Shown in pieces: positions 1-6,383 of a DNA stretch of 6,383 bases. Position numbers and translations under genes: made by a program. Positions within the stretch are counted from its first letter, which is position 1. Every line of letters starts with the position of its first letter. The stretch is from a virus (taxonomy: Duplodnaviria > Heunggongvirae > Uroviricota > Caudoviricetes). Location of the stretch: IMG/VR virus record IMGVR_UViG_2778261541_000005; one strand, written 5' to 3'. Below the pieces are notes generated by a model. The model did not search any database and was not told the DNA's origin. It worked only from the letters and a program-made list of their open reading frames with translations.

Positions 1-70
1 AGATACCTGTATAAATAACCGGTAACTGTCAGATCAGGTCTGAGCTAATACACTTAAAGATATTGACCTT

Positions 71-277
71 ATGACTAAAGCGGGTCGTGTCGAGTGTCAG
101 TTGATTTTGTCCAAGCATCTAAAAGGTTTGACGCTAGATAAGGGGTCAGTGACGGTTAAGTTACAGAACGACACTGAGATAACCATACCTACAGACCCGC
201 TACCGCTAAATGATGGAACATCAATCTTTGAAATTGCTGAGAAAAATCTATTAAAGATAGACGGTTTTCAGTTGTAA
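71..277 (+). CDS. hypothetical small protein (68 aa), convergent to the tail genes
   Basis: ATG at 71 is the first start after an in-frame TGA at 41-43; TAA at 275-277 is followed directly by a strong intrinsic terminator. No obvious Shine-Dalgarno upstream. No family recognised. Confidence 0.4.
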   Translation: MTKAGRVECQLILSKHLKGLTLDKGSVTVKLQNDTEITIPTDPLPLNDGTSIFEIAEKNLLKIDGFQL

Positions 278-282
278 CTTAC

Positions 283-305
283 AAGGGGCTATGAAGCCCC
301 TTTTT
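283..305 (+). terminator. rho-independent terminator, probably bidirectional
   Basis: Stem GGGGCT (285-290) / AGCCCC (295-300), loop ATGA, then T5 (301-305); an AA tract on the 5' side gives a weaker U tract on the minus strand. Lies between convergent stops at 277 and 311. Confidence 0.75.
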
Positions 306-310
306 CATTT

Positions 311-1087
311 CTAGTAAGTGCCGCGCTTGTTAGGATTCACACCGTACTTTCTCAGCGCTCTACCCGTCCCGCTATTAAGCACCTTTGAAGCCTGAGCGTT
401 AGCTGCATCTGTGAAGGTACTTTCACCATTCTTGACGCTGACGCTCTTAGAACATGCTACACGGGCTTTTAACGCTTCATCTGATAGCTCGCTTGCCGAA
501 TAGCTAAATAGCTCTTTGCAAGTCAACATAGGGCTTCCAAGGCTCGTTGTAGTATTGCCAGTGTTCTTCTTAGAAGTTGTTCCACCGTCATTTGTTGTAG
601 TGGCTTTACCAGTAGCCGCACTAATATCAGTCTGTCCAACTACAGCTTTAAATTCCACACCTTGGAAAGTCATCTGAATACGAAGACCATTAGAGATAGT
701 GTGCTCTTTAGAAGCTTTAAACTGTGTAATCACTGAGTCAGTGATAGAGATTCCATCTTTAGCAACTACGGTGATAAGCTGCTTCTGGTCTCGCCATTGT
801 TCAACCGTAGAAATAAAGGTTTCTACAAGTTGCCCTTGTCTGGTTAATAGAACTGAACCTGTCGAATCAATAACTACGACGCCACTAATAGAGATAGTCT
901 TAGGTGCTCTCTGAACGTTATCAGTGATAGTTTGCCCTGATTGCATAGCCTGAGTTGTCACCATCATCGGTGAGTCATAGTCCATCTGTTCAGTAGCTGT
1001 TAAGGCAAGAAAAGATTCTACATTATCTCTAAGGTGAAAATAGATACCATCTTTACCTGAGTATCTAATTTGCTTTGTGTCAAACAT
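311..1087 (-). CDS. putative tail structural protein, distal-tail-protein-like (258 aa), with a Thr/Gly/Asn-rich linker and a C-terminal extension
   Basis: ATG at 1087 preceded by an AGGAA Shine-Dalgarno. First gene downstream of the tape measure gene, and about the size expected for a distal tail protein. Low-complexity linker [20 protein letters not shown] separates an N-terminal body of roughly 150 aa from a C-terminal domain of roughly 70 aa. Function is inferred from position and size only. Confidence 0.6.
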
Positions 1088-1116
1088 TGTTGTTATTCCT
1101 ATTCTGTTAAGCGTGA

Positions 1117-1171
1117 GCTACGTGAAATCTAATTTTTGGTGGGTATATCTGTTCAGGAGATTTCACGTAGC
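1117..1171. repeat. 14-bp perfect inverted repeat (GCTACGTGAAATCT / AGATTTCACGTAGC) with 27-nt spacer
   Basis: Arms at 1117-1130 and 1158-1171 are exact reverse complements. Sits in the 173-bp gap between the tape measure gene and the downstream tail gene; no flanking U tract, so not a canonical terminator. Confidence 0.55.
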
Positions 1172-1219
1172 ATTCGACTATTCATAGTTGAATCGTCATA
1201 CTAGATAAAGATTAATAGA

Positions 1220-1235
1220 TTGCCATGTGTGGCAA
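1220..1235. promoter_or_regulatory. palindromic site TTGCCA-N4-TGGCAA, candidate operator
   Basis: Perfect 6-bp arms at 1220-1225 and 1230-1235, in the AT-rich region upstream (minus-strand sense) of gene 311..1087. Confidence 0.3.
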
Positions 1236-1260
1236 TAAATATTAGTAGTTCTAACATTGT

Positions 1261-3327
1261 TTATTCCTCTGGGTAAGCTGAGCTAATCAAGGTATCTTCC
1301 TGCATACGATTAATATGCGATGTGGTTCTTTCATCAATAACCTTTCCATCAAGTACCGTCTGAGTTGTGATATTGATTGTCTGAGGCTGAATATTTACTG
1401 ACGGCTTGATAACCTTTAAATCCTGTGTGAATGTTTCCACTCGACCTTTCAGAGTATTTAATGCTTCATGTGAAAACTGTGGGGCATCTTTTGATTTGCC
1501 CTGAACCATAGCCCATAAAACAGCGGCTAAAGAGTTCATGTCACCAGTCAATGCTTGGTCTGTGGGTTCCACCTTTGACCTTACAACTTTATCAATTGGA
1601 TTATCTGACTTACTCATCTGACGTTCATAGAACGGTTTGACAATGGCATTAATCACATCAGTTGTCATACCGACAATCATTACTCTGGTAATTGCATCAG
1701 CTACAGATAATTTTCCTTTACCACCTTCAACACTACCGGAACGTGAATTAATTCTTCCTGCTGCTGTATTTGCTACATTTCCAAGCGTGGAAATAGCCCT
1801 AATTAAGCTCCAGATGCCACCTACAGCACCAATACCAGACCTTACAGCGACAATACCAGCAAGTCCCTTTAATGCACTTAACAGGCCATTTGCGATACCA
1901 TCAGCTACAGCTTTTTGAGTGTCATTTAATTCTCTGTAAGCAAGGGTCACTCTGTCAAAGAATCCCTGCACTCGGTAGCTAATCGTGGTTAAATCATCAA
2001 TACCGTTTGACATACTTTTCATCAAGTCGCCAAAATGTTCACCAAGATTTTTAGATTGACCACCTAGTGAATTAAGTAAATTAGTCAGTGACCTTGTAAA
2101 ATCTACAAGACCTTCCTGTGAACCATCGAACATTAAGGCCAGATTATTGTTCCATGAATTACTTAAGCGGCCTAACTGCGTCTGAGTAGAGTTAATAATC
2201 TTTTCCCATCCACCAGCTTTATCAATCATCCTTCCCATTTCAGCGGATACTTTAGGGAGAACATCTTTAGAAAGAACCTTACCGTCTTTCATGGCCTTGT
2301 CTAATTCTTCCGTAGTCATCCCAAGGCTTCTGGCAAATAACTGAAAAGCACCTGCCATTCTGTCACCTAATTGACCGCGTAGTTCTTCAGCCTGAATCTT
2401 TCCTTTAGAAGCCATCTGTTCGAAAGCTTTTAGAATCCCATTAATTTCATCAGTGCTTAAACCCATTAATCTGGATGTACCAATCACATTACTAAATAGG
2501 GATTCTTTCTGGCCTGCATCCATATCACCAGCACCAGCGGAAAACTTAGCAAAACTGCTTAATGTTTCAATCTGGTCAACACCAGTATTATTAGCAAGAT
2601 TCTTAACAAATTCTGTAGCTCGTTTAGCACCTTCATCACCTAAAACGAATTGTGCCGCTCGTTGTGATGCTTCTTTTTTCAGACCAACTTCCATAACCTT
2701 CTTGTAAGCTTCTAAGGCTGTCTGAAAACTATAAATGGCTGTACCTGCTTTGATTGCACTTGTAGCTAATACATCCAGACTATTTGAAGCATTTTCACTG
2801 TGATTATTTTTGCTGGTGGTCTTATTAAACTTAGAAAGTGTTTCACGTAGATTTTGATTTAACTTTGCTAACTCACGATTAAAAGCTTCGTTTCCAAGTG
2901 TCTTGGATTTACTGCTTAAGTTGTAATATTGGCTCTTAAAATACTTCTCAAGCATAGGATTAAAGTCACGAAGCTTGCTCATATTCACGCTATGCGCTGC
3001 TGTGATTGCTCTGTTTCCGCTAATTCGTGGCTGTCTTGCTGCTTTAACAGTTTCTTCAACCTGAGTTTTGAACTTAAAGACCTTCGTAGATTTGGCTCTT
3101 TCCTCCAGCTTATTAAAAGTCTGGTTAATCTTCTTTTCCATATTCCCCAAAGAGGCTGTTAAATCCTTATCCATGCTCTTTGGGTTAACTTTAAACGCTC
3201 TATTCAAATTACGTTCAATTCTTTGTGCTGACTGCAAAGCTGCCTTTTCAACTCTTTGCAAGCCTTTAATAACGTTTTCATTGAAGCCTAGCTCAACAAT
3301 AAAACTATCAACTGTAAATTTGCTCAT
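1261..3327 (-). CDS. phage tail tape measure protein (688 aa)
   Basis: ATG at 3327 with an AGAGGTGA Shine-Dalgarno 8 nt upstream. Long helical, Lys/Glu/Gln-rich N-terminal region; segment ELRGQLGDRMAGAFQLFARSLGMTTEELDKAMKDGKV resembling the conserved tape-measure domain; Gly-rich hydrophobic stretch LKGLAGIVAVRSGIGAVGGIWSLIRAISTLGNVANTAAG typical of these proteins. Confidence 0.85.
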   Translation of the reverse strand: MSKFTVDSFIVELGFNENVIKGLQRVEKAALQSAQRIERNLNRAFKVNPKSMDKDLTASLGNMEKKINQTFNKLEERAKSTKVFKFKTQVEETVKAARQPRISGNRAITAAHSVNMSKLRDFNPMLEKYFKSQYYNLSSKSKTLGNEAFNRELAKLNQNLRETLSKFNKTTSKNNHSENASNSLDVLATSAIKAGTAIYSFQTALEAYKKVMEVGLKKEASQRAAQFVLGDEGAKRATEFVKNLANNTGVDQIETLSSFAKFSAGAGDMDAGQKESLFSNVIGTSRLMGLSTDEINGILKAFEQMASKGKIQAEELRGQLGDRMAGAFQLFARSLGMTTEELDKAMKDGKVLSKDVLPKVSAEMGRMIDKAGGWEKIINSTQTQLGRLSNSWNNNLALMFDGSQEGLVDFTRSLTNLLNSLGGQSKNLGEHFGDLMKSMSNGIDDLTTISYRVQGFFDRVTLAYRELNDTQKAVADGIANGLLSALKGLAGIVAVRSGIGAVGGIWSLIRAISTLGNVANTAAGRINSRSGSVEGGKGKLSVADAITRVMIVGMTTDVINAIVKPFYERQMSKSDNPIDKVVRSKVEPTDQALTGDMNSLAAVLWAMVQGKSKDAPQFSHEALNTLKGRVETFTQDLKVIKPSVNIQPQTINITTQTVLDGKVIDERTTSHINRMQEDTLISSAYPEE

Positions 3328-3354
3328 TCATGTTTCACCTCTTAAGTGTTCATA

Positions 3355-3398
3355 TACGAAAAAGGGGAGGACCAACCAATTAAGGTTAATCTCTCCCC
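3355..3398 (-). terminator. rho-independent terminator on the minus strand, between gene 3447..3650 and the tape measure gene
   Basis: Minus-strand RNA: GGGGAG (3398-3393) ... CUCCCC (3369-3364), with an inner AACC/GGUU helix, followed directly by U5 (3363-3359). The tape measure Shine-Dalgarno lies about 20 nt further downstream. Confidence 0.6.
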
Positions 3399-3446
3399 GT
3401 ACTATAGATTCGATAGAACCTATCTCATATACCCAACCAATTCTTG

Positions 3447-3650
3447 TTACCTAACCAGATAATAATTACCATCTTCACCGACAATCTGACAATCACTTGG
3501 TAATTTATCAAGACACCATTTGGCTATTTTCCTGATTCTATTCTTTTGCTTAGAGGTGGATGATTTGATTCGTTTTGGTTTGTTGGGTTGTTCTTTCAGT
3601 CGTTCACTAATTGCTTTAATAAGCTCATAGCGTTCTGTTAAATCAAACAT
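3447..3650 (-). CDS. hypothetical basic small protein (67 aa)
   Basis: ATG at 3650 with a GAGGTG Shine-Dalgarno; 24 nt after the stop of the upstream gene. Lys/Arg-rich centre (PNKPKRIKSSTSKQKNRIRKIAK) suggests nucleic-acid binding. No family recognised. Confidence 0.6.
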   Translation of the reverse strand: MFDLTERYELIKAISERLKEQPNKPKRIKSSTSKQKNRIRKIAKWCLDKLPSDCQIVGEDGNYYLVR

Positions 3651-3674
3651 TAATCACCTCTTCTTAATTCATAA

Positions 3675-4385
3675 TCAAAGTGCCTTGCTATACTTCTGAG
3701 AAATCTTAGTAAGCTGCTCAATATCAGCCTGCATAGCAATCTTCTTCTGCGTTTCATAGTCACTGATTAGTTGCTTCATAGCTCTAAGCTGGTTAGCAAG
3801 CTCTTGCTTAAATCTGTTTAATTTTTTGCTATGACGCTCAAGTAGATTCTTTTCAGCTAACTGACAAATCTCTTCATCTGTTTTATCAGACAGTAAAATA
3901 TATGAACCTGTACCGCGTGAAGCTGGTCTAACATCAATTAAACGGAATCCTTCAGGGATGTTTTGAAGAACTTTTGAGATATTCTCTCTTGCTGTACCAA
4001 AACCATCATTATCTTCAACTGAGTAATATACGAATGGATTTTGTCTAATTTCCACTTCAATATCAAAATCAGTTGGCTTCTCAGTCTCTTCAAAGTTCTT
4101 CACATTGTCGTAAGCGTCATCTAGTCTAAGGCGCTGTGCTTTTAGCAGTGGGTAATATTCACGCTCAAGCTCAAGTAGTGCTTCAGTTTTGCAGATATCA
4201 GGCATTTCTTGAGGCTCAGGGGCTACAAAGGTAATTTGCTTTGGTGACATCTTTAACTCTTGCTCAAGTGCAATTCTTTCATCGTGTTCTTTACGCTGAA
4301 TAGTGATAGCTGGATGTTCACCCTGTGGTGACCAGTCACCGAAGCTATCAATCACTTTGCCATTAATGTAAATATCATTTGTCAT
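3675..4385 (-). CDS. hypothetical acidic protein (236 aa) with predicted coiled-coil C-terminus
   Basis: The ORF track starts this frame at a GTG at 4430; the ATG at 4385 is preferred because AGAGGA lies 6 nt upstream. Strongly acidic; C-terminal heptad-like segment ELANQLRAMKQLISDYETQKKIAMQADIEQLTKISQKY. No family recognised. Confidence 0.7.
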   Translation of the reverse strand: MTNDIYINGKVIDSFGDWSPQGEHPAITIQRKEHDERIALEQELKMSPKQITFVAPEPQEMPDICKTEALLELEREYYPLLKAQRLRLDDAYDNVKNFEETEKPTDFDIEVEIRQNPFVYYSVEDNDGFGTARENISKVLQNIPEGFRLIDVRPASRGTGSYILLSDKTDEEICQLAEKNLLERHSKKLNRFKQELANQLRAMKQLISDYETQKKIAMQADIEQLTKISQKYSKAL

Positions 4386-4393
4386 TGTTTTTC

Positions 4394-4496
4394 CTCTTCT
4401 AAGTAGGTATTCAGTTTTTAAAAAGCACACCTGACAGCCTACGAACTTAGAAGAGACTTAAAAGCGTTTGCCAAGTATGCTTTTTAAAAACTGAAT
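4394..4496 (-). promoter_or_regulatory. structured 5' leader of gene 3675..4385: 19-bp perfect inverted repeat plus 11-bp anti-Shine-Dalgarno-like repeat
   Basis: ATTCAGTTTTTAAAAAGCA (4409-4427) is the exact reverse complement of TGCTTTTTAAAAACTGAAT (4478-4496), with a 50-bp spacer. Inside the spacer, ACTTAGAAGAG (4445-4455) is the exact reverse complement of CTCTTCTAAGT (4394-4404), which overlaps the GAGG core (4393-4396) of the Shine-Dalgarno. Confidence 0.5.
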
Positions 4497-4597
4497 GACC
4501 CTAGATAATTTCTTATAAAGGGCCATTCATAAGGTGAAGAAATTAAAAGAACATCTAAAGGATTCAATAATGAATTGAATGAACAAAGACTTTTGAG

Positions 4598-4626
4598 ATG
4601 ACCTCTTATATAGTTTGAGAGGTCAT
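4598..4626. repeat. hairpin, 9-bp perfect stem (ATGACCTCT / AGAGGTCAT) with 11-nt loop
   Basis: Arms at 4598-4606 and 4618-4626 are exact reverse complements. Intergenic; no U tract on either strand, so not a canonical terminator. Confidence 0.45.
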
Positions 4627-4720
4627 GTAGCGAAAAGCATTGCACCTTTCCAACTCAGAATATCCATCCATCGGATTATTGAAAGAAAAATAAGAGAGAA
4701 TTGCTCTCCCTATATATACA

Positions 4721-4749
4721 ATTATGTCATGCTCAAGGTTATTTGTCAA
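4721..4749 (-). promoter_or_regulatory. putative sigma70-type promoter (TTGACA-17 bp-CATAAT), minus strand
   Basis: On the minus strand: perfect -35 TTGACA (4749-4744), 17-bp spacer, -10 CATAAT (4726-4721). Sits just downstream of the peptide ORF stop (4775) and about 330 nt upstream of gene 3675..4385. Confidence 0.45.
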
Positions 4750-4774
4750 CAGCTTTTTAACAGATTGGTAACAT

Positions 4775-4840
4775 TTATACTTTAATAGATGCACCTGCAA
4801 TCATACCAATCAATACAAAACAGATAATCACCAATTCCAT
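4775..4840 (-). CDS. candidate small hydrophobic peptide (21 aa, MELVIICFVLIGMIAGASIKV), not in the ORF track
   Basis: ATG at 4840-4838 overlaps the TAA stop of the 109-aa gene (TAATG); GGTGGTG Shine-Dalgarno-like motif 5 nt upstream; TAA at 4777-4775. One predicted transmembrane-length hydrophobic segment. Confidence 0.3.
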   Translation of the reverse strand: MELVIICFVLIGMIAGASIKV

Positions 4841-5169
4841 TAATGCACCACCTTCGAATCCGTAACCAAAATATTGTCAGCGTACAGGATTGCTATGGCT
4901 GCCTTGAGATATTTTTCAGGGCTAACGCTGTATTTGTTCGTTTCTTCGATAATCAATCTTTTCATGTTCGAATCTGTTACAGGAAACATAAAACGCGGTT
5001 CACCAGTTTCAATTTCCTGAATAAAGTCAGAGATGTTTTCTGCATTATCAGCCATTAGCTTTAACAGCCTGTCAAAATCAATTTCCACACCTGCATCAAT
5101 GAAGCTTTGCACCATCATAGCGGTGTCGCTATCAACGAAAATCTGTAGCGGGAAGTTTAATTCTCTCAT
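4840..5169 (-). CDS. hypothetical acidic protein (109 aa)
   Basis: ATG at 5169 with an AAGGAGA Shine-Dalgarno 9 nt upstream. By my count about 19 Asp/Glu against 10 Lys/Arg. No family recognised. Confidence 0.7.
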   Translation of the reverse strand: MRELNFPLQIFVDSDTAMMVQSFIDAGVEIDFDRLLKLMADNAENISDFIQEIETGEPRFMFPVTDSNMKRLIIEETNKYSVSPEKYLKAAIAILYADNILVTDSKVVH

Positions 5170-5236
5170 TTCTTAAAATCTCCTTTTTACCAGACCTCCT
5201 CAATCGCTCTGTAACGAGCTAAACAGTCTTTTTCAG

Positions 5237-5266
5237 GGGTGGCCTGTACAGTGGTATTACCCACCC
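5237..5266. repeat. GC-rich hairpin (GGGTGG / CCACCC) with palindromic CTGTACAG in the loop
   Basis: Stem 5237-5242 / 5261-5266; loop holds the perfect 8-bp palindrome CTGTACAG (5244-5251). Lies in the 179-bp gap upstream of gene 4840..5169. Confidence 0.35.
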
Positions 5267-5348
5267 TAAAATAAGATAGTTTTTTGCGTTAGAATGCGAT
5301 TGAGAGCGTCTGAGAAGCTGTTTTTCTAATTTCTCTTAAAGTCTCGGA

Positions 5349-5549
5349 CTACCAATAGCCTAATTCCACTTTATTTCGTTCAAACCATTCCGCTGTAACT
5401 GCTGTTTTCAGTGTTTCATTTGGGCTGGTGGCATGAATGAAGATATCTTTTGGATTGTGAATATCACCGAAACAATCTTCTTTGATGAGCAAGTCTGATA
5501 CATGCTTAATCATTTTATCTGTCAAATATTCGAATTTAATACATAACAT
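5349..5549 (-). CDS. hypothetical protein (66 aa), third gene of a coupled operon
   Basis: The ORF track starts at a TTG at 5582, overlapping the upstream gene by 34 nt. The ATG at 5549 is preferred: it overlaps the upstream TAA stop as TAATG and has GGAGA upstream. The start remains uncertain. Confidence 0.55.
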   Translation of the reverse strand: MLCIKFEYLTDKMIKHVSDLLIKEDCFGDIHNPKDIFIHATSPNETLKTAVTAEWFERNKVELGYW

Positions 5550-5821
5550 TAAATCTCCAGTAGTAAATTGTTTGGGTGGCAATTTCTTTTATTACCATCC
5601 CTGAAGATAATCTTTTTAGTTGCCTGAACTTCATGATGCAAAAACCAGATGACATACTTCAGATAATAATCACGAGTGCCATAACGAATCATTGGATTAC
5701 CGTAAGCGTCATCTCTTGTCTTAACTTCTCCGCCATCAATCCATTCAAGCATTCCTGTCTCATAATTAATCGTGAAGTAAGTTGCAAAGAACCGTTTAAT
5801 ATCATCTCGCCATTGCTTCAT
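5549..5821 (-). CDS. HNH-like small protein (90 aa), HNH_3/AP2-like with an apparently degenerate catalytic motif
   Basis: ATG at 5821 with a GGAGG Shine-Dalgarno 7 nt upstream. C-terminal IWFLHH...IIFRDGNKRNCHPNNLL resembles the HNH_3 core (H-x-DGN...NN...NL), but the His that normally precedes DGN reads F-R. N-terminal YFTINYETGMLEW resembles the Y-x-V-S-N-x-G element of that family. By-eye comparison only. Confidence 0.6.
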   Translation of the reverse strand: MKQWRDDIKRFFATYFTINYETGMLEWIDGGEVKTRDDAYGNPMIRYGTRDYYLKYVIWFLHHEVQATKKIIFRDGNKRNCHPNNLLLEI

Positions 5822-5823
5822 AA

Positions 5824-6102
5824 TCAGACCTCCAGAGACAGCTTGCGAAGCTTGATGCTCAATAGACGGGCAATATCAATTTTAAAGCTGTTAAGTGCCT
5901 TCAAAGTATCTAAAGCGTCCTGAGTAATTCGGATGTGTTTACGACCTTTAGAGACTGGATATTTAAGTAAATCCGACTCAGTGACTTCTTTAGCGATTGC
6001 AAGTTGCATAACAGTTTGATGAGGCAAGTTAGTCGCTCGTTTAATTCTGGTAAGCTCGTTAAAAGCTTCCTCTGAAATACGGGTTAGAGTGTGTTTATTC
6101 AT
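5824..6102 (-). CDS. putative DNA-binding protein with two ribbon-helix-helix-like repeats (92 aa)
   Basis: The ORF track starts at a TTG at 6201; the ATG at 6102 is preferred because GGAGGA lies 9 nt upstream. TLTRIS-EEAFNELTRIKRATN-LP-HQTVMQLAIAKEV fits a beta-alpha-alpha pattern; KHIRIT-QDALDTLKALNSFK-IDIARLLSIKL repeats it. The TGA stop is 2 nt from the next gene's ATG. Confidence 0.6.
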   Translation of the reverse strand: MNKHTLTRISEEAFNELTRIKRATNLPHQTVMQLAIAKEVTESDLLKYPVSKGRKHIRITQDALDTLKALNSFKIDIARLLSIKLRKLSLEV

Positions 6103-6103
6103 T

Positions 6104-6211
6104 TTAAAATTCCTCCAAAATATACGGATCAAACTCAAAGTCTGGCTCACTTGTCGTAAGGCTGACATTTCCCATTTCCGCATGATGATTGATTGCCTCA
6201 ATAACTTTCAT
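6104..6211 (-). CDS. possible small acidic ORF (35 aa), weakly supported
   Basis: ATG at 6211 to TAA at 6106-6104, one base before the ATG of gene 5824..6102. No convincing Shine-Dalgarno, so it may be non-coding leader. Confidence 0.2.
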   Translation of the reverse strand: MKVIEAINHHAEMGNVSLTTSEPDFEFDPYILEEF

Positions 6212-6383
6212 GCAAACGGTGTTTAGGTTAGCGCAATATTTATCGCTTGGTAGCTCATGGCTTAATCGGGTCGCTTGACGCTGAAGATAATTTGTTACTG
6301 TGCTTGAGCTAATATCATCAAGACTTCGGGTAGTGACTCCAACTTACTGATAGTGTTTTATGTTCAGATAATGCCCGATGACC

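Follow-up and report, generated by a model that had tools for sequence, protein, structure and literature searches.

The gap between the tape measure protein (TMP) gene and the Dit-like gene in the window, i.e. the whole stretch of 6,383 nucleotides analyzed here, contains one copy of a conserved, movable cassette that is placed before each captured tail gene in a family of E. coli islands. Combining the conservation, geometry, orientation and context of its copies, we suggest, with a probability of about 40%, that the cassette is a portable, non-canonical regulated promoter/operator that also functions as a recombination joint. In this model, (i) one cassette copy, made up of a 55-nt core, a conserved leader and a ribosome-binding site (RBS), would occupy the ~95 bp of the gap nearest to Dit (1088-1181), (ii) the cassette would work at the DNA level as an internal promoter/operator, regulated and non-canonical, in which an invariant TA...T (TAGATT, 1131 to 1126) serves as the -10 element and the transcript starts near the downstream arm of the core, ~33 nt before the Dit ATG, (iii) a dimeric regulator, which could be a repressor or an activator encoded by the helper or the island, would be bound by both arms of the core, control this start and thereby uncouple Dit (and TMP in relatives) from upstream transcription, and (iv) as a side effect, the conserved cassette would provide a patch of homology for swaps of TMP and Dit alleles between islands.

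The island and its two captured tail genes

The two genes bordering the gap are encoded on the minus strand. TMP (1261-3327, 688 aa; PF20155, phrog_4036) was captured from a Suspvirus-like myophage, and its C-terminus, SSAYPEE followed by the stop codon, is common to the phage and other islands. The Dit-like gene (311-1087, 258 aa; PF21821 Dit_like, phrog_3721), annotated as 'phage baseplate protein' in RefSeq relatives, shares 77% nucleotide identity with ALH47047 of phiSUSP1, a virulent myophage (Ounavirinae, Suspvirus) in which TMP and the Dit homologue overlap (TAATG) in a tightly packed late operon. The earlier note had recognized a gap of 173 bp, which is indeed found at 1088-1260 (minus strand), and had placed it inside a tail module; the latter description is misleading, as TMP and the Dit-like gene are the sole structural genes of a satellite-like E. 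coli island. Its view of the gap as unusual and as carrying a functional-looking element was borne out in that TMP and the next gene overlap in Suspvirus, and that the core is conserved and recurrent in relatives.

IS copies form the ends of the window (IS1 at 6328-6383), which is what remains of an IS1-flanked chromosomal island, and its interior matches a chromosomal island present in many E. coli genomes. The gap region is found in ~420 of 5,426 complete E. coli genomes (~7-8%), where it lies in unannotated sequence. An intact relative in E. coli SCU-387 (NZ_CP051688), which is 98.9% identical across the gap, is ~11 kb long, adjoins wrbA and encodes, in this order, a 547-aa large serine recombinase, Dit, TMP, ~10 small ORFans, an HNH protein and a 182-aa resolvase carrying HTH_7; other island copies adjoin tonB. 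Given the large serine recombinase and the preponderance of ORFans, the islands look like phage satellites, and the one studied here looks like a satellite or defence island with two captured tail genes. Apart from the recombinases and the HNH domain, searches of the neighbouring ORFs against Pfam, PHROGs, NCBIfam and PADLOC yielded neither a regulator nor a transposase nor a defence protein, and an island ORF annotated as 'transposase' matched no family. Our literature search retrieved one paper that mentions TMP genes exchanged by a virulent coliphage with non-prophage loci of E. coli, and nothing that describes the islands or the 55-nt element.

Copies, conservation and base pairing of the 55-nt core

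The core, GCTACGTGA-N37-TCACGTAGC (1117-1171), has an asymmetric interior and, like all parts of the cassette, is read on the minus strand. Its upstream (5') arm GCTACGTGA is located at 1163-1171 and its downstream (3') arm TCACGTAGC at 1117-1125. The core is followed by the leader TCACGCTTAACAGA (1103-1116) and by the Dit ribosome-binding region ATAGGAATAACAACA (1088-1102), which extends up to the ATG (1087) and accompanies the cassette in islands of the Dit-A type, and it is preceded by the conserved 5' flank ATAGTCGAAT (1172-1181), which elsewhere lies directly after the TMP stop codons (TAATAG). Scanning IMG/VR and metagenomes for the pattern, together with E. coli loci, gave 143 oriented copies representing 38 distinct sequences. 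The arm-to-arm length is 55 nt in all copies, and every copy is followed by the conserved leader (minor variants TAATG and TAACG), with TCACGCTTAA(C)AGA after the core in each case.

The copies occupy two contexts in a single orientation throughout: 102 lie between the TMP stop and the Dit start, and 41 lie before TMP. The distance from the element to the ATG is ~30 nt (~107 nt in Dit-B islands), and the TMP-side copies immediately precede the TMP RBS AGAGGTGA and follow a strong intrinsic terminator at a distance of 8-40 nt. Many islands carry both copies in direct orientation ~2.2 kb apart around TMP; in the window, the TMP-side copy has been lost by deletion, as is evident when L003 is compared with 3328-3446. 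Portability is illustrated by the V1 sequence, which occurs in identical form before TMP (21 copies), before Dit-B (8 copies) and before Dit-A (1 copy). Across the ~420 E. coli genomes, the median number of element places per genome is one, always between or before TMP and Dit. Outside the islands, a BLAST search with the core found nothing in 50,697 phage records, and k-mer and half-site searches of the whole phiSUSP1 genome gave only chance 9-12-mers; a recurrent TCTTTATCT match in this phage is coincidental and part of the phage's own early-promoter repeat. Extra half-sites elsewhere in the islands are confined to coincidences in coding sequence and degenerate copies, and a search of IMG/VR with the broad pattern CTACGTGA-N25-50-TYACGTAG was swamped by unrelated matches and uninformative.

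Between islands, identity is 94-95% in the core but only 72-75% in the adjoining TMP 3' end and Dit 5' end, and two loci, L037 and L006, are mosaics in which the similarity class switches at the gap. Such a pattern could also be generated by a selfish or neutral palindromic mini-element of the MITE or REP type, or by a mere recombination linker, that spreads or undergoes gene conversion and has no regulatory role. The terminal inverted repeats (arms of 9-14 nt), the fixed size, the presence/absence polymorphism at both sites, the identical copies in three sequence contexts and the mosaic junctions at the element would all be accounted for in this way. However, the 55-nt core lacks a target-site duplication, the direct repeats of 8-12 nt that flank the whole 170-bp insert in the window being a duplicated RBS and start; the element is restricted to two positions in one orientation in one island family and is found nowhere else in the ~420 genomes; and no cognate transposase was found. 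Moreover, the interiors have diverged while the arms, the TA...T and the leader are invariant, suggesting selection rather than recent spread. We therefore regard an element of this kind as quite improbable.

The direct copies around TMP raise the question of site-specific recombination. The island encodes both a large serine recombinase and an HTH_7 resolvase, the two copies are spaced by ~2.2 kb in many islands, and the inverted repeat has roughly the total size of an att site; the element could thus be a crossover or accessory site at which the large integrase or a small resolvase/invertase excises or exchanges the TMP cassette. In the core sites of serine recombinases (hix, res, att), the half-sites abut a central 2-bp crossover. 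In the element, by contrast, 37 bp separate the two invariant half-sites, and variation is highest in the centre. Furthermore, we found no island from which a precise deletion between copies had removed TMP, a TMP stop precedes every Dit-side copy, and the real attachment sites of the islands are at wrbA or tonB. Together, these observations make a recombinase site very unlikely.

The earlier note had drawn attention to a perfect 14-nt inverted repeat, which we confirm at 1117-1130/1158-1171, the arms being separated by 27 nt. In 2000 dinucleotide shuffles of the gap, no repeat was longer than 12 nt, and the 14-nt repeat is therefore far beyond chance. As also noted earlier, neither this repeat nor the TTGCCA-N4-TGGCAA palindrome is followed by a U tract; this holds for both strands. 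The 14-bp repeat does not correspond to an intrinsic terminator with its GC-rich stem, short loop and 3' U tract: the loop is 27-37 nt long and the stem is followed by TCACGCTTAAC.

An RNA folding check, which the earlier note had proposed, gave z = -3.9 for the gap with three hairpins. The hairpin formed by the arms is strong in the window (-18 kcal/mol, z = -7.6), and all variants are still able to form a hairpin of 9-11 bp (-9 to -17 kcal/mol). These values are consistent with an element acting at the RNA level, i.e. a hairpin in a polycistronic TMP-Dit transcript that is cut by RNase III or RNase E, that stabilizes the TMP 3' end or the Dit 5' end, or that acts as a translational insulator and in one of these ways sets the TMP:Dit ratio. 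Likewise, the element begins 9-18 nt past the TMP stop in several islands, a typical site for a 3' hairpin, and a 28-bp hairpin lies just upstream of the RBS of another gene of the same island, so that intercistronic hairpins may be a theme of this island.

The alignment of the 38 distinct copies, however, argues against selection on a helix. The invariant columns are 2-9 in the upstream arm, 49-55 in the downstream arm and, in the interior, A19, A24, A26, A36, A37, A39, T41, A42, T46 and T47; the most conserved interior positions are thus unpaired A and T. The left interior exists in unrelated versions, e.g. AATCTTCTGAACAG, ATAAAGCAAAGTTA and AATCTGTAAAGCTA at positions 10-23, yet the total length is constant at 55 nt. 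The perfect 14-bp stem of the window is a hybrid of two variants, and relatives keep only the outer nine pairs: each of pairs 10-14 fails to form in 7 to 20 of the 38 sequences, so that inner pairing is disrupted in about half of the variants, and the changes in columns 1, 6 and 10-14 are uncompensated. Six of the stem pairs are invariant, and four depart via unpaired cells only. Overall, pairing is 84.6% compared to a shuffle mean of 84.0%, and the covariation score was matched by 173 of 500 shuffles. Because changes in the pairs are uncompensated and covariation is lacking, we conclude that the arms are conserved as sequence at a fixed distance and not as a helix.

Additional observations weigh on the same side. 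Copies in which the inverted repeat is disrupted (L003 type, L252) retain the interior and the leader, and the TMP-side copies lie behind a strong terminator that already provides a 3' hairpin. RNase III sites such as those of T7 and lambda typically offer ~20 bp of double-stranded RNA, about two helical turns, which may be made up of coaxial stems. The conserved stem of 9 bp with its 37-nt loop is far from this, and stems of 14 bp in the window and 9-11 bp in the common variants fall short of a typical intercistronic RNase III site. An Rfam search by E-value over the whole window gave nothing in 1088-1260 and only chance miRNA-type matches at 4405-4501. The proposal of an RNA processing or stability element in the earlier note thus finds no specific support in the form of a structure-selected RNA, with 9 bp per arm conserved and covariation absent, and we consider an RNA-level element the main, but an unlikely, alternative. 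The conservation of the repeats, which had been put forward as a further check, holds for the arms and the core in the island relatives and not for the Suspvirus phages, which have neither the gap nor a copy.

A putative promoter/operator and its counterparts in known systems

Of the functions considered in the earlier note, that of a protein operator fits best, and putatively so: the 37-bp spacing is fixed, the arms are invariant in sequence and the TA...T is invariant. In all 38 distinct copies, the hexamer at element positions 41-46 (TAGATT at 1126-1131, minus strand, in the window) reads TAnnnT, in the forms TAGATT, TATTTT, TAGAAT, TAGTTT and TAATTT with positions 43-45 variable, and its register is fixed, with 2 nt separating it from the downstream arm. 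This hexamer may function as a -10 element. A weak -35-like hexamer, TGAACA (1150-1155, minus strand), is located 18 nt upstream of TAGATT; among the interior variants, V1 and V2 have it and V3 and V4 lack it. TGAACA is a weak candidate because the PWM score is not above that of shuffled sequences. In total, the location near a start codon, the single orientation, the position behind a terminator on the TMP side, the fixed geometry, the TAnnnT and the dyad arms point to a control element that acts at the level of DNA.

The TMP side is informative in this respect. With a strong terminator directly before it and the RBS just behind, the element offers in this context the only place at which transcription could restart. 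In the window, this terminator (GGGGAGAG...CCUCCCC followed by UUUUU; 3359-3398, minus strand) is located 30 nt upstream of the TMP start and folds with -26.9 kcal/mol (z = -4.4), and TMP follows it without an element. This weakens the terminator argument, since read-through may suffice. The homologous phage terminator, which sits inside the late operon of phiSUSP1, is probably leaky.

A canonical promoter was not detected. A scan of the gap gave no sigma-70 site scoring at least 9/12 and no intrinsic terminator, and a PWM analysis of the 38 variants on both strands stayed within the shuffle distribution: the best sites in the element score 2-5.6 bits compared to a shuffle median of 3.8 and a 95th percentile of 7.6. 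The failure to find a canonical promoter in the gap is a point in favor of the RNA hairpin. Alternatively, given the lack of canonical promoter features, a promoter in the cassette would need an activator or a helper-modified polymerase, which would suit the late-type genes of a satellite. Searches of the island proteins with Pfam, NCBIfam and PADLOC matched no candidate DNA-binding domain or regulator. Motifs for sigma-54, sigma-28, sigma-E, sigma-32, the MotA box, LexA, CRP and IHF, as well as for DnaA, RfaH ops, TyrR and ArgR, were compared by eye, and none matched with a suitable spacing across the variants.

The PWM scan also bears on a promoter in the opposite direction. A reverse-strand TTAAGC-17-TAATTT/TATTTT is present in nearly all variants, and the conserved plus-strand TTAAGC (GCTTAA) together with the A-tract TAATTT/TATTTT might fire an antisense transcript or small RNA into the TMP 3' end. 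However, the score of 3-5.8 bits is inside the shuffle distribution, there is neither a terminator nor a conserved antisense product nor an Rfam match, and before TMP such a promoter would fire into the back of the terminator. An antisense promoter is therefore hardly credible.

If the cassette is a regulated promoter/operator, it would illustrate how a mobile island domesticates the genes of a virulent phage: TMP and Dit, which are translationally abutted in a long late operon in the phage, would each be provided with its own portable control unit in the island. The 55-bp sequence with its invariant arms would then offer a handle on the role of the TMP and Dit island, be it tail hijacking, tail poisoning or a change of host range, and on the activating signal. 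More speculatively, and in our estimate improbably, the cassette may be a plug-in, helper-sensing promoter/operator that was grafted separately onto the stolen TMP and Dit genes by islands that either exploit virulent Suspvirus/Ounavirinae phages as parasites or protect against them; the two genes would be silent until infection and then independent of the late operon of the helper, and the interiors V1-V4 would represent different regulatory specificities. Should the element turn out to be no more than an RNA hairpin or neutral linker, the result would be unremarkable.

The element is best described as a portable, putatively regulatory intergenic cassette that matches no Rfam family, intrinsic terminator, typical RNase III site, MITE or recombinase core site. 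Operator-flanked or activator-dependent late promoters include those of P2/P4, with upstream dyad symmetry, and the C-dependent promoters of Mu. The cassette shares with these a poor or absent -35, a -10-like TAnnnT, a dyad in fixed register and a location before morphogenetic genes of a helper-dependent element. Its sequence is unrelated, however, and one half-site overlaps the predicted start, suggesting repression or bracketing rather than activation from upstream. With T7-like RNase III sites, REP/BIME and Correia elements it has in common an intergenic palindrome of ~55 nt and a possible effect on the expression ratio of the neighbouring genes, but its stem is too short, its loop is very large, covariation is absent, copies are not dispersed and a target-site duplication was not found.

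In phiSUSP1, early promoters at 66.2-72.9 kb are embedded in hairpins, with TTTACA-N17-TAGGAT lying inside GGGGTTTA...TAAGCCCC; a literature search gave no description of these hairpin-embedded promoters. As in the reading of the cassette as a promoter/operator, the -10 is inside an inverted repeat with the downstream arm directly after it, and the motif is placed before successive genes, in the phage lineage that is the source of the island tail genes. The phage motif differs in being a sigma-70 promoter of good quality, and its own repeat of 8 bp (GGGGTTTA/TAAGCCCC) is GC-rich and distinct from the arms of the cassette. The two motifs are not similar in sequence, and the phage carries no copy of the island element.

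The nearest described counterparts are the PeSL (promoter-early stem-loop) cassettes of T4-type phages, which combine a strong sigma-70-like promoter with a transcription-terminating stem-loop (Arbiol et al. 2010, PMC2839356; Comeau et al. 2014, PMC4122927). Like these, the island cassette is a short, portable and repeated intergenic sequence with a palindrome and a promoter-like sequence at gene boundaries, shows presence/absence polymorphism, is conserved above the level of the flanking genes and lies at the joints of module swapping. Its copies are repeated at the boundaries of indels and replacements, as seen from the two contexts, the identity of 94-95% against 72-75% and the mosaics L037 and L006. 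In contrast to PeSL, its promoter-like part is non-canonical and enclosed by the repeat instead of preceding it, its loop is 27-37 nt long without a U tract, it has no sequence similarity, and it resides, with one or two copies per island, in a chromosomal island and not in a T4-type phage. The cassette is therefore PeSL-like in its part in genome evolution and not a member of PeSL, as it lacks two defining functional features. As a promoter/operator, it would add a non-T4 example of conserved regulatory cassettes that act as recombination joints in module swapping.

Composite structure of the gap

The gap is a composite in which, from the TMP side, a fossil junction is followed by filler and then by the cassette. 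The fossil TMP-Dit junction ACAATGTT (1253-1260, minus strand) comprises the old Dit start codon plus 2 nt and is identical to the live junction at 1085-1092. Accordingly, direct repeats (1080-1091/1250-1261 and 1093-1100/1261-1268, i.e. 1080-1100/1250-1268 as a whole) flank a 170-bp insert in the window. Between loci, the gap varies in length from 3 bp (GAGGAATAA-ACA-ATG) in L008, L258 and L259, which have the empty junction GAGGAATAAACAATGTTTGAC, over 92 bp in L009, 99 bp in L010 and 157 bp in the L001 type to 173 bp in the window, L003 and L012. Empty junctions are uncommon: of 155 matching genomes, no more than six have one, and in the others the 170-bp insert splits the junction. In an unbiased set chosen by Dit similarity, which comprised nine islands and three Suspvirus phages, seven of the nine islands carry the element and two have the empty junction, and all three phages lack both the gap and the element. 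Absence of the gap from relatives, which the earlier note held would count against a function, is thus found among the islands only in the minority with an empty junction. We regard the TMP-proximal ~80 bp as filler left when the cassette recombined into a TMP-Dit junction that once abutted.

This lineage-specific filler (1182-1252, minus strand) holds a small hairpin (1176-1197) and a palindrome. The TTGCCA-N4-TGGCAA palindrome that had been singled out in the gap is present at 1220-1235 and extends to 7 bp (ATTGCCA/TGGCAAT, 1219-1236), but it is at chance level: two short-loop repeats of 6 bp are observed in the gap compared to a shuffle mean of 0.58, 14% of the shuffles equal this number, and such repeats are expected because the gap is AT-rich (34% GC). 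The filler (~71-77 nt) was recovered from 34 loci, exclusively in the context of the TMP-Dit gap, and has uncompensated substitutions in both arms of the palindrome. It also contains most of an 18-codon ORF, MLELLIFIATHGNLLIFI followed by a stop (1201-1257, minus strand), which begins at the fossil Dit ATG behind a GAGGAA internal to TMP. As a duplicated old Dit start that is confined to the 173-bp lineage and has its stop mutated from TAG to TGG in one relative, this ORF is unlikely to be a real micro-gene and is probably a by-product.

An island carrying two tail genes

An Escherichia coli island of approximately 11 kb is present in the window as a degraded copy flanked by IS elements; the island also lies at positions 9655-20475 of L003, a relative with the same 173-bp TMP-Dit gap. 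Among complete E. coli genomes, about 7-8% carry the island, which is integrated at wrbA or tonB and encodes a large serine recombinase, a small resolvase, an HNH protein, approximately 10 ORFans and, as its only structural genes, TMP and Dit, the source of which is Suspvirus-like virulent phages. Searches of Pfam and PADLOC gave no defence matches for the island, and a literature search found no account of it. We suggest that it may represent an undescribed satellite or tail-interference island.

Variants of the 55-nt element and its leader

In L003 (about 14341-14522), the TMP-side copy of the 55-nt inverted-repeat element carries a 24-bp insertion, TGATTCGGATAAGAATTATCCTCA, directly 3' of the upstream arm, and the same insertion is present in L024, L082, L094 and L100. 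The insertion contains its own palindrome, GGATAAGAATTATCC, and the downstream arm of these copies is mutated (ACGTACAACACG); the TAGAAT hexamer and the interior are unchanged. These copies may carry a swapped operator. The element is split at about position 44 by an insertion sequence in L025 and in L007 (Shigella flexneri SFBU1023), where just the downstream arm and the leader are left upstream of Dit. Gaps of the L001 type, which precede the other Dit allele, MIYSNQ... (e.g. L001 3925-4014), have an additional conserved leader of approximately 95 nt between the cassette and the RBS; this leader, which is missing in the window, has its own inverted repeat, TCAAAGGCTT...AAGTCTTTGA.

The 251-aa ORF and its upstream hairpin

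An orthologue of the 251-aa ORF at 3675-4430 (minus strand) is named transposase in RefSeq. The ORF has no family match in Pfam, NCBIfam, PHROG or PADLOC, inspection by eye found neither an HUH nor a DDE motif, and the name is probably wrong. Two interleaved inverted repeats lie at 4394-4496, one with 28-nt arms (4409-4436/4469-4496; 89% arm match) and the other with 16-nt arms (4394-4409/4440-4455; 88%). RNA folding of the minus strand gives a hairpin of 28 bp (-46 kcal/mol, z -7.2), the end of which is approximately 15 nt upstream of the RBS of the ORF. Possible roles for this hairpin are those of an attenuator, an operator or an RNase III site; Rfam returned only chance miRNA matches here.

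Signals upstream of TMP and in phiSUSP1

On the minus strand, 3355-3446 contains, in this order, a sigma-70-like site (ATGAGA-16-TATAGT), a short hairpin in the leader and a strong intrinsic terminator (GGGGAGAG...CCUCCCC followed by UUUUU), 30 nt past which TMP starts. This promoter-leader-terminator order is reminiscent of antitermination-controlled late operons, and the virulent Suspvirus phiSUSP1 has a similar terminator 3' of its tail-tube gene (record 10570-10648). At 66.2-72.9 kb (L021 and L022), phiSUSP1 also has at least seven near-identical intergenic repeats, each upstream of a small early gene and each with a canonical promoter (TTTACA-N17-TAGGAT/TAAGAT) inside the hairpin GGGGTTTA...TAAGCCCC, followed by AGATAAAGA. 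This promoter-in-hairpin layout resembles, in an Ounavirinae phage, that of the PeSL (promoter-early stem-loop) cassettes of T4-type phages.

Follow-up and report, generated by a model that had tools for sequence, protein, structure and literature searches.

A conserved leader RNA with a very long stem and a loop complementary to the ribosome-binding site ahead of a tail-gene run of phage origin

Two nested inverted repeats lie between positions 4394 and 4496 of a 6,383-nucleotide stretch of DNA recorded as a member of the Caudoviricetes (IMG/VR record IMGVR_UViG_2778261541_000005; this whole stretch is referred to below as the window). They are found just ahead of a gene encoding a protein of 236 amino acids, and they raise the question of whether such repeats act in the DNA or in the RNA transcribed from it, and what they do to the gene that follows.

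The 236-aa gene (3675..4385, minus strand), which starts with the ATG at 4385-4383, is the first of a gene run that continues with a 67-aa gene, a tape measure gene (1261-3327, minus strand) and, at 311-1087 (minus strand), a gene for a Dit-like baseplate protein. This baseplate protein shows about 70% identity to the proteins of Felix O1-type phages, and only this protein connects the window to Felixounavirus. Near and distant searches with the window DNA and a search with the 236-aa protein gave no match among 50,697 phage records, and the protein had no match in Pfam, PHROGs, NCBIfam or PADLOC. Its 3,099 homologues are all either unannotated or labelled 'transposase' without any domain; the NCBI label 'transposase' for this gene has no domain support. 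The AlphaFold model of the 236-aa protein is mediocre (pLDDT 71) and contains long helices, and it gave no significant fold match in BFVD.

The region is chromosomal in 471 of 5,426 complete genomes of E. coli (about 9%), including O157:H7, with 1-3 copies in each, and E. albertii, Salmonella and Citrobacter carry it as well. In strain JX21CE35, an island of about 11 kb is located between tonB and yciI. This island contains, in order, genes for a large serine recombinase, a baseplate protein and a tape measure protein, then a gene of 68 aa whose counterpart in the window has 67 aa, and then the 236-aa gene and its leader. The leader is followed by a gene of 107 aa, which has 109 aa in the window, by small open reading frames, and by genes for an HNH endonuclease, an adenine methylase and a small serine recombinase. 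The exact protein encoded by the 236-aa gene of the window was found at the same tonB-yciI site in other assemblies. The O157:H7 version of the island is 13.4 kb in length and splits a DUF72 gene between yecN and yecD. The element SpLE2 of strain Sakai is 13,459 bp (PMC7430833), and judged from its size the 13.4-kb island is probably SpLE2. The host element of the repeats is probably a phage-derived island of about 11-13 kb of the SpLE2 type. In the one study that tested them, SpLEs failed to excise (PMC2669165). No functional data for the locus were found in the literature on the island, SpLE2 and O157 prophage sRNAs.

A repeat search of the window identified the arms 4409-4436 and 4469-4496 as an inverted repeat of 28 nt with 89% complementarity, the arms being 32 nt apart. 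On the minus strand, which is the mRNA strand, these form a long hairpin with its 5' arm at 4469..4496, its loop of 32 nt at 4437..4468 and its 3' arm at 4409..4436. Both arms were defined by the repeat search, the fold and alignments, and the loop by the repeat search and the fold. The outer 19 bp of the 28-bp stem (4409-4427 / 4478-4496) are perfect. A sequence-only reading of the window had described this 19-bp repeat with a 50-bp spacer, 5' of the ribosome site, and all of its coordinates are correct. That reading does not mention that each of the three mismatches in the 28-bp stem is a G-U pair when read on the minus strand, whereas the plus strand has A-C there.

The sequence-only reading also held that a perfect repeat of 19 bp is improbable by chance in 6.4 kb, and the shuffled sequences bear this out. 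When spacers of 3-100 nt are allowed, the longest perfect inverted repeat of the window is 19, compared with a mean of 9.6 and a maximum of 12 in 100 dinucleotide shuffles, and about 6e-6 perfect 19-bp repeats are expected by chance in the window. RNA folding, which had been proposed as a check, gave -46.4 kcal/mol for the minus strand (z = -6.4), and none of 200 shuffles was equally stable. A chance origin of the 19-bp repeat is excluded.

About 110 usable leaders, comprising 87 unique sequences just 5' of the start codon, were obtained by pattern and protein searches from the genomes of Escherichia, Salmonella and Citrobacter and from metagenomes. The hairpin architecture is kept in all of these leaders, which fall into at least five sequence types, and for each type the long hairpin was predicted by RNAfold. 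The arms form 24 distinct pairs, spread over at least five types; the window has AUUCAGUUUUUAAAAAGCAUACUUGGCA, for example, and type B has UUUCUUAAUAGAGCAUCUUUAAU. Types A-D have stems of 22-29 bp with 0-3 mismatches, and the loop is 30-36 nt in all types.

Covariation in the stem, another check proposed with the sequence-only reading, was evaluated in two alignments. In the fitted alignment of the 24 arm pairs (A3), which was padded to put the helix of each sequence in register and is therefore biased towards structure, 95.5% of the cells are paired and both sides have changed in 19 of 30 pairs. The observed value was reached by 0 of 500 shuffles, and partners slid by 1-3 columns gave 0-5. 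An unfitted run with MAFFT and RNAalifold on 13 raw sequences, including a Citrobacter leader, returned the same stem, in which 12 of 20 pairs are compensatory with almost no breaks. The stem is under selection as RNA on the mRNA strand. The stem length of 22-29 bp exceeds the need of a scaffold, which hints at an extra role.

The two strands differ in their capacity to form the helix. At the stem positions that are not Watson-Crick pairs, the sense strand contains 84 G-U against 23 A-C, and across whole islands the sense strand can form a helix of 24-29 bp, compared with 19-23 bp for the opposite strand. Such asymmetry speaks for an RNA read from the minus strand and against a DNA palindrome, and the reading of the repeats as an RNA-level element of an mRNA leader is supported. 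The protein operator that had been offered as an alternative in the sequence-only reading does not fit the asymmetry. More generally, the repeats might act in the DNA, as the operator of a protein, as a site for a recombinase or as terminal inverted repeats bounding a small insert. The island encodes two serine recombinases, dimeric proteins can bind palindromic DNA, and the inverted loop of a neighbouring terminator hairpin in the loci L056 and L069 shows that DNA events happen at hairpins here. The excess of G-U over A-C and the longer helix of the sense strand are nevertheless unexpected in duplex DNA, the loop of the long hairpin is never flipped in orientation, and covariation between the loop and the Shine-Dalgarno (SD) sequence, described below, misfits an operator or a recombination site. 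We know of no operator or invertase site that resembles 28-bp arms 32 bp apart.

Copy number bears on the same reading. The long hairpin is the only one of such kind in 18-20 kb, each island has one copy, and genomes contain 1-3 hairpins that are always next to the same SD flank. These numbers do not fit the terminal repeats of an inserted element, which had been the second alternative in the sequence-only reading. A search of the 5,426 E. coli genomes located the hairpin at 248 places in 222 genomes, each covering at least 80% of a query that included the SD, and this rules out a MITE, IS terminal repeats and a dispersed repeat of the REP/ERIC type. Taken as a whole, a DNA-level function is scarcely credible.

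The second inverted repeat (4394-4409 / 4440-4455) connects the loop of the hairpin with the ribosome-binding site, and its core (4394-4404 / 4445-4455) is an exact complement of 11 nt. The SD sequence GAGG is located at 4396-4393, and the 11-mer spans its GAG. An extra U-G pair lengthens the anti-SD helix to 12 bp, so that the whole GAGG is covered (4456-4445 with 4404-4393). The anti-SD segment of the loop, UCUCUUCUAAGU (4445..4456, minus strand), has 12 contiguous pairs with the target strand ACUUAGAAGAGG (4393..4404, minus strand), which includes the GAGG and was defined by sequence, repeat search and pairing. The exact complementarity of 4445-4455 to the SD-overlapping segment 4394-4404 had been noticed in the sequence-only reading; it is real and conserved, and it is re-matched in diverged relatives.

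A loop complementary to the ribosome-binding region 3' of the hairpin was found in every leader examined. The energy of the loop-SD duplex is -13 to -22 kcal/mol in 86 of the 87 unique leaders. The sole exception, L016, is an artefact of loop-boundary parsing, and 11 contiguous loop-SD pairs are present there. The contiguous loop-SD run is 8-13 bp in all variants, and the helix ends 1-11 nt before the AUG. In type A, CCUCUUCUAAG(U) pairs with (A)CUUAGAAGAGG, and in types B and D, UCUUCUAAGUGU pairs with ACACUUAGAGGA. In types C and E, UUCACCUCU pairs with AGAGGUGAA and the helix is shifted from the 5' to the 3' flank of the GAGG. The leader of Citrobacter braakii was obtained independently of the 20-mer search key used for most other loci. 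Its upstream part is diverged, the promoter, the terminators T1 and T2 and a type-D hairpin are retained, and CACACUUAGAAGG pairs with UCUUCUGAGUGUG over 13 bp, including 2 G-U.

The matrix of loop-by-SD energies is block-diagonal, with -14 to -22 kcal/mol for cognate pairs and -5 to -15 kcal/mol for loops combined with the SDs of the other class. Shuffled loops match the observed pairing energy in 1-37 of 1,000 trials per type. The hairpin types are reshuffled with respect to the N-terminal variants of the gene, and the SD flank always moves with its own hairpin. Polymorphisms within types are few and weakly in favour of pairing, as 5 internal changes are compatible with wobble pairs and about 3 are breaks, and the loop-SD covariation is carried by only three specificity groups, plus Citrobacter. 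The loop is kept complementary to the SD region in relatives.

The loop of the window is also complementary to codons 90-104 of its own gene (-32.7 kcal/mol, z = -4.6). This pairing was rejected as a part of the core mechanism, as it is restricted to the window, L007 and L005 and fails to follow the hairpin into other gene variants.

The re-matching of the loop bears on a reading in which the hairpin is an RNA processing or stability element only, either an RNase III site or a 5' stabiliser, and the match between loop and SD is a by-product. On length, an RNase III substrate needs about two helical turns (20 bp or more) of near-uninterrupted double-stranded RNA, and with 28 pairs in the window and 22-29 across types A-D, the stem is that long. 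Such a role agrees with stems that stay at 22-29 bp, have few mismatches or none and exceed those of ordinary regulatory hairpins in length, and with their position immediately 5' of the SD, between the upstream gene block and the downstream operon. It gives no reason for the re-matching of loop to SD flank in three groups and in Citrobacter, or for the rarity of equally good pairing among shuffled loops, and the length of the loop and the position of the anti-SD segment are conserved as well. Processing or stability as the only function is considered quite unlikely.

Large RNase III hairpins are found 5' of the SD in the N leader of lambda and at intercistronic sites of T7, together with a long leader and a strong promoter, and their processing would alter access to the SD. 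The leader hairpin is like these sites in that it is a big hairpin directly 5' of the SD, within a long leader that has a strong promoter, and its stem has the length that RNase III requires. What involves the SD in lambda is the base of the hairpin, whereas in the leader hairpin it is the loop. No nut-like element was identified in the leader.

The gap of 450 bp 5' of the 236-aa gene is composed of a promoter followed by a modular, non-coding, structured leader. The promoter (4721..4749, minus strand) is a near-consensus sigma-70 promoter with the -35 sequence TTGACA at 4749-4744, a spacer of 17 nt and the TG-extended -10 sequence CATAAT at 4726-4721. It scores 11/12 plus the TG extension, is nearly invariant in alignment A1 and in 10 pattern-found loci, and was likewise called in locus L001. 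Transcription would be expected to start near 4714.

The leader opens with a 5' hairpin, after which come a tract of (GATG)n, a 20-mer that is invariant, another hairpin and, in most relatives, two hairpins resembling intrinsic terminators (T1 and T2). The 5'-proximal hairpin GGGAGAG / CUCUCU (4693..4711, minus strand) was terminator-like in the scan, and its stem covaries among loci (GGAAGAG/UUUUUCC and AGAGAGA/UCUCUCU). In the window it is followed by a U-run (4692-4683) that is missing from many relatives. Long-range pairing of the leader U-run with the SD, obtained in the full-length fold, was discounted for the reason that many relatives do not have the U-run. The conserved core GAAAGGUGCAAUGCUUUUCG (4631..4650, minus strand) contains an SD-like AAAGGUG followed by AUG. 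This 20-mer is invariant in A1 and in 10 of 10 promoter-selected loci and diverged in Citrobacter; it served as the bait for most loci, in which its conservation arises by construction and is uninformative. The second leader hairpin, AUGACCUCU / AGAGGUCAU (4598..4626, minus strand), has compensatory variants among loci, namely GGCCUUUCAG/CUGAGAGGYY and GGCCUAUUUAG/CUAGAUAGGCU.

T2 (GGCCCU..AGGGUC; 4497..4524, minus strand) is a degenerate terminator-like hairpin that adjoins the 5' arm of the long hairpin in all relatives. Its U-tract is interrupted in the window (AUUCAG), and in relatives the sequence AAGCCCU..AGGGCUUUUU lies immediately 5' of the 5' arm. T1 (GCCCUAAC..UUAGGGC plus a U-run) was called by the terminator scan in L001. 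Both T1 and the T1-T2 spacer of the relatives are missing from the window. The long hairpin itself was rejected as an intrinsic terminator, since no U-tract follows its 3' arm (ACCUACUUAGAAGAGG there), its stem is A+U-rich and the terminator scan was blank at 4409-4496 on both strands.

According to the sequence-only reading, the leader could alternate between the long stem and the anti-SD helix, which exclude each other unless a pseudoknot forms, so that the ribosome site would be open in one state and occluded in the other. Both helices exist and are conserved, and this part of the proposal holds; the balance between exclusive states does not. The best fold of the window in which the anti-SD helix is forced and the stem is broken has -34.1 kcal/mol, compared with -46.4 kcal/mol with the stem, and is thus 12.3 kcal/mol worse in the full-length leader. 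The anti-SD helix is the minimum-energy fold only when the 5' arm is removed (-21.3 kcal/mol). A processed or internally initiated RNA without this arm would be switched off in this way, which is a point in favour of the two-state switch. On the other side, the promoter scan of the window found no sigma-70-like promoter inside the long hairpin, and no conserved partner able to capture the 5' arm was found, the window being without even the T1-T2 spacer. Because the exclusive fold costs about 12 kcal/mol and both arms are transcribed ahead of the SD, a balanced two-state switch is improbable.

A crude estimate for a pseudoknot, in which the stem and the loop-SD helix are present together, is 1-12 kcal/mol below the best nested fold in 11 of 11 representatives. 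This sum is made up of the hairpin with the paired segments open, the stacking of the helix and a generic penalty of 5.5-9.6 kcal/mol, and contains no steric term. The linkers are long enough in nearly all variants; in type C, the loop-side linker is 2 nt and the tail linker is 14-22 nt. The linkers of the window and of a few relatives would be nearly fully stretched, with a reach of 9.1 nm against the 7.8 nm needed, and the reach is too short in L083, L101 and L104. It appears more likely that the stem and the loop-SD helix are present together, in a loop-to-tail pseudoknot, or that the hairpin acts once processed, in the manner of P1 c4 or P4 CI RNA. Any switch would then more likely consist of a pseudoknot that is formed or unformed, or of post-processing action.

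The explanation that best accounts for the repeats, with a probability of roughly 0.5, is a conserved cis-regulatory leader RNA in which a loop-to-3'-tail pseudoknot hides the SD and lowers translation of the 236-aa gene run. The leader of the 236-aa gene would fold into a hairpin of 85-95 nt with a stem of 22-29 bp, and the loop of 30-36 nt would expose the anti-SD segment for pairing with the ribosome-binding site 2-22 nt past the 3' arm. With the long stem remaining folded, the loop would reach the SD and mask it in a loop-to-3'-tail pseudoknot, and the masked SD would keep translation of the downstream tail-gene run low as the default state. In the leaders of most relatives, this brake would be added to one or two intrinsic terminators (T1, T2). 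Relief may come from removal or opening of the loop-SD helix, for example by an RNase III cut in the long stem or by a factor of an infecting phage. We infer the coexistence of the helices, repression as the outcome and the means of relief from the compared sequences. Transcription of the leader, any processing of it and its effect on translation are likewise predicted from sequence features.

The main rival is a trans-acting antisense RNA similar to c4 or P4 CI RNA. The hairpin would be cut from the leader, for example by RNase III, and would persist as a stable RNA whose loop blocks the ribosome-binding sites of the same type, acting as an immunity-type repressor with exchangeable specificities. 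This rival would account for the layout and the specificity groups just as well. As in those systems, one transcript has a constitutive-looking strong promoter, a non-coding leader, terminators, an antisense stem-loop and a target ribosome-binding site, and at least three loop/SD specificity groups with weak cross-pairing are present. The near-perfect stems of 22-29 bp are good RNase III substrates on length, and with up to 3 islands per genome, action in trans could matter. Several observations are less easily reconciled with it: there is no match to C4 or another Rfam family at E <= 1, at least one genome (O157:H7 Rafaela_II) has its type-A hairpin twice, which is not a prediction of heteroimmunity, and the lengths of the loop-side and tail-side linkers are inversely related, as expected for contact in cis. 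Action in trans is regarded as rather unlikely.

The pattern of specificity groups in P1/P7 heteroimmunity resembles that of the loop/SD groups. In c4, the segments a'/b' act against a2/b2 and the RNA is processed by RNase P, and P4 has seqA/B/C. One published account cites c4 RNA and its role in the control of ant (PMC8201110). The leader hairpin is like the c4 RNA of P1/P7 (immI operon) and the CI RNA of P4 in being a stem-loop in the leader of its own transcript, behind a constitutive promoter, with a loop complementary to the ribosome-binding region of the next gene and with co-varying variants of antisense and target. It differs from c4 in its fold, which is one stem of 22-29 bp with a single large loop, and in that nothing suggests processing of the RNase P type. 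The targets differ as well: those of c4 and CI are an antirepressor or a replication operon, whereas that of the leader hairpin would be a tail-module run in a small island. A cmscan with Rfam 15 of the window and five loci of types B-E gave no match to C4, IsrK, a bacterial sRNA, a riboswitch or another cis-regulatory RNA at E <= 1, and the sole Rfam matches on the hairpin were sub-threshold plant miRNA precursor models. A tRNA/tmRNA scan of the window found nothing.

Other systems share single features with the leader RNA. RNA-OUT of IS10 also has a long stable stem and a loop that pairs with the translation-initiation region of the target, but it is transcribed from the opposite strand of its target, whereas the leader hairpin is on the same strand, upstream of the target. 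In rpsO/S15 and the leader of T4 gene 32, a loop pairs with 3' sequence at the initiation region, and the ribosome is blocked or trapped. The stems of these two systems are short and the pseudoknot is stabilised by protein, in contrast to the leader hairpin with its stem of 22-29 bp and a putative pseudoknot. In T4 gene e and in the fold-back inhibition of IS10, where the leader is read from two promoters, an upstream anti-SD sequence pairs with the SD in some transcripts only. The order is reversed here, as long transcripts are predicted to fold the stem and 5'-truncated ones to form a simple anti-SD hairpin. The distinct architecture and the lack of a match to the C4 covariance model in the window and the five loci set the leader RNA apart from the known systems.

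It is already well known that a complementary RNA lying upstream can occlude the SD. What is new is an unannotated leader RNA, without an Rfam family, that shows clear covariation and combines a very long stem with an anti-SD loop, and its occurrence in at least three mutually mismatched loop/SD versions. The hairpin precedes the only recognisable structural genes of the island. If it is a lock on the tail cassette, it would provide a direct experimental handle on when and why such islands switch on, and the leader RNA may serve as a compact natural part for translational control with orthogonal specificities. A more speculative reading, which we judge unlikely, takes the hairpin as a repressor RNA that sets the specificity in a family of small mobile SpLE2-like islands flanked by a large serine recombinase. 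Their exchangeable loop/SD types would silence the tail cassette until a helper or target phage infects, after which the island would disrupt the tail assembly of this phage or borrow its particles. If this were true, the island would be a satellite or defence element of a new sort, locked by RNA.

The leader RNA upstream of the long hairpin (window 4497-4749, minus strand; in the related locus L001, 1290-1640) is preceded by a near-consensus promoter and is conserved throughout and modular in the alignment of leaders (A1). Compensatory changes were found in this alignment in two further leader hairpins besides the long hairpin, and some leaders contain optional inserted hairpins. The region is a structured, apparently non-coding RNA, for which no match was found in Rfam. 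Most relatives carry one or two intrinsic terminators per leader; in the window leader, the first terminator-like hairpin (T1) is absent and the second (T2) is degenerate. The leader could act as an attenuator or give rise to a separate small RNA.

The T2 hairpin lies directly upstream of the long hairpin, and its loop is inverted in two loci, L056 and L069, relative to all other loci. The loop sequence is AAACATAATCTGTGA in these two loci and TCACAGATTATGTTT in the others: the segment enclosed by the two arms has been flipped. A flipped loop of the long hairpin was never found among the loci compared.

An invariant 20-mer (GAAAGGUGCAAUGCUUUUCG) is present in the leader at 4631-4650 (minus strand). 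Within it, an AUG follows an SD-like AAAGGUG by 2 nt. The ORF starting there has 5 codons in the window (MLFAT), 11 or 23 codons in relatives, and conservation limited to the first residues. This short ORF could encode a leader peptide or provide a decoy start. A GATG tetranucleotide tract of the leader (window about 4665-4676, minus strand; also recorded at L039, L044, L006 and L007) varies from 2 to 5 copies across loci and could represent slippage-prone length variation. Further upstream, an unlisted 21-codon hydrophobic ORF (MELVIICFVLIGMIAGASIKV; 4775-4840, minus strand) overlaps, by a single base, the stop codon of a 109-aa gene. In relatives this position is also taken by small hydrophobic ORFs, some of which have a different sequence.

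In the window, the loop of the long hairpin (4437-4468) shows a further complementarity, to 4075-4116, where codons 90-104 of the regulated gene lie; its energy is -32.7 kcal/mol, with z = -4.6 relative to shuffled CDS. This complementarity is confined to the window, L007 and L005, being missing from other hairpin/gene combinations, and may reflect a second target site or the remnant of an inverted duplication. In the full-length fold of the window leader, the U-run following the 5' hairpin (4683-4692) pairs with the purine-rich SD region (4386-4397); this pairing is probably incidental, because the U-run is missing in many relatives.

The regulated gene (3675-4385) encodes a 236-aa product annotated as "transposase" in hundreds of NCBI records. 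No match to it was found in Pfam, PHROGs, NCBIfam or PADLOC, and its AlphaFold model (pLDDT 71), consisting mostly of long helices, gave no significant match in a fold search; the label therefore looks unfounded.

The host island, to which the whole window belongs and which lies at 4175-15163 in L007 and at 1507-14881 in L124, is small (about 11-13 kb), with a large serine recombinase at its boundary, and is inserted at tonB/yciI or, in the yecE region, inside a DUF72 gene. No structural genes are recognisable in it other than those for a tape measure and for a baseplate protein of Dit-like type, the latter related to Felix O1-type phages. Of 5426 complete E. coli genomes, 471 carry the island, which probably belongs to the SpLE2 family of O157 Sakai.

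Follow-up and report, generated by a model that had tools for sequence, protein, structure and literature searches.

What is made from a near-consensus promoter that stands some 330 nt upstream of the gene it faces? An earlier note on a 6,383-nt stretch of viral DNA (IMG/VR record IMGVR_UViG_2778261541_000005; this whole stretch is the window in what follows) had placed such a promoter on the minus strand and proposed that the intervening sequence is an attenuator-controlled leader or holds an independent small RNA. Our analysis upheld the promoter and the structured leader, which would span 329 nt between a start near 4714 and the ATG at 4385; the idea that a first hairpin and its U-rich tract act as the controlling terminator was not supported.

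The Promoter and Its Conservation

Promoter scoring gave TTGACA-17-TGaCATAAT at 4749-4721 on the minus strand (-35 hexamer TTGACA, 4749-4744; -10 hexamer CATAAT, 4726-4721, behind a 17-bp spacer) as the best match in the window, as had been noted before, and as its only site with 11 of 12 hexamer positions. A TG at 4729-4728 lies one base upstream of the -10 hexamer, and near-consensus hexamers at a spacing of 16-18 bp together with this TG place the site in the extended -10 class of sigma-70 promoters. Since such promoters usually start transcription 6-8 nt downstream of the -10 hexamer, the predicted start is A4715, T4714, or A4713. It should be noted that random windows matched for dinucleotide composition contain an 11/12 site in 23% of cases, and one that also has the TG in 1.7%; taken by itself, the sequence match is thus no more than modestly unusual and is weak evidence. 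The window as a whole showed no excess of promoter-like sites (12 vs. 16.9 ± 3.7 in shuffles) or of terminator-like sites.

The case for a promoter is instead carried by conservation. The block TGTTACCAATCTGTTAAAAAGCTGTTGACAAATAACCTTGAGCATGACATAAT (4721-4773, minus strand), which holds the 11/12 site with its TG, is nearly invariant across 69 distinct upstream sequences, and the adjoining small ORF upstream diverges freely. For 88 loci retrieved with the promoter sequence as bait the conservation of that stretch is by construction; distant relatives retrieved without this bait also keep TTGACA-17-(TAAGAT or CATAAT). All relatives keep the spacing of 17, and the TG is found in 77 of 79 unique leaders, having been lost in the divergent L102. 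Conservation of the spacer and of the 30 bp upstream goes far beyond the needs of promoter function. TGTT direct repeats inside the block (4773, 4762, and 4751), phased at 10-11 bp, persist in relatives where the intervening bases change, and an A-tract at 4758-4754 (minus strand) presumably resembles a proximal UP subsite. Neither a second conserved sense promoter nor a conserved antisense promoter was detected within the 79 unique leaders. An antisense RNA from the plus strand was also considered and rejected, the promoter-like site of this window at 4543-4571 being present in one of the 79. By its sequence the promoter looks strong and activator-independent, with a consensus -35 hexamer, a 17-bp spacer, and an extended -10, and very probably it is a real promoter heading a long, structured, noncoding leader.

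The Operon and the Distribution of the Island

The operon behind the promoter (4385-311, minus strand) comprises ORF236 (4385-3675), ORF67 (3650-3447), a tape measure protein (TMP; 3327-1261), which along its entire length shares 30% identity with the TMP of FelixO1-like phages, and a Dit-like protein (1087-311), whose gene has 77% DNA identity to the one that immediately follows the TMP gene in phiSUSP1. This gene order is the same in all annotated relatives. Profile searches assigned no function to ORF236, for which no Pfam, PHROG, or NCBIfam match and no phage homologue was found; its AlphaFold model, of mediocre quality (pLDDT 67.7) and showing long helices, matched no fold at E <= 0.001, and the name "transposase" given to it at NCBI is without support here.

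The host element is an island of ~11.7 kb with a serine recombinase, in which two virion genes only are recognisable. Circular or excised forms were sought among metagenome contigs, and those of 11-12 kb had no terminal overlap. A match to at least part of the stretch from the promoter to "CATTCATTATTGAA" is found in 478 of 5426 complete Escherichia coli genomes; in 40 sampled rows of those matches, most run from query position 1, 19, or 27 to ~245, with the weakest two shorter. What recurs is the promoter together with the half of the leader next to it. Wherever a locus had enough sequence, a homologue of ORF236 lies 319-523 nt past the promoter. The leader showed no similarity to any phage record at E <= 1. 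Against the FelixO1-like phage phiSUSP1, its longest identical or complementary run measures 13 nt, and shuffles reach 11-15 nt. A leader copied from, or pairing with, a FelixO1-like phage was rejected on this chance-level match. Our literature searches found no published description of the island or of the leader.

Fold and Coding Potential of the Leader

The whole leader folds at -99 kcal/mol, compared with -68.7 ± 4.7 kcal/mol in shuffles (z = -6.4), and its antisense strand also folds well (z = -5.8). Three helices have covariation support, namely H1 (4711-4693), H2 (4626-4598), and H5 (4498-4408). As these keep their pairing through compensatory and G:U changes, they are structures of the minus-strand RNA: G:U pairs are mismatches on DNA or on the other strand, and their frequent occurrence thus fits only the minus-strand RNA.

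A coding region was rejected for the leader. The frames that start in its most conserved block give 5-53 amino acids (AGGUG-CA-AUG offers an ATG frame of 5 to 34 amino acids and a GTG frame of 6 to 53) and are frameshifted between relatives. The same variation in the lengths and frames of the short ORFs led us to discard a leader-peptide (ribosome-mediated) attenuator. Against all 4227 Rfam families (cmscan, E <= 1) the window gave no credible match, riboswitches and other curated cis-regulatory RNAs included; the four hits obtained are at chance level and far below gathering scores, three of them to models of plant microRNA precursors at the long hairpin and one to psRNA2 at 23-77. No tRNA or tmRNA was found. 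If the leader is a new cis-regulatory RNA family, it would be one that occurs in ~9% of complete E. coli genomes and has no Rfam model.

The Promoter-Proximal Half: H1, the Invariant Block, and H2

Just behind the promoter, the short hairpin and U-rich tract that the earlier note described are present and were listed by the terminator scan. The stem-loop H1, AGGGAGAG-CAA-TTCTCTCT (4711-4693, minus strand; arm also given as UUCUCUCU), begins 2-4 nt from the predicted 5' end and has a stem of three G-C and two G-U pairs with a free energy of -6.9 kcal/mol (-5 to -9 kcal/mol across relatives). Its 13 arm variants are 98.1% paired, two of the pairs have changed on both sides, G:U pairs are numerous, and 6 of 500 shuffles were as good; other relatives have a different yet equivalent hairpin, AGAGAG-AAUUG-CUCUCU, in the same place. 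The tract that follows, TATTTTTCTTTC (4692-4681, minus strand; also given as UAUUUUUCUUUC), forms a weak terminator-like site with H1 in this copy. Across the family the tail after H1 is U-rich in ~43% of loci and absent in the other ~57%, which carry GAAUUAAA... or AAAAUCAU... instead. The hairpin is thus kept where the U-rich tail of an intrinsic terminator is missing. Since the stem is weak and the tail mostly absent, an RNA of ~30 nt ending at 4680 is not the conserved product, and the attenuator or short-RNA terminator once proposed for 4710-4692 and its U-tract is not supported in that form.

The most conserved part of the whole locus is not a helix but a single-stranded block of 33 nt, AUAUUCUGAGUUGGAAAGGUGCAAUGCUUUUCG (4663-4631, minus strand), with at least 90% identity in each column. 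It contains the AGGUG-CA-AUG mentioned above, and within IMG/VR it is specific to this element family: a 14-base pattern taken from it was found in 37 IMG/VR stretches, comprising one new family member, seven family loci already known, and 29 chance matches. The 3' end of the block, CUUUUCG (4637-4631), can pair with CAAAAGU (4595-4589) below H2. This predicted lower stem is part of the minimum free energy fold and never varies among relatives. The hairpin above it, H2 (AUGACCUCU-loop-AGAGGUCAU; 4626-4598, minus strand), had been seen before and is confirmed by covariation: its 14 arm variants are 98.6% paired, three pairs have changed on both sides (in G:C, G:U, and A:U series), none of 500 shuffles reaches its covariation score, and slid controls pair to 44-57% only. 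A boxA/nut-like reading of UGCUUUUCG together with H2 was considered; the boxA consensus is matched in part, and such an element is not claimed.

Terminator-Like Hairpins

The "nested repeats" of the earlier note resolve into a 36-nt hairpin (4528-4493) and a 91-nt hairpin (4498-4408). The former is the stem of T2 (GAAUGGCCC...GGGUCAUUC, -16.5 kcal/mol), which is followed by AG-UUUUU (4490-4486) and is this window's version of the family element AAAGCCCU...AGGGCUUUU. T2 is found in 77 of 79 unique leaders and always has a U-run behind it; the terminator scan omitted it because its loop exceeds the limit of that scan. The GCCC/GGGC stems of T2 are invariant, so that covariation support is not possible, and at 13-45 nt its loops are longer than suits a good terminator. 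The best predicted terminator of the family is the canonical T1 (GCCCUAA-loop-UUAGGGC followed by UUUCUUU), present in 57 of 79 unique leaders and absent from this window. Both T1 and T2 are oriented for the minus strand and lie between the sole promoter and the first gene. Control of a termination type is more plausibly placed here than at H1, with T2 (4528-4486) in this window and with T1 and T2 in most relatives, and any discrete short RNA in this window would be ~225 nt in length, not 35 or 120 nt. No gene for an antiterminator was found, as Pfam, PHROGs, and NCBIfam searches gave no match for the neighbouring ORFs and none is annotated in the relatives.

A Long Hairpin with Complementarity to the Ribosome-Binding Site

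The 91-nt hairpin H5 (4498-4408, minus strand) consists of a stem of 24-26 bp and a poorly structured apical region of ~32 nt, and folds at -46.4 kcal/mol (z = -8.0; -26 to -42 across all variants). Its stem is 92% paired over 24 pairs, 15 of which have changed on both sides; none of 500 shuffles was as good, and slid controls were 29-50% paired. Several G:U pairs in the upper stem point to an RNA rather than a DNA palindrome.

An observation that the earlier note had missed is that the apical region carries an anti-Shine-Dalgarno sequence, GUCUCUUCUAAGUU (4457-4444), complementary to the ribosome-binding site (RBS) region of the first gene, UACUUAGAAGAGGA (4405-4392; ATG at 4385-4383). The predicted helix has 12 contiguous pairs with 4405-4392 and a free energy of -16.2 kcal/mol, and the H5 loop is the best partner for the RBS anywhere in the leader in all 79 unique leaders (median -16.9 vs. 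-11.5 elsewhere). Loop and RBS co-vary as four sequence types that make up two groups, and pairing between the groups is poor (cognate -14 to -17 kcal/mol, cross-group -5 to -11). It should be noted that part of this complementarity is that of any pyrimidine-rich loop toward a purine-rich Shine-Dalgarno sequence. The base of H5 lies only ~3 nt from the RBS region in this window, and a linker of ~3 nt makes a loop-RBS pseudoknot with H5 intact sterically implausible. Judging by the computed energies, H5 (about -37 kcal/mol) should outcompete the 12-bp loop-RBS helix (about -16). The RBS of ORF67 was tried as a second target of the loop and rejected: it resembles the target in this window, and in relatives it shows no co-variation with the loop type.

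Comparison with Known Systems

With the lambdoid PR'-tR' region (6S RNA or StxS, Q antitermination), the locus shares an apparently activator-free strong promoter, followed by predicted intrinsic terminator(s) within a few hundred nucleotides and then by virion structural genes. The layout of constitutive promoter, terminator-like element, and late genes is found here as an architectural resemblance only: neither a Q-like gene (Pfam, PHROG, and NCBIfam searches of the window ORFs; annotation of complete relatives) nor a Q-binding element or sigma-dependent pause signal was identified, the leader is longer and has the anti-Shine-Dalgarno hairpin, and the element is an 11.7-kb island and not a lambdoid phage. 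By default, such a layout would be expected to yield a short, terminated leader RNA, as in the case of PR'-tR' of Stx phages (PMC7547250).

The CI RNA of P4 (mechanism summarised in PMC4825925) and the C4 RNA of P1 and P7 likewise derive from a constitutive promoter and an untranslated leader with a stable stem-loop upstream of its target in the same transcript, and share a loop complementary to the RBS region of the first gene and co-varying specificity types. Unlike these systems, the locus has no Rfam C4 match, a single target site in 79 of 79 leaders with no second co-varying target found, and in H5 a single hairpin of 24-26 bp in place of a cloverleaf-like fold. In the case of IsrK of the Salmonella prophage Gifsy-1, transcription either ends at a terminator inside the unit or continues to give an mRNA that leader structure keeps from being translated (PMC4825925). 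One promoter giving a terminated short RNA or a read-through mRNA is also predicted here. The two differ in that the short form of IsrK activates translation of the long form by pairing, whereas for the promoter-proximal leader here no complementarity to the H5/RBS region was found beyond the H5 loop; there is no sequence relationship.

Two further likenesses are to structures and not to sequences. H1 has the geometry of ompA-type stem-loops, which near a 5' end protect mRNA from 5'-end-dependent decay. The stem of H5 exceeds the ~20 bp that RNase III needs, an enzyme that cuts long leader hairpins such as those of the lambda N leader and the T7 early RNAs.

Function of the Leader

Taking together the conserved promoter, its linkage to the operon, the lack of a second promoter, the covarying helices, the oriented terminator-like hairpins, and the co-variation of loop and RBS, we consider it probable, if by no means settled, that a constitutive promoter here serves the tail genes of a small integrative island related to phages, and that the ~330-nt leader gates its output once transcription has begun. 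Since the promoter looks strong and independent of an activator, control would be placed on the leader RNA. The sigma-70 promoter at 4749-4721 would drive ORF236, ORF67, and the tape measure and Dit-like genes; H1 at the very 5' end would protect that end, and in this copy it may also serve as a leaky terminator, both of transcripts from this promoter and of those that read in from upstream. The invariant block and then H2 could be a recognition site for a protein or RNA, and T2 (two terminators in most relatives) would stop most transcripts after ~225 nt unless read-through is permitted. The H5 loop, by its complementarity to the first-gene RBS, would limit translation of the read-through transcripts, either in cis, once the A/U-rich base of the stem opens, or alternatively in trans as an antisense-type stem-loop, and H5 may also be a substrate of RNase III. 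The locus would then exemplify layered control, with a strong promoter, terminators, and an RBS-complementary hairpin together, and the signal that switches the leader on is probably the key to the nature of the island as a satellite, a defence element, or a decaying prophage.

Other readings put the function elsewhere. A discrete small RNA could be the main product and the mRNA secondary, with an end at T2 (T1 in relatives) and a length of ~170-250 nt; H1 would shield its 5' end, the terminator would form its 3' end, and the 33-nt block would be a "seed" acting on host, island, or helper-phage RNAs, the model being StxS, an sRNA that arises in Stx phages from the short PR'-tR' transcript. The greater conservation of the single-stranded 4663-4631 than of any helix speaks for this, as does the layout of strong promoter, 5' hairpin, and terminator with U-tail, and there is a precedent in a constitutive late promoter with an immediate terminator that yields a functional Hfq-binding sRNA (PMC7547250). 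We nevertheless regard it as unlikely: no target was found, the matches between leader and phiSUSP1 being at chance level (13 nt vs. 11-15), it belongs to no Rfam family, and this window lacks T1. The operon moreover has no other promoter, so that read-through must occur and the leader also serves as a 5' UTR, and the reading overlaps with the gated leader more than it excludes it. A function at the DNA level, with operators for an island or helper-phage regulator at the promoter and inverted repeats as protein-binding, replication, or packaging sites, would account for the excess conservation around the promoter and the persistence of the phased TGTT repeats; as DNA palindromes, long inverted repeats of the H5 kind would be conserved too, and the fold of the antisense strand is nearly as good. 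Pairing in H1, H2, and the upper H5 stem is, however, kept through G:U intermediates, the U-runs of the terminator-like hairpins are on the minus strand only in the case of T1, and the loop-RBS complementarity has no rationale at the DNA level. This makes it very improbable as the main explanation, although a regulator could well have a site at the promoter alongside the gated leader, the two being compatible.

The discrete loop types raise the further question of immunity. The immunity RNA of P1, C4, is processed from the leader of the operon that it controls. A similar autoregulation would have H5 excised to act as an antisense RNA in trans on the RBS of ORF236, its own or that of incoming relatives, through a block of translation and polar termination, and the four loop/RBS types would be specificity (immunity) groups. 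The classical antisense design, in which a very stable stem presents a target-complementary sequence in an open apical region, favours this, and so do the co-variation in two mutually poorly pairing groups, the short linker that disfavours a cis pseudoknot in this window, and a constitutive-looking promoter without a recognisable adjacent repressor gene, which parallels P4. In P4, the CI RNA is processed from the untranslated leader and pairs with flanking targets, which leads to premature termination (summarised in PMC4825925). Against this stand the lack of a match to C4 or another Rfam family at E <= 1, a single target site where P4 and P1 have two, and the RBS of ORF67, which resembles the target in this window and does not co-vary with the loop across relatives; discrete types can also come from ordinary compensatory drift of a cis element. 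On balance we judge an immunity RNA of the C4/CI type to be distinctly unlikely.

Bolder still, and to our minds quite improbable, is a reading of the leader as the control centre of an undescribed family of satellite-like islands, which would exploit FelixO1-like virulent phages or block them. In uninfected cells the constitutive promoter would give a terminated leader RNA, termination would be released by a signal that the infecting phage provides, and H5 would be a trans-acting, type-specific antisense "immunity" RNA like P4 CI or P1 C4. The H5 type would then fix which islands can be co-expressed. Each of the 44 genomes with loop type C has a single copy of it.

The Promoter and Its Conservation

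The promoter scan placed a -35 hexamer TTGACA at 4749-4744 and, 17 bp after it, a -10 hexamer CATAAT at 4726-4721 on the minus strand, with the TG of an extended -10 at 4729-4728. This is the single 11/12 match in a scan of the whole window, which bears out the earlier note's description of it as the best promoter match there. Taken by itself, the match is little proof. Promoter-like sites in the window are fewer than expected (12 vs. 16.9 ± 3.7 in shuffles), and random windows matched in dinucleotide composition contain an 11/12 match in 23% of cases, or in 1.7% with the TG required.

Conservation is more telling. When the window is aligned to eight relatives, six obtained via the ORF236 protein, the TGTTACC...CATAAT block is near-invariant and the small ORF just 5' of it varies freely. 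A further 88 loci were fetched using the promoter sequence as query; promoter identity among these is given by construction, and it is their downstream diversity that is informative. Two distant Escherichia coli members found by blastn carry TTGACA-17-TAAGAT (L102) and TTGACA-17-TGcCATAAT (L103). An ORF236 homolog begins 319-523 nt past the promoter block in every locus with enough sequence. Scanning the leader across the relatives revealed no other conserved sense promoter-like site and no conserved antisense one; transcription of the tail-gene operon must thus come from this promoter or by read-in from upstream.

Three TGTT(A/G) direct repeats (4748-4773, minus strand) extend from -58 into the -35 hexamer with an 11-bp phase (10 bp in some relatives), and are kept in divergent members despite changed intervening bases. 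They may represent a regulator binding site; together with the over-conserved spacer, these phased repeats 5' of the -35 point to possible additional control of the promoter by a DNA-binding regulator.

A Structured, Mosaic Leader

The whole leader folds at -99 kcal/mol, against -68.7 ± 4.7 kcal/mol in shuffles (z = -6.4). The structured region proposed ahead of the gene at 3675..4385 was recovered, with the hairpin at 4626-4598 (H2) present and two larger hairpins found 5' of the ATG at 4385. Three minus-strand helices are kept by covariation. H1 (4711-4693) has 13 arm variants with 98.1% of cells paired and two pairs changed on both sides, and its covariation score is reached by 6/500 shuffles; H2 has 14 arm variants, 98.6% of cells paired and three pairs changed on both sides (0/500 shuffles); the H5 stem (4498-4408) has 24 pairs, 92% of cells paired and 15 pairs changed on both sides (0/500 shuffles). 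These counts derive from arm-only alignments extracted by sequence anchors and are therefore somewhat biased to the structures tested, a bias addressed by slid-partner controls, in which 44-57% (H2) and 29-50% (H5) were paired. Many retained pairs are G:U; DNA or RNA of the opposite strand would have a mismatch at these positions, which assigns the structures to the minus-strand transcript.

Modules have been gained and lost among relatives, making the leader a mosaic. Between H1 and H2, a 33-nt block (4663-4631) shows at least 90% identity in every column and is family-specific within IMG/VR; a search of Rfam matched the leader to no family. Reading frames are unconserved across relatives; the leader is non-coding, and a leader-peptide model fails on this ground. 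A run of GATG tetranucleotides (GATGGATGGAT, 4662-4672, minus strand) varies from two to five copies and is swapped for unrelated modules in other relatives. Inserts absent from the window comprise a hairpin-forming 27-nt GAGGATAGTCTTCTATCCGAAGTCTAT located after the start site and ahead of H1, a 28-nt GTGAGGTATGTTCTATACCGAACATTCT within the invariant block, and 30-35 nt in the loop of the terminator-like hairpin T2; examples lie at about 1225-1250 in the related locus L005 and about 9145-9172 in L001.

Candidate Terminators Within the Leader

The terminator scan listed H1 (AGGGAGAG-CAA-TTCTCTCT) with a T-rich tail, matching the short hairpin and U-rich tract noticed earlier just past the promoter. 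The proposal that the two form an attenuator is not supported in that form: the hairpin is conserved, but its stem is weak (-6.9 kcal/mol in the window, -5 to -9 across the family) and the U-rich tail occurs in only ~43% of loci, so the conserved feature is the hairpin and not hairpin plus U-tract. In some relatives this position is taken by another hairpin, similar in make-up. With its start 2-4 nt into the predicted transcript, H1 fits a protective 5' stem-loop, by analogy with established 5'-end-dependent decay; the window copy may terminate some transcripts.

Better terminator candidates lie 3' of H1. T1 (GCCCUAA-loop-UUAGGGC followed by UUUCUUU) is found in 57 of the 79 unique leaders and is absent from the window, and T2 (AAAGCCCU...AGGGCUUUU) is found in 77/79. 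The window version of T2 (GAAUGGCCC...GGGUCAUUC, 4528-4493, minus strand) has -16.5 kcal/mol and precedes a U5 at 4490-4486. Both stems are invariant among relatives and hence receive no confirmation from covariation. With terminators standing between the only promoter of the operon and ORF236, its first gene, read-through would have to be conditional; in the window, transcripts would by default end at a length of about 225 nt.

Predicted Pairing of the H5 Loop with the Ribosome-Binding Site

H5 is a 24-26-bp stem with an open apical region of ~32 nt. Its loop sequence GUCUCUUCUAAGUU (4457-4444) could pair over 12 contiguous positions with UACUUAGAAGAGGA (4405-4392), where the Shine-Dalgarno sequence of ORF236 lies. 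In 79/79 unique leaders this loop is the best partner of the ribosome-binding site (RBS) region anywhere in the leader, with a median energy of -16.9 kcal/mol vs. -11.5 for the next best site. Loop and RBS are matched within four sequence types: A (loop CUCUUCUAAGU, RBS region ACUUAGAAGAG), B (UCUUCUAAGUGU, ACACUUAGAGGA), C (UUCACCUCU, AGAGGUGAA), and D (AUUCACCUC, GAGGUGAAU). Cognate pairs give -14 to -17 kcal/mol, whereas types A/B against C/D targets, in both directions, give -5 to -11, bearing in mind that a purine-rich Shine-Dalgarno sequence will attract any pyrimidine-rich loop to some extent. In the window the RBS region follows the base of H5 after only about 3 nt, which makes a pseudoknot with intact H5 sterically implausible; for the two to meet, the A/U-only lower stem would have to open or the loop would have to act in trans.

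The ORF67 RBS (AUUAAGAAGAGGUGAUUAAUG, 3651-3670, minus strand) is closely similar to that of ORF236, could form 11/12 pairs with the H5 loop, and stands out as a possible second target in the window (five target-motif matches vs. 0.69 expected). Across relatives, this RBS shows no co-variation with loop type.

Proposed Gating of Promoter Output

The reading to which we commit is that the promoter is strong and probably constitutive and that its output would be gated after initiation, at one gate by transcription termination inside the leader and at another by the RBS-complementary hairpin, with the invariant block and H2 as the likely docking site for a factor relieving the block. Two alternatives overlap with it: the leader could be a stand-alone small RNA, for which StxS offers a precedent (PMC7547250), or an antisense "immunity" RNA of the C4/CI type, a mechanism summarized in PMC4825925. 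IsrK of Gifsy-1 offers another precedent, with a single promoter yielding both a terminated small RNA and a read-through mRNA that is translationally silent (PMC4825925). A purely DNA-level explanation of the conservation is disfavored, being opposed by the G:U-mediated covariation.

Searches of the window ORFs against Pfam, PHROG, and NCBIfam recovered no recognizable Q-like or other antiterminator gene. In its presumed working the leader resembles known phage and satellite leader controls, but neither sequence nor fold places it among them. It draws its significance from its prevalence, its clean covariation, and the undescribed island under its control.

The Island and Its Remnant in the Window

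All six window genes are on the minus strand. The 109-aa ORF (5169-4840) and the 21-aa hydrophobic ORF (4840-4775) lie 5' of the promoter and have no function assigned; ORF236 (4385-3675) and ORF67 (3650-3447) have no family match; these are followed by the tape measure protein (3327-1261; PF20155, TIGR02675) and the Dit-like protein (1087-311; PF21821). The tape measure protein shares 30% identity over its full length with that of FelixO1-like phages, and the Dit-like gene has 77% DNA identity to the phiSUSP1 gene directly after the tape measure gene.

This arrangement recurs in a chromosomal island of ~11.7 kb that has a small serine recombinase at one end and a large one at the other and occupies several insertion sites (yciI/tonB, mdtG, yecN-side, and ymdF/wrbA). 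Promoter-leader DNA is found in 478/5426 complete E. coli genomes, in chromosomes only. Complete relatives (L001, about 3500-15200; L098; L103) read in order: small serine recombinase, Dam methylase or HTH protein, several unknown ORFs, HNH nuclease, promoter and leader, ORF236, ORF67, tape measure, Dit-like protein, and large serine recombinase. The only recognizable virion genes are homologs of a pair of neighboring tail genes from FelixO1-like (Ounavirinae) lytic phages. Our literature search found no description of the island; a satellite, a defence element, and a decayed prophage are all possible identities.

The window covers an internal part of such an island, and its copy is a remnant: the large recombinase gene breaks off at about position 52, leaving its last roughly 225 nt, and the left end of IS1 (GGTAGTGACTCCAACTTACTGATAGTG...) begins at 6330 and runs to the window end (6330-6383). 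Nucleotides 1-57 match IS1-adjoining DNA in many plasmids and in the phage-plasmid RCS47.

ORF236 and more than 3000 relatives are named "transposase" at NCBI, a name unsupported by any Pfam, PHROG, or NCBIfam model or by a fold match; its structure model consists mainly of long helices. The 21-codon ORF (4775-4840, minus strand) encodes MELVIICFVLIGMIAGASIKV and opens with an ATG that overlaps the stop of the 109-aa ORF; at this position relatives encode another hydrophobic peptide, ~25 aa long (e.g., MGLIIAWTALGLFVGCWVGNTVNKN), the presence and not the sequence being conserved. A G+C-rich hairpin, GGGUGG-N18-CCACCC (5237-5266, minus strand), lies in the 180-nt gap 5' of the 109-aa ORF. Between the convergent Dit-like gene and recombinase remnant sits a strong terminator-like hairpin (283-302; AAGGGGCT-ATGA-AGCCCCTT followed by TTTTCATTT, plus strand), which probably ends both.

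Follow-up and report, generated by a model that had tools for sequence, protein, structure and literature searches.

A conserved, unannotated gene for a predicted single-pass membrane peptide of 21–25 residues in an island family of E. coli, Citrobacter and Salmonella

The window is a stretch of 6,383 nucleotides taken from an IMG/VR virus record (IMGVR_UViG_2778261541_000005), and all of its genes lie on the minus strand. The island that it holds is a remnant, cut by IS ends at ~57 and ~6320. Its genes, in the order in which they are transcribed, are:

1, minus strand, cut at ~6320 by an IS1 end: tail of a 185-aa gene
2–4, minus strand: 125-aa ORF, 90-aa HNH protein and 77-aa ORF
5–7, minus strand: 109-aa gene, the peptide gene described here, and a promoter with a ~290-nt leader
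8–9, minus strand: 236-aa gene and 67-aa gene
10–11, minus strand: 688-aa tape-measure protein (Pfam TMP_3) and 258-aa Dit-like protein
12, minus strand, cut at ~57 by the second IS end: last ~75 codons of a serine recombinase

The features at and around the peptide gene are:

4840..5169, minus strand: acidic 109-aa cistron, pI 4.39, with an AF2 model of tandem beta-alpha-alpha (RHH-like) units
4846..4854, minus strand: Shine–Dalgarno-like AAGGTGGTG, within the last codons of the 109-aa gene
4838..4842, minus strand: TAATG stop/start overlap, a translational-coupling junction kept in 125 of 127 loci
4775..4840, minus strand: predicted single-pass membrane microprotein, class A allele, 21 codons plus stop, MELVIICFVLIGMIAGASIKV
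4721..4749, minus strand: near-consensus sigma-70 promoter TTGACA-17-TGcATAAT, 11 of 12 matches, with TG extension
4683..4711 (hairpin 4711–4693), minus strand: hairpin AGGGAGAGCAATTCTCTCT plus T-run, candidate terminator of the peptide operon, ~65 nt past the peptide stop

The island is intact in E. coli A10 (NZ_CP195143; locus L001), where it spans ~11 kb between tonB and yciI and encodes a 506-aa serine recombinase; strain ZJ3920 is a second carrier of an intact copy. Among 5426 complete E. coli genomes, 479 have related sequence, always in the chromosome and never on plasmids. Compared along its entire length with the tape-measure proteins of FelixO1-like phages, that of the island shows ~30% identity, and the Dit-like gene shares 76–77% nucleotide identity with the gene found right after the tape-measure gene of Suspvirus phages. 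The Dit-like protein has a secondary PHROG match to 'endolysin' (E 2e-20), which ranks beneath a family of unknown function (E 7e-126). Neither Pfam nor PHROGs revealed lysis genes (endolysin, spanin or other) among the island proteins of the window. For the non-tail proteins, searches of Pfam, PHROGs, PADLOC and NCBIfam gave nothing usable beyond an HNH match below the cut-off. The 236-aa protein was modeled as long helices (pTM 0.46), for which BFVD gave coiled-coil noise only, and tblastn against phages returned no match for either this protein or the 109-aa protein. In the search for more distant islands, an IMG/VR profile search gave close relatives only and a scan of genome contigs gave two loci. 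A literature search on the island (satellite, tape measure, FelixO1, Ounavirinae, serine recombinase) found no description of it. Judged by its gene content, the island resembles a satellite or a defence island targeting FelixO1-like virulent phages.

Translation of the window from 4840 to 4775 on the minus strand gives 21 codons and a stop, encoding MELVIICFVLIGMIAGASIKV. A hydrophobic peptide of transmembrane length, with a TAATG junction and a Shine–Dalgarno-like motif, had been proposed at this position, and both the translation and the coordinates bear this out; the strand, left unstated in that proposal, is the minus strand. The minus-strand letters around the start are gattcgAAGGTGGTGcatTAATGgaattg, in which one A is common to the TAA of the 109-aa gene (4842–4840) and the ATG of the peptide (4840–4838). 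The Shine–Dalgarno-like AAGGTGGTG lies 6 to 14 nt 5′ of this ATG. The duplex with the anti-SD has an energy of −5.4 to −9.1 kcal/mol in all 108 distinct junctions, as against a mean of −1.7 kcal/mol in control windows inside the upstream gene. A promoter scan found no promoter between the 109-aa gene and the peptide. The hydrophobicity of the ORF is also exceptional, with a GRAVY of 2.21 that is the highest among the 28 ATG-started ORFs of 20–40 aa in the six frames of the window (the runner-up has 1.33). When the window is shuffled, ORFs of at least this hydrophobicity arise at 0.005 per window. A fusion of the peptide to the 109-aa protein by frameshifting was considered and rejected: the peptide frame is the −1 frame, which is closed 12 codons before the ATG, and there is no X_XXY_YYZ slippery site ahead of the stop.

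Loci for comparison came from three sources: 18 E. coli RefSeq regions chosen across the identity range, loci located via the downstream 236-aa protein, and IMG/VR and metagenome contigs with an exact match to the promoter block 3′ of the peptide. The promoter block, as an anchor, does not depend on the content of the ORF. The 127 loci (110 distinct contexts) were drawn from Escherichia, Shigella, Citrobacter, IMG/VR and gut metagenomes, and an intact, coupled ORF of 21 or 25 codons with TAATG is present in 125 of them. It was intact in each of the first 24 loci inspected, and its stop lies 9–12 nt before the promoter block GTTAAAAAGCTGTTGACA, or 10–12 nt when a cruder anchor is used. The two exceptions are a metagenome locus that is frameshifted by an internal deletion and a locus that is truncated at its 5′ end. 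In addition, a 12-nt deletion in the C. freundii lineage removed the ATG and the first four codons. The gene thus appears dispensable in some backgrounds, given the C. freundii loss and the frameshifted and truncated loci. The ORF also occurs in islands of Citrobacter amalonaticus, C. braakii and Salmonella enterica; the Salmonella loci are two, additional to the 127, and have the 25-aa form. Loss of the frame among relatives had been named as the outcome that would tell against a gene; with 125 of 127 loci keeping it, the original prediction withstood this comparison.

The peptide exists in two lengths and was divided into classes named A (21 aa) and B1, B2 and C. Class A, at an identity of at least 95%, is found in 198 of 5426 complete E. 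coli genomes, and a 25-aa positional homologue is present in a further 241. This longer form, exemplified by MGLIIAWTLLGLFVGCWVGNTVNKN, is carried by most relatives and has sub-types ending in ...GCW[V/M]GNTVNKN, ...GCIINNAVNKN and ...GCLIANAANRN. Its 59 distinct nucleotide sequences encode 32 peptides, and the minimum numbers of changes at codon positions 1, 2 and 3 are 18, 15 and 32. Here, pN/pS is 0.29 in the ORF frame versus 1.10 and 1.36 in the other two frames, both of which contain stops in 59 of 59 sequences. Residues L10, G11, G15, C16, N20 and N23 never change, even where their codons do, and there are no indels across the 59 distinct class B sequences. For class A, pN/pS is 0.34, from seven sequences of a class too uniform to give this value much power. 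This pattern of substitution indicates that 4840–4775 on the minus strand is a protein-coding gene maintained by purifying selection. That it is a real coding gene is concluded from the conservation of its frame, the selection on it, its translation signals and its presence in other genera, and we regard it as very likely that it is translated. The view that a genuine coupled peptide gene was missed by annotation is thereby upheld, with the frame under purifying selection and the Shine–Dalgarno and TAATG junction conserved.

In both length classes the product is essentially one predicted hydrophobic helix of ~17 residues, followed by a short polar tail whose one basic residue stands two positions from the C-terminus (...ASIKV in class A, ...NTVNKN in the 25-aa class). 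The mean Kyte–Doolittle hydrophobicity over 17 residues is 2.81 for the window peptide and 2.48 for that of L001, above every other island product. The 185-aa early-operon protein of L001 reaches 1.86 and the tape-measure protein, in which the hydrophobic segment is glycine-rich (LAGIVAVRSGIGAVGGI), 1.65. By this measure, no transmembrane-grade segment was found in any other product of the island, and the peptide would appear to be its only dedicated membrane product. A GxxxG motif is formed by G12–G16 in class A and by G11–G15, often with G15–G19 as well, in the 25-aa class. The N-termini read ME-, MG-, MT-, MS-, MA-, MM- or MV-, with an acidic residue at position 2 in class A, and none of the 40-odd variants has K or R before the helix. 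From the positive-inside rule, the predicted topology is N-terminus out and C-terminus in. As a chain of 21–25 residues is complete before it leaves the ribosome, insertion would have to be post-translational. That the peptide is inserted into a membrane is probable, and we hold this with good confidence.

The upstream part of the promoter block begins 9–12 nt past the peptide stop and is conserved in more than 120 loci. The promoter at 4721..4749 is predicted to mark the boundary where the early operon ends and the tail-gene operon starts. Beyond it, the hairpin keeps its stem among 68 distinct versions, changes in one arm being paired with changes in the other, and the T-run is not always kept. 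The ~290-nt leader ends in a 27-bp hairpin just 5′ of the 236-aa gene, and among loci its length varies from about 340 to 550 nt. In L001, a promoter-like site precedes the 185-aa first gene at 14839–14811 (TTGACA-17-TG-TAGTAT, 10 of 12 matches, extended −10) and is paired with a divergent promoter with 11 of 12 matches. Between this site and the peptide no convincing terminator was found in L001; two overlapping hits amount to one weak stem without a T-run, which sits in the 102-aa coding sequence. Likewise, the window has no terminator-like site inside the early operon. Because the promoter, hairpin and leader follow the peptide and no convincing terminator precedes it, the peptide is taken to be the last cistron of the early operon, and it is predicted to close this operon in an integrative island of ~11 kb. 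In the window itself, the IS1 insertion removed the early promoter, which makes expression of the peptide doubtful, so that the gene may be silent there. Attenuation of the downstream hairpin by the peptide acting as a leader was rejected, as its stop lies ~65 nt ahead, too far for a terminating ribosome.

The upstream neighbour was described as acidic in the original prediction, and its composition agrees, with a pI of 4.39 and 19 D+E versus 10 K+R. The AF2 model of this 109-aa protein has a mean pLDDT of 77.8 and consists of two beta-alpha-alpha units with a disordered C-terminal tail (E8–12, H14–25, H32–41, H43–52, E60–64, H67–79, H84–97). Its best Foldseek matches are weak (E 0.13 to 1, TM ~0.4) and comprise ~110-residue chains of the F-plasmid relaxosome and VirC2, which we take to be tandem or single-chain ribbon-helix-helix proteins. 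An RHH-like fold is therefore only tentatively assigned to the model. On this basis the protein looks like a nucleic-acid- or protein-binding regulator and not like a membrane partner; it has no match in Pfam, PHROG, PADLOC or NCBIfam. The family comprises two clades that are ~28% identical to each other, and nearly every combination of these with peptide classes A, B1, B2 and C occurs. For example, the upstream allele ending in SKVVH is found ahead of class A in 23 distinct contexts and ahead of class B1 in 22. In C. braakii (locus L134), the 102-aa gene and the peptide are separated by a 74-aa gene, and it is to this 74-aa gene that the peptide is TAATG-coupled. The peptide thus travels with the downstream promoter block and not with the 109-aa gene, which argues against a cognate pair. 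The further proposal that the peptide and the 109-aa protein form an effector pair is accordingly the part of the prediction that finds no support, as classes and clades recombine freely, another gene intervenes in C. braakii and the upstream model is RHH-like. Of the roles suggested there for the peptide, toxin, holin-like or kil-like factor and modulator of a membrane complex are all candidates.

Small hydrophobic peptides on mobile elements are an already known kind, and several families of short membrane proteins invite comparison. KdpF (29 aa), AcrZ (49 aa), MgtS, MgrB and CydX consist of a single helix, often with a small-xxx-small motif, and bind a larger membrane protein. Their genes are short cistrons in operons, and the protein that each binds is usually a product of that operon or belongs to a known host complex. 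The peptide resembles this group in being a predicted single transmembrane helix of under 50 aa. It differs in that no co-encoded membrane partner was found among the island products, where, apart from the peptide, hydrophobic segments occur in the tape-measure protein; its partner could be encoded by the host or by a phage. With holins, antiholins and LidI-like proteins it shares at least one transmembrane domain, which here is predicted. However, it has a single basic residue in place of the highly charged, hydrophilic C-terminal domain of holins, and, in contrast to a lysis cassette, Pfam and PHROGs showed no endolysin or spanin genes linked to it. The nearest precedent is LidI of the Vibrio PLE satellites, a formerly unannotated small transmembrane protein that speeds lysis by collapsing the lysis inhibition of the helper phage (PMC7182436). 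LidI was found by synteny and has no homologues, nor domains beyond its transmembrane segment (PMC7182436). In both cases the protein is small, predicted to be transmembrane and encoded by a serine-recombinase island, and PLE parasitises a virulent myophage (PMC7182436). The two differ in size, LidI being 66 or 121 aa as against 21–25 aa, and in the nature of the evidence, as the effect of LidI on lysis is experimental and that of the peptide is proposed.

We propose that the peptide acts in the membrane during phage infection. Following its release from the ribosome, it would insert into the inner membrane with the N-terminus out and the C-terminus in, and would act through GxxxG-mediated helix–helix packing. 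Packing with itself could perturb the membrane potential. Alternatively, the helix may pack against a phage or host membrane protein, such as a holin, an antiholin or a component of DNA entry. The outcome would be an altered timing of lysis, membrane integrity or DNA entry upon infection by a FelixO1-like phage. The explanation as a whole, namely a selected gene at the end of the early operon with a putative membrane action during infection, is in our estimate slightly favoured to be right. That the peptide is a phage-related membrane effector of this general kind falls a little short of an even chance, and the narrower claim, that it controls lysis or membrane potential specifically and not entry exclusion, is less likely than not, though it ranks first among the single functions considered.

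Entry exclusion itself would have the peptide sit in the inner membrane of the uninfected cell and block phage DNA delivery, for instance by disturbing the insertion of the tape-measure protein, with the divergent tape-measure protein of the island being spared. Precedents exist in HK97 gp15 and T4 Imm, small single-pass proteins of the inner membrane that block the entry of phage DNA, a process in which the tape-measure protein takes part. It fits that the island's own tape-measure protein is only 30% identical to the versions of related phages and contains the glycine-rich hydrophobic segment LAGIVAVRSGIGAVGGI, and that the early-operon promoter looks strong. HK97 gp15 and T4 Imm are, however, several times larger, no sequence relation of the peptide to these or other known exclusion proteins was found and, at 21–25 residues, it has no extramembrane domain; this explanation is unlikely. 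A toxin/antidote or abortive-infection pair of type II-like design, in which the acidic RHH-like 109-aa protein neutralises or controls a membrane-toxic peptide, draws on the gene order and TAATG coupling, which fit the usual antitoxin-then-toxin layout, and on the RHH-like repeats and disordered C-terminal tail of the 109-aa model. Peptides of 19–30 residues such as Ibs and TisB can depolarise membranes. The two genes nevertheless do not vary together as a cognate pair, nearly all combinations of class and clade being found, and in C. braakii the peptide is coupled to the intervening 74-aa gene instead. As a soluble acidic protein is also an unlikely binder of a peptide that is almost entirely buried in the membrane, such a pair is quite unlikely.

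Toxicity could also be held in check by RNA, as in a type I-like toxin with an unrecognised RNA antitoxin. Type I toxins (Ibs/Sib, ShoB/OhsC, TisB/IstR-1) are very hydrophobic single-helix peptides of 19–30 residues that are often missed by gene callers. The peptide resembles the Ibs, ShoB and TisB class in size and composition, being a small (<60 aa) hydrophobic single helix with a GRAVY of 2.21 as against 2.44 for IbsC, and its gene adjoins a structured, conserved non-coding region. Type I toxins are, however, separate transcription units under the control of antisense or trans RNAs, whereas the peptide is a coupled last cistron (TAATG overlap in 125 of 127 loci) with no structured leader of its own. 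A partner RNA was not found by any of three routes: the promoter scan gave no conserved antisense promoter near the ORF; Rfam had no match in the intact island and, in the window, only spurious sub-threshold matches to miRNA precursors that arise from a long hairpin; and pairing of the leader RNA with the initiation region (−40.8 kcal/mol) is no better than that of shuffled sequence (mean −43.4). An RNA antitoxin in the adjacent leader was rejected on this last count, and we consider type I-like control improbable. For the 25-aa class only, the product might instead be a lipoprotein or exported-peptide precursor, whose 15-residue signal peptide is cleaved before Cys16 to leave a 10-residue lipopeptide such as C-WVGNTVNKN. 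G15–C16 is invariant in 59 distinct sequences with synonymous changes in both codons, and the residues L-[F/L]-[V/C]-G-C resemble a lipobox. The F at position −3 departs, however, from the consensus [LVI][ASTVI][GAS]C; the positively charged N-terminal region is absent in all variants, with no basic residue there in any class, and the sole basic residue, near the C-terminus, speaks for the reverse orientation in the membrane. The window peptide, moreover, lacks a lipobox, since class A has ...MIAG-ASIKV with no Cys, yet it occupies the same slot in 198 genomes, so that a lipopeptide is very improbable. Finally, the stretch might be a non-functional spacer for the neighbouring promoter or for operon termination, open and hydrophobic by chance. 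The ORF is indeed very short, occupies roughly positions −45 to −110 relative to the predicted start of a promoter that is strongly conserved, and is lost in some lineages. Against this, third-position substitutions predominate and pN/pS is 0.29 in the ORF frame only; the 59 distinct class B sequences have no indels, whereas the nearby leader ranges from about 340 to 550 nt. As the two classes differ over most of their length and both keep the ATG, the Shine–Dalgarno motif, the open frame and the hydrophobic helix, no common DNA operator is conserved, and a chance spacer is scarcely credible.

Within the preferred reading, that of a membrane effector acting during phage infection, a more specific picture can be drawn. 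The peptide would be the effector of an undescribed island family of E. coli, Citrobacter and Salmonella that parasitises or resists virulent FelixO1-like phages, acting via the helper holin or antiholin or via insertion of the tape-measure protein into the inner membrane. The recombining classes A, B1, B2 and C would then record an arms race against membrane proteins of the phages. We put this forward as a doubtful proposal; if true, the peptide, at 21–25 residues, would be the smallest satellite-encoded effector known.

The peptide appears to be a new, unannotated family without relatives in phages or plasmids that tblastn can detect. None of the 18 E. coli RefSeq regions has a PGAP gene call at the peptide, and exact look-up of four common variants in a collection of 15 billion proteins found none of them. 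With the 25-aa peptide as query, tblastn gave nothing in phages and one chance match to a Streptomyces plasmid (E = 6). A full-text literature search for the peptide sequences found no paper.

Proteins of fewer than 30 residues are systematically absent from annotation, and here a gene of this size, under purifying selection, is carried by ~8% of complete E. coli genomes. It provides a clean, testable case of a microprotein encoded by a mobile element, and it is a marker of a new island family; the surrounding island may prove more surprising than the peptide. FelixO1-like virulent phages serve in phage typing and therapy, and should the peptide turn out to govern lysis or DNA entry, both steps could be studied with it as a minimal tool. 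Even with a minor role, the combination of coupled peptide, consensus promoter and hairpin would be a landmark for the annotation of these islands.

The window (1-6383) is the remnant of a chromosomal island of approximately 11 kb and is flanked by insertion sequences (IS) at both extremities. The right end (6322-6383) is IS1, while the left end (1-57) matches a sequence annotated beside IsaA in phage RCS47. Both the recombinase gene and the first gene of the early operon are cut short by these ends, so the island is immobilised here and no longer has its early promoter. An intact copy is present in E. coli A10 (NZ_CP195143; positions 6700-17300 of locus L001), where it lies between tonB and yciI.

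The early operon is predicted to end with the hydrophobic peptide, and the peptide is coupled to the preceding cistron:

4840-5169, minus strand: gene for the 109-aa protein

The 109-aa protein is acidic, which is an uncommon trait for a DNA binder. Within Escherichia its family shows great diversity, with 3477 clusters at 90% identity (E <= 0.001), and includes two clades that are only about 28% identical to one another. The AF2 model of the protein predicts two repeats with a ribbon-helix-helix-like fold.

Between the HNH gene and the peptide, the island has a slot for variable cargo, whose product has 77 aa in the window's copy, 128 aa in E. coli A10 and 67-132 aa at other loci. Some Citrobacter islands carry an additional gene of 74 aa (MKVQIDEVIKKFDF...) between the 102-aa gene and the peptide, at 7325-7549 of the C. 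braakii locus (L134) and 7322-7546 of one C. freundii locus (L132). In C. freundii (L132 and L133, ~7540-7560, compared with L134 7546), 12 nt have been lost between two TAAT repeats. The deletion takes away the peptide's start codon (ATG) together with the four codons at its 5' end, leaving 21 codons without a start. This loss of the peptide is lineage-specific, and nineteen similar places were reported.

The tail-gene operon is predicted to start immediately after the peptide, at the following element:

4683-4749, minus strand: near-consensus promoter (TTGACA-17-TGcATAAT) followed by a hairpin

The promoter is kept across more than 120 loci. The hairpin begins about 3 nt 3' of the predicted transcription start, and its stem is maintained by paired changes in both arms, with a T-run that is not present in every locus. 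This structure could terminate the early operon, it could stabilise the tail-gene transcript as a 5' stem-loop or attenuate it, or it could be a DNA operator.

Further along the tail-gene operon, two additional features are found:

4405-4501, minus strand: very long hairpin (stem of ~27 bp), directly 5' of the ribosome-binding site of the 236-aa gene
3675-4385, minus strand: gene for the 236-aa protein

The long hairpin has a folding energy of -46.4 kcal/mol (z = -9.7 relative to shuffled sequences) and is also found in the intact island. It may serve the tail-gene operon as a site for RNase III or as a control element acting on translation or antitermination. Sub-threshold Rfam matches to miRNA precursors are spurious and were produced by this hairpin.

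The 236-aa protein is labelled "transposase" by RefSeq in many genomes. This name appears unfounded: no transposase domain was found in Pfam or NCBIfam, and there was no phage homologue. The predicted structure consists of long helices (residues 68-101 and 170-235; pTM 0.46). Homologues begin at the ATG equivalent to 4385, and the GTG start in the ORF list, which gives a 251-aa version, is probably wrong.

In the intact island, approximately 2 kb (14760-16700 of L001) contain no annotated gene and no Rfam match. This stretch begins with two strong, divergent promoter-like sites (14811-14876). An ORF of 70 aa (14968-15180), absent from the annotation, follows shortly 3' of the rightward one and encodes a hydrophobic segment rich in glycine. 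The region may be a replication origin, encode a regulatory RNA or contain missed genes.

Genes of the island include those for a 506-aa serine recombinase and for a tape-measure protein with 30% identity to those of FelixO1-like phages, along with a Dit-like gene with 77% nucleotide identity to the Suspvirus gene 3' of the tape-measure gene. The remaining genes have neither phage homologues nor family matches, and a literature search found no paper describing the island. It has the look of a satellite or defence island that has not been described before and is directed at FelixO1-like virulent phages.

Follow-up and report, generated by a model that had tools for sequence, protein, structure and literature searches.

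Analysis of a 6,383-nucleotide stretch of viral DNA (Caudoviricetes; IMG/VR record IMGVR_UViG_2778261541_000005), referred to throughout at its full length as the window, identified three adjacent minus-strand genes, designated A, B and C, which belong to the control region of an E. coli island family that is as yet uncharacterised. The favoured interpretation, to which a probability of roughly 0.55 is given, is that A encodes a DNA-binding regulator and that B and C form an exchangeable, non-catalytic accessory cassette, function being judged here from predicted fold and genomic context.

Of 5426 complete E. coli genomes, 490 (approximately 1 in 10) contain related DNA, O157:H7 among them. 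The island family is highly mosaic; its members measure 11-13 kb and were inserted at tonB/yciI or yecE by a large serine recombinase. The recombinase is present in the relatives and truncated in the window, the island being truncated on both sides in the source contig. Literature searches found no description of the island. The features of the window are listed in Table 1.

Table 1. Features located in the 6,383-nt window (position 1 is its first nucleotide).
Feature	Positions	Strand	Basis or remarks
IS1 terminus, terminal 55 nt	6329..6383		megablast to IS1 in phages and plasmids; aligns with the IS1 end of pEC448_1
p184 3' remnant, last 73 codons and stop	6104..6328	-	translation; matches the C-terminus of the intact gene in L008
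Gene A, 92 aa	5824..6102	-	GGAGG at 6116-6112, 9 nt ahead of the ATG
Gene B, 90 aa	5549..5821	-	GGAGG at 5833-5829
Gene C, 66 aa	5349..5549	-	GGAG at 5558-5555
B' remnant, last 25 nt including the stop	5326..5350	-	overlaps the stop of C by 2 nt
Hairpin-forming element, ~120 nt, between C and p109	5192..5312	-	RNA fold, conservation
p109, 109 aa, final gene of the operon	4840..5169	-	present in all full-length related loci
Sigma-70-like promoter and palindrome	4693..4749	-	consensus scan, 11/12 matches

Operon structure and the product of gene A

A, B and C were accepted as real genes rather than chance open reading frames because the annotation of the source contig calls the identical three ORFs, because the ORF lengths are constant across many alleles, and on account of their dN/dS ratios (Nei-Gojobori method: A 0.15, B 0.16 and C 0.12, alongside 0.04 for B', a paralogue of B found in related islands, and 0.25 for p109). 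On these estimates purifying selection acts on all three genes (dN/dS 0.12-0.16), the value for B having little power given the low diversity of its alleles (dS 0.09). The genes are closely packed behind GGAGG-type ribosome sites, as a preliminary description of this DNA had reported: 2 nt lie between the stop codon of A (TGA, 5826-5824) and the start codon of B (ATG, 5821-5819), while the stop of B and the start of C are fused in TAATG (5551-5547). Given this spacing, translation of A, B and C is probably coupled. That description had placed the start of the first gene at 6211, which was found to be an ATG in the frame of the upstream gene p184, the actual start of A being at 6102.

The end of the contig is formed by an IS1 terminus which cuts a p184-family gene and has removed its 5' part. 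Full-length p184 proteins are 183-184 amino acids long (an intact copy of 183 amino acids is present in locus L008), and the remnant in the window is 64% identical to the protein of locus L001; no match was obtained for p184 in Pfam, NCBIfam, PADLOC or the PDB. The p184 stop and the A start share the sequence TAAAATG, so that translation of A is probably coupled to that of p184. The operon therefore comprises at least five genes (p184-A-B-C-p109) rather than the three originally proposed, and in the window IS1 has removed its native promoter. The last gene of the operon, p109, has no family match in Pfam, PHROGs, NCBIfam or PADLOC.

The A protein is predicted to consist of the elements beta 4-10, alpha 11-24, alpha 28-36, alpha 42-47, beta 54-60, alpha 61-70 and alpha 77-91, and its AlphaFold2 (AF2) model (pLDDT 91) has the topology b-a-a-(a)-b-a-a. 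As modelled, A is a single chain with two ribbon-helix-helix (RHH) repeats folded as an intramolecular pseudo-dimer; the two beta-alpha-alpha copies and the two-stranded antiparallel sheet of the RHH superfamily are both present, and the pseudo-dimer is formed from one polypeptide, as in single-chain tandem RHH proteins. The basic and polar strand residues H4, T5 and R8, and R54, H56 and R58, are invariant among 18 A homologues. The RHH-like character attributed to the first protein in the preliminary description is thus borne out by the fold of the model and finds no counterpart in profile searches, where no Pfam RHH family was matched at E<=1. The only profile matches of A were to DndE (Pfam E 0.064, NCBIfam E 0.0022), both far below the cut-offs.

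The same single-chain double-RHH architecture is seen in TraY, the relaxosome accessory protein of the F plasmid (PDB 9f0x-9f12), to which A (92 versus 131 amino acids) is 5% identical in sequence. Membership of the TraY family was rejected, as A gives no match to PF05509 and, unlike TraY, has no relaxase, oriT or conjugation genes nearby, its context being a phage-related island with a serine recombinase. DndE of the DNA phosphorothioation system (PDB 4lrv, 7x4e, 5wtu) also has this architecture in common with A; membership of that family was likewise rejected on scores (18.4 versus 71.85 bits for TIGR03184, 14 versus 25 bits for PF08870) and on the lack of dndB, dndC or dndD genes in any of the related islands examined. 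AvtR of an archaeal lipothrixvirus (4hv0), single-chain Arc (1u9p) and VirC2 (2rh3) are further single-chain double-RHH DNA-binding proteins, and AvtR, a viral transcription regulator, is preferred as the functional analogy. While the fold classes of A and B (RHH and HNH_3) are already known, A adds a family without a Pfam model to the short list of TraY, DndE, AvtR and VirC2.

A was located directly after p184 in 15 of 15 related loci, which include every locus spanning the operon, whatever genes followed it, and is mostly 90-95% identical among the E. coli genomes that carry it; A is therefore a backbone gene of the island. Judged from its modelled fold, A is most likely a DNA-binding regulator of the island, which would most likely contact island DNA through its two-stranded beta-sheet and would serve as a transcriptional regulator or as an architectural or DNA-processing accessory factor.

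Candidate targets of A are the promoter-palindrome (4749-4693) and the hairpin elements. The promoter (4749-4721; TTGACA, 17 nt, CATAAT, with a TG), a strong one by its sequence, is directly followed by a conserved palindrome or hairpin, GGGAGAGCAATTCTCTC, and the combination is kept across island variants, including those that are only ~66-79% identical. It separates the A-B-C-p109 operon from a second operon, p236-p67-TMP-tube-initiator, which encodes a tape-measure protein (TMP) and a tube-initiator (Dit-like) protein, and is a candidate for a regulated promoter. That the hairpin behind it is a target of Q-type antitermination stays speculative, since conservation among the relatives does not extend to the T-run. 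The second structured element, between C and p109, has a folding energy of -52.1 kcal/mol (z -4.18), with 0 of 200 shuffled sequences as stable. Its arms are conserved, its loop is variable, and the nucleotide diversity of the element as a whole is 0.00-0.08. A second copy is present upstream of p184 in relatives, at 4367-4463 in L008. The element is a candidate site for protein binding or RNA structure. The Rfam search returned only sub-threshold plant miRNA models, over a 28-nt inverted repeat at 4405-4501, which were treated as chance.

The products of genes B and C

B is a shortened paralogue of the HNH-AP2 homing endonuclease that the island itself encodes: aligned along its whole length, it shares 29% identity with the N-terminal 100 amino acids of that 174-amino acid protein. 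It matches Pfam HNH_3 (PF13392) over profile positions 1-38 of 46 (E 7.6e-5) with 22.7 bits, which is below the gathering threshold of 24.8 bits and does not by score place it in the family; a profile built from the B family, in turn, reaches canonical HNH_3+AP2 proteins at E 1.6e-9. A Foldseek search with the AF2 model of B (pLDDT 94) returned I-HmuI (1u3e_M; E 2e-3, probability 1.00, TMq 0.62) as its one real fold match, the next having an E value of 0.5. What B has in common with I-HmuI is the beta-sheet domain at the N-terminus, the first half of the HNH core and the first hairpin of the beta-beta-alpha-metal motif.

In I-HmuI, the catalytic His75 (the general base) is preceded by Asp74, and Asn96 binds metal. 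Residue mapping places Ile72-Phe73 of B at the positions of Asp74-His75, the Phe (codon 5605-5603) being the first residue of FRDGN (residues 73-77). The equivalent of Asn96 would lie at approximately position 94, 4 residues beyond the end of B at residue 90, and the C-terminal helix that carries it is absent. Neither the Asp-His pair nor the C-terminal metal-binding helix of HNH_3 is therefore present in B, and no AP2, HTH, NUMOD or other C-terminal DNA-binding domain was found. The replacement of the His, which the preliminary description had pointed out in an HNH_3-like core, is no misreading: His to Phe is fixed in 8 of 8 B alleles, FRDGNKRNCHP is invariant in all 8, and the position is occupied by F, Y, V, S or C in the distant relatives found. 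Judging from these residues, B cannot cleave DNA in the manner of a canonical HNH enzyme. It has neither the catalytic residues nor the sequence-specific DNA-binding domain of a free-standing homing endonuclease, both of which are present in the full-length HNH-AP2 protein of the island.

A nuclease fold repurposed for binding, as first suggested, is a reasonable inference, and B would most likely be a small accessory factor that binds DNA or a partner. B could instead be a decaying relic, given that several database clusters (P0002, P0004, P0006, P0007 and P0009) hold frameshifted or fused versions. An exhaustive HMMER search with B yielded only 19 relatives. B represents a small HNH_3-derived clade without the catalytic His, under purifying selection in the compared alleles (dN/dS 0.16), and a natural case of a homing-endonuclease scaffold retained without its active site. 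A role as a packaging-associated HNH protein (HK97 gp74-like) was rejected, in agreement with the original description: no terminase or portal genes adjoin B, neither the window nor the related islands contain any, and the genes downstream are those for the tape-measure and tube-initiator proteins.

C, held from the outset to belong to no recognisable family, indeed gave no match in Pfam, PHROGs, NCBIfam, PADLOC or PDB sequences, no tblastn match in 50,697 phage records, and no detectable relatives outside the island family. It is present in 268 E. coli genomes, in 225 of them at 60-80% nucleotide identity and with the ORF kept. Searches of PDB sequences with A, B, C and p184 returned chance matches only (Fab light chain, xylanase, ClpP and ArgR).

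Exchange of cassettes in the slot after gene A

Gene order was examined in 15 related loci, in addition to the source contig and its database copy (L007). The conserved co-occurrence of A, B and C that would be expected of a fixed module was not seen: while A is constant, the slot immediately behind it, in which B and C lie, is variable, and the gene orders A-B-C, A-C'-B', A-B-p128, A-p128 and A-B-(C-like) were all observed. The commonest content of the slot is C followed by the paralogue B', so that C, the cassette partner of B in the window, is the partner of B' in most islands, and is inferred to be a small protein travelling with one or the other; other islands carry an HTH protein instead. 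B' passes the HNH_3 threshold (34.3 bits) and retains the His, while lacking the Asp of the Asp-His pair. Among complete E. coli genomes A was counted in 265, C in 268, B in 67 (of 5426) and B' in 226. B and C are thus an exchangeable cassette and not obligate partners of A.

B and B' were found together in none of the 15 loci examined, which suggests that one HNH-like copy, B or B', is kept for a function. Islands with p128 only have no HNH-like gene at all, and an HNH-like protein is accordingly dispensable for the island. When places rather than genomes are counted, B and B' sum to 304 versus 277 for A; the totals do not match exactly and only 15 loci were inspected, so some slot arrangements remain unseen.

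This pattern bears directly on whether A-B or A-B-C could be the toxin-antitoxin-like module that the preliminary description had allowed for, which would be of type II, the RHH protein serving as both antitoxin and repressor. An RHH gene does lie directly upstream of small genes with a spacing that permits translational coupling. The downstream partner, however, is swapped (B, C' or p128) while A stays, and B is present in 67 genomes as against 265 for A, which argues against a toxin-antitoxin pair. In addition, A is a self-contained double RHH without a C-terminal toxin-binding extension, it is always preceded by p184 and so is not the first of a two-gene operon, and no toxin or toxin-antitoxin HMM in Pfam, NCBIfam or PADLOC was matched. 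Such a module is considered very improbable. Slot content tracks neither recombinase type nor integration site, which also argues against B, C or p128 being the recombination directionality factor.

Nucleotide diversity was 0.00-0.06 over the slot and most of the downstream intergenic region, rising to 0.08 beside p109, compared to 0.2-0.35 in p184, 0.15-0.23 in p109 and 0.3-0.44 in p236. The slot is thus 5-10x less diverse than its flanks, which points to its having been exchanged recently, and the hairpin element between C and p109 belongs to the same low-diversity block. A trace of an earlier arrangement was identified behind C, where window positions 5350-5170 are 97.8% identical to positions 8723-8543 of L005, the match beginning within B' (8699-8986 in L005), 25 nt from its 3' end. 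Judging from this alignment, the B' remnant is the scar of a former A-C-B' arrangement.

The same observations could be read to mean that B or B' and C make up a selfish element akin to free-standing homing endonucleases, or what is left of one as it decays. B would then be a nuclease-dead relic without function for the island, and the cassette would enter related islands by gene conversion, driven by the His-retaining B' or by the full-length HNH-AP2 enzyme. The low-diversity block falls sharply and exactly over the cassette and the downstream intergenic region inside highly diverged backbones, HNH-like genes are found before C in some islands and after it in others, and the deletion scar of B', the existence of frameshifted and fused B variants and the paralogy of B and B' to a canonical homing endonuclease in the same island would all be accounted for, as would the 95-99% identity of B alleles in all 67 genomes as opposed to the mostly 90-95% of A. 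A low-diversity block with alternative insertion positions is, however, a signature that a selective sweep or ordinary recombination gives equally, and the block also spans C and the structured intergenic element, where selection could explain a sweep. B is moreover intact, with an invariant motif and a dN/dS of 0.16, despite having no catalytic or metal-binding residues and no sequence-specific DNA-binding domain; B' is more constrained still (0.04) though it is without the Asp; and the mutual exclusion of B and B' in the loci examined resembles functional replacement, not random invasion. A selfish origin of this kind is regarded as unlikely, and an accessory cassette beside a DNA-binding regulator is preferred. 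With its low diversity amid diverged backbones, the cassette offers a clean example from nature of localised exchange beside nuclease-derived genes.

The rapid cassette turnover seen at a single place in this mobile element would also be expected if B, C and p128 were cargo that interferes with phages or counters defence, placed at a hotspot within a satellite-like island. Such cargo would act on an infecting helper or target phage rather than on island DNA, for instance by blocking the target sites of nucleases or by binding a phage protein. Consistent with this, the only genes that the island has in common with virulent Felix O1-like phages are those for the tape-measure and tube-initiator proteins, and p184, A, B, C, p109, p236/p251 and p67 had no homologue when their concatenate was searched by tblastn against 50,697 phage genomes. 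None of the nine island proteins, on the other hand, matched any of the 5027 defence models of PADLOC, the cassette proteins are tiny and without recognisable effector domains, and the slot lies within a tightly packed operon beside a gene for a DNA-binding regulator, where a regulatory role fits equally well. Cargo of this type is decidedly unlikely, and the accessory-cassette interpretation is retained.

The island and phage satellites

A-B-C is part of a non-structural operon, p184-A-[slot]-p109, and the genomic context is a more valuable result than the individual proteins. As a whole, the island resembles satellites of the PLE and PICI types: it is small, chromosomal and inserted at specific sites, its backbone is mosaic and modular, and a few of its genes have homologues in a virulent myovirus; a large serine recombinase is common to it and to PLE. 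It differs from them in having no recognisable replication, capsid-remodelling or packaging genes, and in its tape-measure and tube-initiator genes, which no described satellite family (P4-like, PICI, cfPICI or PLE) is known to carry.

It is conceivable, though unlikely, that the island is a new kind of phage parasite or a tail-assembly-interference element directed against virulent Felix O1-like myoviruses, with p184, A and the slot as its control and hijack module. A would then switch on the tape-measure/tube-initiator operon behind the promoter and palindrome, while the cassette (B or B' with C) would adjust how the island interacts with particular helper phages or shield it from their homing nucleases. 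Felix O1-like phages are virulent myoviruses and candidates for phage therapy; if the island does interfere with or parasitise them, it would be relevant to phage-host range, and a tractable system parallel to PLE-ICP1 of Vibrio would be available in E. coli. The copy of the island at yecE in O157:H7 is suspected to be the element named 'SpLE2' in strain Sakai.

Gene layout and evidence for real genes

The window is the whole of draft contig NLNJ01000125.1 (GCA_002229695.1, 6383 bp), and every convincing gene in it is carried on the minus strand; the anatomy of the locus is set out in the table. In this genome the island to which these genes belong has been cut at both ends of the contig, which leaves the A-B-C operon without its native promoter.

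Features of the window
Feature	Position	Strand	Remarks
Left contig end	1-52		matches IncF-plasmid and P1-like phage DNA that lies ~47 nt beyond an IS1 copy
Large serine recombinase, last 75 codons (C-terminal)	53-277	plus	abuts the left end
Dit-like protein, 258 aa	311-1087	minus	PF21821, E 8.5e-18
Tape-measure protein (TMP), 688 aa	1261-3327	minus	PF20155, E 2e-20
p67	3447-3650	minus
p236/p251	3675-4385 or 3675-4430	minus
Promoter and palindrome unit	4693-4749	minus
Near-consensus sigma-70 promoter	4749-4721	minus	TTGACA, 17 nt, CATAAT, with TG; between p109 and p236
p109	4840-5169	minus
Hairpin-forming element, about 120 nt	5192-5312	minus	-52.1 kcal/mol, z -4.2
Gene C, 66 aa	5349-5549	minus
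Gene B, 90 aa	5549-5821	minus
Gene A, 92 aa	5824-6102	minus
p184, 3' fragment	6104-6328	minus	full gene 183-184 aa
IS1, terminal 55 nt	6329-6383		right contig end; cuts p184

The preliminary description had placed a tightly coupled operon at 5349-6211, and its junctions were borne out: the ATG of A is preceded by GGAGG at 9 nt, that of B by GGAGG at 7 nt after a 2-nt gap from the TGA of A, and that of C by GGAG at 5 nt, with a TAATG overlap with the stop codon of B. Its upper coordinate is wrong for gene A, since the ATG at 6211 sits in the p184 frame; the homologues of A are all 92-93 aa long and begin with MNKHTL or MKNKHTL.

Judged from their sequences, A, B and C are real genes. Escherichia, Salmonella and Citrobacter together have 91 protein clusters for A, at 64-93% identity, and its length is conserved in all of them. 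The dN/dS ratios (Nei-Gojobori, across the fetched loci) were 0.15 for A (15 distinct alleles), 0.16 for B (8), 0.12 for C (10; mean pairwise dS 0.96), 0.04 for B', a paralogue of B found in related islands (5), and 0.25 for p109 (11), and indicate purifying selection on these genes.

Predicted folds of A and B

Sequence searches of Pfam, PHROGs, NCBIfam and PDB returned nothing significant for A, the only signal being a weak match to DndE (PF08870, E 0.064; TIGR03184, E 0.0022, with 18.4 bits where 71.85 are required). The AlphaFold2 model, built on an 18-sequence alignment, was confident (pLDDT 91, pTM 0.83) and gave a predicted topology of beta-strand 4-10, alpha-helices 11-24, 28-36 and 42-47, beta-strand 54-60 and alpha-helices 61-70 and 77-91. 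Its best Foldseek matches were chains of the F-plasmid relaxosome (TraY, as confirmed by sequence search), DndE and AvtR. H4, T5 and R8 and R54, H56 and R58, which represent both predicted strands, are invariant. Together these results give good support to the earlier reading of A as two beta-alpha-alpha repeats, and the single chain is predicted to comprise two ribbon-helix-helix units. Membership of A in the TraY or the DndE family was ruled out by HMM and context. The protein would bind DNA and serve the island as a regulator or in an architectural role.

B matched Pfam HNH_3 over profile positions 1-38 of 46 only (E 7.6e-5), at 22.7 bits and thus below the gathering score of 24.8. Its family is very small (10 clusters by word-index search; 19 proteins at E<=1e-3 when HMMER was run exhaustively on 1.84 billion representatives). 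A profile that combines B with its distant relatives picks up canonical HNH_3+AP2 endonucleases at E 1.6e-9. The AlphaFold2 model of B was confident (pLDDT 94), its single real structural match being the homing endonuclease I-HmuI (1u3e; probability 1.00, TM 0.62; next match at E 0.5).

In I-HmuI, Asp74 and Asn96 reportedly bind the metal and His75 is said to be the general base. The profile alignment places I72-F73 of B on Asp74-His75 and N85 on Asn87, and B, whose last residue is 90, falls four residues short of the position of Asn96. B thus lacks the general base and both metal ligands; its beta-beta-alpha-metal motif is without the alpha-helix, and an AP2 or HTH domain is likewise missing. 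This loss of catalytic residues agrees with the replaced His noted in the preliminary description, which is genuine and no artefact: FRDGNKRNCHP is identical in 8 of 8 alleles, and distant relatives have F, Y, V, S or C at the His position. B would be a non-catalytic accessory factor binding DNA or protein.

The nearest relatives of B outside Enterobacteriaceae carry a tandem pair of the HNH_3-like domain (P0107, P0108, P0111 and P0115, about 290 aa; P0112 and P0114), with F, Y, S or C for the catalytic His in every copy ([FY]RDGN), and appear to make up a small clade of nuclease-dead HNH_3 derivatives that lacks annotation. Several versions of B in the databases (P0002, P0004, P0006, P0007, P0009) have a frameshift after residue ~70 or a deletion fusion to C or to p128, another island gene, showing that decay of B has occurred in some lineages.

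An island family with a variable slot

A survey of 5426 complete E. coli genomes found related DNA in 490, chromosomal in every case, as islands of 11-13 kb. One subtype lies between tonB and yciI (loci L001, L002, L004) and another inside yecE, as in O157:H7 (L005, L006, L013), their serine recombinases being only 33-34% identical. The constant backbone reads [variable right arm]-p184-A-[slot]-p109-p236-p67-TMP-tube initiator-convergent serine recombinase, so that A is a backbone gene and the slot after it is variable. No description of the island was found in the literature searched, and the main value of the present finding is as an entry point into an uncharacterised island family. The backbone genes are highly mosaic (identities of 42-97% for TMP, 25-100% for p236 and 46-95% for p67), as in phages and satellites.

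Five alternative contents occupy the slot: B-C (window, L008, L001, L017, L019); C'-B', C' being the version of C in B'-type islands (L005, L006, L012-L014); B-p128 (L002, L016, L018); p128 alone, which has a weak HTH match at its C-terminus (L004, L011, L015); and B with a C-like ORF of 40% identity (L009). The suggestion that A, B and C form a fixed module was accordingly not upheld, and a toxin-antitoxin function, also raised at that stage, is highly improbable.

B' is a 95-aa protein, 40% identical to B, which keeps the His (IIHRNGN) and scores above the Pfam HNH_3 threshold (34.3 bits). Among complete E. coli genomes A was present in 265, C in 268 (43 at >=90% identity, 225 at 60-80%), B in 67 (95-99% in all) and B' in 226. 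B and B' occurred together in none of the inspected loci, and islands appear to keep one HNH-derived paralogue. The window retains a remnant of B', its last 25 nt including the stop, joined to the end of C with a 2-nt overlap with the C stop codon, and the O157 island, beginning 25 nt inside B', matches window positions 5350-5170 at 97.8% identity; the A-B-C order therefore goes back to an A-C-B' ancestor that lost B' and acquired B.

In a sliding-window analysis of B'-type loci, nucleotide diversity was 0.2-0.31 in p184, 0.07-0.14 in A, 0.00-0.04 in the C'-B' cassette and, downstream of it, in most of the intergenic stretch of ~157 nt (0.08 next to p109), ~0.21 in p109 and 0.3-0.44 in p236, and the same pattern was observed in B-C-type loci. 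Overall, slot cassette and most of the downstream intergenic region had 0.00-0.06 (<=0.08 at the p109 edge) compared to 0.15-0.44 in flanking backbone genes. The low-diversity block (window 5170-5821; L005 8543-9198 and equivalents) has sharp edges, one close to the 3' end of A and the other close to where p109 starts, and in B-carrying loci dS was 0.29 for A, 0.09 for B, 0.14 for C and 0.49 for p109. The low diversity and low dS of the cassette indicate its recent exchange between diverged backbones.

B and B' each align over their whole length, at 29-31% identity, with the N-terminal 100 residues of a 174-aa HNH-AP2 protein that many of the islands encode in their right arm. That protein is an ordinary homing endonuclease, of a type also seen in T4-like phages. 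That the B/B'+C cassette is itself a selfish or decaying, homing-type element is conceivable, if unlikely. L008 is a close relative with an intact island, and its right arm (2555-4700) carries the canonical HNH_3+AP2 gene (174 aa) in the opposite orientation, adjoining ~1.5 kb without convincing ORFs that holds two copies of an 83-nt direct repeat (87% identical, 94-nt spacing); in other islands the arm encodes either an N6-adenine methyltransferase or else a small resolvase/invertase.

Phage-related context and candidate regulatory elements

TMP and the next protein (311-3327) add up to 946 aa, 99% of which align at 39% identity with their counterparts in Felix O1-like phages, and the order of the two genes is the same in these phages (247 records), which are virulent myoviruses. 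Phages of phiSUSP1 type share 77% DNA identity with part of the second, Dit-like tail gene. In Bas63, gp17 is the TMP and gp18 the tube initiator (PMC12609058), and by analogy the island gene after TMP presumably encodes a tube initiator. A concatenate of the other seven island proteins gave zero tblastn matches among 50,697 records of phages. Felix O1-like phages may be parasitised by the island or suffer interference from it. The reading of B and C as cargo for phage interference or anti-defence is quite unlikely.

Tail-assembly chaperones are usually encoded upstream of the tape-measure gene, the position held here by p236/p251 and p67. Homologues of p236/p251 (3675-4430) are labelled 'transposase' by RefSeq in several genomes, a label without support in Pfam, PHROGs, NCBIfam or PADLOC.

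The promoter before p236 is directly followed by a palindrome able to form a hairpin (GGGAGAGCAATTCTCTC), and both are kept even in islands only 66-79% identical; a T-run after the hairpin was not conserved among the island variants compared. This unit may serve as a promoter under the control of an operator or of antitermination, in which case the tail-gene operon would be regulated. With divergent promoter-like sites ~40-115 bp upstream of p184 in L008, the separate promoter before p236 places A, B and C in an upstream, non-structural operon.

The hairpin-forming element downstream of the cassette lies in the conserved intergenic part, with conserved arms of 21-34 nt and a variable loop. Several relatives have a second copy upstream of p184 (L008 4367-4463) with the same arms and another loop, so that direct copies bracket the p184-A-slot module; the element could serve as a site for binding or for recombination, or could act as an RNA structure. 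A 28-nt inverted repeat just upstream of the p236 start codon (4409-4496; 89% complementary, 32-nt spacer) is the source of spurious sub-threshold Rfam hits to plant miRNAs.
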